Source: a virus
Lineage: Duplodnaviria > Heunggongvirae > Uroviricota > Caudoviricetes
Virus record (IMG/VR): IMGVR_UViG_647533159_000004
Strand: one strand, 5' to 3'
DNA: 48,680 bases
In this document: positions 1-48,680 of the stretch, in pieces
Layout of the letters: every line of letters starts with the position of its first letter
How positions within the stretch are numbered: the first letter of the stretch is position 1
Position numbers and translations under genes: made by a program
The notes under the pieces: model-generated
Databases searched by the model: none
Told to the model about the DNA's origin: nothing
What the model saw: the letters and a program-made list of their open reading frames with translations, nothing else

Positions 1-1236
1 CTACGATAACCGCGCATTCAACATGGCTATCTGTTCGTCGTTCATGTCATCAATCCACATACCGTAAATTTCATACACCATCTGCGCAGTTTCATGCCCC
101 ATTTGGCTGGCTATAAATGCCGGGTTCGCTCCTGCCGTCAACAGCCAGCAGGCAAAAGTATGCCGCGTATGGTACGGATTACGGCGGCGAATACCAGCAC
201 GTTTTACTGCTGCATTCCACCTTGCCCCCAAACTGCTTACCGAGTAATAAGGTTTCTGTTTTCCGTTACACACCCTTGGCATGAAAACAAAATGCAGTTT
301 TTGCTTTTCGGTTCTGCCGTACTCCCGATGATAAAAGGTGATTTCGCTTTTGCGATGATGCCCGGTCAGTTTGTATTGCTCCTTCAGTGCTTCAAGAGCA
401 GGCTGCAGTAGTGTTACTGTCCGGATCCCGGCATTTGTTTTTGGGGGACCGAACATATCAAGTATCGTCAGGTTTCTTCTGACATTCACTATTCCCTTTT
501 CGAGATCCACATCCTCCCACGCCAGAGCAGCCAGTTCCCCGTGACGAAGTCCTGAGTAAACGGCAAATTTCCACAAGTTCTGGCTCTGTCCTTTTTCACT
601 TTCCATTAATGCATTGAATTCTGTTTTAGATAACGGATCAGGCTTTATTCTGTTTCGCTGTAATTTTTTTACTCCTTCAAATGGTTTGGTTGATATAAAT
701 CCCGACTGATACGCAAAACGTAACAGCGAACAGAGCAGGGCGATATAGTTATCAACTGTGCGCACGGTTCTTCCTTTTTTGTTGGATCTTGGATTATCCA
801 GGTAAAGCGTTTCTCCATGCAGCAGTTCATTCCGGTAGTTTAAGATATCGCTATAACGAATATGTGATATCGGGGTACTTTCACAAATTATTATTCTGAG
901 TGTTTTTAATTGTGATTTCGTTTTCTTCATTGTGTTTGTTGTTAACTCTGTCTCTTTAATTTTTGTCCAGATATCACAAAGCTCCCCGAACGTTTTTATG
1001 ACTCTCGTTGTCACCATTTTTGCCCCAGCGCTGGACTGGGGAAAACGTCTTAAATACTCAAATTCACCGGAGTTTATTTCATGAACTATCAGCGCTCTTA
1101 AATTTCCGGCCTTTTTAATATTACTGTTTGTAATCTCCCAGCCTTTTAATGTTTCCCGACATCGTTTTCCTCGAAACATGAACCAGATGCGAATGTATCT
1201 ACCTCTAATCTCGACACCTGTTGGTAATTTAGACAT
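1..1236 (-). CDS. int: Tyrosine integrase (IntR-like), 411 aa
   Basis: ATG at 1236, stop at window edge; C-terminal R..HTRHT..Y recombinase signature in translation; xis-like gene immediately downstream. Confidence 0.9.
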   Translation of the reverse strand: MSKLPTGVEIRGRYIRIWFMFRGKRCRETLKGWEITNSNIKKAGNLRALIVHEINSGEFEYLRRFPQSSAGAKMVTTRVIKTFGELCDIWTKIKETELTTNTMKKTKSQLKTLRIIICESTPISHIRYSDILNYRNELLHGETLYLDNPRSNKKGRTVRTVDNYIALLCSLLRFAYQSGFISTKPFEGVKKLQRNRIKPDPLSKTEFNALMESEKGQSQNLWKFAVYSGLRHGELAALAWEDVDLEKGIVNVRRNLTILDMFGPPKTNAGIRTVTLLQPALEALKEQYKLTGHHRKSEITFYHREYGRTEKQKLHFVFMPRVCNGKQKPYYSVSSLGARWNAAVKRAGIRRRNPYHTRHTFACWLLTAGANPAFIASQMGHETAQMVYEIYGMWIDDMNDEQIAMLNARLS

Positions 1237-1237
1237 A

Positions 1238-1453
1238 TCATGAGTCTTTGATAAACTGATTTATCTTTGGATAGTTGTACCAGATAATCCCTCGTTTGCT
1301 GTCTGGCTTACCTAAAGGAGATACTCGCTTGAAGTGGAAGCCCTCCACCCAACAGTTCTGGCGGTATGCTTCAATTTGTCTGGCCCCCAGACCAGTACGA
1401 AGCATCAGACCGTATTCAACCATCCACTCTTCATTAAAAATCACTTGTGCCAT
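1238..1453 (-). CDS. Excisionase-like small protein (YdaQ/Xis-like), 71 aa
   Basis: Start set at internal ATG (1451-1453) preceded by GAGGTGA; position next to int; size typical of Xis. Confidence 0.55.
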
Positions 1454-1552
1454 CGCATCACCTCTGGCGGGCGACAATATTAGACTGAAATTGACGCCCG
1501 ACGTTGATTATTAATAATCAGCTATGAAGTTTTAATTTGAATACAATGCAAC

Positions 1553-1741
1553 TCACGAGGACAGAAGTTTCTCGCAATTAAAATTTATCAGTTTTACTTT
1601 CTGCTCTCTGGAAACGCCTGCTTCTTTTTTCCCTGAGAGCATTTTTTCGCATTCTGATTTCGTTAATTTAGATTTTGAATATCTTATCCAGTTAGTAGGA
1701 GTGCCACCTTCTTTTTCAATAGTGGCGGTAATTTTATACAT
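1553..1741 (-). CDS. Small early protein (YdaC-like), 62 aa
   Basis: ATG at 1739-1741 preceded by GGAGGT; 8-nt overlap with upstream Lar gene. Confidence 0.5.
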   Translation of the reverse strand: MYKITATIEKEGGTPTNWIRYSKSKLTKSECEKMLSGKKEAGVSREQKVKLINFNCEKLLSS

Positions 1742-1964
1742 GAACACCTCCATTATTATTTCCAGTGGTTCGTTTATTCCATCGTTCGAGTGCTTCTTTT
1801 TCACTTCCACCATAGCCGGTTCGGGATTCGCATCCGTTACACTTCGCGCGGTAATATCCTGAAATGGCTTTCACCGTTACTGATGGACAACCACAAAAAG
1901 GGCATGGTTTGACTTTTGTGTATCGCACTGGTTTTTCTCCTGTGAGCTTTGTGGCTGCGCTCAT
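1734..1964 (-). CDS. ralR: Lar/RalR-type restriction alleviation protein
   Basis: CPFCGC...C..C zinc-ribbon-like translation recalled as Rac RalR/Lar; ATGA overlap with exo stop. Confidence 0.7.
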
Positions 1965-2641
1965 TTCCATTGCTCCCCAAATACAAAACCAATTTCAGCC
2001 AGTGCCTCGTCCATTTTTTCGATGAATTCTGGCACCATCTCGTCAAAACTCGCCATGTACTTTTCATCCCGCTCAACCACGACATAATGCAGGCCTTCAC
2101 GCTTCATACGCGGGTCATAGTTGGCAAAGTACCAGGCATCTTTTTGCGTCACCCACATGCTGTACTGCACCTGGGCTATGTAAGCCGACTTTATGGCCCC
2201 GAAACCACCGAGCCGGAACTTCATGAAATCCCGGGAGGTAAACGGGCATTTCAGTTCAAGGCCGTTACCGTCGTTGCATAAGCCATCGGGAGAGCAGGCG
2301 GTGCGCATAGTCTCGTCACGATAGATGATCGGGGATTCAGTAACATTCACGCCGGAAATGAACTCAAACAGGGCTCTGGCGTCGTTCTCGTACTGTTTTC
2401 CCCAGGCCAGTGCTTTAGCGTTAACTTCTGGGGTCACTCCGGTGCAGACCTCAGCCAGCAGGGTGTGGAAGTAGGACATTTTCATGTCAGGCCATTTCTT
2501 TCCTGAGCGGGGTTTTGCTATCACGTTGTGAACTTCTGAAGCTGTGATGACGCCGAGCCGTAATTTGTGCCACGCATCATCCCCTTGTTTAACAGTTCTC
2601 ACGTCGATTCCTGTACGTTGCAGGATAATGTCAGGAGTCAT
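1961..2641 (-). CDS. exo: Lambda-type 5'-3' exonuclease (Red alpha / YqaJ family), 226 aa
   Basis: Translation near-identical along its length to recalled lambda Exo; ATGA coupling with bet. Confidence 0.9.
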
Positions 2642-3417
2642 GCTGCCACCTTCTGCTCTGCGGCTTTCCGTTTCAGGAATCCAAGAGTTTTCACTGCTTC
2701 GGTCTGCGTCAGTTCTGATGATGCGCGAATGTCGCGGCGAAGTATCTGGGAACAGAGCGGCAATAAGTCGTCATCCCATGTTTTATCCAGGGCGATCAGC
2801 AGAGCGTTAATCTCCTGCATGGTTTCATCGTTAACCGGAGTGATGTCGCGTTCCGGCTGACTTTCTGATGCGGTATTTTCGACAATGCGCTCGGCTTCAT
2901 CCTTGTCATAGATACCAGCAAATCCGAAGGCCAGACGGGCACACTGAATCATGGCTTTATGCCGTAACATCCGTTTGGGGTGCGACTGCCACGGCCCCGT
3001 AACTTCTTTGCCTTCGCGGGTTTTGAATGGTTCGCGGCGGCACTCATCCATCCACTCGGTAACGCAGATCGGATGATTGCGGTCCTTGCGGTAAATCCGG
3101 CATGTACAGGATTCATTGTCCTGCTCAAAGTCCATACCATCAAACTGCTGGTTTTCATTGATGATGCGGGACCAGCCATCAACGCCCACCACCGGAACGA
3201 TACCATTCTGCTTATCAGGGAAGGCGTAAATCTCTTTCGTCCACGGATTAAGACCGTACTGGTTGGCGACGATCAGCAGCGCGATGAATTGCGCATCGCT
3301 GGCATTGCCTTTAAATGCTGTCTGGCGAAGAGTGGCGATCAGTTCCTGCGGGTCGACAGTATCCATGCCGACACGTTCAGCCAGCTTCCCGGCCAGCGTT
3401 GCGAGTGCTGTACTCAT
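2638..3417 (-). CDS. bet: Bet (Red beta) single-strand annealing protein, 259 aa
   Basis: Translation near-identical to recalled lambda Bet ([19 protein letters not shown]...). Confidence 0.9.
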
Positions 3418-3422
3418 TCGTT

Positions 3423-3722
3423 TTATACCTCTGAATCAATATCAACCTGGTGACGCGCAATGGTTTCAACCATGTACCGGATGTGCTCCGCCACGCGTTC
3501 CTGAAATTCAACATCGTCATCAAATGCGCGACTGATTGCCTGTTTGCTGGCACCGTGGCGTTGCAAATGGTCGATGCAGAGCGATTCAAACAGGTGCTGG
3601 GGCAGACCTTTTTCCAGGTCGTCCGCCAGTTCCGTTTCTTTTTCTTCGCGAACGATCTTCTGGTAGTGGCGTGACCATGCCAGCTCTTCAATGCGATCAA
3701 AAATCGGGCATGTGCTCATCAT
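3423..3722 (-). CDS. gam: Gam-like RecBCD inhibitor (short GamS-like form), 99 aa
   Basis: C-terminal 80 aa match recalled lambda Gam ([29 protein letters not shown]...); sits upstream of bet. Confidence 0.8.
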
Positions 3723-5730
3723 CTGTTACCCCAAAATTTTCAAGTTTGTTTGCGATCATCATTGCAATACCCGGAATTAATGGCGCTGAGGCTATACCTG
3801 CAGGATTCGCACATAAACCGTAAACCGCCGCAATCACCACTTGTCTTTTCCAGTCGAGTTTTTCTAATGATGAAGCTGCTGCTTCGCCAGTTTCATCACT
3901 GCAATCGCGATGCGGATCGCTGCCAGCATTCTCCTTGTGTGGATGTTCAGCGCCTTCCATTTTCTCCGGCTCATTTTCCCGAACTTCAACCTGATTCTCG
4001 TCATCGAATGTTTCCTGATATATTGCGTCGCCCATCACCGCACCACAGTCAGGGCAGTTATCCCCGCCAGACTGACCGCAGGCATTGCAAACTTTTTCTA
4101 CTTCCTGTTGCGCCACTGGTTCAGGCTGTTTCGTTTCTGGCTCGTTTTGTAACGCATTTGGGCTGTTTTGTTCCGCTTTCTGGTCGTTCTGTTCCGATTC
4201 TTGTTGGTTCTGGTTCACTGAATCGCGGGTTTCAATCCCCTTCACCCATTTCGGATCATTCGGGTCGCTAATCCCCTCAACAAATTCACCACGTGATGCA
4301 GCAAGCAACTTATCGGCATCGACAGGATTTTTTGATGGAATGTTTTTCCGGGCTTCATGGAGTTCTGCCCGCAGTTCCTGATATTTCGCATCAACAGAAT
4401 TTACCTGTGACTGAGCATCCAGCGGCTGCGTGTCCTGATGATGTTCAGTTGCGTCCGGTTCCATTGTTTCAGCCTCTCCCTGTTCATCTGCCGTTGTTCC
4501 AGATGGTTGCGGTTTTTCTTCATCATCCTGTTTTCCTTCTTCTGTTACACGCTGCGGCATCGGGGCAGAGGAACGACCGCAGGCAATATCCACGATTTCC
4601 GGATCAGGGTTGGCATGATCAGTTTCAGTCAGTACTTTGTTCAGATATTCAGTGACGTGCGCGGGGGTGACCTCGATCCCAATTGGTGCTTCTTTCACGG
4701 ACGCAACCACGATGGCGCGGGAATAATCCAGCCCGCCAGGCATGGTGATGAATTTGTCGCGGAAAACAGAAAAGGGCGGTTTATTTTCAGCGATAATTTC
4801 CTCAATGCGTTTAGCGTGTGCCGGATGAAGGTTATAGATGTCCACGTCCATTGAACGGGCAAGTACGCCAGTGGCTACATCGCGTGCCAGTGACGTCAGA
4901 TCGTGGACGAAACCTTCGCCGCGATCGGTGAGGTTCCCGCCGCCAGCATTAGCACCGGAAGCCGTGCGAGTGATGCGTGAAACACGATTCCCTTTTCGCC
5001 ATTCTTTTGTCAGAAGACCGCGATCAATGTGTTCGGTATCCAGCCAGGCTGAAATGAAATTCTTAAATTCATAGGGCTGATGTTTTTTCGTGATAGAGAA
5101 AACTGCCTTAATTGCATCAGTCAGGCGGAGCAGGGCGGCATTATCCAGAGTTGTCGGTTCTGCCATGCCGCGTATGGCCAACAGCAGATTCTGGACATAG
5201 CTGTTTTCCTGATCCATCTCAAGAGCAGTAATGTGTTCGCGTTGTTCACGGGTGGCATGATGCAGGTATTTCCGATCCCCGGCCGCATACGTAAAAATGT
5301 GCAGAAGACGCTGAGTGAACCGCAAAGTGGCTACAGAGACTTCACAATCCTGGCAATCCCCGTGGGCGTCTGCCTGCGCGTTTTCTTCCTGGCCTCCCGT
5401 CAGTTTTTCAGTTTCCTGAGCATTGTCCTGATAGTGAACGTCGTCTGGCGCTGCTCCCGGTTTTAGTTCCCAGGTCATGGAGTCTTTGCTGAGTTGATAG
5501 CGTTCACTCCAGGTAAAATCGATCTCACCTTCAGGGGGAAGGTCATTAACGACAGGAAAATTTGTGGCAACAGCTTTAAAATAGTTGCTCAGTTTTTTAC
5601 CTGACTTAACGATCAGGTAGTCCAGAGTGGCACAGGTCGATTCAAAATCGTCACTTGCCCACAGGACGACGTCAGGTTCACCGGATGATTTTTTCGCTTT
5701 TCGTAACAGGAAGAGTGGTTTTGTGCTCAT
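3697..5730 (-). CDS. Large hypothetical early-left protein, 677 aa, acidic low-complexity centre with CxxC...CxxC zinc-ribbon-like motif
   Basis: Long uninterrupted ORF, ATG at 5730 with GAGGT upstream, overlaps gam start; no family recognised by eye. Confidence 0.6.
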
Positions 5731-5828
5731 TGTTTTTTAACCTCAACTCAGATTAAAATTACTGCGAGTGATGAATAAATGTCCCAGGTTCTTCACTCAG
5801 GCCTGCACGTTGTGCAGGCTTTCTTTTT

Positions 5829-6104
5829 TCAGATTTCACCTTTTAATTTCATTGCAATCAGAGTTGCCAGAAATCCGGCTTTTTTTTCTGCGGGCAGATT
5901 CTTTCCGATGTGAACCAGACTCATTTTTGTGACACCTTCATCAAGTGTTTTTACGTTGCCTGATGGGCCGTCAATATCAACCACAGTGAATGGGGTTTCT
6001 TTATTTTCTGTTTTAATCACGTAGCCAATACGCTTTCCTTCCAGATTAACCTCGTGAACAATGTCATCGGTAGTTACAACAGTGACTTCATAATTGGTAA
6101 TCAT
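5829..6104 (-). CDS. Hypothetical early protein, 91 aa (RacC-like by size and position)
   Basis: ATG at 6104 preceded by AAGGAG; sits in the early-left operon. Confidence 0.5.
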   Translation of the reverse strand: MITNYEVTVVTTDDIVHEVNLEGKRIGYVIKTENKETPFTVVDIDGPSGNVKTLDEGVTKMSLVHIGKNLPAEKKAGFLATLIAMKLKGEI

Positions 6105-6177
6105 TTTTTCTCCTTAATTAAGGTTGAGCGAATCCCTGCCATTGCTGGCATAAATTCAGTTTCGCATAGTCAGTTAA

Positions 6178-6348
6178 TTAAAGTTCGTGTGCCATCTGGT
6201 CTTTTTCGGCACAATTTTCACTACAATATTTTTTCATTTCCGTCGTTGGGATAACTCCACGCATGAAATGAAGTGGTCTTTTAATGCTTTTGCTTTCTTC
6301 AATTCCTTTATTGCAAAGGTGGTAAGCACATTTTATTTTCTTAGTCAT
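6178..6348 (-). CDS. Small Cys-rich zinc-binding-like protein, 56 aa (YdaE-like)
   Basis: Not in ORF track (<60 aa); hand translation [15 protein letters not shown]...YCSENCAEKDQMAHEL; ATG shares one nt with upstream stop. Confidence 0.45.
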   Translation of the reverse strand: MTKKIKCAYHLCNKGIEESKSIKRPLHFMRGVIPTTEMKKYCSENCAEKDQMAHEL

Positions 6349-6569
6349 CACCATGACTCCGCCTTTACAGGTAAACCATCACGACCGAGGAAGACTTTAA
6401 TCATGCAGTCAGAAATGCATGTTTTTGTAGTCAGGTTACGAATATAAAGTTTTCGCTTTTTAATATTGTTTGCCGAGGCGATATATGTCCGGCCTTCATG
6501 AAGAACATAATCACCAGGAGTCACACACTGACGTGGTATTTCATCAGTTCCGAAGTGATGTGCAATCAT
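6348..6569 (-). CDS. Hypothetical small protein, about 73 aa (KilR-like by size and position; start could be 6581)
   Basis: Internal ATG at 6567-6569 preceded by GGAGA; the ORF-track start at 6581 lacks an SD. Confidence 0.4.
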
Positions 6570-6989
6570 AATTATCTCCATTTTTACAAATGAACTTTGT
6601 TGATGCGGTGCCTGGTGCCTCCAGGTGACTGCAACCAGTTAACAATTACAGTCGGCTTTCCCACCCAAACCAATAAGGACTAACATGACTTTTAACTGTG
6701 CCGCGTGCGCTTAGCCGCATTCACCGCATCACAAAATTCACTTTAAAAAGGGCGGACATCAGTCGAACTTCAAGAAAAAACTGATGCCGCCAAGACTACA
6801 CACAGCAGTGTTGTTATTCACAACCGGAGGCGCACTCCCACCATTTAAATTTAACAGACAAGACCGACTCTTTATGGATATCGGAAATGCGCCTTCGTGT
6901 TGTGCCCGGTTTTATTTCACCACCTCCGGGCTTTGGTGGTTTCTGCTATACCCCTACAGCGAGAATATTGAATTAATCCAAATAATGGA

Positions 6990-7142
6990 TTAGCAAGTAT
7001 TTCTGGCAAGCCAGCGACGTGCGCCTGTTTCTGTTTTAAATGTTTTGCTTTTGGTATAAGTCATGGCGGTGAACGTTCCATCCTGGTTGGGGAACACGCC
7101 GCACACCAGGGATTCGTTATTGCCGAGGTCGATTTTTTGCAT
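6990..7142 (-). CDS. Small hypothetical protein, 50 aa
   Basis: Hand-translated (MQKIDLGNNESLVCGVFPNQDGTF...); ATG at 7140-7142 with GAGGTG 7 nt upstream. Confidence 0.4.
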   Translation of the reverse strand: MQKIDLGNNESLVCGVFPNQDGTFTAMTYTKSKTFKTETGARRWLARNTC

Positions 7143-7354
7143 TTTTCGCACCTCACATTTTGTTGTTGCGGATAGAGGCTTCTGCCTGCCAGAGATCCCA
7201 GTCGTTGCTGCGTAGAGCCTGTACAGCCTAGCTGTAAGTGATATCGCAACAATCCATCAAAAACTGAACTACTTCGTAATGCACCATCTTATCTCTCCCC
7301 TTAACGCCGGGTGGCGGAACTGTTTGCTGAGAACACCGTGCGGTGTTTTGATGG

Positions 7355-7425
7355 CTAAAATTTAGAATAACCTAAGAATGATGGTCAAGTGTTTTGTGTA
7401 GAAAAACCTAAGTTTTTTGATGCAA
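7355..7425. promoter_or_regulatory. Putative left operator region (OL-like), half-sites related to those in 7892-7967
   Basis: TTTAGAATAACCTAAGAAT and CCTAAG repeats are reverse-complement relatives of the CTTAGG...TCTAA motifs next to the repressor gene. Confidence 0.35.
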
Positions 7426-7483
7426 AAAACACAACTGTTTGAAAATTTGTGTTTTTTATTACAGAGAGGGGGTAAAGAGGGGG

Positions 7484-7891
7484 TTATTTATTTGTGCTTC
7501 TTTTGCGAGCTTTGAGTAGTTCTTCAAAAAGTTTGTTGAAATTCTCAACTCTGGCACGCATCTCTGACAATTGAGCTTTTTGCTCTGATTCAGGCAGTGC
7601 GTCGAACAGTTGAAGTAACTCTTTTTGCTCTTCTGTCAGATTGGTTGGTTGGTTCGCCGGGATCGGTTCGCCTGGTTGCTTATCTTCATCCCCAAAAAGA
7701 AGCCAGGTCGGTGAGCACTGAAGTGCCTGACTCAGCGCGAATAATCTCTTCCCCGCAGGCTGTGTTTCATCCCTTTCCCACTGAGAAATTGTTACGTGAG
7801 CCACTTTGACCAGCTTACCTAATGCGGCCTGGGACAGTTTTAATTTTTTACGCCTGTGTAAGAGGCGGGCACCGAAGGTTTCGTTTTTCAT
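7484..7891 (-). CDS. Phage repressor, HTH-XRE, 135 aa (CI/RacR-like); no C-terminal S24 peptidase domain
   Basis: N-terminal HTH (LSQAALGKLVKVAHVTISQWERDETQP); divergent from Cro-like gene; too short for a LexA-like autocleavage domain. Confidence 0.8.
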   Translation of the reverse strand: MKNETFGARLLHRRKKLKLSQAALGKLVKVAHVTISQWERDETQPAGKRLFALSQALQCSPTWLLFGDEDKQPGEPIPANQPTNLTEEQKELLQLFDALPESEQKAQLSEMRARVENFNKLFEELLKARKRSTNK

Positions 7892-7967
7892 ATTAGGTAA
7901 TTCTAATTTTTCTTGACTTAGGTTTCTCTACAATTTAGTTTACTTAGGAAAATCTAAGGAGTTCGAT
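7892..7967. promoter_or_regulatory. Divergent promoter/operator region (OR-like, pR/pRM-like)
   Basis: Three related sites ATTAGGTAATTCTAA, CTTAGGTTTCTCTA, CTTAGGAAAATCTAAGG; TTGACT at 7913-7918 with TAGTTT 17 nt downstream; AAGGAG SD for cro-like gene. Confidence 0.55.
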
Positions 7968-8195
7968 ATGTTGAAAACCGATGCTATAGCTTTTTTTGGC
8001 AGCAAAACGAAGCTCGCGAATGCTGCAGGGGTGAGGCTGGCAAGCATTGCTGCATGGGGGGAGCTGGTTCCTGAAGGCCGCGCGATGCGCCTGCAGGAGG
8101 CATCCGGCGGGGAGCTTCAGTACGACCCCAACGTTTATGACGAATATCGTAAGGCAAAGCGAGCAGGGAAGGTGATTCATGAAAATCAGGCATGA
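7968..8195 (+). CDS. Cro-like / YdaS-family DNA-binding protein, 75 aa
   Basis: ATG at 7968 with AAGGAG SD; divergent from repressor; translation resembles YdaS-type Cro analogues. Confidence 0.7.
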   Translation: MLKTDAIAFFGSKTKLANAAGVRLASIAAWGELVPEGRAMRLQEASGGELQYDPNVYDEYRKAKRAGKVIHENQA

Positions 8196-8601
8196 GCACA
8201 TCGAATCAGTGCTGTTAGCCCTGGCAGCCGAAAAAGGGCAGGCGTGGGTCGCTAACGCAATTACTGAAGAATATCTGCGCCAGGGGGGCGGCGAATTACC
8301 CCTGGTACCAGGCAAGGACTGGAACAATCAGCAGAATATCTATCACCGCTGGTTGAAAGGTGAAACGGAAGCGCAAAGGGAAAAAATTCAGAAACTGATC
8401 CCTGCAATTCTGGCAATCCTTCCGCGCGAGCTGCGCCACCGACTCAGCATCTTCGATACCCTGGAACGCCGTGCATTACTGGCGGCGCAGGAAGCGTTGA
8501 GTACGGCAATTGATGCGCATGATGATGCAGTCCAGGCCGTTTACCGGAAAGCGCATTTCAGCGGTGGTGGAGCGTCCGACGATTCTGTTGTAGTGCATTG
8601 A
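8179..8601 (+). CDS. YdaT-like protein (CII-position protein), 140 aa
   Basis: ATG at 8179 overlaps end of cro-like gene; size and position match the YdaS-YdaT pair of Rac-like prophages. Confidence 0.7.
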   Translation: MKIRHEHIESVLLALAAEKGQAWVANAITEEYLRQGGGELPLVPGKDWNNQQNIYHRWLKGETEAQREKIQKLIPAILAILPRELRHRLSIFDTLERRALLAAQEALSTAIDAHDDAVQAVYRKAHFSGGGASDDSVVVH

Positions 8602-8620
8602 TTGAATAGGGTATCCAATA

Positions 8621-9034
8621 ATGAAAATCAAACCGTACATAAATGCCGGAAATCTTACTCCCGGCGAACTACGAGACTGGATCCTGAAACTTGCAAAAAA
8701 TGCAGAAATTGCGGGTTGGGGTACAGAAACTTCGGTTCGGAAGCTTCAGAGCGCAGAACTTAGCCTGCGCTCAGTTATGGACGATTTATCCCCAAGAATT
8801 AATTTTCTGGGGTCAGAGCAAATAATTCGTTCGGAAGATCACTCCAGCGAAGTTGCGGAAGTTCTGAATACTCTGAGGATAACTTTTGCTGCCGTTCGCG
8901 ATATTCAACGAACCATTCTCTCATTGATTTCTCAGCTTCAAGAAATTGATAGTCGCATTCCTGACGGGGGTCATAGAGAGCGTCTTCCAGAATGTGAAGA
9001 GCAAGGACAGGGGAAACAGATAAGGGATCAGTAA
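8621..9034 (+). CDS. Hypothetical protein, 137 aa
   Basis: ORF in rightward operon 20 nt after ydaT-like stop; no clear SD; overlaps a minus-strand ORF. Confidence 0.4.
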   Translation: MKIKPYINAGNLTPGELRDWILKLAKNAEIAGWGTETSVRKLQSAELSLRSVMDDLSPRINFLGSEQIIRSEDHSSEVAEVLNTLRITFAAVRDIQRTILSLISQLQEIDSRIPDGGHRERLPECEEQGQGKQIRDQ

Positions 9035-9254
9035 TACGTTTTTCACTTGCCTGGTATAGCAATCTCGCCAGCGAATCATAGCTACTGGGGCTCAGGAGAG
9101 AATCCCGTGAGTGATTTGTAAGAATCAGGTGAAAGCGGGTGAGAACTATAGCCCTGCATGTTACCAGGTTAACCATGTCGTGGTCGTGCTGGTTAATTTT
9201 GTACACAGTGCGCATGTGATTTTTAATTTTTTGGCAAACAGCCATTAAAGACAT
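8799..9254 (-). CDS. Hypothetical protein, 151 aa, antisense to the rightward operon
   Basis: ATG at 9254 with strong AAGGAGG SD 6 nt upstream; overlaps the plus-strand ORF by 236 nt. Confidence 0.4.
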   Translation of the reverse strand: MSLMAVCQKIKNHMRTVYKINQHDHDMVNLVTCRAIVLTRFHLILTNHSRDSLLSPSSYDSLARLLYQASEKRITDPLSVSPVLALHILEDALYDPRQECDYQFLEAEKSMREWFVEYRERQQKLSSEYSELPQLRWSDLPNELFALTPEN

Positions 9255-9333
9255 GTCGAACCTCCTTTGGTTCTGTTGATTGGGGAATCACAGATTATAT
9301 CCGGAGGAAGGTTCGACACCAGATGAGGCAATT

Positions 9334-10373
9334 ATGGTTAAGGCTAAAAACATGCCAAATCCCATGCCAAAAACTAAGGCAAACAATGAGCCTTATCGCA
9401 AGGTAAAAATAACGATATGGGATGATCCCAAATTTAGGGCGTTATCTCCTCTGCCTCCAAGTGGACAGAGTTTGTTTATTTATCTGCTGACCAGTCCATT
9501 TACCGGGATTATTCCTGGGTTGTTTAAAGCCGGGCGGGCAGCAATGGCTGAAGAGTTGGGGTGGGATATCGAAGCCTTTGACTTAGCCTTAGGCGAAGCC
9601 ATGAATCTTGGCATGGTGAAAGCAGATATCAAAGCCAGAGTTTTTTGGCTCCCGAATGCTGCGAAACACAATCCGCCAAACTCGATAAATGTCATTAAAT
9701 CCTGGGCAAAGGCATTCGCTTTAATTCCTGATTGCCCTCTCAAATGGGAGGCCAGGGAATCGCTGAGAGCCGCGTCCTACGGGGTTTCTGAGGCTTTGGG
9801 GATGGCATTCGATAAGGCAATCCCTTTGCCTGAGGATAAGCCTAAGGATAAGGCTAACGCTTTGTCATGCGGTATCCAGATAACAGATAACAGATATATA
9901 AACCCCACACATAACGCGCGCGAGAGTGCTCCGACCAGTGAGGCAAATGGCGTGCCGTTGCAGACAGCGGAACCTGATTACCTGGAAGGCCTGAGCGAAC
10001 CCATCGGGAAATTTCCTATGACCGATGGCTGGCATCCGTCGCCGGATTTTCGACGACGGGCTGCGCTGTGGGGCGTGGCTCTTCCTGAGCCGGAATTTAC
10101 ACCAACTGAACTTGCCGCCTTCCGGGACTACTGGGCAGCGGAGGGCAAAGTGTTCACGCAGGTTCAGTGGGAGCAGAAATTCGCCCGTCACGTAAATCAC
10201 GTCAGGGCGCAGGTTAAACCAGTCAGCAAGGGGGTAAACCATGCAGCAACGCCAGGTGGCACCGCATCACGGGCAGTTCAGGAAATTCGGGCAGCACGTG
10301 AGCAGTGGGAACGTGAAAACGGATTTATCAGCGACGGAAACGGCGTGGAAGCTGTGGGAACTCATGGGGGAGG
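9334..10373 (+). CDS. Replication protein (YdaU/DnaT-like), 3' end lost in N gap
   Basis: ATG at 9334 with GAGG upstream; long ORF running into the gap; position after the CII-like gene. Confidence 0.6.
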
Positions 10374-11240
10374 NNNNNNNNNNNNNNNNNNNNNNNNNNN
10401 NNNNNNNNNNNNNNNNNNNNNNNNNNNNNNNNNNNNNNNNNNNNNNNNNNNNNNNNNNNNNNNNNNNNNNNNNNNNNNNNNNNNNNNNNNNNNNNNNNNN
10501 NNNNNNNNNNNNNNNNNNNNNNNNNNNNNNNNNNNNNNNNNNNNNNNNNNNNNNNNNNNNNNNNNNNNNNNNNNNNNNNNNNNNNNNNNNNNNNNNNNNN
10601 NNNNNNNNNNNNNNNNNNNNNNNNNNNNNNNNNNNNNNNNNNNNNNNNNNNNNNNNNNNNNNNNNNNNNNNNNNNNNNNNNNNNNNNNNNNNNNNNNNNN
10701 NNNNNNNNNNNNNNNNNNNNNNNNNNNNNNNNNNNNNNNNNNNNNNNNNNNNNNNNNNNNNNNNNNNNNNNNNNNNNNNNNNNNNNNNNNNNNNNNNNNN
10801 NNNNNNNNNNNNNNNNNNNNNNNNNNNNNNNNNNNNNNNNNNNNNNNNNNNNNNNNNNNNNNNNNNNNNNNNNNNNNNNNNNNNNNNNNNNNNNNNNNNN
10901 NNNNNNNNNNNNNNNNNNNNNNNNNNNNNNNNNNNNNNNNNNNNNNNNNNNNNNNNNNNNNNNNNNNNNNNNNNNNNNNNNNNNNNNNNNNNNNNNNNNN
11001 NNNNNNNNNNNNNNNNNNNNNNNNNNNNNNNNNNNNNNNNNNNNNNNNNNNNNNNNNNNNNNNNNNNNNNNNNNNNNNNNNNNNNNNNNNNNNNNNNNNN
11101 NNNNNNNNNNNNNNNNNNNNNNNNNNNNNNNNNNNNNNNNNNNNNNNNNNNNNNNNNNNNNNNNNNNNNNNNNNNNNNNNNNNNNNNNNNNNNNNNNNNN
11201 NNNNNNNNNNNNNNNNNNNNNNNNNNNNNNNNNNNNNNNN
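10374..11240. other. Assembly gap (867 N)
   Basis: Run of n characters. Confidence 1.
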
Positions 11241-11407
11241 CGGATGACCTGATTTTACCATCGCTGCATATGGCAAACCGCGAACTGCGTCGGGCGAAAA
11301 GTCATGTCCAGAAGTGGGAGCGAGTCTGCGCCGCGCTGCGGGAGCTGAATAAATATCGCGATATTGTCGCCCAGCTTTGCCAGGAGGAAACCAGTGAGCA
11401 ACATTAA
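11241..11407 (+). CDS. 3' fragment of a gene truncated by the gap (possibly a second replication or helicase-loader gene)
   Basis: Open frame from gap edge to TAA at 11405-11407. Confidence 0.3.
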
Positions 11408-11951
11408 TTACCAGGCACTGCGAATGGCGGCAGAAAATGCAACCCCTGGCGAATGGTGTTCTGATGATTACTATGGGGTAATTGCTGATGCCGGACTGAA
11501 CGCAAATTACTACATAGCATCATGCTCAGGACCAGATAATCGCGCCAATAAGCGATTCATAGCAGCAGCCAATCCGGCTACCGTGCTGGCACTGCTGGAT
11601 GAACGGGAAGTCCAAAGCAAACGCATTGCAGAACTGGAGACTAATCTTGCTGCACTTGCGGCGGAGAATGCGGGGCTGAATAAATTTATCGTACAGAGTT
11701 GCTATGTGTTTGATGGCGAGCAGGATGAACTATCTGATGCGTATATCTGCGCAATAGACGGAAGGATGCCGCAAATCCCAGCCACCGACGCTTTCTTGTC
11801 GGATGTGCGGGCTGGGGCGTTTAACGACCTTTGCGCGGCGTTTGTCAGGCACGCAAAAGTTGCAGGACTGGATGATGCCGATACCGTAACGCTTAAGGAA
11901 GTGACAGAAGCATTGTTGCATTGTGCGGAACAGATTCGCGCGCCTGAATAA
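11394..11951 (+). CDS. Ead/Ea22-like protein, about 186 aa
   Basis: GTG at 11394 with AGGAGG 7 nt upstream; translation VSNINYQALRMAAENATPGEW... resembles recalled Ead/Ea22 N-termini. Confidence 0.55.
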   Translation: MSNINYQALRMAAENATPGEWCSDDYYGVIADAGLNANYYIASCSGPDNRANKRFIAAANPATVLALLDEREVQSKRIAELETNLAALAAENAGLNKFIVQSCYVFDGEQDELSDAYICAIDGRMPQIPATDAFLSDVRAGAFNDLCAAFVRHAKVAGLDDADTVTLKEVTEALLHCAEQIRAPE

Positions 11952-12123
11952 TTAAATTTAGTGTTGTAAATAAAATTTAATCCTTAACCGGAGGGATTTC
12001 TGCACCCTCAAATAATCAGGAGGCCGCCCAAAAGGGCGGTGAGAAAATATAAATAAAATACGATGATTATTACGCCTAAAGAAATCAGGAAGTGAAATGG
12101 GGTGTTAGATGTTGCAAAATGTT

Positions 12124-12585
12124 TTATTTGTTTTGTAATGCTTTTTTTACAACCATAAGCATAGAACTAATGACTTCCAGTGTAATATTTAATGACAATG
12201 CAATGGATAATATTTCAAATGTGGTAAATAATCGCGCTCTTGACATAAAAAAATCCCATTTTGGATATTCTAGCAAAGGTATATCTATCTCCCTTAAATA
12301 AGGAATAAAAACGGATGCACCAAGACAAAAAATCAGGATTTTTAAATCTAATTCCAGCTTGACAAAATAATCATCAAATACATGTTTATTATTTTGAGGG
12401 CAGATGTTGATTAGCATGCTAAAAATCACTGATATACCAGCGATGATGCCACCTAAGGTGGCACCAATAATACCAGCTGAAGACTGTTCGATTATAGAGT
12501 AAGTGTTTTTATCCTCTGAGGAAAAAATAAAGCAAATTACACCAATAACAATTAGTCTCACCATCAAGGTTGCTAGTTTTTGCAT
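12124..12585 (-). CDS. Small membrane protein, 153 aa, about four predicted TM helices; downstream gene of the cassette
   Basis: ATG at 12585; hydrophobic segments; 13-nt overlap with upstream gene; AT-rich. Confidence 0.65.
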   Translation of the reverse strand: MQKLATLMVRLIVIGVICFIFSSEDKNTYSIIEQSSAGIIGATLGGIIAGISVIFSMLINICPQNNKHVFDDYFVKLELDLKILIFCLGASVFIPYLREIDIPLLEYPKWDFFMSRARLFTTFEILSIALSLNITLEVISSMLMVVKKALQNK

Positions 12586-13457
12586 TTTTCAAACCGATAA
12601 TCTTTTCTTACTAGGGAAATAATGTCCTTTACGTCATTTGCAGAATAACCACTTAATGTGCATTCTGAAAGAGAACCATCTACAAAAATTAATTTTGCTG
12701 TAGGCTCACTATTTAAAGTAATACTTTTGGCTGTAGGACTCTTTTTCCCTTTTATCTGCCAACTTCCTCCGCCATCATTAGTCCAATCAACTAAAACATT
12801 TGCCCATGTGGAATCACGAAGATTAAGATTTCCATCTTTATTTTCAAATGTTGTGGTTAGAGCAGTAGCATTGGTATCATCTTCTATTTTGTTTAAGGCG
12901 TCTGTTAGTGCTTTTTTACTATCCCCAAAAATATTTGGCATAACAAGAGCAAATGTCACTTGCTCAATATGCCTTAACTTGTCATATTCAACCCAAAAGT
13001 TGTCCTTCTCCAGACAAGGTTCAATAAATATGCGTAATCCTTTTTCGACGAGGTAATCATTGTTAGATAATTCCTCAAACATCATTGCCGCATTGTGAGC
13101 ACTTTTAAAAACAGTGGTTTTTCGTTCAATTAAAATAACTTGTTCTTGACGATCCCATAACCATACTACAGGAGGGAAACTTGGAACATTGTATTCTTGA
13201 AAGTCCTCATTGTAACCATGCAGTTTCTTTTGTTTCGAAATCAAACCTGCCATGACCCCATCAGTCGGGGCGACAGAAAGTTTTAATCTATACTGCCAGT
13301 TTTTATGGACAGATGGTGTTTGTGACACTCGTTTTATATTTTTTGATGCGTGAACGATCGCTTGCTCAAAGTGTTCAATACATCGCTCTTCGCCACTATG
13401 CTGAAACAAATCTGGATCTCTGGGCTTTAATAGTACGCGTAAAGCAAAAAAATACAT
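12573..13457 (-). CDS. Hypothetical soluble protein, about 294 aa; upstream gene of the cassette
   Basis: ATG at 13455-13457 with GGAGA SD; the ORF-track start at 13493 is a GTG; no motif recognised. Confidence 0.65.
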   Translation of the reverse strand: MYFFALRVLLKPRDPDLFQHSGEERCIEHFEQAIVHASKNIKRVSQTPSVHKNWQYRLKLSVAPTDGVMAGLISKQKKLHGYNEDFQEYNVPSFPPVVWLWDRQEQVILIERKTTVFKSAHNAAMMFEELSNNDYLVEKGLRIFIEPCLEKDNFWVEYDKLRHIEQVTFALVMPNIFGDSKKALTDALNKIEDDTNATALTTTFENKDGNLNLRDSTWANVLVDWTNDGGGSWQIKGKKSPTAKSITLNSEPTAKLIFVDGSLSECTLSGYSANDVKDIISLVRKDYRFEKCKN

Positions 13458-13684
13458 TGAGAATCTCCATATAAAGTTTACCGCTATTATCACTATTCCG
13501 AGGAAACATTCAATGGGGGGGGCTTCAAACTAAAATTGTTGGCAGCAACATGTCCGATAGGTAGAATTGCTGCGGGTGCTTGAGGCTATCTGCCTCGAGC
13601 ATGTCACCAAAGGCAGATAGAGAAAAGTCCCAGTTAACATTCGGCGTCCGGCAAGACGCTTAACATTAATCTGAGGCCATATCT

Positions 13685-13897
13685 ATGACTTGCACACGTA
13701 GGTTAGCCTCTTACGTGCCGAAAGGCAAGGAGAAGCAGGCTATGAAGCAGCAAAAGGCGATGTTAATCGCCCTGATCGTCATCTGTTTAACCGTCATAGT
13801 GACGGCACTGGTAACGAGGAAAGACCTCTGCGAGGTACGAATCCGAACCGGCCAGACGGAGGTCGCTGTCTTCACAGCTTACGAACCTGAGGAGTAA
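13685..13897 (+). CDS. mok-like in-frame upstream reading frame of the hok-type toxin, 70 aa
   Basis: ATG at 13685 continuing in frame into the toxin ORF; same size class as chromosomal mokC. Confidence 0.45.
   Translation: MTCTRRLASYVPKGKEKQAMKQQKAMLIALIVICLTVIVTALVTRKDLCEVRIRTGQTEVAVFTAYEPEE
13742..13897 (+). CDS. hok: Hok/Gef-family type I toxin, 51 aa
   Basis: MKQQKAMLIALIVICLTVIVTALVTRKDLCEVRIRTGQTEVAVFTAYEPEE closely matches recalled HokC/Gef; AAGGAG SD. Confidence 0.85.
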   Translation: MKQQKAMLIALIVICLTVIVTALVTRKDLCEVRIRTGQTEVAVFTAYEPEE

Positions 13898-13961
13898 GAG
13901 ACCAGGCGGGGTAAACCCCCGCCACCTCTGATGTGTCAGGCATCCTCAACGCACCCGCACT

Positions 13962-13986
13962 TAACCCGCTTCGGCGGGTTTTTTAC
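13962..13986 (+). terminator. Rho-independent terminator after hok
   Basis: AACCCGC-TTCG-GCGGGTT stem-loop followed by a T run. Confidence 0.55.
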
Positions 13987-14146
13987 TTTAACAGCTCAAG
14001 TTTTAGCCGATTCACCAATTAAACCGACCTTCGTTTGTTGATAAGCGGGTATGCCTGACTAGAATCGATGCACTTAAGTAGCGCGCAGGGAGAAGAGGGA
14101 TGGACCCCGAACAGGGGAGTGCTATTTATCTGGAAGGATTCTGTTG

Positions 14147-14407
14147 ATGAAAATCGAAGAATTGCGTGAAATTTTTAGTGAAAATGGCCTCTATACTGTG
14201 CGCGTTGAGAATGGCGCTATTGTCAGTCACTGCCGTATTAAATGTTTACAGTCTCAACAAAGGAAGAGTGGAGCTGCGTTATTTTATTTTTGTAATGGAC
14301 TTCTGACGGACGGTTTTATTTTGCGTGAGGACGAATTTGTCACATCATTAGGGGTTTTGAAAGAGATTGGTTTTAAGGCTGGTTTTTCTGCTTTTGCTGA
14401 AGAATAA
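14147..14407 (+). CDS. Hypothetical nin-region protein, 86 aa
   Basis: ATG at 14147 with GGAAGGA upstream. Confidence 0.5.
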   Translation: MKIEELREIFSENGLYTVRVENGAIVSHCRIKCLQSQQRKSGAALFYFCNGLLTDGFILREDEFVTSLGVLKEIGFKAGFSAFAEE

Positions 14408-14473
14408 ACTCATCTACAATCTTGAGCAGGATTGAACTCCTGCTGAGTAACACCGTGCCACCGGAGAAAGCCG

Positions 14474-15073
14474 ATGGCACATATACAACTGGTCAAACAA
14501 ACCTCTTCCGGATTACTTCTCCCGGCGACGCCGGAGAGTTGCGATTTTTTGCATCAAATCAAAATAGGTGAGTGGATACACGCAGACTTTAAGCGTGTGC
14601 GTAACTACGCATTCCACAAGCGTTTTTTCAAACTCCTGCAACTGGGTTTCGATTACTGGACTCCGGTCGGTGGGGCGATCACGCCTCGCGAACGAGAAAT
14701 GGTGTTCGGCTTCGTTGATTACCTGTGTGAATCAGTAGGCAGGGAACATACGCCAGCTCTGAGTGATGCCGCGGAACAATATCTGAATACCGTTGCGACA
14801 CGCAGAACCCGGGATATGGCATTGCTCAAATCATTTGACGCTTTCCGCGAGTGGGTAACCATTCAGGCCGGATTTTACACCGAGCATTTTTATCCGGACG
14901 GTAGCCGTGGGCGTCGGGCGAAATCTATCGCGTTTGCGAATATGGACGAAACCGAGTTTCAGCAGGTTTATAAATCTGTACTGAATGTGCTGTGGAACTG
15001 GATTCTGTTCCGTAAATTTTCCTCTCCGGAACAAGTCGAAAATGTGACCGCGCAGCTGCTGGAGTTTGCGTAA
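14474..15073 (+). CDS. Hypothetical nin-region protein, 199 aa (DUF1367-like from memory)
   Basis: ATG at 14474 with GGAG SD; precedes YbcO-like gene. Confidence 0.55.
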   Translation: MAHIQLVKQTSSGLLLPATPESCDFLHQIKIGEWIHADFKRVRNYAFHKRFFKLLQLGFDYWTPVGGAITPREREMVFGFVDYLCESVGREHTPALSDAAEQYLNTVATRRTRDMALLKSFDAFREWVTIQAGFYTEHFYPDGSRGRRAKSIAFANMDETEFQQVYKSVLNVLWNWILFRKFSSPEQVENVTAQLLEFA

Positions 15074-15363
15074 TGGTGGACTTACGTAAAGCGGCGCGGG
15101 GGCAGATGTGCACCGTCAGAATCCCTGGCTACTGCAATCACAATCCCGAAACTTCTGTGCTGGCGCATTACAGGTTGGCAGGGACGTGCGGAACAGCGAC
15201 AAAACCACACGATATGCAGGCAGCGATTGCCTGTAACTCATGCCACGATTTAATCGACGGGCGGGTAAAAACCAGCGATTACACCAAAGAAGAATTACGC
15301 CTGATGCATGCAGAAGGTGTTTTTCGCACGCAAGAAATCTGGAGAAAGGAAGGTTATTTATGA
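15073..15363 (+). CDS. YbcO-like (DUF1364) putative nuclease, 96 aa
   Basis: Translation resembles recalled DLP12 YbcO (LRKAARG..C.VRIPG.CN.NPETSVLAH.R); TAATG coupling. Confidence 0.7.
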   Translation: MVDLRKAARGQMCTVRIPGYCNHNPETSVLAHYRLAGTCGTATKPHDMQAAIACNSCHDLIDGRVKTSDYTKEELRLMHAEGVFRTQEIWRKEGYL

Positions 15364-15902
15364 TTTACCCAACAAATACAGGCAAAAGCGGGGAACACCT
15401 TCGTCTCACCACGCTGGAAAGTGTCTGGATTCAGGGAAAACTGCGCATGTGGGGGCGCTGGTCGTATATTGGCGGCGGTAAGACGGGGAATATGTTTAAC
15501 CAGTTGCTGGCGTCAAAAAAATTGACGAAAACAGCCATCAATGAAGCCCTGCGCAGAATGAAAAAAGCGGGAATAGAGAAAGCTGAGCTGGAAGCGTTTT
15601 TGCGAGAGATGATCAACGGTAAGCAAAAGAGCTGGCTGGCGCATTGTACTGATGCAGAGGCGTTATGTATTGATCGGGTCATAAGTGAGGTGCTGGCAGA
15701 GCATCCAGGATTGATTAGCGTCCTTCGGCAACGGTATGAGGGGCGGGGGATGACCAAACGCAAAATGGCTGAATTGCTAAATGATGCACACCCAGAGTGG
15801 TGTTTTAGCACATGCGAAAAGCGAATTGCTAATTGGTTGGCCGTTGCTGAGTATGCGCTATACATTCCCATGCGAGAATCATTCGCTCAAAAAACGGCTT
15901 GA
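15360..15902 (+). CDS. Putative late-gene antiterminator (Q-like), 180 aa
   Basis: ATGA overlap with upstream gene; last early gene before terminator, AT-rich promoter region, tRNAs and lysis genes. Confidence 0.5.
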   Translation: MIYPTNTGKSGEHLRLTTLESVWIQGKLRMWGRWSYIGGGKTGNMFNQLLASKKLTKTAINEALRRMKKAGIEKAELEAFLREMINGKQKSWLAHCTDAEALCIDRVISEVLAEHPGLISVLRQRYEGRGMTKRKMAELLNDAHPEWCFSTCEKRIANWLAVAEYALYIPMRESFAQKTA

Positions 15903-15987
15903 TTTTTTACGCATAAACTGCTTCAATTTTGCTACGCTTCGCAAAGCTGTATCGCGAGGCGAATCAAGCGCAATTAAACTTTAATAG

Positions 15988-16017
15988 AACCCGCCATCGA
16001 GCGGGTTTTGTTGTTTC
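15988..16017 (+). terminator. Rho-independent terminator downstream of the Q-like gene
   Basis: CCCGC-CATCGA-GCGGG followed by TTTTGTTGTTT. Confidence 0.5.
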
Positions 16018-16029
16018 TGTGGTGTGATA

Positions 16030-16200
16030 TCAGAAACGACATTTAATCATCGCCTTCAAAATAAATTTATTTATATGTTGTTGTATATATTTTAAGTGAA
16101 AGTGAATTATTCACATAAAATAAAAACATATAAATAAATTTACATAACTTGACGCAAAGTGTTGTTGCGATTGGAATATTAAATCGTATCATCGAAAACG
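16030..16200 (+). promoter_or_regulatory. AT-rich region likely containing the late promoter (pR'-like)
   Basis: Strongly AT-rich; TTGACG with candidate -10 elements downstream; immediately upstream of tRNAs. Exact boxes uncertain. Confidence 0.3.
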
Positions 16201-16255
16201 GTTCTGAGGGGGAACTCTTCTTTGCTCGGTGATATTGCTCCCCTGAAGAACCAAT

Positions 16256-16331
<76 letters not shown>

Positions 16332-16334
16332 TAT

Positions 16335-16409
<75 letters not shown>

Positions 16410-16773
16410 GCATTTGAAACAAGCCTTATTGTATTGCGGCACTGGCGTATTTTTTTATTACGTGGGAGCAGGTTGTTTTGAAAAAGCATTCTGTTCTCTG
16501 GCTATGATTTGAGGCCGGGTGTAGCCTCAGTGCTGATTTTTTTACGGCAGCAGAATGGTGCATTATCGGTGGAGATTTTGTATTTCCTGGCAGGGTCGGT
16601 GATGCATCATTCTGGTGTTGTAAATCGCACCATAGAGGCGCTCCTCAGTGCGAGGGTGGTTTAAAGAGTCGGTTTAGCGGGAAACCACAGTATCCATACA
16701 GCACGGAATACTTCGGGAGGCACCCGACGCCTCGGTTTAATAACAATTAAAAAATTCATCCCTTGCATTGACC

Positions 16774-16800
16774 AACCGCCATATCTGGCGGTTTTTTTTA
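16774..16800 (+). terminator. Rho-independent terminator
   Basis: ACCGCC-ATATCT-GGCGGT followed by eight T. Confidence 0.65.
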
Positions 16801-17126
16801 TTCCTTTCTCAGGACAAAAAAAGACACGAGCATCCAGGAATACTCGTGGGACAACGTCCTTTGGATAGTAATTTGCGAGAGGGTGAAAAGTAGCGCGGTC
16901 GTCGGATTAAGACCGCGGGACAAAGTCCATGAAGAATAATAAGTATTGGCCCCCTTCCGGGGACATGTTCATACTACTAAGCTTCAGAAGTGGTTTAAAT
17001 CCTCAAATTAACCTTAATTTCCGATAAGTCTTATTTCATTTCTTTGCGCCACATCTGGTGCGCATCAAATAACGCCACGCAAAGGGCATCTGCGGATGCC
17101 GGTGCTTTTGACGGGGTGTTTTTTAC

Positions 17127-17150
17127 GGGCCGCTGGTGGCCCTTTTTTAT
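17127..17150 (+). terminator. Rho-independent terminator immediately upstream of the lysis genes
   Basis: GGGCC-GCTGGT-GGCCC followed by TTTTTTATTT; a second hairpin GGCATC-TGCG-GATGCC at 17085-17100. Confidence 0.55.
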
Positions 17151-17167
17151 TTACAGGAGAAAAAAGT

Positions 17168-17560
17168 ATGTCTGAACCCTTATCCGGTTCCGGCACGGCT
17201 GTGGCGCTCGGCGGGGCGACGGTATTCGGGCTGTTTACCGGAACGGATTTCGGGATTGTGTTTGGTGCGTTCGCCGGGGCGTTATTTGTGGCAACGATGC
17301 CGCAGGCGCTTTCAGCCTGGCGTGTGGCGGCGCATTTTCTGGTGTCGTTCATTATCGGCGTGCTGGGCGCAGAGGTTCTGGCATCCTGGCTGGTAAAGCA
17401 TACAGAGTTTGACGGTGCACCTGTCGACGCATTGTGTGCAGTACTGGTGTCAGTGGTGTCGGTGAAGATTCTCTCGTTCATCCACCAGCAGGATATTGCA
17501 TCACTGGTGTCCGGCCTGTTCTCCCGCCTGCGGGGTGGAGGAGGCGGCAATGTTAAGTAA
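17168..17560 (+). CDS. Holin-like membrane protein, 130 aa
   Basis: ATG at 17168 with GGAG SD; multiple hydrophobic helices; first gene of the lysis cluster. Confidence 0.5.
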   Translation: MSEPLSGSGTAVALGGATVFGLFTGTDFGIVFGAFAGALFVATMPQALSAWRVAAHFLVSFIIGVLGAEVLASWLVKHTEFDGAPVDALCAVLVSVVSVKILSFIHQQDIASLVSGLFSRLRGGGGGNVK

Positions 17561-17825
17561 CATTCCCGGATTGCTGAATGTAGCGTTATGCACGGTTATC
17601 GTGCTGACGCTCTTTTTTTATCGTCGCCGTGATTCCAGACATAAACCGCTGATGTCATGGCTGGCCTGGCTGCTGATGCTGCTGTATGCCTTTGCGCCCC
17701 TCAGCTATCTGTGTGGTCGCCCGTTAGCAACGGGCTGGCTGGAAGTGCTTTTTAACCTGCTGTTCTGCGTGCTGGTGATACGCGTACGCGGGAACGTCAC
17801 AAAAATCTTTCCATTGTTGAGGTGA
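17550..17825 (+). CDS. Small membrane protein, 91 aa (holin/antiholin-like)
   Basis: ATG at 17550 with GGAGGAGG SD; hydrophobic; sits between holin-like gene and endolysin. Confidence 0.5.
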   Translation: MLSNIPGLLNVALCTVIVLTLFFYRRRDSRHKPLMSWLAWLLMLLYAFAPLSYLCGRPLATGWLEVLFNLLFCVLVIRVRGNVTKIFPLLR

Positions 17826-17827
17826 AT

Positions 17828-18205
17828 ATGTCGGGTAAATTCAGATTCAGCCGTCGCAGTCAAAAAAATCTGGAGGGCGTCAAACCACAGCTGGTTGCTG
17901 TCGTTCGCCGTGCGCTGGAGCTTACGGAGGTTGATTTCGGTATTACGGAAGGCCTGCGCAGTAAGTATCGCCAGAAACAGCTGGTCGCGGAAGGGAAAAG
18001 CCAGACCATGAACAGCCGCCACCTGACCGGTGATGCGGTGGATGTTGTGGCCTACATTGGTAGCCAGGTGTCATGGGACTGGCCTCTGTACGAGAAAATC
18101 GCGCAGGCATTTAAGCAGGCTGCCGCAGAGCTGGGGACTGCCATCGAATGGGGCGGGGACTGGAAAACACTGAAAGACGGACCTCACTTTCAGTTGAAAC
18201 GCTGA
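17828..18205 (+). CDS. Endolysin, peptidase M15 (VanY-like) family, 125 aa
   Basis: SRHLTGDAVDV ... DGPHFQL zinc-peptidase signature in translation; GAGGTG SD. Confidence 0.8.
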   Translation: MSGKFRFSRRSQKNLEGVKPQLVAVVRRALELTEVDFGITEGLRSKYRQKQLVAEGKSQTMNSRHLTGDAVDVVAYIGSQVSWDWPLYEKIAQAFKQAAAELGTAIEWGGDWKTLKDGPHFQLKR

Positions 18206-18252
18206 TAACCAGGTGTGTTATGAGCAGAAAACACTGGACACACAGAATGCCG

Positions 18253-18408
18253 NNNNNNNNNNNNNNNNNNNNNNNNNNNNNNNNNNNNNNNNNNNNNNNN
18301 NNNNNNNNNNNNNNNNNNNNNNNNNNNNNNNNNNNNNNNNNNNNNNNNNNNNNNNNNNNNNNNNNNNNNNNNNNNNNNNNNNNNNNNNNNNNNNNNNNNN
18401 NNNNNNNN
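18253..18408. other. Assembly gap (156 N) flanked by 168-bp exact direct duplication (18085-18252 = 18409-18576)
   Basis: Sequence before and after the N run is identical, duplicating the endolysin 3' end and the next gene's start. Confidence 0.95.
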
Positions 18409-18543
18409 TCTGTACGAGAAAATCGCGCAGGCATTTAAGCAGGCTGCCGCAGAGCTGGGGACTGCCATCGAATGGGGCGGGGACTGGAAAACACTGAAAG
18501 ACGGACCTCACTTTCAGTTGAAACGCTGATAACCAGGTGTGTT

Positions 18544-18726
18544 ATGAGCAGAAAACACTGGACACACAGAATGCCGCGAACGGCGGCGAAATGGGCACTG
18601 GTAGCGATACTGGTGCCTTTTTTTCTGGTGGGATGCGTCAGCCTGGATAAGGCGCGCCAGCTTTTCGATGCGGCTTCTCAGGTCTGCCAGCTTATCGATG
18701 GCGTTCGGCAGTGTCTGCAGAACTGA
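18544..18726 (+). CDS. Small lipoprotein, 60 aa (Rz1/o-spanin-like lysis accessory)
   Basis: Signal peptide with lipobox LVGC; position right after endolysin; truncated duplicate of its 5' end at 18220-18252. Confidence 0.5.
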   Translation: MSRKHWTHRMPRTAAKWALVAILVPFFLVGCVSLDKARQLFDAASQVCQLIDGVRQCLQN

Positions 18727-18897
18727 TCACCTGTAAAAGCAGAATATTTTGCTGAAAAATGAAGGATGCGCCAGCGTCCTGAAAGCATGAAATTCTGTGT
18801 TTGTGGCTATTCAATAAAATAAATTCTTTCTGTCGCCGCGAATACTCAAATGTTGATCAGCGCCCGCTGCGGTGACGGGCTTCGATATCAGGAGACG

Positions 18898-19197
18898 ATG
18901 ATGGAAAAAACAGAAAACAAACCGATTGTAATTGGTGCTGATGCTGCTCCGTTTAAGTTTGAGTTGTCTCAACTGGTGGAGATGCGCATCAGTGATGAAT
19001 GGGGTGAGGTTAAAGCCCGTGCGCAGTATGCGGATGGCGAAAACCAGTACTTGCTCCACTATAAAGCAGCTGATGGTCGCGCCACGACGGAGTGGTTTGG
19101 TGAGTCAATGCTGGAAGCAACAGAAGATGATCGTCATCCTGGTTGTCCGGTATTTGCCGGTATGAAATTACCGGAAGGCGCAGTTGTTACTGAGTAA
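18898..19197 (+). CDS. Hypothetical protein, 99 aa
   Basis: ATG at 18898/18901 with GGAG SD. Confidence 0.5.
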   Translation: MMEKTENKPIVIGADAAPFKFELSQLVEMRISDEWGEVKARAQYADGENQYLLHYKAADGRATTEWFGESMLEATEDDRHPGCPVFAGMKLPEGAVVTE

Positions 19198-19318
19198 CAG
19201 GCATTACAGCAGCCCTTCAGTGAGGGGCTGCGATAATGTCAAAGCTCGTTATCAGCACCCGCCGCGCACCCAGCGCACTGGCCGATAGCGGGCTTTTTTA
19301 TTCATAAAGCGAGGCTGT

Positions 19319-20110
19319 ATGAGCGAGAAATTGAAGATCGTCTATCGCCCGTTACAAGAACTATCTCCGTATGCACACAATGCCAGGACACACAGCCCTG
19401 AGCAGGTGGCACAACTGGTAGAAAGCATTAAGCAATTCGGCTGGACTAATCCAGTGCTGATTGATGAAAAGGGCGAAATTATTGCTGGTCACGGTCGCGT
19501 TATGGCGGCTGAAGTGCTCAAAATGGATTCCGTTCCGGTCATCGTTCTGTCTGGTCTGACGGATGATCAGAAAAAGGCGTACCGCCTTGCAGATAATCGC
19601 ATGCCGATGAATGCTGGCTGGGATGAAGATCTATTACGGATGGAGCTGTCGGACCTAATCAATGCTGATTTTGATATCTCCCTGACAGGATTCAGTCCGA
19701 CAGAAATTGATGAACTGTTGACGGATGTTTTGCCAGGTACAGGAAATGAGGAGGAGCCGTACACGACGAAAATTGATACGCCTGTTTATGAGCCGTCGGG
19801 CGGTAAACCGGATATCAGTGAACTGTACGACGAAACGAAAACTCAGGAGCTGATCAGCCGGATACGTTCGGCGTCCCTTGAGCCTGATATTGAGAAATTC
19901 CTCCTGTGTGCGGCAGAACGTCACACGGTGTTTAATTTCAGCAGAATTGCGGACTATTACGCTCACGCCCCTGCTGAAATTCAGTGCCTTTTCGAGGAGT
20001 CGGCGCTGGTGATCATTGATTATCAGCAGGCTATTGAAAATGGATTTGTCCGGATGACGCAGCGTATGGTGGAGATCATGCATGGCGGGGAGGAGGAGGA
20101 ATATGCGTGA
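19319..20110 (+). CDS. ParB-like nuclease-domain (ParB/Srx) protein, 263 aa
   Basis: N-terminal ParB-type motif (LIDEKGEIIAGHGRVMAA...); GAGG SD. Confidence 0.7.
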   Translation: MSEKLKIVYRPLQELSPYAHNARTHSPEQVAQLVESIKQFGWTNPVLIDEKGEIIAGHGRVMAAEVLKMDSVPVIVLSGLTDDQKKAYRLADNRMPMNAGWDEDLLRMELSDLINADFDISLTGFSPTEIDELLTDVLPGTGNEEEPYTTKIDTPVYEPSGGKPDISELYDETKTQELISRIRSASLEPDIEKFLLCAAERHTVFNFSRIADYYAHAPAEIQCLFEESALVIIDYQQAIENGFVRMTQRMVEIMHGGEEEEYA

Positions 20111-21035
20111 TGATTTTTGCGCCTTTATTCTGACTCACGGGCGACCGGACAAAGTTCTGACTTACCGGACGTTGCGTCGTGCTGGCTATACCGGGAAAAT
20201 TTTTATCGTTGTTGATGATGAAGATAAGACACGGCATCAGTACATAGCTGAATTTGGTGAACAGGTGCTGGTGTTTTCCAAAGCCGATATCGCCAGTCGT
20301 TTTGACGAAGCCGATAATTTCGGTGACCGCCGCTCAATTTTTTACGCCCGTAATGCCTGTTTCGACCTGGCAAAACTGGTCGGGTGTAAATACTTCATTC
20401 AGCTCGATGATGATTATCACGAGTTCCAGTTTCGGGTGGATCGCAACTATGACCAGGCCTATTTTCCGATAAGTAAACTGGATGCGATCCTTTCTGAAAT
20501 GCTGGCGTATTACGAATCAATACCTGCGCTTTCCATCGCTATGTCGCAGGGCGGGGATTTTCTTGGTGACAATGGCGGCCATGCTTCGTGGGTGAAACGC
20601 AAGGCAATGAACAGCTTTATCTGTTCGGTTGATCGACCGTTCTCATTCATGGGGCGCATTAACGAGGATGTGAATACGTACACGAATCTCGGTCGCCGTG
20701 GTGAATTGTTTATGACGATCGGTGCTGTCCAGTTAGGGCAGAAACAGACGCAGAAAAACAGTGGCGGAATGACCGAGCTGTATCTGGATTCCGGAACCTA
20801 CGTTAAAAGTTTTTACTCCGTCATGTATGCGCCGTCGTGCGTAAAAATCTCACTGATGGGCGCCAGCCATAAACGCATTCACCATCAGGTCACCTGGAAC
20901 AACGCTGCAGTAAAAATCCTTCACGAAAAATACAGGAAGAAGACACCCTGCATATCAATGGGGGTGACAAATGATTCCGTATTCGAAAGTCGAGTCTCTG
21001 GCAGCGTGCCGGATGACTGCACAACAAATCGCTGA
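20103..21035 (+). CDS. Hypothetical protein with GT-A-like (DxD) features, 310 aa
   Basis: ATG at 20103 with GGAGGAGGAGG SD; FIVVDDED and IQLDDDY acidic motifs; 8-nt overlap with ParB-like gene. Confidence 0.55.
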   Translation: MRDDFCAFILTHGRPDKVLTYRTLRRAGYTGKIFIVVDDEDKTRHQYIAEFGEQVLVFSKADIASRFDEADNFGDRRSIFYARNACFDLAKLVGCKYFIQLDDDYHEFQFRVDRNYDQAYFPISKLDAILSEMLAYYESIPALSIAMSQGGDFLGDNGGHASWVKRKAMNSFICSVDRPFSFMGRINEDVNTYTNLGRRGELFMTIGAVQLGQKQTQKNSGGMTELYLDSGTYVKSFYSVMYAPSCVKISLMGASHKRIHHQVTWNNAAVKILHEKYRKKTPCISMGVTNDSVFESRVSGSVPDDCTTNR

Positions 21036-21222
21036 CGTTCTGGATGTTGATCTGAACCGACTGAAAGAAAATCGGGAAGCAATGACAAATTTTTACGCGT
21101 CCATCCGTAAGGGCAGAGCGAAAGGTGAAGCCGAGCTACGGGCGGCATTGTTTAAGCTTGCCAGAAAAGGGGATGCCTTTGCCCTGCGCGAACTACTCAG
21201 GGTGGATAAAAATCAGGATTAA
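20971..21222 (+). CDS. Small HTH-like protein, 83 aa
   Basis: ATG at 20971 with GGGGTGA SD; overlaps the 3' end of the preceding gene by 65 nt in another frame. Confidence 0.45.
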   Translation: MIPYSKVESLAACRMTAQQIADVLDVDLNRLKENREAMTNFYASIRKGRAKGEAELRAALFKLARKGDAFALRELLRVDKNQD

Positions 21223-21225
21223 CTG

Positions 21226-22320
21226 ATGAGCAGACCGGACTGGGGGGCGTTGCAGCAGGAGTACATTGCTGAATACACCCGCTCCGGTATATCTCCGGTG
21301 GCATGGTGTGAAGCAAGGGGACTGAATTACGCAACAGCCCGTCGTTACATCAAAAAACCTCCGAAAAATGTGCAGGCAGAAGTGCGCAAACCTGCGCAAA
21401 AAAGTGCGCAGAAAAAATCTGCGCAGACTGCGCACAAGCGGAACGGAAAATCTCAGAAAAAAAAGCCAGTATCCTATGCGTGCCTGAATGAGGGCGACGC
21501 GGAGGAAATATCATTCTGTCCCGATGAATTTGGCATTTCTGACCAGCAGGCAAAATTCGCCATGCTGGTTGCCCAGGGTAAAAAGCCCACTGAGGCATAC
21601 CGACTGGCTGGGTATGAAGGGGAAGGAAACACTGCATGGGTAGCAGCCTCTCGTTTGTACAGGAATGATAAGGTTTTTCGTGCTATCAGCTACTTCCGCA
21701 ATCAGTACCAGAAACGCTATACCGCAGACCTGGATTTACTGGTGAGTCAGTTGATGGCCATTGTCCAGGCCGACCCCAATCAGCTTGCACAATTTCGCCG
21801 TGTTAACTGCCGTTATTGCTGGGGCGAGAACCATCTCTACCAGTGGCGCGATATTGAGGAATTCGATAAAGCCGCAGAGAAGGCCAGCAAGGACGGTAAA
21901 CCTGCGCCTGAGTATGGCGGTCTCGGATTCGTTGATAACGCTATACCCAATCCTGACTGCCCGAAATGCTGTGGTGAGGGGCGGGGAGAAATCCATATTG
22001 CCGATACCACCCTGCTTGATGGTGATGCGCGACTGCTTTATGCCGGGGCCAAGTACGGGAAATTCGGCGTCGAAATACTGATGGAGGACAAAAGCGCAGC
22101 GCGACGCGAACTCCTGAAGTATCTGACGACTGTGAAAAAGCCGTTGCCGGAAAATAAAGAAGGATCTGCAAATAGGGATCTGGATGATGAATGGAAACGC
22201 CTGCGCAATGAAAAACTGCGCACCGAGATTGAAAACCTCAAGAAAGGCGCTGGTGGCGCTAATAACCAAATAATTATTCACAACTCTCTGCCGATGCCGG
22301 GAGTGGATAATGTCGATTGA
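21226..22320 (+). CDS. Terminase small subunit (N-terminal HTH, C-terminal Cys cluster), 364 aa
   Basis: HTH near N-terminus; terminase-small-like central region; immediately upstream of and overlapping large terminase. Confidence 0.6.
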   Translation: MSRPDWGALQQEYIAEYTRSGISPVAWCEARGLNYATARRYIKKPPKNVQAEVRKPAQKSAQKKSAQTAHKRNGKSQKKKPVSYACLNEGDAEEISFCPDEFGISDQQAKFAMLVAQGKKPTEAYRLAGYEGEGNTAWVAASRLYRNDKVFRAISYFRNQYQKRYTADLDLLVSQLMAIVQADPNQLAQFRRVNCRYCWGENHLYQWRDIEEFDKAAEKASKDGKPAPEYGGLGFVDNAIPNPDCPKCCGEGRGEIHIADTTLLDGDARLLYAGAKYGKFGVEILMEDKSAARRELLKYLTTVKKPLPENKEGSANRDLDDEWKRLRNEKLRTEIENLKKGAGGANNQIIIHNSLPMPGVDNVD

Positions 22321-23638
22321 AATTTTCCTTCCAAAGCCTCACGAGGGGCAAATTGCCGCATGGACGGCGGCAATAGAAGAGCGTTTCCATGCGGTATGTT
22401 GTGGTCGCCGTTGGGGTAAAACGGTGATGCTGGTGAACATCGCCACCAGTTATGCCACCAGACGATTTGCAGTGCCCACTACCGGGCAGTTGATAGCTGG
22501 CAGGGTGGGAATCTTTACCGCTCAATACCGTCAGTACCAGGAAATCTGGGACGAGATTTGCGCTGCACTGCAACCACTGATACTCAGTCAGTCCAAGAAC
22601 GAAAAACGAATCATCCTTCGCAATGGGGGACGCATCGATTTTTGGGTAACGGACAATAACAAACTGGCCGGGCGTGGGCGTAAGTATCACGCTGTGCTGA
22701 TTGATGAGGCCGCATTCACTAAATCGCCGGAAATGCTCGAGGAAATATGGCCCCGCGCTATACGCCCGACGCTTGTCGATTACCGTGGCTGTGCGTGGGT
22801 ATTTTCCACACCAAACGGTATCGACGAGAGCAATTTTTTCTACGCGATATGCCACGATGAATCCCTGGGATTTGTCATGCACCATGCGCCAACTTCATCG
22901 AATCCGTACATTCCGAAAGAAGAACTGGAGGAAACGGAGAAGAAATCCGATCCGCGTGTCTGGCAGCAGGAATATCTTGCCGAGTTCGTGGACTGGTCGA
23001 AAGACGCGTTACTCGATGTCGATAAGCTGCTGGTGGACGGTCAGCCGATTGAGATGCCGCCGCATTGCGACATGATTTTCGCAGTGATGGATACGGCGCT
23101 GAAAGGCGGGACCGAAAATGATGGTACTGGCGTGGTGTATTTCGCTTATGAGTCAACGTATTCGGACGAGCCAAAACTGACGATTATTGACTGGGATGTG
23201 ACGCAAATTAAAGCGTCATTGCTTCCTGAATATATCCCCGGCGTTTATGACAACCTTGAGCGCCTGGCTAAATTATGCCGTCCGCGTCTGGGCAGCCAGG
23301 GAATTTTTATGGAAGACGCTGCGATGGGGGCAATCCTCAACCAGAAGGCGGAAACCGAAGGCTGGGATATGACGCCGATTAAATCGGCACTAACCAGCAA
23401 AGGCAAAGACGAACGGGCGGTGATGGCATCCAGCTACCACTATCAGGGGATGTGCAAAATCGTCCGGGAGGCTTACGACAAGACCGTTTCATTCAAACGC
23501 ACCACCGCAAACCACCTCATTAAGCAAATAGCCGGGTTCCACCTGGCAGACAAAGACGCACATAAACGTGCTGATGACCTTTTCGATTGTTACACCTACG
23601 GATTGATTATCGCGCACGGTAATTACGCGGCGTTGTAA
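22310..23638 (+). CDS. Terminase large subunit, 442 aa
   Basis: Walker A-like GRRWGKT; acidic nuclease-type C-terminal half; followed by portal. Confidence 0.85.
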   Translation: MSIEIFLPKPHEGQIAAWTAAIEERFHAVCCGRRWGKTVMLVNIATSYATRRFAVPTTGQLIAGRVGIFTAQYRQYQEIWDEICAALQPLILSQSKNEKRIILRNGGRIDFWVTDNNKLAGRGRKYHAVLIDEAAFTKSPEMLEEIWPRAIRPTLVDYRGCAWVFSTPNGIDESNFFYAICHDESLGFVMHHAPTSSNPYIPKEELEETEKKSDPRVWQQEYLAEFVDWSKDALLDVDKLLVDGQPIEMPPHCDMIFAVMDTALKGGTENDGTGVVYFAYESTYSDEPKLTIIDWDVTQIKASLLPEYIPGVYDNLERLAKLCRPRLGSQGIFMEDAAMGAILNQKAETEGWDMTPIKSALTSKGKDERAVMASSYHYQGMCKIVREAYDKTVSFKRTTANHLIKQIAGFHLADKDAHKRADDLFDCYTYGLIIAHGNYAAL

Positions 23639-23656
23639 AAAATCAGGATATTTTTG

Positions 23657-25093
23657 ATGGCAGAGATCGAGATTACTGGCGGCCTCGGTTCAGCACTGAT
23701 GCATATTCTTGAGGCTGAAGAAATTCAGCCGGGAACCGACATTGGCTATGAATTGTGTAAGCAACTGTGGCAATTCCATCCTCTGGGCGGAAAACTTGTC
23801 GAAAAACCCATACTGATGGCAATGTGTAAGCCGCGCCAGTACAACGTGGAGACAGACCCTGACGAGCGGGTTGTGCGGCGTTTTCAGGAGGTATGGGAAC
23901 GTATGAAGGTTAACGAGAAGATTAAAAATCTGTTTTTTCTGTCTCGTTGCTACGGTGCTGCAGCGATCGGCGTGGGCACCGACAGTGTTTCATGTCGTGA
24001 ACCGCTTCCGACGTTCGGACTGACAGAAGAGGATGTGTATATCAACGCGTGGGATCCGTTGAACGCTTCCGGTTCGATGGTGACTGACCAGAACCCAAAC
24101 AGTCCGTTTTTCCAGGAAGCCAATAAAAAGCTGAAGATTGGCGGAAAAGACTGGCATCCGTCACGCACACTAAAAATCTTCAACGGCACACCGATTTATC
24201 TGGAGTTTCAGAGTTCATCGTTCGGATTCACCGGGCGAAGCGTGTTTCAGCGAGTTCTTTATTCCCTGAAATCCTATATCAATACGATGGAGGCGAATGA
24301 TCTCGTCAGCCAGAAGGCAGGCGTACTGGTGGCTAAAGTTGTGCAGAACGGTTCGAAAATTGACGGGATCATGGCTGCTGCCACGGGGCGTAAAAGGGAA
24401 AACGTGAAAGCCGCCAAAAATAAAGGCGTGTTGAGTATTGGAAAAGACGAAGACGTAAGTTCACTGAACCTGCAAAACATCGACGGGGCGCTGAATACAT
24501 CCCGCGACAACATCATTGCTGATATTGCCGCCGGGAGTGACGTTCCGGCCATTATTATCAAGGAAGAAGCGTTCAGTAACGGATTCGGTGAAGGTAAGGA
24601 GGACTCGAAAGCCATCAGCCAGTATATCGATGGTGTACGCCAGCAGATTGAGCCTGTGATGGATTATTTCGAACGCCTGGTGCAGTACATCGCCTGGAAC
24701 GAGGAATTTTATCAGTCGCTGAAAAATGATTACCCGGACATCATAACTGATGACTATAAAACCACGTTTTACCAGTGGCGACGTGAATTTACCGCGACAT
24801 GGCAGGAGCTGGTGGAGGAGTCGCCGGACAAACGCCGGGAAAGCGACAGTAAAGTGATTCAACAGGCGATAGCACTTTTCTCTGCCGTGTCGCCACAGGT
24901 TGATCCTGAAAACCGTGCCGCCGTCACTGAATGGCTGGCAAGCCTTGTTAATGCCACGCAAACCTATGGCGAAGCTCCACTCATTATTGATGTGGACGCG
25001 CTGGCGAATTATGAACCACCGAAGCAGGAGACGCCTGATGGCAATTTCCAGCCGGGCGGTGAGGAAGAAGAAACGGATCAGGACGCTGTATGA
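23657..25093 (+). CDS. Portal protein, about 478 aa
   Basis: Size and position after large terminase; acidic C-terminus. Confidence 0.65.
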   Translation: MAEIEITGGLGSALMHILEAEEIQPGTDIGYELCKQLWQFHPLGGKLVEKPILMAMCKPRQYNVETDPDERVVRRFQEVWERMKVNEKIKNLFFLSRCYGAAAIGVGTDSVSCREPLPTFGLTEEDVYINAWDPLNASGSMVTDQNPNSPFFQEANKKLKIGGKDWHPSRTLKIFNGTPIYLEFQSSSFGFTGRSVFQRVLYSLKSYINTMEANDLVSQKAGVLVAKVVQNGSKIDGIMAAATGRKRENVKAAKNKGVLSIGKDEDVSSLNLQNIDGALNTSRDNIIADIAAGSDVPAIIIKEEAFSNGFGEGKEDSKAISQYIDGVRQQIEPVMDYFERLVQYIAWNEEFYQSLKNDYPDIITDDYKTTFYQWRREFTATWQELVEESPDKRRESDSKVIQQAIALFSAVSPQVDPENRAAVTEWLASLVNATQTYGEAPLIIDVDALANYEPPKQETPDGNFQPGGEEEETDQDAV

Positions 25094-25871
25094 GGTTCTG
25101 ACGGATGCCGTTAACTACTACGTAAATCACGGGTGGGATAGCGAAAAATCATTGCTCGAATGGTGCCGGAAACTCCGTGTAGCCGCTCAGCGAGAAACCC
25201 CTGATGATACCGTAGCCAGAAAACACCTCACCGCTATCTACAGCCGTCTTGTCATCGACGGCGGGGCATTACGGGATCAGCCTCCTGACGGCCCTAAAAA
25301 AATCACTGTTGAAAAACTGAAACCTGAGTTTCGCAAGGAACTCGACAGGCGAATTTTCGCCAGTGCCAACCTGATAAAACTCAACCGAGAACAGGCCATC
25401 GAGAAAACCATACAGCGTTTTCAGGGTTGGGTTACGTCCATTCCGCCTGATGGGGTGAGCGAAATTGATCGCCGGGAAGTGAAGTCCGGTTTTCAGAAGT
25501 CCGTGAAGGATATGGATTTTATCAGTCGCCGGGTAGCAATTGACCAGGGACATAAGCTGGCGAGCAACGTTAAGTATCTGCTGGCTGTTCAGAGTGGTGC
25601 GATTGCTCTGCGCTGGCATTCTAACTGGCGGCGTCCGGGCTACAAATACCGACAGGACCACAAAGAGCGCGACGAGAAAATTTATCTCCTTCGCGATTCG
25701 TGGGCGCTGGAGCAGGGGCTGATTAAGCCCGTATATGGTTTTTATGACGAAATCACTGCTGCCGGGGAGGAGGTTTATTGCAGTTGCGATGCAATGCCGA
25801 TCTACGCCCCTCAGAAACTACCCGACGAATTTTTAACGGAGAAGGGCAAACGTGAGTTTAACCGAGCTTGA
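25038..25871 (+). CDS. Head morphogenesis / minor head protein, about 277 aa
   Basis: ATG at 25038 with AGGAG SD, overlapping portal 3' end by 56 nt. Confidence 0.45.
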   Translation: MAISSRAVRKKKRIRTLYEVLTDAVNYYVNHGWDSEKSLLEWCRKLRVAAQRETPDDTVARKHLTAIYSRLVIDGGALRDQPPDGPKKITVEKLKPEFRKELDRRIFASANLIKLNREQAIEKTIQRFQGWVTSIPPDGVSEIDRREVKSGFQKSVKDMDFISRRVAIDQGHKLASNVKYLLAVQSGAIALRWHSNWRRPGYKYRQDHKERDEKIYLLRDSWALEQGLIKPVYGFYDEITAAGEEVYCSCDAMPIYAPQKLPDEFLTEKGKREFNRA

Positions 25872-27174
25872 AGTGGCAGAACGCATCAGGGACGGAACCG
25901 TACCGTCTCCGGTGAAATTCTCCAACATGTGGCTGGTGAATTTGCGCATAACCGGAACCGGGCTTGCCTATCGCGCCGGGCTGAAAGAGCACGTCTGGCG
26001 TGATCCAAAGCTCTATCTGAACGAGGAGTTTTTAAGGCGATGCAATGGCCTTCCGGTTATCGCAAACCATCCTGACGACGCAGTTCTGACGGAGGAGGAT
26101 TTTAAATCGCGGATCGTCGGCAGTGTCATGCTGCCGTATATCCGGGGTGACGAGGTATGGGCGGTGTGCCGCGTTTACCTCCAGAGCATTGTTGAAGAAA
26201 TCACTGAGGGGGATGTTTCGACAAGTCCGTCGGTGGTGTTCAACAGCACATCAGGAAATGTGGAAGTACAGGAAGGTGACACCAATTTTTTAATCGAGGG
26301 CGTTCCTTTCCTTGTTGATCACATCGCCCTGGTGACGAAAGACCACGGCTCGCTGGGCGTGTGGGATAAAGACCGGATCCCCGCAGGGGTTGAAGTGACA
26401 AATACAGGTGAAATTGAGATGGAAAAAGAAGAACTCCAGGCCCTGTTACAGGGGGTTGTGAGCGATGCCCTGCAAGGCATTAATCAGAAAATCGATGGTG
26501 TCGTTACGCGCATGGACTCACTGGAACAGCGGGACAAAGCGCGGGCGGATGCCGAAGAACAGGCGAAAAAAGAGGCCGAAGAAAAGGCCAAAGCCGATGA
26601 AGCCGCAGAGGAACAGCGTAAAGCTGATGAAGCTGCGGCAAAGGAGGCGGAAGAAAAAGCCAAAGCTGACGAGGCGGCAGCTAAAGACGCTGAGGAGAAA
26701 GCAAAGGCTGATTCCGAAGCGGAAGAACAGCGTAAGGCTGCCGAGGAGGCAGAAAAAGAACGCAATGACTCAGCCCTGGCAGAAGCACAGGCAAAAGCCG
26801 ACTCCGCATTCAGTGCCTGCGGTAAAAACGCGCCAGCACCGTTTTCTGGTGAAAATGCGCTGGACTACCGCAAGCGTGCGCTAATCGCTATGCAGAAACA
26901 CTCTCCGGCACATAAGGACGTCAATATTCGCGCGATTGCGGATTCTGCAACGCTGGCTGTGCTTGAGGACGCAATTTTCAGTGCCGCCCGTCAGTCCATC
27001 GAAAAAGAAATGATGAGTACGCAGGGGCAACTGCATAAACGTATCCGCAACGATGAAGCCGGACGTCGCATTACTGAATATCAGGGCGATCCGAACGTCT
27101 GGCTGAGTGCTTTCAAAATTCCGGGGCGTCGTCTGGCAAAAATTAACACTCAAGGGAGCCTGAACAATGGCTGA
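25852..27174 (+). CDS. Scaffold-like head protein with Ala/Glu/Lys coiled-coil repeats, 440 aa
   Basis: GTG at 25852 with GGAGAAGGG SD; central AEEKAKADEAA-type repeats. Confidence 0.5.
   Translation: MSLTELEVAERIRDGTVPSPVKFSNMWLVNLRITGTGLAYRAGLKEHVWRDPKLYLNEEFLRRCNGLPVIANHPDDAVLTEEDFKSRIVGSVMLPYIRGDEVWAVCRVYLQSIVEEITEGDVSTSPSVVFNSTSGNVEVQEGDTNFLIEGVPFLVDHIALVTKDHGSLGVWDKDRIPAGVEVTNTGEIEMEKEELQALLQGVVSDALQGINQKIDGVVTRMDSLEQRDKARADAEEQAKKEAEEKAKADEAAEEQRKADEAAAKEAEEKAKADEAAAKDAEEKAKADSEAEEQRKAAEEAEKERNDSALAEAQAKADSAFSACGKNAPAPFSGENALDYRKRALIAMQKHSPAHKDVNIRAIADSATLAVLEDAIFSAARQSIEKEMMSTQGQLHKRIRNDEAGRRITEYQGDPNVWLSAFKIPGRRLAKINTQGSLNNG
26540..26775 (+). repeat. In-frame imperfect tandem repeats encoding (A/E/K)-rich heptad-like units
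   Basis: Repeated gaagaaaa(a/g)gccaaagc(c/t)ga(t/c)ga(a/g)gc(c/g)gca units visible in DNA and translation. Confidence 0.5.
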
Positions 27175-27784
27175 TATTAACTTTCATCCGTTTAAAAACC
27201 GTGGAGCATTTGGTGGCCTTTTTAACGTCGAATCACGTGGGCTGATGCAGGGGGATGCGCAGGATGATCCGGCAATTCGTCTGCAACTTTGCTCCGGACG
27301 ACTGGACAGCAAAATCACTGAACCGGTATGAGGTGGTGTCGGTGTTATCGAGTGCATCGCTCCCGCGAAAGACAGCGTTAACGGGGCGGTTATCAAGCAG
27401 GCCACGACGGACGCCTGTAACGCATTTACAGTCTTTAATCAGGCATTTCATGGCATTACCACGCCGGATAATCCGGTGCCGTTATATCTCGCGGGTGGCT
27501 TTGTTCACTATTACCGCGTTGGCTCAGGCGCCCGCATTCCTCTCCCGGTCAGTGCAGAAGTTGTTGCGTTGGCTGATGGCAATAACACCGTTGCTGCCAG
27601 TGGTTTTGTGTGGGATCTAACGAAAAACGTGGTTGATGTTTATTCGGGAACGCCCGGAGCTAACCCGAAAGTGGACATTAAGTTGCTGATGGTTTCAGTT
27701 GACGGAAACCTGACGGTGAAAAAAGAGGATGGCGGTAACGTTGTCTGGGAAATCGGCAAACCGTGCGGCCTGTTTTTAATTTAA
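27167..27784 (+). pseudogene. Head-associated gene with in-frame TGA at 27329-27331 (possible decoration/structural protein; pseudogene, sequence error or readthrough)
   Basis: ATG at 27167 with AGGGAG SD; TGA after 54 codons; same frame then open for 151 more codons with no start codon before GTG at 27476. Confidence 0.5.
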
Positions 27785-27798
27785 GGGGATATTAATTA

Positions 27799-28827
27799 AT
27801 GAGCGCATTTACTCCTGCGACTACTATTGTGTCGCCGTCAATGGTGCTGCCGGAAATGATCGTGCAACAGAGCATGGCTTCCGGGGCGTTTGAAGTCCTG
27901 GCTGGTGGTGCTCCAGCGGTAAAAATCAGTTCCAGTGACTTGATGGTCTATCAGAAATATTTGCGTATGACCTCGCAGGCGCAGGTCAGCCAGTCTCTGC
28001 CGGGCCAGTTGCCGTCTTCCAGTATTTCTGGCGGCTATGACGGGATGATGACTTACCGAATTTCTTCCCGCTCGCAATACAGCTATCTCGATACTGATGC
28101 AGCAGATCGCTGGGGCTATTCTCTGATTGAAGGCCTGCGCCTGGCTAACCGCCAGGGACACGCTCAAATGTTGCGTAATATGCTGCTGTACGGTGTTGAA
28201 GCGAAGAATAACGAAGGGATCACCAACTCCCCGAATGCAGTGACACTGAATCTGGGCAACGACAGCAAAGGGAATGATTCATATACCACCTGGGATTCCG
28301 GCGAGATGGCTAAATTTATGCTTGGCCTGATTGCTGACCAGAAAACCCGCATGTTGCTGCTGGGGCAGCCATTAACGACTGTTATTCTGAGCCCACAGCG
28401 ATTCATGAAGGCGCTGGAGTGGACAGGAATTGTTGAGCTGACCAGTTATCAGCGTCCTGGTGGTGGTACCGGAACGGTGGGAACGATGGTTAAAGATGTC
28501 GCCGATAAGGCGACAGGCGACGACATCATTTTCTGCCAGGACGACACGCTGATCGGTAAAGGCGCTGGTGGTAATGACCTGATCATCGTTACGAACCCGA
28601 CGATTGAGGTTCCGGAAGCGCGTCATACCATTAACACCAATATTTTCTCCACGCTGGTTCCTAACCAGCAGGCCGTCAACGTGATGTTCTGTGATATGGC
28701 AGCGCCGACGGAAATCCCGTCCCCTATGCCGGATGGCGGCCTGACCACATTGTATACCATGCGCGCGACGCCGGGCTGGAACTTCCGCCCGGAGGGGATC
28801 ACCCTGTTGTCTGCCAAATACGCATAA
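27799..28827 (+). CDS. Major capsid protein, 342 aa
   Basis: Size, AAGGGGA SD, strong terminator after it, position in head module. Confidence 0.7.
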   Translation: MSAFTPATTIVSPSMVLPEMIVQQSMASGAFEVLAGGAPAVKISSSDLMVYQKYLRMTSQAQVSQSLPGQLPSSSISGGYDGMMTYRISSRSQYSYLDTDAADRWGYSLIEGLRLANRQGHAQMLRNMLLYGVEAKNNEGITNSPNAVTLNLGNDSKGNDSYTTWDSGEMAKFMLGLIADQKTRMLLLGQPLTTVILSPQRFMKALEWTGIVELTSYQRPGGGTGTVGTMVKDVADKATGDDIIFCQDDTLIGKGAGGNDLIIVTNPTIEVPEARHTINTNIFSTLVPNQQAVNVMFCDMAAPTEIPSPMPDGGLTTLYTMRATPGWNFRPEGITLLSAKYA

Positions 28828-28844
28828 ACGTTCAACCTGATAAC

Positions 28845-28872
28845 GCGGGGAGCTAAATGCTCCCCTTTTTTG
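28845..28872 (+). terminator. Rho-independent terminator after capsid gene
   Basis: GGGGAGC-TAAAT-GCTCCCC followed by TTTTTTG. Confidence 0.65.
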
Positions 28873-28884
28873 TGGGAAAAATTT

Positions 28885-29355
28885 ATGAAGCTCTACATCG
28901 CTAACTGCTCACGTCAGCCGCACACGTTCAACTACAAACTCCCCGAAAAAACGCAGTCGTTCGGTGTGACAATTCCGTCCGGACGTCAGCATATGATCGA
29001 AAATCAGTCCGATATTATCGACCACATCATCCGACAGCATGAGCCTTACGGATTCCAGCGTTGTGACAAGGTGGACAAGAATTTTTCTGGTATCTGCTAT
29101 TCCATCGATAAACCTGTGAGCGTCGGTCGCATTGAGGATTGCGCGGAGCAGAAAACGGAAAATCTGGAATCCCTGTCAGAAGAAATTCTCGCAGCCAGCG
29201 CCGTATCGCTGAATAACGCAGTGGATCAGGCAGTGATTCAGAGTGGCGAAAAACCTCAACCAGGTGGTATTGAAATGGAAATTACCGGGGAAGCGGTTAA
29301 CACCGAACAGGAAAATCCGCCCAGCACAAAGCGAAATATTAAGGTTAAAAAATAA
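28885..29355 (+). CDS. Hypothetical head/neck protein, 156 aa
   Basis: ATG at 28885; the ORF-track start is a TTG. Confidence 0.5.
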   Translation: MKLYIANCSRQPHTFNYKLPEKTQSFGVTIPSGRQHMIENQSDIIDHIIRQHEPYGFQRCDKVDKNFSGICYSIDKPVSVGRIEDCAEQKTENLESLSEEILAASAVSLNNAVDQAVIQSGEKPQPGGIEMEITGEAVNTEQENPPSTKRNIKVKK

Positions 29356-29795
29356 TGACCCTGCGTCCGTCACTGGAGGGGTTTATTCGCTTTGTTCGTG
29401 ACGACATGAAAGTACCGGTTCACGCTATTGCTGACGATGATCCGACGCTGGAATGTTGCTTTCAGTCTGCGATGGAGCTAATCCCTCATGATCAGGGGCT
29501 GGAGCGTTTACCCATCATCTATGTGCGAACGGTTTATAACGCTGCCGCCTCATTTCTCCTGAATTTCGCTCCCGGCTCGTGGTTTGCCGACCTGAGAAAA
29601 AAACTCAACCTTGGGAAACTGGCTACCGGGCTTGTCAGCGCGGCAGCAGACCAGGGGACATCGGGTTCGATCACCATCAGCGACGCGCTGAGTAATCTGT
29701 CTTTGCTGGATTTGCAGATGTTACAGGATCCGTATGGACGACAGGTTGTTGCGGTGCTGATGCAGATGGGCACGGTATGGGGGTACACGCCATGA
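29355..29795 (+). CDS. Hypothetical head-tail joining protein, 146 aa
   Basis: TAATG coupling with upstream gene. Confidence 0.5.
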   Translation: MTLRPSLEGFIRFVRDDMKVPVHAIADDDPTLECCFQSAMELIPHDQGLERLPIIYVRTVYNAAASFLLNFAPGSWFADLRKKLNLGKLATGLVSAAADQGTSGSITISDALSNLSLLDLQMLQDPYGRQVVAVLMQMGTVWGYTP

Positions 29796-30232
29796 AACTT
29801 TGTTTTGGTGTTGTTGACCAGCCGTATGACTACGGTGACGAACCGGGAAAAACCACGTTCGACGTGGCCTGTGACCTCGAGGAGCGATACGAAATTTTTA
29901 CGCACTTCTGGGAAATGCATAAGGACGAGATTATCCAGGAGGCAGGGGAGATGGTTGCGTTCCAGCTCATTCGCCATCTCAAAAATAAAGTGCCGTTGCC
30001 ACCTGTGCAGGTTATGGGCGATACCCGCGGGATTTTTCACCGTTTTCTGGAAGCCGAGGAAATGGCCGGGATGACGATTAACGGAAACCCTGTGCCAACT
30101 CAGGCCGCGCTACTGGGCGTTAACTCCAGGCTTAAGGACAAATATACCGGAGAGCGACGTCCGTCATTCATAGACGGCGGCCTGTTTAAGGGCAGCTTTA
30201 TAGCGTGGATAGATAATAATGCCGAGTCTTGA
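29792..30232 (+). CDS. Hypothetical head-tail joining protein, 146 aa
   Basis: ATGA coupling; GGGGGT SD. Confidence 0.5.
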   Translation: MKLCFGVVDQPYDYGDEPGKTTFDVACDLEERYEIFTHFWEMHKDEIIQEAGEMVAFQLIRHLKNKVPLPPVQVMGDTRGIFHRFLEAEEMAGMTINGNPVPTQAALLGVNSRLKDKYTGERRPSFIDGGLFKGSFIAWIDNNAES

Positions 30233-31163
30233 GGAATTAGCCGAACAGCACAGTTCGCAGCTCTCGTCCGTTCTTAAATCCGCAGTTGAAACCATCTCGT
30301 CAGACCAGGAAATCACGTTCAGGCTCTATGTCCGGCAGGTTCTGCCGCTGGATGGCTTTGTCTATTGGGTTAATGCGGAAATCATCAGTTGCGATGAACT
30401 GTGTCGCCTGAATATTGAGTCACCAACTCGTCTGAAAATCAAAGGCAGTCTGCATCGTCAGGTTATTGCGATTCAGGACGAGTCTGTCTCGAAGGATGTG
30501 AACAACATTATTTTCACGCCTGTTCAGCAGGTTGATGATTTTAATGTGGAAAATCCCGATGCGATCTATCTCGGTGAGTATGGCGGCGTCCAGTTTGCTT
30601 TTTCACGAATGGAGAGCCGTTATCAGCAGTCGGGTATTTTTCATTATCGCGGTATGGCGATTTTACCAACCATGCGCTCTCAGATTATCGACTGCGAGGA
30701 GGATATCAGCGACGAGCAGATCATCTCCAACAGCATCCCGATCTGGCTGCAAATGAAAGATGCCGCGACCGTGTATCCGTCTTACCTGGTACCGCAGAAC
30801 CTTCGTCCTCCGTATATCGCGGTGGATGTTCGCAACAGTATTCCTTTGCAGGTGGCTCCTGTTGTTTTCGGCGGTGAGCGGTTTCAGCTCGTCCAGGATT
30901 CGGTTCGCCTGACGCTTTACGGATTCAGCAACAAAATGGCGCTGGATCTTGTCGACTCGGTGGTGAACAGGGCGCTGGAGGAGGAAAAGTTTGGCGTAAC
31001 CAATATTCCGGTGGTTCAGGACGCAAAGTCGGGACAGGTTGAAATCAACGCTCTGGCGAAGAAAAAAATTGTCGATTTTGACGTGAATTACTACCAGAGC
31101 ACCGCCCGGGAAATATCCCGGCAGTTGATTGAAAAAGTTATTTGTAAATATGAGGTTAAATAA
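30219..31163 (+). CDS. Hypothetical structural protein, 314 aa
   Basis: Coupled ORF in structural operon. Confidence 0.5.
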   Translation: MPSLEELAEQHSSQLSSVLKSAVETISSDQEITFRLYVRQVLPLDGFVYWVNAEIISCDELCRLNIESPTRLKIKGSLHRQVIAIQDESVSKDVNNIIFTPVQQVDDFNVENPDAIYLGEYGGVQFAFSRMESRYQQSGIFHYRGMAILPTMRSQIIDCEEDISDEQIISNSIPIWLQMKDAATVYPSYLVPQNLRPPYIAVDVRNSIPLQVAPVVFGGERFQLVQDSVRLTLYGFSNKMALDLVDSVVNRALEEEKFGVTNIPVVQDAKSGQVEINALAKKKIVDFDVNYYQSTAREISRQLIEKVICKYEVK

Positions 31164-32500
31164 TGGGATTTAATATCGTCACGGTGAATGTGTCCCAGAC
31201 CATCGGGGCCATACCCTCGAATCTGCAACAGATGGCTGCGATTCTCTCGTTTGGTTCCACGACTCATGAGCCGGGAAAGCCTGTATTACTCACCCGTAAT
31301 CAGGATATTAACGATCTGGTTAAAAATCCGATTGCTGCGTTGTCGGCGGCTGCCGCAGGAAAATCTGCGGCAAACGTCACCGTTACGATGACGCTTCCGG
31401 AAGGGAGTAACATCCGACGCGAAAACAGTTCTGAGGTGAAAATTGTGGTGTCCGGGTGTTCGCCCGACGCGTGGAATGGCGAATATACTGCTACCGTCAC
31501 GGATGAAAAAACACTGACCTGGACGATTGCTGATTCTCAGCTTTCCGGTTCGCCAGTGACACTGGGGCAGTTTTCCATTGTCGGCAGTGAAAATCTGGTG
31601 ACGGCAGTAAACACGTTTTTTGCCCAGGGAAATTCAGTCGGGATTTACCTGCTGGAGCTGGGAGTACAGAAAGGCGGGGTCAGTAAGGAAATCGCTGCAC
31701 TGAAAGCTTATATGGAAGATCCGCTCCTGCGTTTTTATGCGTATCTGGTGCCGCAGCCGTGGGATGGTGACGCAGAATTTATCAGTCTGGCAAAACTCCA
31801 CACCGCCAACGAAGCGATGCAGTATTTCTTCGTGCTGACGAAAACGCCGGACGACACGAATTACGTTTCGCCTTATGCCGGTATTAAGTCGGTTATTGCA
31901 ACGGCGGATGATACGTACCCGGCGACAAACGCGGCAGCAGCCGTAATGTGGAACTATGTTTCCGCATCACCTTCAGAAATCAACAAGGTGCCGCCGATGG
32001 CATTTCGCTATCTGCAGGCGGTAAATGCTCACAAGGGCAAAAATTCCATTCTTACCACGATGACGAAGCAGAATATTAACTACGTCGACACGGGGGCTGA
32101 GGGTGGAATTTCCAACACGATTCTGGTGAAAGGCGTTACCAGTGACGGTAACGATATGACGTACTGGTATTCCGTGGACTGGGTGCAGATTAACGTCGAT
32201 ATGCAGCTCGCCAACACGGTGATCAACGGCAGCAATAACCCCATTAACCCGCTTTACTACAACCAGGACGGGATCGACCGTCTGCAGCAGGTCGCACAGG
32301 CGGTGTTCAATACGGGCGTATCTTACGGCCTGGTCAACGGCCAGCCTGTCGTCGATGCAGTGCCTTTCCGCCAGTATATCAACACTAATCCGAATGATTA
32401 CGGTATCGGGCGTTATGCAGGCCTTTCGGCCTCCTATACGCCGATGCGCGGATTTGTCGAAATCATTTTTAACATCAATGTGACAATGCAGCTTTCGTGA
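31163..32500 (+). CDS. Tail sheath-like protein, 445 aa
   Basis: Size and position before tube-like gene, chaperone and tape measure; GAGG SD. Confidence 0.5.
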   Translation: MGFNIVTVNVSQTIGAIPSNLQQMAAILSFGSTTHEPGKPVLLTRNQDINDLVKNPIAALSAAAAGKSAANVTVTMTLPEGSNIRRENSSEVKIVVSGCSPDAWNGEYTATVTDEKTLTWTIADSQLSGSPVTLGQFSIVGSENLVTAVNTFFAQGNSVGIYLLELGVQKGGVSKEIAALKAYMEDPLLRFYAYLVPQPWDGDAEFISLAKLHTANEAMQYFFVLTKTPDDTNYVSPYAGIKSVIATADDTYPATNAAAAVMWNYVSASPSEINKVPPMAFRYLQAVNAHKGKNSILTTMTKQNINYVDTGAEGGISNTILVKGVTSDGNDMTYWYSVDWVQINVDMQLANTVINGSNNPINPLYYNQDGIDRLQQVAQAVFNTGVSYGLVNGQPVVDAVPFRQYINTNPNDYGIGRYAGLSASYTPMRGFVEIIFNINVTMQLS

Positions 32501-32511
32501 GGGACTGAACC

Positions 32512-32955
32512 GTGCCTAATCCAATGATCCCCGTTGGCACCCTTAACCGGGTTCGCGCCAGCGTTAAATTCACCTCTCATTCCGAACTGAATGTGTCCGC
32601 CTCATTTCTGGCAAAAGAAGGCGTCGAATTGTCCTTTCAGGGCAATATCACGGAGTTTTTACCCGCTATGACGGGAGCCGTGCAGTCGCCGCAGCCATAC
32701 ATGATTTTACAGGCGCGTGTTCATCTGCTGCGTAGCCAGGCGCTGGGAAAACAATTCAAGGCGCAATGGGAAAAAAACGCCACGATCGGCGACGCAAAAG
32801 TGTATAGCGACAGCACGGTGTTTGGTGACTTCGATATCTATAACACGGCGATCACCAATGTGCAGGATATGACCTTCGCCGGGGGCGAGCCGGGTGTGGC
32901 CATCACCATTACCGGTACGTATTACATCAACTCTGAAATGTGGGATCTGGTATGA
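32512..32955 (+). CDS. Tail tube-like protein, 147 aa
   Basis: GTG at 32512 with GAGGGA SD; position. Confidence 0.5.
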   Translation: MPNPMIPVGTLNRVRASVKFTSHSELNVSASFLAKEGVELSFQGNITEFLPAMTGAVQSPQPYMILQARVHLLRSQALGKQFKAQWEKNATIGDAKVYSDSTVFGDFDIYNTAITNVQDMTFAGGEPGVAITITGTYYINSEMWDLV

Positions 32956-33569
32956 AAATCTCCCGAAATCTGAATCTGATTATTCCTGTCCGGACAGAAA
33001 AGGGTAATGGCTGGATCCATGCCACGCCGATCAGCAAAGAGGTGTTTAAAGAGCATTTCTTCATTCTGAGTAAAACCTTTTCTGCCATTTTTTCTGAAGG
33101 TCTTGGCGTCGTTGCGGGTCCGCGCGTTGCTTTTCTGATGCTGGAGCGGATCTCGCGTGATTCCGGTATCTGGGACGATGATAAGGGAGTTCGTAATACG
33201 CTGGTGAACGAAATAATTCGCCTGGCAAACCTTGTTTATCCGGTGGAGGGCAAAGGTTACGACACAATCCCTCTTGATATGGCGCTGGAGCGTGAAATCG
33301 TTGAGCTGGATGATGTTGCGGGTGAACTCGTTTTTTTTACATGCGTCTCGTCAATAAATTCGCCGGAGCAGGCGAAAGGGACTCTGGATGTGGTCAATGG
33401 AATCTGGAGCACTCAATACTCATCCTTGAATCTTACGGACTGGATTGCTTCCTTGCCGACATTGAAGTCTGCCGCCAGTTCTGGCGCGACGGTGAACACA
33501 TCATTAGCGACATCCTCGACTACTCAGCCGGAGCCGGATTCAGAGACATCTGTGCAGATTCCGGTTTGA
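32952..33569 (+). CDS. Tail assembly chaperone (G-like), 205 aa
   Basis: ATGA coupling; lies between tube-like and tape-measure genes; contains slippery heptamer. Confidence 0.6.
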   Translation: MKISRNLNLIIPVRTEKGNGWIHATPISKEVFKEHFFILSKTFSAIFSEGLGVVAGPRVAFLMLERISRDSGIWDDDKGVRNTLVNEIIRLANLVYPVEGKGYDTIPLDMALEREIVELDDVAGELVFFTCVSSINSPEQAKGTLDVVNGIWSTQYSSLNLTDWIASLPTLKSAASSGATVNTSLATSSTTQPEPDSETSVQIPV

Positions 33570-33634
33570 ATGTAAAAACAGCAGCTCAGTTTCGCGAGCT
33601 GCTCAAATTTAAAAATCCCGCAGGAGTATTGTGA
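32952..33634 (+). CDS. Tail assembly chaperone long isoform (GT-like) predicted by -1 frameshift at TTTTTTT (33332-33338)
   Basis: -1 frame opens at 33326 just upstream of the heptamer and stays open to TGA at 33632-33634, which overlaps the tape-measure ATG. Confidence 0.5.
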
Positions 33635-35730
33635 TGGCTGGTAATCAGATGCCAGTTCTTACGCTGGACATTAATGAGGAACAACTCAAACGACTCGAGG
33701 CGGTATTTGAAAAATATCGCAACGGGTTGATGATTGGCCCTGCCGGGACACCGCTTAAAATACCTTCAAATACAGGTCAGGGAGGTGGCGCCCGGCAGAC
33801 AACTACAGGCGGAGAAGCCAATCAGGCTCCCAGGAAACCATCTTCACCTGCTCCAGTTCCGACTGCGTCCACTGATGGACGTTTAAGGGATGAAAAAGGG
33901 CGCTTTGTTGGCAGCGGAAAAACACCTGATTCGCTGGTGAGCAACTATAAAGGTCGCGGCGAAACGATGTTTGATAAGTACCTCAGCGGGCTGGGGAAAA
34001 ACGCCAAACAGACGCTGAAAACTTACAAGCAGATCAATTCTACGCTACGGACGACCACTTCGAGATTAAACAACCTGTTTAAAACTACCGTATCGTGGGG
34101 GACAAAACTTGCGGTTATGGGCGTTGCCGGGCCGTTTGGCTTTGGCATGATGGCTCGTAATGTTGTAGAGAAACAGAAAAATGCAGATGAGCTGATGGCA
34201 ACGCCGGGAGAATTAAAGGCGGCAGAGAGTACCTATTCGCCTTATTTTTCCGGTGTTGGCAATGTGCTCAATACACTGGCAGCCGCACAAAATGATATAG
34301 CGCATCCTGCCCGTGTCGGCCTGCTTAATCTGGGGCTTAATCCTGATAAAAACGCGACTGAAAACCTGCCTGTATTCCTGAAAAAGGTTGCAGCGCTGGC
34401 AAAGGAATATCAGGGAACTGGTCTTACCCAGAGCAATTTCAGAGGAATGGGGCTTGGATGGGTAAATTTTGGTCTTACTAACCAGTTAGTCAAATATCAG
34501 GACAAAATACCTGAACTCAATAAAGAGTTTTTATTGCGGGCTTCTCAGAATGACTCGTTGCTCACATCTGGACATACAAGTCAGTATCAGAATCTTACCA
34601 GTAACTTAGAAAATAACTGGGATCGGCTTACCAGTGGATTTCAGGGGGCGCTGGCCGGGAATGCATATCCCTTAATCAGAATTTCTAATGGCATCACGAA
34701 TGCTGCCCTGAATTTCATGAACGGTGAGAACTTTAAAAGGATTCTGACGGATGTTGAAACGGGTCTGGATAAACTTGGTAAGTACGTAAATAGCCCGGAT
34801 TTTTATAACGACCTGAATAATTTCGCCGGAAATGTTGCAAAGGTCACTAAGGCACTTGGCGGGTTTGTTGGCTTTGCGGCGGAGCATCCCTGGCTTTTTG
34901 GGGCAGCGGTTATTGCCGGAGGAAGTGGGGCTTTCACTGGCGTGGCGAGTGCGGTTGTAACTGCGATGATGAGGCATCCGTTGATCTCTGCGGCAATGGC
35001 TTATGGTGCTTATGCGTATAAAGATCACGAGAATATCATTGCCTCGGCAAATTCATCATGGGACTACACCAAGAGAAATGTTGGTGATGCGCTTCGCTGG
35101 ATAGGTATTGATACCGATCTTGGGCGTAAAAATACCGTTCAGGGAACGCCTGAAATCGCTATGGATATTCCGGGAGTGGCGACTGCAAACGGATTGCAGG
35201 AATATGTAAGAAAGGTAAATCGGGCGTCATTGTTACCTGAGAATATGATGTCGGCAATAGCCCAAAAAGAATCAGGATGGAATCCAAATGCAATAAGCAA
35301 AGCTGGTGCAAAAGGTTTATTTCAATTTATTCCAGAAACAGCAAAAGCTTATGGGCTGGTGGGAAATGATGTTTTTGATCCAATAAAGTCAACACATGCA
35401 GCCGCCAGGTATCTTACTGATAGCATGAAGCGTTATGGTGGTGATATTGCAAAAGTTCTGGCCCAGTATAATGGAGGCAATGCTGCTGTAGGTAAAGATA
35501 ATACCCTGAGACTTAAAAGTGAAACAGTGGATTATCTCCTTAAGCTCATGGCACAGATACCAGCCATGAGAGAGCAGAGGCCGATGCTTGAAGGTAAATT
35601 ACTAAATGCCCAGCAGGTACTTGCCAGTAATCCTGACGGGCGCGCCCTTATTCAGCTTGAGATTCTTAGAAAACCTGGAGATAACTTCGATGCCCAGGTT
35701 GTGGGCCAGCAACAATTTTTGACGAGGTGA
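33634..35730 (+). CDS. Tape measure protein with C-terminal lytic transglycosylase (SLT) domain, 699 aa
   Basis: AGGAG SD; SLT motif (AQKESGWNPNAISKAGAKGLFQFIPETAKAYGL); position after chaperone. Confidence 0.75.
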   Translation: MAGNQMPVLTLDINEEQLKRLEAVFEKYRNGLMIGPAGTPLKIPSNTGQGGGARQTTTGGEANQAPRKPSSPAPVPTASTDGRLRDEKGRFVGSGKTPDSLVSNYKGRGETMFDKYLSGLGKNAKQTLKTYKQINSTLRTTTSRLNNLFKTTVSWGTKLAVMGVAGPFGFGMMARNVVEKQKNADELMATPGELKAAESTYSPYFSGVGNVLNTLAAAQNDIAHPARVGLLNLGLNPDKNATENLPVFLKKVAALAKEYQGTGLTQSNFRGMGLGWVNFGLTNQLVKYQDKIPELNKEFLLRASQNDSLLTSGHTSQYQNLTSNLENNWDRLTSGFQGALAGNAYPLIRISNGITNAALNFMNGENFKRILTDVETGLDKLGKYVNSPDFYNDLNNFAGNVAKVTKALGGFVGFAAEHPWLFGAAVIAGGSGAFTGVASAVVTAMMRHPLISAAMAYGAYAYKDHENIIASANSSWDYTKRNVGDALRWIGIDTDLGRKNTVQGTPEIAMDIPGVATANGLQEYVRKVNRASLLPENMMSAIAQKESGWNPNAISKAGAKGLFQFIPETAKAYGLVGNDVFDPIKSTHAAARYLTDSMKRYGGDIAKVLAQYNGGNAAVGKDNTLRLKSETVDYLLKLMAQIPAMREQRPMLEGKLLNAQQVLASNPDGRALIQLEILRKPGDNFDAQVVGQQQFLTR

Positions 35731-35732
35731 TT

Positions 35733-36386
35733 ATGTCGCTGGGGGTTGTGGGGAGTGTTTTTAAACTTGCGTTTCAGACATCTCCTATCCTTTTGCAAGG
35801 TGGAATTGCGGAAAAAATACCGGGTGGAATAATTCCTGTTGCTTTATTCACTGAGGGATTAAGTATTGTAAATGGCTTGCTGCATGGAAAGTTGAATGGA
35901 GCGACGGCTGCATTTACTCCTATGCCTGGAACAACACTAATTCAGCAGGATATTTGTAATCTGAATTTTTACAACCAGATTACAGCTGCAAATTCAGTAG
36001 TAAAGAAACCTAATCGTGTTGTTATGCAAATGGTTCGTCCGGTATCAACAGAAGATGGCGGATACATTACAAAAGGAATTACATTTGCAGCGCTGAAAAT
36101 TTTTCTGGAAATGCATAATGACAAAGGAGGAAGATATATTGTATTAACTCCTTCATATATTTATACAGACTGCCTGATGCGATCATTTATAGATGTATCA
36201 GGGCTTTCCGAACAAAATAAACAAGTTCAGCACACCTGGCAAATAGAGTTTGAGCAACCACTAATCACAACGTCATCGGTAACGCAAACACTCAACAATA
36301 TTATGAGCAAGTTTGAAAAAGGAACACCGGGGAAAGCGACATGGAAAGCTAATGGCGATTTAATCCCTCCAATACCAAAATTTTAA
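35733..36386 (+). CDS. Tail/baseplate protein, 217 aa
   Basis: ATG at 35733 with GAGGTG SD. Confidence 0.5.
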   Translation: MSLGVVGSVFKLAFQTSPILLQGGIAEKIPGGIIPVALFTEGLSIVNGLLHGKLNGATAAFTPMPGTTLIQQDICNLNFYNQITAANSVVKKPNRVVMQMVRPVSTEDGGYITKGITFAALKIFLEMHNDKGGRYIVLTPSYIYTDCLMRSFIDVSGLSEQNKQVQHTWQIEFEQPLITTSSVTQTLNNIMSKFEKGTPGKATWKANGDLIPPIPKF

Positions 36387-36396
36387 AGGGGAATAT

Positions 36397-36663
36397 ATGC
36401 AAGAGAGAATTGTATTTACCCCCGGGATGGATGAACCATTCAGTTTCATGGCAACAGTTGGCGGAGTAAACATTCAGGCAACTCTGCCATATAATATTTA
36501 TGCACAACGTTATTATTTGAAATTACAGAATGAAAATGGGGATATAATCAGTTTTGTTCCTGTGGTGCCATCACCTGATAATTTTGATATTAATCTGGCG
36601 TTACCTCTTGCTCCGGGAAAGATAGTTTATCGCGCCAGTTCTAACCAGTTCGAGATTTCCTGA
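36397..36663 (+). CDS. Small tail protein, 88 aa
   Basis: ATG at 36397 with AAGGGGA SD. Confidence 0.5.
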   Translation: MQERIVFTPGMDEPFSFMATVGGVNIQATLPYNIYAQRYYLKLQNENGDIISFVPVVPSPDNFDINLALPLAPGKIVYRASSNQFEIS

Positions 36664-37670
36664 TGCGTTATTATAAACTTATTATTACCAAACCAGATAC
36701 ACAACAACCACCTGTGGACAAGAACAATAATAAAATTGGTCCGTTTGATAGCAGTAAAACACCAGGATGCGCTTTGCATATTGAGTTTGATGTTACTGTG
36801 GTTGGATATGATGTTACAACATCAGGAACAATGCTGGCGATCTACGGATTGCCAATGAGTATGCTAACTCAGGCAGTTAATCTGAAAGGATGTCTCGTAA
36901 GTTTGTATGCAGGTTTTACTGATGGTTTACCGTTGGCTAATAAGTCACAGCAGGGAGAGATTATTAATGGAGAAGTACTGGCAGCCTATGGGAACTGGAT
37001 TGGAACTCATCAGTCGCTGAATCTTATTATTAATCCAACTCCAACCCGCACAATTGATGGAAAAATGATTTCTATTTGTGGTTACGGCAAGAAAGGAGAG
37101 ACACTGGGGAACGTGCTTACTCGCGTGCTGTGTGACGCTTTTCCTGATAAAAAAATAGAATGTACTATAAGTGATAATCTTATCCTTTCTGAAGATGAAC
37201 CAATAGTATATAAAAACATCACCTCGCTGGCAGCGGCGATTAGAAGTTGGTCATTAAATGTCATTCGTGATGAACGTTACACCGGAGTCAGAATAACAGT
37301 TCAGTCAGGCACTATTCGTATATTTGATAACACAAAAAGCAGCTCACCAAAAAAAATAGAGGCGTGGGAGCTACTTGGGCAACCTACGTGGTCGGCGCCT
37401 CTGGAAATGACCTTTAAGTGTCCGCTGCGTGGGGATATTTGCTGTGGTGATATTGTCAGTCTTCCAGAAAGAATGTTTTCTGGTACATCCTCCATTTTGA
37501 TGTCTGCTATCACACAGTCATCGGCGCTCACTAATTCATTGGTAACATTTTCAGGGTTATTTCAGATTACGTCAGTCCGCCATATCGGTTCGTTTTTAAC
37601 GGCAGATGGCGATGCATGGGTTACAGTGTTTACTGCGGCGGCAATAATTAACACTGATGCACTTAACTGA
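36663..37670 (+). CDS. Baseplate/tail hub-like protein, 335 aa
   Basis: ATGA coupling; position. Confidence 0.5.
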   Translation: MRYYKLIITKPDTQQPPVDKNNNKIGPFDSSKTPGCALHIEFDVTVVGYDVTTSGTMLAIYGLPMSMLTQAVNLKGCLVSLYAGFTDGLPLANKSQQGEIINGEVLAAYGNWIGTHQSLNLIINPTPTRTIDGKMISICGYGKKGETLGNVLTRVLCDAFPDKKIECTISDNLILSEDEPIVYKNITSLAAAIRSWSLNVIRDERYTGVRITVQSGTIRIFDNTKSSSPKKIEAWELLGQPTWSAPLEMTFKCPLRGDICCGDIVSLPERMFSGTSSILMSAITQSSALTNSLVTFSGLFQITSVRHIGSFLTADGDAWVTVFTAAAIINTDALN

Positions 37671-37684
37671 TCGGAGGTGCGGGA

Positions 37685-38398
37685 ATGTCTAATGCTCAAA
37701 AACATTCAATGACGCGACTTCTGTCAACATTGATTGATGAGCACACTCGCTCAAGAATGGATATGAAAGGCCGCGAGTTGCCCTGCCATGTTGTCGATGT
37801 CAGTGGGCAGATAGTGACAGTTCAGTTTGATATGCTGCCGGAGGGGATCAATTTTCCGCAGATAACAATCCCTGTCGCCACATTCCCGTATATTCGTTAC
37901 CCGATACAGCCGGGCGATCGAGGAGTAACAATTGCCGCTGATGTATCACTGCGCGGTGTGTCCGGATTGGGAACCGGTATGGCGACGCTCTCTTACTCGA
38001 TGTCGCTCACTCCACTGTTTTTCGTGCCACTGGCAAACAAGGACTGGTCCGACGAAGATCCGCAAAAAATCGTTTTGTACGGTCCGGATGGCGCGATCCT
38101 CAAAACAGAGGACAGCAGTAGCTCGGTAACGGTGGCTCCGGAAGAAATCAGGCAAAAGTCGAAAGCTGTTTACCTTGAGGCCGAAGATATTTTCCTGAAC
38201 GGGAAAATTCACCTCAACGGACCGATCGTCCAGGACAAAGCCCAGATGAAGGATACAACCGCTTCGCTGATTGGCCCGCTTACTGTGCAAAATGACGCGG
38301 TGATAAAAGGTGTCAGTGCCAGCGGCCACAGCCACGATGTGACTGGCGTTCAAAGCGGCGGCAGCACGATCACGTCGAAGCAACCAAATCCGGGTTAA
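37685..38398 (+). CDS. Baseplate spike/assembly protein (gpV-like), 237 aa
   Basis: GGAGGTG SD; size and position; terminator follows. Confidence 0.5.
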   Translation: MSNAQKHSMTRLLSTLIDEHTRSRMDMKGRELPCHVVDVSGQIVTVQFDMLPEGINFPQITIPVATFPYIRYPIQPGDRGVTIAADVSLRGVSGLGTGMATLSYSMSLTPLFFVPLANKDWSDEDPQKIVLYGPDGAILKTEDSSSSVTVAPEEIRQKSKAVYLEAEDIFLNGKIHLNGPIVQDKAQMKDTTASLIGPLTVQNDAVIKGVSASGHSHDVTGVQSGGSTITSKQPNPG

Positions 38399-38443
38399 TT
38401 CCGGTTCATTTCACTTTAAATTCTATCTCATAAAGCGAAAGCC

Positions 38444-38476
38444 CCGGCTGCTGGAACAGTTCGGGGCTTTTTGTAT
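38444..38476 (+). terminator. Rho-independent terminator
   Basis: GCCCCG...CGGGGC stem followed by TTTTTG. Confidence 0.55.
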
Positions 38477-38513
38477 CAACAGAACAGTATTTGTAATGGC
38501 ATGGAGATTACTC

Positions 38514-38711
38514 ATGCAACCAAATTCTAGCGCACCTAAAGATAAATTTGGAGACGATTTGATGATTAAGGCTGAGACAACCCCACAAGGGGCTGATAAG
38601 GCTGCGAGAATAATCGCAGTATGTCGGGGTATTCGGCATATTCTGACTCCAGTAGCGTGGATCATTTGCACCGCTCTGGTTACCGGCACCTTAATTTACT
38701 TGAAAGGTTGA
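38514..38711 (+). CDS. Small putative membrane protein, about 65 aa
   Basis: ATG at 38514 with GGAG upstream; C-terminal hydrophobic segment. Confidence 0.35.
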   Translation: MQPNSSAPKDKFGDDLMIKAETTPQGADKAARIIAVCRGIRHILTPVAWIICTALVTGTLIYLKG

Positions 38712-38714
38712 CGT

Positions 38715-39062
38715 ATGAGAACATGGGGCCGCGTCACCGACGCGAACGGCAACAAAAAATGGGTTGCAGTAGAATCTGACGCCAACGGTGATTTCTCCTA
38801 CGGCTGGCTGACGACGCTCATTCAGACGTTAAAGCTGGGATTGGGGGAGTCGCCATTTTACGCGAATTACGGTATTCCTGCGCAGCAGTGCATCGTGCAG
38901 CAGATTTACCCGGACTACTATGTGAACATGGTTCAGCAACAGTTTGCCGGGTATTTTGCATCATTGGCCATTTCAAAGGTAGATGGGGCAGAGAACCCCA
39001 CCTATAACATCGATGTTGTGTTTTTTAACGGAACCAGTTACCGGACGCAGGTTCCGGTTTGA
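38715..39062 (+). CDS. Hypothetical tail/baseplate protein, 115 aa
   Basis: ATG at 38715. Confidence 0.45.
   Translation: MRTWGRVTDANGNKKWVAVESDANGDFSYGWLTTLIQTLKLGLGESPFYANYGIPAQQCIVQQIYPDYYVNMVQQQFAGYFASLAISKVDGAENPTYNIDVVFFNGTSYRTQVPV

Positions 39063-48680: not shown

Follow-up and report, generated by a model that had tools for sequence, protein, structure and literature searches.

The window, a 48,680-nucleotide stretch of phage DNA, carries on its minus strand a series of genes transcribed in the order kil, ydaE, racC-like, a large ORF, gam, bet, exo, lar, xis and int. The ORF (3697-5730, minus strand) is real and comprises 677 uninterrupted codons. It belongs to the early-left region, being flanked on its own strand by the repressor/kil genes and by int, and its counterparts in 87 related loci are placed likewise. 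Directly upstream of it lies a racC-like gene (5829-6104, minus strand; NCBIfam NF007306, 198 bits), placed as racC is in the K-12 Rac prophage, and before that a gene for a ydaE-like small Cys-rich zinc-binding protein (6178-6354, minus strand; NCBIfam NF041288 YdaE). On the other side, and likewise on the minus strand, follow gam (3423-3722), which encodes a GamS-like protein of 99 aa (PF06064, E=5.5e-56), bet (2638-3417), which encodes a RecT-family annealase (PF03837, E=3.3e-33), and exo (1961-2641), which encodes a lambda exonuclease of the YqaJ family (PF09588, E=2.3e-29). Exo is the only recognisable recombination nuclease of the operon. A preliminary description of this DNA had placed the very long ORF directly downstream of gam. 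As all genes are on the minus strand, the ORF is in fact located immediately upstream of gam in transcription. The overlap with the gam start was described correctly: it spans 26 nt in a different frame, with the ORF stop codon at 3697-3699 and the gam ATG at 3722. No terminator-like site was found on the minus strand between 8200 and 1200, which is consistent with the proposed co-transcription with the Red genes.

The encoded protein is acidic, as had been noted, with a predicted pI of 4.72 and a net charge of -35 within the E/D/Q/N-rich stretch of aa 391-620. AlphaFold2 (AF2) predicted a small alpha/beta domain at the N-terminus (aa 1-99; 5434-5730, minus strand) and an all-helical core (aa 125-395; 4546-5358, minus strand), both with pLDDT >90. 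These are followed by an acidic linker (aa 396-625; 3856-4545, minus strand) that is mostly disordered (pLDDT <50 over most of its length) and by a conserved two-helix tail (aa 624-668; 3727-3861, minus strand). The earlier expectation of about 300 globular N-terminal residues and a low-complexity centre thus held, aa 400-625 being mostly disordered, while the globular C-terminal region of about 80 aa shrank to a helical hairpin of about 45 aa (aa 627-665) of modest confidence. Among the large blocks of the protein, the core is the most conserved, and it carries the motifs RTxSGxxAGGGNxTDR, PGxLDYSRA, ETDHAxPD and ACG. R141, A339, P375 and C384 are invariant in the subfamily alignment A3, and dN/dS is ~0.10 for aa 231-390. 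A cysteine pair (CQDC) is found at aa 126-129, in addition to the cysteine motif in the linker. Fold searches with the core gave no match and a PDB sequence search with the 677-aa protein returned nothing at E<=1. PADLOC did not match the ORF either, and on this ground a component of a defence system was rejected.

The linker of the ORF carries a net charge of about -16 per 100 aa. Relatives have linkers of 68 to 310 aa, all of them acidic, at -10 to -17 per 100 aa across the family except for the shortest (P0157, 68 aa, -4.4). The N-terminal module is net negative family-wide as well, and acidity of both parts throughout the family argues for binding of protein rather than of DNA. Two short features stand out within the linker. 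An island at aa 475-496 (4243-4308, minus strand) is conserved in some members of the subfamily (A3), and its pLDDT is 79-88 over aa 471-490 but drops to 64 over aa 491-500. The CxxC...CxxC motif of the preliminary description is present as CNAC-x7-CPDC at aa 548-562 (4045-4089, minus strand). It resembles a zinc ribbon, with a predicted strand-turn-strand (pLDDT 57-70), and its best Pfam comparisons (DZR, E=0.25; DUF2321, E=0.07) fell short of threshold. Among close relatives with the tail or a K-12-type nuclease it is found in 117 of 118 (102/102 canonical RecE proteins and 15/16 tail forms), and the copy at locus L005 has lost the first CxxC. Of the 82 distant representatives, just 7 carry the motif and 75 lack it. 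The motif is therefore lineage-specific and ruled out as a family-defining feature.

The preliminary description had assigned no family. We found that Pfam PF06630 (Exonuc_VIII) matches aa 2-182 over the full profile length (E=4.4e-68) as the sole significant Pfam domain, and that PHROG 607 (E~1e-238) and NCBIfam NF007259 (E~3e-298) match as well, so that the ORF is not an orphan. There is clear homology to a characterised recombination protein: by BLASTP, aa 1-618 are 74% identical to residues 1-587 of E. coli K-12 RecE, 91% identical to RecE of phage Rac-SA53 and 91-99% identical to other natural RecE alleles. One canonical RecE of 897 aa (P0009) is 99% identical across 91% of the query, from which it follows that the N-terminal module is interchangeable between tail and nuclease architectures.

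The homology to RecE stops at aa 618-620, just before the nuclease domain. Accordingly, the NF007259 match covers profile positions 1-600 of 877 and scores 991.6 bits, below the equivalog cutoff of 1269 bits. The PF12684/PDDEXK nuclease domain was not detected in the ORF by Pfam, whereas Rac-SA53 RecE has a PF12684 hit. The K-12 RecE nuclease domain used as a phmmer query matched no tail-bearing protein, and the AF2 model of the ORF contains no nuclease-like fold. The missing part corresponds to the 'RecE588' fragment, which is sufficient for recombineering. We conclude with high confidence that the ORF encodes a RecE-family protein that is functional and lacks the nuclease. The family is thus known, and what the preliminary description called an unassigned function remains so in one respect: the matched part is the portion of RecE without known function. 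The RecE N-terminus is needed neither for exonuclease activity nor for recombination, and its function is still regarded as a gap (PMC11611040, PMC13048471).

The exchange of the C-terminus can be located in the DNA. A mosaic junction lies at 3858-3874, where by megablast the H1 match starts (query position 475, window 3874) and the H30 match ends (query position 458, window 3857). Rac-SA53-like DNA (93%) lies to its right, and Stx-phage-like DNA (81%), with the tail and gam, to its left. The window represents a Rac-like prophage whose cassette of nuclease domain and recT has been swapped for one of tail, gam, bet and exo at the boundary of linker and domain.

The tail of about 45 aa occupies the place where the RecE nuclease domain would begin. 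It is marked by the motif AAxxGxCANP (aa 634-643), after which we call it the CANP tail, followed by [DE]-[IL]-P-x-[MI]-A. This helical hairpin is defined as a feature in the present analysis and not in PMC12315714. AF2 places helices at aa 627-640 and 652-665 with modest confidence. Across the models of the ORF and of a distant member of 491 aa, tail pLDDT ranges from 46 to 75 (61-75 for the helices of the distant member), and no docking of the tail to the core is indicated (pTM 0.38-0.48). The distant member has the same layout as the window protein: both N-terminal domains are modelled confidently, the linker is disordered and a helical hairpin follows.

A profile HMM of the tail found it at the extreme C-terminus in 55/55 carrier homologues and internally in none, and none of these 55 matches combines tail and nuclease domain in one protein. 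A15, A16, G19, C21, N23 and P24 (tail-sequence numbering, alignment A2) are invariant. The tail supplies 6 of the 10 invariant columns of alignment A3 and is its most conserved segment. Its dN/dS is 0.06-0.13, with dS up to 1.6, and that of the whole ORF is ~0.25 at saturating dS. Substitution patterns thus indicate that core and tail are under purifying selection. By its constant place, its absence from nuclease-bearing proteins, its invariant columns and its dN/dS, the tail is no debris left by recombination at the junction.

The tail matches no Pfam family. A tblastn search against phages returned only six records, all fused to the RecE N-terminal module (RecE-N), and a search of 5.8 billion proteins gave short fragments only, most of the named ones being partial exonuclease VIII. 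These searches rule out the tail as part of another family or as a free protein. A transmembrane anchor is ruled out too: hydropathy over 19 residues peaks at only 1.6, and Q/D/R/E occur inside the helices of distant tails. We also considered a repeat of the LDYSRA helix of the core and found no significant similarity (BLASTP E~0.9-1.0).

Across the family, the RecE N-terminal module is found joined to three kinds of C-terminus: an exonuclease of the PDDEXK type, one of the DEDD type and the CANP tail. Among 65 diverse representatives, 18 have PDDEXK and 14 an Rv2179c-like DEDD exonuclease, and the tail is found in 20 of 82 representatives of at least 440 aa. Relatives with as little as 22-35% identity still have the tail architecture intact. 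Intact copies are present at ~80 of 87 loci and frameshifted or truncated ones at ~8 of 87, so loss is tolerated in prophages.

The gene context of the tail form varies. Nearly all of the distant loci that were examined have an ORF of the Cys-rich ydaE kind directly before the RecE-N gene. In E. coli/Shigella-type loci with readable downstream sequence, gam directly follows the tail form in all but one (L041). Distant enterobacterial prophages, such as those of the Buttiauxella or Citrobacter type, carry the tail form alone, without gam or recombinase, as their sole large early-left gene. What comes after the tail form can be gam, bet and exo, gam and a Sak4-like ATPase, or no recombination gene. 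The adjacent gene differs by lineage (gam, winged-helix proteins or an uncharacterised 75-aa ORF), meaning that no phage-encoded partner is constant. This variety, and the DEDD form being followed by xis/int, indicate that the module is not tied to one annealase partner.

We wondered what a RecE protein without a nuclease might do. From domain architecture and gene context, and with low confidence, the most likely role is that of a non-catalytic adaptor in DNA-end metabolism. The N-terminal module would be a constant targeting or adaptor unit that works by contacting other proteins at, or close to, double-strand DNA ends that have been processed, and the C-terminus would be an exchangeable effector end. 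In canonical RecE the effector end would be the fused 5'-3' exonuclease and in the second class the fused DEDD 3'-5' exonuclease. In the tail class, the hairpin might either oligomerise the protein or dock a partner in trans. The tail-form protein would thereby modulate phage or host DNA-end processing without itself cutting DNA. Taken as a whole, the explanation of a nuclease-less RecE member acting as an adaptor has in our judgement an even chance of being right. Against it speaks that the N-terminal module has shown a single phenotype in experiments, linear-linear recombination, and this while fused in cis to the nuclease.

A bolder version, which we put forward tentatively and consider rather unlikely, is that the N-terminal module is an autonomous effector whose target is a conserved protein of the host, for instance a complex for defence or for DNA-end processing, with the AAxxGxCANP hairpin serving in docking or oligomerisation. 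RecE would then be a fusion of effector and nuclease, and the tail form possibly ancestral. If true, this would account for the prophages in which the tail form is the only large early-left gene and would provide the first functional handle on a region of RecE that has been unexplained for decades.

The preliminary description had raised the possibility of a DNA mimic. In this reading, the acidic protein would act like Gam and block a nuclease, either one of the host that attacks double-strand ends (RecBCD, SbcCD, ExoI) or one that serves defence, thereby shielding linear phage DNA. The low pI (4.7 for the whole protein) and the acidity of linker and N-terminal module, which is kept across the family, fit this idea, as do the distant prophages in which the tail form stands without gam or annealase. 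A Gam-like activity within RecE is an old proposal that was recently restated, and Gam is reported to have left RecET-mediated linear assembly unchanged (PMC13048471, citing Reyes 1981 for the proposal). The Rac prophage itself lacks gam. However, a genuine gam is the next gene in nearly all E. coli/Shigella-type loci, where an anti-RecBCD role would be redundant. In addition, Pfam, PHROG, PDB and fold searches turned up neither Gam, Ocr or ArdA nor any solved structure as resembling the ORF product in sequence or fold. Known DNA mimics present rigid arrays of acidic residues. The acidic segment of the ORF, on the contrary, is predicted to be disordered and is variable in sequence and length. 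We regard a Gam-like or DNA-mimic inhibitor as rather unlikely.

Equally doubtful in our view is that the N-terminal module serves Exo/Bet in trans as it serves RecE/RecT in cis, promoting replication-independent linear-linear annealing recombination. Such an enhancer would be at home within the Rec module, where the ORF lies between racC/ydaE/kil and either gam-bet-exo or gam and the Sak4-like ATPase. However, distant tail members and the DEDD-fusion member reside in prophages without an annealase between repressor and int, so the core function of the family cannot depend on a phage annealase.

That the ORF is a non-functional remnant, a recE gene cut by the recombination that brought in gam-bet-exo and open merely by chance, is very improbable. 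PGAP labels the copies at L004, L005 and L006 as 'incomplete; missing C-terminus', RefSeq flags several as pseudogenes, and the L004 copy is truly frameshifted. The PGAP label derives from comparison with full-length RecE, though, and the ORFs at L005 and L006 are intact. Persistence of the same architecture at 22-35% identity, with the tail as the best conserved part, and the dN/dS values of tail and whole ORF largely rule out a truncated remnant. Least credible of all, to the point of being negligible, is an active exodeoxyribonuclease VIII: GenBank and RefSeq use the names 'exodeoxyribonuclease VIII' or 'RecE family exodeoxyribonuclease', but homology ends at K-12 residue 587 and neither the nuclease domain nor its fold is found, so that 5'-3' dsDNA exonuclease activity is not expected.

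RecE/RecT is a workhorse of recombineering, and residues 1-587 of RecE, two-thirds of the protein, have no function assigned. This region alters how recombination turns out, as in linear-linear cloning, and a Gam-like activity has been suspected in it. Natural proteins that consist of RecE-N only, purifying selection, a conserved cap and recombinase-less prophages together argue for an independent function of the N-terminal module. The tail-form ORF is a clean experimental object for this function, free of a nuclease background. Public labels mislead in both directions, with 'exodeoxyribonuclease VIII' given to a protein without a nuclease domain and 'pseudogene, missing C-terminus' to intact genes.

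Among known systems, lambda Gam and other mimics resemble the ORF product in being acidic, early-left and phage-encoded and differ from it in sequence and fold. Another comparison is with the nuclease-less 'RecE-2' proteins of lambdoid phages noted in 2025, whose roles were left open (PMC12315714). They are described as related to RecE of Rac and Gifsy-1, as encoded in the early-left region and as showing no nuclease domain when modelled with AlphaFold 3, a description that the ORF and its distant tail relatives match. 'RecE-2' is called 'distantly related' there, whereas the N-terminal part of the ORF is close to Rac RecE. The main text of that paper describes neither the conserved CANP hairpin, nor that hairpin and nuclease domain exclude each other, nor the split into loci with and without gam. 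A second relative, the 820-aa P0039, joins an N-terminal module that is 93% identical across 91% of the query to an Rv2179c-like DEDD 3'-5' exonuclease. Its upstream genes are those of the ORF, but its C-terminus is PF16473 and is followed directly by xis/int without gam or annealase, where the ORF has the CANP tail and gam-bet-exo. The reference point is RecE of the E. coli Rac prophage (866 aa), which shares with the ORF the protein start, the core of helices, the acidic linker and the zinc-ribbon-like motif. In K-12 its upstream neighbours are kil, ydaE and racC, as for the ORF, and the prophage backbone of the window is Rac-like. Rac RecE continues into a C-terminal PDDEXK domain (K-12 residues ~588/606-866). 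Within RecE it is this domain alone whose activity is known and whose structure has been solved, and it is missing from the ORF, which has the 45-aa conserved hairpin instead. Downstream of recE, K-12 and Rac-SA53 carry recT, and downstream of the ORF lie gam, bet and exo.

We found the ORF at 3697-5730 (-) to be uninterrupted over 677 codons, as the preliminary description had claimed. The acidic centre described there (predicted pI 4.72; aa 391-620 are E/D/Q/N-rich with a net charge of -35), the CxxC...CxxC motif (CNAC-x7-CPDC at aa 548-562) and the overlap with the start of gam (final 26 nt of the ORF) were recovered as well, together with an additional CQDC at aa 126-129. The neighbouring gam encodes 99 aa (PF06064, E=5.5e-56) and is followed on the same strand by bet (RecT family) and exo (YqaJ family). 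The ORF had been placed downstream of gam but is transcribed upstream of it, the order being repressor, DUF1391, kil, ydaE, racC-like, the ORF, gam, bet, exo, lar, DUF1187, xis and int. No terminator-like minus-strand sites were found between 8200 and 1200. Given the ORF, its charge, the CxxC pair, the gam overlap and the lack of a terminator, the description was otherwise correct at the sequence level. A GC-rich 10-bp hairpin (AGGCCTGCAC GTT GTGCAGGCTT) at 5799-5821, in the gap that separates the ORF from the racC-like gene, is terminator-like on the + strand only, antisense to the early-left operon. Between exo and xis lie a Lar/RalR-type restriction-alleviation gene (PF14354, E=5e-14; 1734-1970) and a DUF1187 gene (1553-1813), both (-).

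The earlier view that no family could be assigned had to be given up, as Pfam PF06630 (Exonuc_VIII) matched aa 2-182 with E=4e-68. PHROG 607 ('exonuclease') matched aa 3-672 (E~1e-238) through profile positions 7-621 of 883 only, and the NCBIfam exonuclease VIII equivalog NF007259 matched aa 1-620 through positions 1-600 of 877, its score of 991.6 bits lying below the curated cutoff of 1269. An orphan protein is thereby rejected: the ORF is real, but Pfam, PHROG, NCBIfam and BLASTP place it in the RecE family.

The C-terminal 57 aa of the protein are a conserved element and not junk. When 1.84 billion cluster representatives were scanned in full with HMMER, the family proved small, at 258 clusters. 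A local search then showed that many of its representatives, with overall identities of only 22-35%, end in the tail, a C-terminal two-helix hairpin. Its motif reads L-T-[YFW]-x-Q-Q-L-T-I-A-A-L-Q-G-[LM]-C-A-N-P-A-x6-[DE]-[DE]-[IL]-P-x-[MI]-A, and of the ten columns that are invariant across 19 aligned full-length proteins with a tail, six (A634, A635, G638, C640, N642, P643) fall within the tail. All 55 proteins matched by the tail HMM carry it C-terminally and none internally, and it matched none of 125 proteins with a K-12-type nuclease domain. For the tail, comparison with the Stx-phage group (dS ~1.6) gave a dN/dS of 0.06-0.09 and comparison with the allele of related locus L005 one of 0.13; the helical core stood at ~0.10 and the whole gene at ~0.25. 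No Pfam family matched the tail, and searches of phages (tblastn) and of a 5.8-billion-protein set found no other fusion partners. The small-xxx-small pattern (A634...G638) and the C-A-N-P helix cap after it suggest tight helix packing that may serve self-association or partner docking. Both BLASTP comparisons displayed a weak, non-significant similarity between core helix aa 334-366 and tail aa 625-663 (33% over 39 aa, E~0.9-1.0).

Across the family, PDDEXK domains were present in 18/65 diverse representatives, while in 14/65 the N-terminal RecE part (RecE-N) was fused to an Rv2179c-like DEDD exonuclease (PF16473) whose 3'-5' polarity is the reverse of RecE's. Three of the 65 had a RecT domain, the remainder no recognised enzyme domain, and the tail was found in 20 of 82 representatives of at least 440 aa. 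The RecE N-module thus stays constant and carries one of three C-termini, which exclude one another. The zinc-ribbon-like CxxC motif is specific to the lineage of E. coli RecE: all 102 close canonical RecE proteins and 15/16 close tail forms have it, against only 7/82 distant representatives. The first CxxC is missing from the L005 allele.

An AF2 prediction from a 97-sequence alignment yielded a small alpha/beta domain (aa 1-99) and an all-helical region (aa 125-395), both with pLDDT >90. Residues 400-625 were mostly <50, with islands at helix 444-462, motif 472-496 and the zinc-ribbon-like motif (pLDDT 57-70), and the tail helices were predicted at 627-640 and 652-665 (pLDDT 46-61). A distant 491-aa member is predicted to have a like N-module, a 70-aa linker and the hairpin at pLDDT 61-75. 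Among the 19 members examined the linker varied from 68 to 310 aa yet was always acidic, with a net charge of -4 to -17 per 100 aa; the N-module is likewise net negative.

We surveyed the gene context in 87 related loci, about 8 of which carried frameshifted or truncated copies. In the E. coli/Shigella type (>=52% identity) gam directly follows the tail ORF, and after it come bet and exo or a Sak4-like AAA_24 ATPase, the latter in at least six loci. This ATPase replaces bet and exo at L005:1900-2997 (-) and in L029, L054, L058, L067, L069 and L075; no recognisable exonuclease was found in the operons combining RecE-N/tail, gam and the Sak4-like gene. RecE-N, tail and gam-bet-exo also occur together in Shigella Stx phage 75/02 (58% identity, tail ~77%), POCJ13, PhiR5_2 and phiSTEC1589-Stx1c. 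In two chimeric alleles, L022:6001-7695 and L062:5739-7463, the N-part is of E. coli type (70-85% identical to aa 1-496 of the window ORF), the tail (QLTYEQLLTIAALQGLCANPSY...) is of distant type and gam-bet-exo follows, which shows repeated shuffling inside the gene. Loci of the distant type (28-43% identity; Buttiauxella, Citrobacter, Lelliottia, Cedecea and IMG/VR contigs) have, after the tail ORF, a small ORF that is winged-helix or unknown (often DUF1187), with xis/int next. In many distant prophages DUF1187 comes after RecE-N. Between the repressor and the tail ORF these loci hold no ORF > ~110 aa, and therefore no annealase and no detectable gam. A DEDD-fusion RecE-N (P0039, L096:2571-5033) is directly followed by xis/int, with no annealase.

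In nearly all loci read, the gene just upstream of RecE-N is a small Cys-rich ORF resembling YdaE; the pairing is conserved and may reflect a functional link. Such YdaE/Rtr1-like, zinc-binding ORFs lie at 6178-6354 in the window and at L008:4768-4965, L009:4178-4378, L011:4169-4393, L014:3452-3700, L079:5657-5962, L089:5253-5561 and L095:5282-5557, frequently overlapping the RecE-N gene in distant loci.

These data identify the ORF product as a maintained, nuclease-less RecE-family protein with a conserved C-terminal hairpin. Its N-module would act as a protein-binding adaptor, and its C-terminus, the exchangeable part, would serve for docking or as the effector. A Gam-like or DNA-mimic inhibitor is an unlikely alternative: a Gam-like activity of recE has been proposed, a suggestion restated in 2026, and Gam is reported not to have altered RecET-mediated linear assembly (PMC13048471), but gam already lies next in nearly every E. 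coli-type locus. We are equally doubtful of a trans-acting enhancer of Red recombination, a role that is weakened by distant loci free of recombinase. Readings as a remnant or as an active nuclease are essentially refuted.

The class to which the protein belongs had been noticed before but is uncharacterised. RefSeq records the protein, at 99.5% DNA identity, as a 'RecE family exodeoxyribonuclease' of 677 aa, and IMG/VR holds 100% matches. PGAP labels the tail-bearing genes L004:3484-5314, L005:3561-5235 and L006:3478-5283 as pseudogenes ('incomplete; missing C-terminus'), yet only L004 is frameshifted, L005 and L006 having intact ORFs of 652 and 661 aa.

The remainder of the window resembles Rac-SA53. 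A sharply AT-rich kilobase at ~10000-11400 (+) (GC 0.22 vs ~0.50 for the prophage), inside overlapping ORFs 9280-11247 (whose frame carries a DnaT DNA-binding domain) and 10241-11407 (DUF1627/YdaW-like), may reflect an insertion or low-complexity sequence. Another AT-rich island (GC 0.26-0.30) holds a 670-aa minus-strand ORF (44012-46024) and is followed by an adjacent 534-aa ORF (45647-47251 (+)). Neither ORF has Pfam matches, and the region might represent moron or defence-type cargo at the prophage's late end.

The ORF arose through cassette exchange at the linker/domain boundary. A DNA mosaic junction lies at ~3858-3874, with 93% DNA identity to Rac-SA53 on its right and 81% to Stx phage 75/02 on its left (tail and gam). 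The long-unexplained RecE N-terminus is isolated here as a stand-alone, selected protein. By BLASTP, aa 1-620 of the 1048-aa Rac-SA53 RecE are 91% identical to it. Canonical RecE P0009 (897 aa) matches at 99% identity across 91% of the query. The PDDEXK nuclease domain (PF12684) of Rac-SA53 RecE is absent. In BLASTP, K-12 RecE residues 1-587 align with aa 1-618 at 74% identity, and homology ends there. Residue 588 would be the start of 'RecE588', the minimal recombineering-competent RecE fragment; if so, the window ORF represents the natural complement of RecE588.

Follow-up and report, generated by a model that had tools for sequence, protein, structure and literature searches.

The window, the whole 48,680-nucleotide stretch of DNA that was analysed, is a Rac-type E. 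coli prophage of the inducible type, integrated and carrying an integrase, in which the gene of a predicted GT-A glycosyltransferase (310 aa) follows and overlaps the gene of a ParB-like protein (263 aa) whose C-terminal half is a conserved domain obligately paired with the transferase. Our best explanation, to which we give about an even chance, is a module, expressed late and dependent on an adaptor, that glycosylates DNA around the time of packaging. Both open reading frames are present as the preliminary description had them, as are the 8-nt overlap between ParB stop and transferase start (20103-20110), the strong Shine-Dalgarno run and the position beside the packaging genes, where the pair is tightly conserved with the terminases 3' of it. 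The features of the locus are collected in Table 1.

Table 1. Features of the gene pair and its 3' neighbours, in window coordinates.
Feature	Coordinates	Strand	Basis
ParB-like partner gene, 263 aa	19319..20110	+	ORF; Pfam ParB_N; phrog_620 E 6e-90
ParB/Srx nucleotide-binding-fold domain, aa 1-135	19319..19723	+	Foldseek; HMM alignment
Predicted TAGT-partner domain, aa 143-250	19745..20068	+	conservation in 74 non-identical partners
Shine-Dalgarno run GGGGAGGAGGAGG, within the end of the ParB gene	20087..20099	+	sequence
Predicted GT-A glycosyltransferase gene, family PF20691 (TAGT), 310 aa	20103..21035	+	
First acidic motif FIVVDDED, aa 34-41	20202..20225	+	D38, D41 invariant
QLDDDY, aa 100-105	20400-20417	+	includes DxD
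DxD motif D102-D103-D104, putative metal / nucleotide-sugar binding	20406..20414	+	invariant in homologues
E188-D189 in conserved NEDVNTY segment ('ED' of family active-site motif)	20664..20669	+	
Non-conserved 23-aa transferase tail and stop codon	20964..21035	+	3'-end comparison with L004, L005, L009
83-aa ORF, resembles part of small-terminase family	20971..21222	+	phrog_309 E 2.5e-22
Terminase small subunit	21226..22320	+	Pfam Terminase_2; phrog_51 E 4.7e-69
Terminase large subunit	22310..23638	+	Pfam Terminase_6N; phrog_2

The run GGGGAGGAGGAGG is predicted to couple translation of the transferase, begun at the ATG at 20103, to that of the ParB gene; a longer reading frame would be possible from an ATG at 20082, and the later start is supported because the homologues begin with MRDDF. 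The pair sits 3' of Q and the lysis genes, that is, in a late-operon position, and no sigma-70-like promoter, which would have allowed expression in the lysogen, was found in front of it. Purifying selection acts on both genes, with pN/pS values of about 0.12-0.16/0.78 in the transferase gene and about 0.23/0.75 in the ParB gene, and 889 of the 5426 complete E. coli genomes contain the pair in full. Three N runs interrupt the window (10374-11240, 18253-18408 and 44569-45484), all outside the pair. The 83-aa ORF is kept 3' of the pair in enterobacterial relatives (tblastn hits in the loci L004, L005 and L009).

The preliminary description had suggested a GT-A-like enzyme from two acidic motifs alone and proposed profile and structure searches of both proteins, and these agree with it. 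The transferase matches the Pfam family PF20691 (TET-associated glycosyltransferase, TAGT) with 125.4 bits against a cutoff of 27.5 (E 3.8e-36, profile positions 4-205 of 205) and also phrog_842, and structural comparison gives it a GT-A (nucleotide-diphospho-sugar transferase) fold. FIVVDDED and QLDDDY are both present, and their key residues D38, D41 and D102-D104 are invariant across 44 homologues; in close homologues R14, D189 and H261 are invariant as well and E188 nearly so, and in distant ones the Arg and one Asp of the DxD are invariant, the remaining two Asp being nearly so. An R…DDD…ED motif is known for phage GT-A DNA glycosyltransferases and for JGT (bioRxiv 10.1101/2023.12.21.572611), and D102-D104 correspond to its DDD. 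The 310-aa protein is thus a full-length TAGT member that keeps the catalytic motifs. PADLOC defence models, NCBIfam and a PDB sequence search gave no match for it, and PGAP and UniRef label its close homologues 'GREB1-related protein'. The N-terminal extensions of long TAGT homologues were considered as ParB fusions and rejected as such: they are P-loop kinase-like domains, methyltransferases or a second TAGT.

For the 263-aa protein, which PGAP gives the ynaK-type name 'ParB/Srx family N-terminal domain-containing protein', the earlier ParB/Srx assignment of the N-terminus from the motif GHGR holds. The Pfam model ParB_N matches aa 23-88 (E 1.8e-6, 28.3 bits, cutoff 26.3), and Foldseek matches the domain to Noc, KorB, ParB and PadC (E 2e-6). 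The P-motif G57-H-G-R60 lies at 19487-19498 and D92-N93 matches the ENxxR box; in the HMM alignment to Noc/ParB, GHGR stands opposite GERR and ADN opposite IEN. The nucleotide-binding residues R60 and N93 are conserved and invariant, His58 occupies the position of the hydrolytic Glu and Gly59 that of the first Arg of GERR. Nucleotide binding by this domain is plausible from these residues, and the 'nuclease' of the earlier label is outdated, since the domain aligns to a CTP-binding fold with His for the catalytic Glu. Phage ParB-methyltransferase fusions have a matching domain at their N-terminus (phrog_498, E 4e-51; PADLOC MTase_II, E 1.9e-38). No HTH or other DNA-binding domain is recognisable in the protein.

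The C-terminal half, formerly left unassigned, is the conserved and obligate partner domain of the TAGT enzyme. It is an acidic domain (pI 4.4) of about 105 aa that no Pfam family matches, in which a Pro/Tyr-rich segment (PYTTKIDTPVYEPS) precedes a helical acidic part, with the signature …FLxxAAxRH…YYAH…SALVIID…AIENGFV. When conservation was scored on 74 non-identical partners, Y148, P155 and Y157 were at least 90% conserved, and these lie in a segment for which AF2 gives no structure; its model of the domain is helical and of low confidence. Relatives of the domain fall into 3721 protein-database clusters, the best 120 of which are all stand-alone proteins of 122-164 aa without a Pfam hit. 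The transferase co-diverges with the C-domain and not with the ParB domain (partial r 0.56 vs 0.08), a moderately informative test in which Pearson correlation was 0.75 and the rank correlation weak (Spearman 0.25).

Locus scans at first gave almost only near-identical enterobacterial prophages, and 80 diverse IMG/VR loci were gathered by searching with aligned distant members of the family. The ParB gene lies directly 5' of the transferase in all eight genome loci, and the partner domain is present in 77 of the 77 IMG/VR loci with enough upstream sequence, directly upstream of the TAGT gene in 72 loci and usually overlapping it by 4-26 nt; a single locus (L152) encodes a ParB-domain-TAGT fusion protein. 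The partner domain comes either ParB-fused upstream of terminases or stand-alone in replication modules, where DNA polymerase A, clamp, primase, DnaB and RecA accompany the pair. Some loci carry tandem repeats of partner and TAGT, others one partner followed by up to five TAGTs. The pair was also found in cultured phages of Lactobacillus, Nocardia, Porphyromonas and Vibrio and in the haloarchaeal virus HHTV-2; the terminases 3' of it belong to unrelated families, and in phage c5 (genome 31.8 kb) the pair makes up the first genes after cos. Glycan-tailoring functions occur as neighbours (NAD-epimerase, cytidylyltransferase, radical SAM) and as fusions (methyltransferase, sulfotransferase or second TAGT). 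The T4-like phage Aeh1 encodes a TAGT relative without a partner gene, which suggests that the partner-associated TAGTs are a separate functional class.

To our knowledge 5hmC, 5hmU and 5-hydroxycytosine are the sole acceptors of DNA glycosyltransferases, and no glycosyltransferase acting on a canonical base of DNA is known to us. The TAGT family takes its name from a gene neighbourhood with a TET/JBP dioxygenase or another source of hydroxymethyl-pyrimidine. Here no TET/JBP dioxygenase, no (thymidylate-synthase-like) hydroxymethylase of pyrimidines and no C5-methyltransferase turned up in the window, in a fully annotated near-identical prophage or in the Pfam-annotated flanks of relatives. 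That a dioxygenase is hidden in the N runs is disfavoured by the near-identical prophage, which has replication genes at the position of the first run; its annotated stretch, ending short of the third run, contains no DNA-modifying enzyme. Because no enzyme making 5hmC, 5hmU or 5-hydroxycytosine is present in the prophage, the usual acceptor base is missing, and for want of a hydroxymethyl- or hydroxy-pyrimidine pathway only a canonical DNA group or something so far unrecognised could serve as acceptor. One version of the DNA-glycosylation reading, which we regard as rather improbable, is that transferase and partner sugar canonical dsDNA directly, at an exocyclic amine or the backbone, with no prior hydroxymethylation or hydroxylation. 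If true, a kind of DNA modification not known before would be the work of two genes that a large share of E. coli genomes carry and that also occur in phages of Firmicutes, Actinobacteria, Bacteroidota and haloarchaea.

The GT-A enzymes associated with TET/5mYOX belong to the same family and share the GT-A fold and the R…DDD…ED motif; they too are phage-encoded, often near ParB-like genes, terminases, epimerases and extra glycosyltransferases (PF20691; PMC8256090; 10.1101/2023.12.21.572611). Those enzymes, however, act after a C5-methyltransferase and a dioxygenase, or after a hydroxymethylase (5hmC/5hmU), none of which occurs here or in relatives, and the invariable companion here is instead the roughly 105-aa partner domain. 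The beta-glucosyl-HMC-alpha-glucosyltransferase of T2/T6 has been placed in this Pfam family too (PMC13216743, PMC13390438), but it adds a second glucose to glucosyl-5hmC and requires dCMP hydroxymethylase and alpha-GT, genes for neither of which are in the window; tblastn of the window transferase against 50,697 phage records (E<=1e-3) gave no Tequatrovirus or other T-even hit. Although phrog_842 and many GenBank records carry the name of that enzyme, on the window gene it is an over-annotation.

The architecture of the window pair, with a ParB domain, a helical C-domain and an adjacent enzyme, and with the fusion in L152, fits that of ParB-type activators. In one such case, 5mYOX176/ParB176, the protein encoded next to a DNA-modifying enzyme has a ParB fold, with an N-terminal domain for nucleotide binding followed by a disordered linker and a C-domain, and no DNA-binding domain; the enzyme requires it for activity on dsDNA, such pairs being cognate-specific and often near terminases (PMC13229309); the partner enzyme there is a dioxygenase and here a glycosyltransferase, and ParB176 is shorter (194 aa). 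DpdA-DpdB differs in chemistry, a transglycosylase base exchange in 7-deazaguanine DNA modification, and also in that DpdB, with its DGQQR motif, is an ATPase and that the system belongs to bacteria rather than to a phage late operon (PMC10164549). Prophage fusions of a ParB domain to a DNA methyltransferase (phrog_498; PADLOC MTase_II; PMC12704722) have an N-terminus closely resembling the ParB domain of the window, but their effector is the fused methyltransferase, whereas here a separate glycosyltransferase would be recruited through a dedicated partner domain. JGT and GREB1, both eukaryotic, are distant GT-A relatives of the TAGT family, likened to it by description; JGT requires 5hmU made by JBP. 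In lambdoid prophages, ParB-methyltransferase fusions take the same slot ahead of the terminase genes.

In the DNA-glycosylation module that we propose, the 310-aa enzyme would be a metal-dependent GT-A transferase that moves a sugar from a nucleotide-sugar donor, and the 263-aa protein its dedicated adaptor, in which a conserved Pro/Tyr-rich segment joins a ParB-type domain for nucleotide binding to an acidic helical C-domain. The C-terminal part would dock the transferase and probably dimerise it, and the ParB domain would give an NTP-gated association with double-stranded DNA. Newly replicated phage DNA would then be glycosylated just before or during packaging and so be protected from host nucleases, an outcome that may amount to anti-restriction. 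What the sequences show are the enzyme's family, fold and catalytic motifs, the obligate pairing with the C-domain, the late-operon position and the purifying selection. The partner would bind the transferase, and in favour of the module we count the charge complementarity of a basic enzyme (pI about 8.1-8.7) and an acidic partner (pI about 4.4-4.7), as we do the packaging and replication contexts, the glycan-tailoring partners and the divergence of the transferase with the C-domain. That DNA is the acceptor is suggested by precedent: the second glucosyltransferase of T2/T6, a characterised family member, acts on DNA (PMC13216743, PMC13390438), and so do the 5mYOX-associated phage GT-As, which are related to the base-J glucosyltransferase (bioRxiv 10.1101/2023.12.21.572611). 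The earlier statement that ParB-like domains accompany DNA-modifying enzymes likewise has experimental precedent, in the ParB-dependent T-dioxygenases, where a ParB-fold partner enables the enzyme on dsDNA (PMC13229309), and in DpdB with DpdA (PMC10164549); the prophage ParB-methyltransferase fusions are a further one (PMC12704722). Against glycosylation of DNA we count the missing source of hydroxymethyl-pyrimidine, the acidic partner without a recognisable DNA-binding domain, the His in place of the catalytic ParB-CTPase Glu, the stand-alone C-domain versions, which show that many phages do without the ParB domain, the low-confidence AF2 model of the partner domain together with the Spearman value of 0.25, and the reported protein glycosylation by the family relative GREB1 (PMC7968844).

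The last point leads to the rival that survives best, which we nevertheless hold to be unlikely: the transferase would glycosylate protein, in the most specific version the partner as acceptor or primer, on the nearly invariant Tyr/Thr of the disordered PYTxK…P.YEP in a glycogenin-like manner, with further TAGT paralogues lengthening the glycan and the ParB domain bringing the glycoprotein to DNA or capsid; packaging or virion proteins would be other possible acceptors. This would account for Y148, P155 and Y157 in the unstructured segment, for the strict one-to-one pairing, the tandem pairs and the arrays of one partner with up to five TAGTs, for an acidic partner that has no DNA-binding domain and for the lack of an enzyme generating a DNA acceptor; GREB1 is reported as a protein O-GlcNAc transferase (PMC7968844), and glycogenin is among the GT-A structural neighbours, by likeness of fold only. 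A docking motif, however, explains the conserved disordered segment equally well, all characterised phage family members act on DNA (PMC13216743; 10.1101/2023.12.21.572611), the module always stands in DNA packaging or replication neighbourhoods, and its ParB domain is one shared with DNA methyltransferase fusions.

We think it improbable to a greater degree that the module acts on foreign hydroxymethyl-pyrimidine DNA, for example of co-infecting T-even-like phages, as a weapon or decoy in phage-phage conflict, or that it is the leftover of a larger TET/hydroxymethylase cluster. The family name and the characterised acceptors do point to 5hmC, 5hmU and glucosyl-5hmC, a hydroxymethylase might lie elsewhere in the genomes of large phages that have a stand-alone partner and TAGT arrays, and hypermodification of invading genomes by prophage glycosyltransferases has been raised as a possibility in a preprint (10.1101/2023.12.21.572611). 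Yet the pair belongs to the late operon and lacks its own promoter, so that no expression would be expected in the lysogen; purifying selection acts on both genes, and the pair is kept in small temperate/cos phages of Lactobacillus, Nocardia, Porphyromonas and haloarchaea; and the partnerless TAGT relative of Aeh1 sets the partner-associated enzymes apart.

Still less credit is due to the view that the transferase acts on a small molecule or on a glycan unrelated to nucleic acid (a TarP-like envelope polymer, or seroconversion) and that the ParB-like protein is an unrelated neighbour or regulator. The nearest solved structures to the transferase are protein and glycan GT-A enzymes, sugar-nucleotide enzymes adjoin the pair in some loci, and the best PDB match that has been reported for phage GT-A enzymes is to TarP (10.1101/2023.12.21.572611). 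The unfailing partner co-occurrence, the overlapping frames and the fusion nonetheless rule out a chance neighbour, envelope remodelling has little value at the time of late lytic expression, and the packaging and replication contexts recur in hosts with entirely different envelopes, archaea included. Seroconverting glucosyltransferase operons, moreover, normally lie near the integrase, with membrane proteins.

It is very improbable that the ParB-like protein serves in ordinary partition or centromere binding or as a nuclease, its pairing being mechanistically meaningless, as public records naming a 'chromosome (plasmid) partitioning protein ParB' or a 'ParB-like partition nuclease' would have it, for the partition model TIGR00180 reaches 36.8 bits, below its cutoff of 58.45 and over the N-domain only, no HTH domain is seen, neither the window nor the annotated near-identical prophage has a ParA gene, the element is an integrated prophage, and many partners are entirely without a ParB domain. 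The sole strong palindrome (19202-19238, 18-nt arms) was considered as parS and rejected: it stops exactly where homology to phiP27-type phages stops, a coincidence of boundaries that assigns it to the upstream mosaic module, of which it is probably the terminator, and no other repeat stood out as parS-like.

'Solitary' TAGT homologues of undefined function are reported in 288 of 753 glycosyltransferase-encoding phage genomes (PMC13216743), and about 65% of mined glycosyltransferase contigs are without a hydroxymethyl-pyrimidine enzyme (10.1101/2023.12.21.572611). The locus offers a concrete and genetically simple case of this puzzle, consisting of two genes and a newly delineated, obligate partner domain. 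Should the acceptor prove to be a new DNA chemistry, it would bear on restriction evasion, phage therapy and sequencing artefacts; should it be protein, part of a 'DNA glycosyltransferase' family would work on proteins. The pair would also extend the emerging theme of ParB-fold proteins as adaptors of DNA-modifying enzymes, and it corrects the widespread over-annotations 'beta-glucosyl-HMC-alpha-glucosyltransferase' and 'partition protein'.

The 3' end of the transferase gene does overlap the 83-aa ORF (20971-21222) by 65 nt in another frame, as first described, and comparison with the 3' ends of relatives accounts for it. In those from Pantoea, Superficieibacter and Serratia the transferase ends about 22 codons earlier, at the ATG of the 83-aa ORF or a few nucleotides from it, the Pantoea stop being a TGA inside GGGGGTGACAAATG. 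In the E. coli lineage the same site is read in a different frame, giving a non-conserved tail with pLDDT below 50 in the AF2 model. The overlap is a lineage-wide frameshifted tail and not a sequencing error, and the resequencing of 20950-21050 first proposed can be dispensed with, since the 310-aa form stands for 2693 member sequences.

The GT-A assignment that the preliminary description had made from sequence patterns holds: nearly the full length of the Pfam PF20691 profile (TET-associated glycosyltransferase, TAGT) aligns with the 310-aa protein, at E 3.8e-36 and 125 bits (cutoff 27.5), and phrog_842 matches it with E 1e-102. The AlphaFold model is confident across most of the N-terminal 150 residues. 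Both acidic motifs singled out earlier are conserved and of catalytic type (D38, D41 and D102-D104 are invariant among homologues); in the homologue alignments R14, N187, D189 and H261 are likewise invariant and E188 nearly so. These residues reproduce the R…DDD…ED signature of phage GT-A DNA glycosyltransferases and the trypanosome JGT (bioRxiv 10.1101/2023.12.21.572611). The TAGT family is sizeable, with 1333 clusters (50% identity) scoring E<=1e-3; some members also carry a fused domain, which may be a class-I methyltransferase, a sulfotransferase, a P-loop kinase-like domain or a second TAGT. No T-even phage matched the transferase at E<=1e-3, so the public label 'beta-glucosyl-HMC-alpha-glucosyltransferase' is an over-annotation. 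We consider two predictions well supported: that this protein, a member of a DNA-glycosylating family, has nucleotide-sugar transferase activity, and that it depends on a dedicated partner.

Residues 1-135 of the 263-aa protein adopt the ParB/Srx nucleotide-binding fold, as first suggested: Pfam ParB_N scores just above threshold, and Foldseek places the domain with Noc, KorB, ParB and PadC (E 2e-6). The alignment to Noc/ParB sets GHGR opposite GERR and ADN opposite IEN, so that R60, the phosphate-binding Arg, and N93, the Asn, are retained; both are invariant among relatives, and the position of the hydrolytic Glu is occupied by His. It closely resembles the N-terminal part of ParB-methyltransferase fusions from prophages, matching phrog_498 with E 4e-51 and PADLOC MTase_II with E 1.9e-38. 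Truncated forms of both proteins of the pair are common in the protein database, for example as 182-aa and 256-aa clusters with hundreds of members, and in a 98%-identical prophage of E. coli F9792 (NZ_CP024273.1; locus L175, 20001-20258) PGAP treats the ParB-like gene as an incomplete pseudogene, the transferase being intact.

The C-terminal half of this protein, previously called unassigned, indeed has no Pfam family, yet it forms a domain (approximately residues 143-250) whose conservation exceeds that of the ParB domain. Across 74 non-identical relatives it follows the pattern YTxKIxxPxYEP … FLxxAAxRHxVFNYxxIAEYYAH … QxLMExSALVIIDxxxAIxNGYV; its predicted structure is of low confidence. 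A profile search recovered 3721 protein clusters, the best 120 of which are without exception stand-alone proteins (122-164 aa) lacking annotated domains. We surveyed 80 diverse IMG/VR loci whose TAGTs are 47-60% identical to the lead sequence of the query alignment (at this distance, identity to the window protein is roughly 40-57%), counting as informative those with at least 400 nt available upstream. The partner domain was found in 77 of the 77 informative loci. It lies directly upstream of the TAGT together with a ParB domain in 53, alone in 12 and cut by the contig end in 7; in three it lies within 4 kb, in one directly downstream, and one locus (L152, 7272-8840) encodes a single ParB-domain-TAGT fusion protein. 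Most directly upstream partner genes run 4-26 nt into the transferase gene. At some loci there are tandem repeats of the (partner, TAGT) pair, and others carry one partner followed by up to five TAGT paralogues. The same pair occurs in all eight genome loci and in the cultured phages c5, phi jlb1 and NTR1, a Porphyromonas phage and the haloarchaeal virus HHTV-2, while Vibrio pv27 combines the stand-alone form with a TAGT; in the T4-like phage Aeh1 a distant TAGT occurs without the partner. In Nocardia phage NTR1, Orf1 (locus L185, 3-848) retains the conserved C-terminal domain, and its N-terminal 155 residues have no ParB-profile match. The pI is ~8.1-8.7 for the transferase, which is basic, and ~4.4-4.7 for the acidic partner domain. 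The divergence of the transferase tracks that of the partner domain (partial r 0.56) rather than that of the ParB domain (0.08), a test only moderately informative because the rank correlation is weak.

The ParB-containing form stands immediately ahead of terminases of unrelated families (Terminase_4/TerL_ATPase, GpA, Terminase_6N and gp3-type), and in Lactobacillus phage c5 the pair comprises the first genes after cos. In NTR1 the large terminase directly follows the pair, with no small-terminase ORF between. The stand-alone form is found in replication modules, adjoining DNA polymerase A, sliding clamp, primase, DnaB and RecA, and an NAD-epimerase, cytidylyltransferase or radical-SAM enzyme is often present as well. 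In large uncultured phages (L108, 5797-11221; L180, 10001-14559; L181, 9048-12289; L182, 10001-12578) a single stand-alone partner gene precedes two to five TAGT paralogues, interspersed with a cytidylyltransferase-like or radical-SAM gene and placed between DNA polymerase A and clamp/RecA genes; these arrays resemble multi-sugar glycan gene clusters. A phage with a ParB-TAGT pair (L010, 17837-20316; also L011) carries four consecutive family-2 glycosyltransferase genes just after the major capsid gene, recalling phage capsid glycosylation systems.

The window is a Rac-type lambdoid prophage, in which the integrase is followed by RecT/YqaJ-type recombination, DnaT-like replication, Q, holin and M15 endolysin, terminase, portal and tail genes. 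A near-identical, fully annotated E. coli prophage adjoins ttcA and has intR, xisR, ralR, recT, recE and kilR. Both genes of the pair are present as initially claimed, overlap by 8 nt and are under purifying selection. An upstream ATG at 20082 is possible for the transferase, but the listed start is favoured because homologues begin MRDDF. No sigma-70-like promoter was found in front of the pair in the window; lying downstream of Q and the lysis genes, it is therefore expected on a late-operon transcript.

Features of the prophage sequence
Feature	Coordinates	Strand	Length	Remark
Integrase	1-1236			first gene
N run	10374-11240
Two adjacent ORFs	12124-13493	-	152 and 305 aa	between replication and Nin-like regions
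Repeat, first copy	18101-18252		152 nt	ends at N run
N run	18253-18408
Repeat, second copy	18425-18576			exact
Palindrome	19202-19238			18-nt arms, 1-nt centre
Mosaic block	19249-22088
ParB-like ORF	19319-20110	+	263 aa
Glycosyltransferase ORF	20103-21035	+	310 aa	start preceded by GGGGAGGAGGAGG
83-aa ORF	20971-21222	+	83 aa
Portal-family protein	23654-25093		479 aa

The 65-nt overlap of the transferase gene with the 83-aa ORF is genuine by comparison with relatives from Pantoea, Superficieibacter and Serratia, in which the transferase stops at, or a few nucleotides from, the ATG of that ORF (in Pantoea, at the TGA of GGGGGTGACAAATG). In the E. coli lineage, read-through in another frame yields a 23-aa tail that is non-conserved and modelled with low confidence. 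Since the 310-aa form represents 2693 database sequences, the overlap is not a sequencing error in the window.

We give about even chances to the pair being a DNA glycosylation module. The conserved Pro/Tyr-rich segment and acidic helical domain of the partner would dock the basic transferase and probably dimerise it, the ParB domain would provide NTP-gated association with dsDNA, and phage DNA would be glycosylated late in infection, around packaging. Analogues for such a ParB-adaptor mechanism are the ParB-dependent thymine dioxygenases (PMC13229309), DpdB/DpdA (PMC10164549) and ParB-methyltransferase fusions (PMC12704722). We infer all three steps: that the partner binds the enzyme, that DNA is the acceptor and that the outcome is protection from restriction. 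To our knowledge, all known DNA glycosyltransferases require 5hmC, 5hmU, 5-hydroxycytosine or a sugar already attached to these. The acceptor is the weak point of the DNA reading, because these are bases that the prophage cannot make: neither the annotated neighbourhoods of relatives nor the window and its annotated near-identical relative contain a TET/JBP dioxygenase, thymidylate-synthase-like hydroxymethylase or C5-methyltransferase.

The main rival, to which we give a fairly low probability, is protein glycosylation, with the nearly invariant Tyr/Thr segment of the partner as possible acceptor or primer; it would also account for the strict pairing, the acidity of the partner and the multi-TAGT arrays. 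Action on foreign hydroxymethylated DNA is a less likely reading, which expression from the late operon argues against, as does conservation in small phages across many hosts, and modification of envelope glycans by the transferase is also less likely. The same holds for a conventional partition or nuclease role of the ParB-like protein: identity as a partition ParB was rejected (TIGR00180 far below cutoff, no HTH domain, no ParA in the window or its annotated relative), and the public label 'partition protein' is an over-annotation because the partition-ParB model falls below cutoff.

TAGT was reportedly defined by Iyer et al. in 2013. Earlier work established the family and its fold and, in general terms, linked ParB-like genes with phage DNA-modification clusters (PMC8256090; 10.1101/2023.12.21.572611; PMC13229309), and 'solitary' TAGTs of undefined function have been pointed out (PMC13216743). 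For three findings no description was found in the literature searched: the obligate partner domain; its modular use, at packaging genes when joined to a ParB domain and in replication modules when it stands alone; and the complete absence of an acceptor-generating enzyme from a well-defined, very common E. coli prophage, the complete pair occurring in 889 of 5426 complete E. coli genomes. An earlier mention of TET-less ParB-TAGT pairs, for example in Iyer et al. 2013, is possible.

By megablast of the window, one mosaic block, moving separately from the large terminase, takes in the gene pair together with the 83-aa ORF and, of the small terminase, the N-terminal three quarters (~first 290 codons). 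At ~94% identity this block is common to phages with a different large terminase, its boundary lying inside the small terminase gene. The near-perfect palindrome lies between an upstream 115-aa ORF and the ParB-like gene, and its end coincides exactly with the limit of phiP27-type phage homology. The N run at 18253-18408 is flanked by two copies of the stretch in which the endolysin gene ends and the next small ORF begins, an arrangement (18101-18576) suggestive of a 324-bp tandem duplication or of an assembly/masking artefact; the other two N runs (the second at 44569-45484) have no flanking repeat of this kind. The two minus-strand ORFs, for which Pfam, PHROGs, NCBIfam and PADLOC gave no match, may represent a moron or unrecognised defence cargo; at the equivalent position the annotated relative has two adjacent minus-strand ORFs, both 'hypothetical protein'. 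For the 479-aa protein a PHROG portal family gives E 4.6e-75, a call in conflict with PGAP, which names the corresponding protein of the annotated E. coli relative 'anti-CBASS protein Acb1 family protein'.

Follow-up and report, generated by a model that had tools for sequence, protein, structure and literature searches.

The stretch of DNA analysed here (the window; 48,680 nucleotides, IMG/VR virus record IMGVR_UViG_647533159_000004) is a prophage of E. coli strain B185, Rac-like and with lambdoid regulation. The prophage is complete, extending from an integrase gene (1-1236, minus strand) through to the tail fibres, and carries a gene for a Q-like antiterminator (15360-15890). Two adjacent tRNA genes, tRNA-Thr(tgt) and tRNA-Gly(tcc), are found at 16256-16409 between the antiterminator gene and the lysis genes. 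The morphogenesis genes with a homologue in strain STEC308, starting with the small terminase subunit and extending to the tail, are full length and free of stop codons, apart from one gene of the head module. This gene is flanked by two intact genes on the plus strand. Upstream lies a head gene encoding 440 residues (25852-27174) which matches Pfam PF09979 (DUF2213; E 5e-06) as well as PHROG entries for head maturation protease. Its product has a charged middle rich in Lys, Ala and Glu, can be matched over its full length and without stops to the STEC308 homologue and, judged by sequence, looks like a scaffold/protease. The corresponding DUF2213 gene of phage Rac-SA53 is labelled 'TolA protein', presumably owing to the Lys/Ala/Glu-rich stretch. 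Downstream, the gene for the major capsid protein (342 residues, 27799-28827) matches phrog_264 'major head protein' (E 6.6e-09) and is 99.4% identical over its full length to the STEC308 protein; its Pfam match to Major_capside is weak and falls below the curated cut-off of that family.

The interrupted gene begins with an ATG at 27167-27169 on the plus strand, overlapping the TGA stop of the upstream gene (27172-27174), and is preceded by the Shine-Dalgarno-like motif AAGGGAG (27152-27158), eight bases 5' of the ATG. Reading in frame from this start, 54 sense codons (27167-27328) precede a TGA at 27329-27331. Beyond it, 150 sense codons follow without interruption in this frame up to a TAA at 27782-27784, so that codons 56 to 205 plus the stop (27332-27784) are intact and would remain untranslated unless the TGA were read through. 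An open frame of this length beyond a stop has a chance probability of (61/64)^150, or about 7e-4, and is explained by full-length homology to a family of 205-residue proteins. Between 27332 and 27476 there is no in-frame ATG, GTG or TTG. The first possible start after the TGA is a GTG at 27476, and no Shine-Dalgarno-like motif was seen in the sequence preceding it (CCGGATAATCCG). Gene callers nevertheless annotate an ORF of 102 codons from this GTG (27476-27784, plus strand), which we regard as an artefact of the split gene; at NCBI the two fragments are carried as WP_248694865.1 (54 residues) and WP_001131938.1 (102 residues). An overlapping Arg-rich ORF of 121 codons in another frame of the plus strand (27255-27620) was considered as a coding sequence and rejected as a non-gene, since just 3 of 31 homologous loci keep this frame open. 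Direct reading is thus in good agreement with the original prediction, which had described a head gene just before the major capsid gene, broken by a single in-frame TGA after 54 codons, with a well-placed ribosome-binding site at its start, none at the GTG, and a junk ORF across it. Its count of 151 further codons gave the correct end of the frame; 150 of these are sense codons and the last is the final stop.

We compared the interval with its relatives. Phage Rac-SA53 and a Rac-like prophage present in 82 of 5,426 complete E. coli genomes match the region at 95-99% identity, and one CDS of 618 nucleotides is annotated across the interval in Rac-SA53 and in E. coli W, U90 and STEC308. Alignment with the closest copy (U90) showed a single coding difference, namely TGG in U90 where the window has TGA. 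A search pattern allowing either A or G at 27331 retrieved 30 IMG/VR contigs which, together with three annotated loci, gave 33 homologous loci for reading. All 33 have G at the position equivalent to 27331. The complete gene is contained in 31 of them, and 29 of these encode an intact 205-codon ORF with Trp at codon 55; the other two, both from IMG/VR, carry indels elsewhere in the gene. To look for the stop itself, we used a 45-mer centred on the A of the TGA, for which megablast seeding is impossible unless that A is present. It had no match among the 5,426 complete E. coli genomes, while a 121-mer around the TGA matched 82 places in the same genomes, the best with exactly one mismatch. The TGA version of the pattern was likewise not found in metagenome contigs. 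A 26-mer with TGR gave zero matches in a collection holding one genome per species, which makes this collection uninformative. The alignment of homologous prophages that the original prediction had proposed as a check therefore gave the sense codon TGG in place of TGA throughout.

Protein homologues point in the same direction. Across the Enterobacteriaceae and beyond these are single proteins of 198-219 residues, and across 46 homologous sequences reaching down to about 40% identity Trp55 is conserved at 90% or more; the residue is Trp, in one case Tyr, and never Cys. The most conserved motif of the family, QGDAQDDPA, lies upstream of the stop. A strong motif before the stop, a conserved Trp at the stop and homologues that are single proteins together show that the two pieces are parts of one protein. 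With regard to selection, the gene differs from the two closest homologous loci in 5-6 synonymous codons and one non-synonymous codon (the stop), and in more distant copies the usual figures are about 22 synonymous and 5 non-synonymous differences. This synonymous excess in the distant copies indicates, at the level of sequence comparison, that the intact gene is under purifying selection.

When the stop was replaced by Trp, the resulting 205-residue protein, with an estimated mass of about 21.6 kDa, matched phrog_6268, a family of unknown function, along residues 1-205 (E 2.9e-99); searches of the same protein against Pfam and against PDB sequences returned no family and no match. An AlphaFold model was obtained from an alignment of 46 sequences headed by a protein 98% identical to that of the window. 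The model has a mean pLDDT of 81.5 and consists of a beta-rich core (residues 42-204) behind a low-confidence N-terminal arm. Structure comparison placed its fold with that of solved decoration and cement proteins, namely the FCWL1 decoration protein (9kmg), the cement protein of cyanophage Pam3 (8hdt), the minor capsid protein of Vibrio phage XM1 (7kmx), gp24 of Pseudomonas phage E217 (8frs) and the capsid-stabilizing protein of TW1 (5wk1). Sequence identity to these five proteins is only 9-12%. Their lengths (142-211 residues) bracket the 205 residues of the window protein, for which capsid binding is a prediction. Combining this fold with the position of the gene in the head module, flanked by the DUF2213 gene and the gene for the major capsid protein, we infer that the protein is probably a capsid decoration or cement protein. 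A provisional, fold-based label of capsid decoration/cement protein could thus be given to phrog_6268.

The model also bears on what each fragment could do. According to alignments and model, codons 1 to 54 encode the flexible N-terminal arm with the QGDAQDDPA motif and the first beta strand, so that the 54-residue product would amount to this arm, modelled with low confidence, and a single strand out of a one-domain fold. A restart at the GTG at 27476 would drop residues 55-103, including the invariant residues E62, G73, V89, N91 and Q92 and several core strands, and the resulting 102-residue product would miss half of the modelled fold. As far as the model can be relied upon, neither fragment is a plausible folded unit.

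Is the stop present in the DNA of the strain? The original prediction had listed a base-call error among its options, and in this case B185 would really have TGG and an intact decoration gene. There are some grounds for such a reading. The affected base lies in a G-rich run (TGGGGTGG in relatives), and indels in this gene, possibly errors themselves, occur in two IMG/VR loci and in some NCBI assemblies. An exact-product look-up of the 54- and 102-residue fragments, however, retrieved the complete chromosome of B185 (OU349838.1; GCA_910664785.1) and a separately made assembly, built by Logan from SRA run SRR024255. At each of these loci the sequence matches the window without a single difference, TGA included, over more than 6 kb, and the two together cover 24167-30784; window position 27331 corresponds to position 1380679 of OU349838.1 (offset +1353348). 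This chromosome has been tabulated as E. coli strain B185/O148:H10 (PMC10463865). B185 is a natural isolate employed in phage-defence work. Neither assembly shows a sense codon at 27329-27331. Further, errors in homopolymers mostly take the form of indels, and this is a substitution. Since two assemblies from different sources agree on the substitution, an error of base calling or assembly is unlikely as the source of the TGA. The independence of the two assemblies is taken from their differing sources, and the 2021 genome (OU349838.1) could have been polished with older reads, so that we leave a small residual probability for this explanation.

Based on these results, we consider it very likely that 27167-27784 is one gene carrying a strain-private TGG-to-TGA nonsense mutation and is thus a pseudogene, which was also among the options of the original prediction. 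A single G-to-A transition at 27331, found only in strain B185, would have turned the conserved Trp55 codon TGG into TGA. Translation would then halt after 54 residues, leaving the N-terminal arm, the conserved motif and one strand. The gene has uninterrupted orthologues, its stop lies one base from a conserved codon and no rescuing restart is available, which are among the features by which nonsense pseudogenes are recognised. That no in-frame start with a ribosome-binding site serves the remainder is the reason for reading it as a pseudogene, and a recent one. The clean downstream frame would reflect the short time since the mutation, too little for more damage to accumulate. It is, however, equally expected under selection acting via readthrough, and with 5-6 substitutions it has no discriminating power. 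The transition would probably abolish the function of the decoration gene and may in turn reduce virion stability, while polar effects on the capsid gene should be blunted by antiterminated late transcription.

Several other ways of accounting for the in-frame TGA have to be weighed against a nonsense mutation. Programmed or otherwise functionally maintained UGA readthrough would yield the 54-residue product together with a minor full-length product, as known for the A1 protein of phage Q-beta. The resemblance to Q-beta is real in that the type of stop, the misreading tRNA-Trp and the host species are the same; of the stop codons, UGA leaks most in E. coli, misreading by tRNA-Trp would restore exactly the ancestral Trp, and the downstream frame shows no further defects. 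In Q-beta, however, the stop is conserved, termination there yields the functional coat protein, and readthrough appends a further domain to it. The stop described here occurs in one strain alone and falls within a single domain, leaving by the model an arm and one strand. A phage requires about as many copies of a decoration protein as of its capsid protein, an amount which readthrough of a few percent cannot supply. Folding of the RNA 3' of the stop was no more stable than that of shuffled sequence (z 0.22). The base following the stop is G, and leakiness of UGA in E. coli has been reported to be greatest with A in this place (PMC5289835). The absence of the stop from every relative takes away the ground for this option of the original prediction, and we regard programmed readthrough as very improbable. 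Insertion of selenocysteine would likewise call for a recoded UGA, and the in-frame UGA is the sole point in its favour. Homologues have Trp or in one instance Tyr at this residue and never Cys, and no SECIS-like hairpin is present 3' of the UGA, where the fold energy is again no better than that of shuffles. The probability of selenocysteine insertion is accordingly negligible. Finally, the two products given by gene callers and NCBI could be taken at face value as a genuine split gene, whose pieces are made separately by reinitiation at the GTG at 27476 or closer to the stop and cooperate. No homologue examined consists of two separate genes with an internal start, all being single proteins of about 205 residues, and the missing start codons, the missing Shine-Dalgarno motif and the loss of residues 55-103 described above likewise argue against it. 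We consider a split gene slightly less probable even than programmed readthrough.

A different kind of readthrough, which would be incidental rather than programmed, deserves more consideration. UGA is misread by Trp-tRNA in competition with release factor RF2, which is more active in strains other than K-12; the weak RF2 of K-12 results in more UGA readthrough. Reporter measurements in K-12 gave readthrough of approximately 2% at 37 C and approximately 4% at 25 C (PMC10570021). A small fraction of ribosomes would thus insert Trp at the UGA of the decoration gene and rebuild the exact wild-type protein as an incidental by-product, and we infer a low level of such readthrough in B185. The two tRNA genes mentioned above are the only ones found in the window, and neither codes for a suppressor. 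It is conceivable, though improbable, that the prophage behaves as a leaky natural mutant, in which readthrough of a few percent regenerates wild-type protein and under-decorated capsids could still assemble. If so, whether such capsids are viable would vary with the strength of RF2 in the host, with temperature or with growth state. Such a situation would resemble laboratory opal and amber conditional-lethal mutants of head genes, whose phenotype also depends on the level of host suppression, with the difference that the present mutation arose naturally in a resident prophage and that the window encodes no suppressor.

The nonsense-mutation reading fits the wider state of this and related prophages. 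A second private nonsense codon was found in a ydaG-like gene of 44 codons (7153-7287, minus strand), where CAG, present in strains LSN03 and STEC308, has become TAG (stop at 7228-7230) through a G-to-A change on the plus strand; a 45-mer centred on this TAG had no match in the 5,426 E. coli genomes, and the gene also carries a private Tyr-to-Phe change. The decoration gene itself is damaged in other E. coli genomes as well. Lesions comprise a CAA-to-TAA change at codon 40 (equivalent to window 27284; two loci), frameshifts just 3' of Trp55 in the G-rich run (two protein sequences) and an IS1 junction near window 27380 (one locus). Further, two deletion variants join the portal gene at window 24732/24733 to either 27327 or 27337. 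Both remove about 2.6 kb, comprising the C-terminus of the portal protein, the head-morphogenesis gene, the DUF2213 gene and codons 1 to 54-57 of the decoration gene; their end points nearly coincide (within 1 and 10 bases), and the first variant is common (cluster P0036, 45 members). Five metagenome and Logan contigs with the same 54-residue product were examined as possible further carriers of the TGA and rejected, as they end at 27328-27331 and are uninformative on codon 55; these contig breaks probably reflect the common deletion variant with its junction at 27327. The independent disruptions elsewhere could mean that the decoration gene is a preferred target of inactivation during prophage domestication. 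We consider this idea a weaker variant of the leaky-mutant reading and likewise improbable.

The closest likeness is to decaying E. coli prophages such as defective lambdoid and Rac-type elements, in which a structural gene, intact in relatives, has been cut short by a point mutation. The second private stop in the prophage and the other lesions of the gene in relatives belong to the same picture. Unlike the heavily deleted Rac prophage of K-12, the prophage in the window still has everything else, from the integrase to the tail fibres, which points to early decay. We regard the TGA as an ordinary case of gene decay in a prophage rather than as a programmed signal for recoding. Its importance beyond annotation is small. 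The 'hypothetical proteins' of 54 and 102 residues are fragments of one gene and should be annotated as a single pseudogene. With regard to strain B185, its Rac-like prophage probably cannot make normally stabilised heads, which bears on whether the prophage is inducible to infectious particles. A literature search for Rac-SA53 returned nothing on the decoration gene.

Some further observations were made in the course of this comparison. The portal gene (23654-25093) matches Pfam Phage_portal_3 (E 4.5e-14), whereas NCBI labels it in relatives as 'anti-CBASS protein Acb1 family protein'. PP818812.1, deposited as Actinobacillus phage vB_Apl-pPE4, is 95% identical in this region to an E. coli Rac-type prophage, an odd host assignment; it may represent an induced E. 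coli prophage or contamination. In the recombination module (1961-5730, minus strand), an N-terminal RecE protein of 677 residues, a separate YqaJ-type exonuclease and RecT are encoded, while STEC308 has a single RecE of 1,040 residues. A partial second copy of the C-terminus of an M15-peptidase endolysin (residues 87-125, 100% identical) is found at 18410-18526, downstream of the complete gene at 17828-18202.
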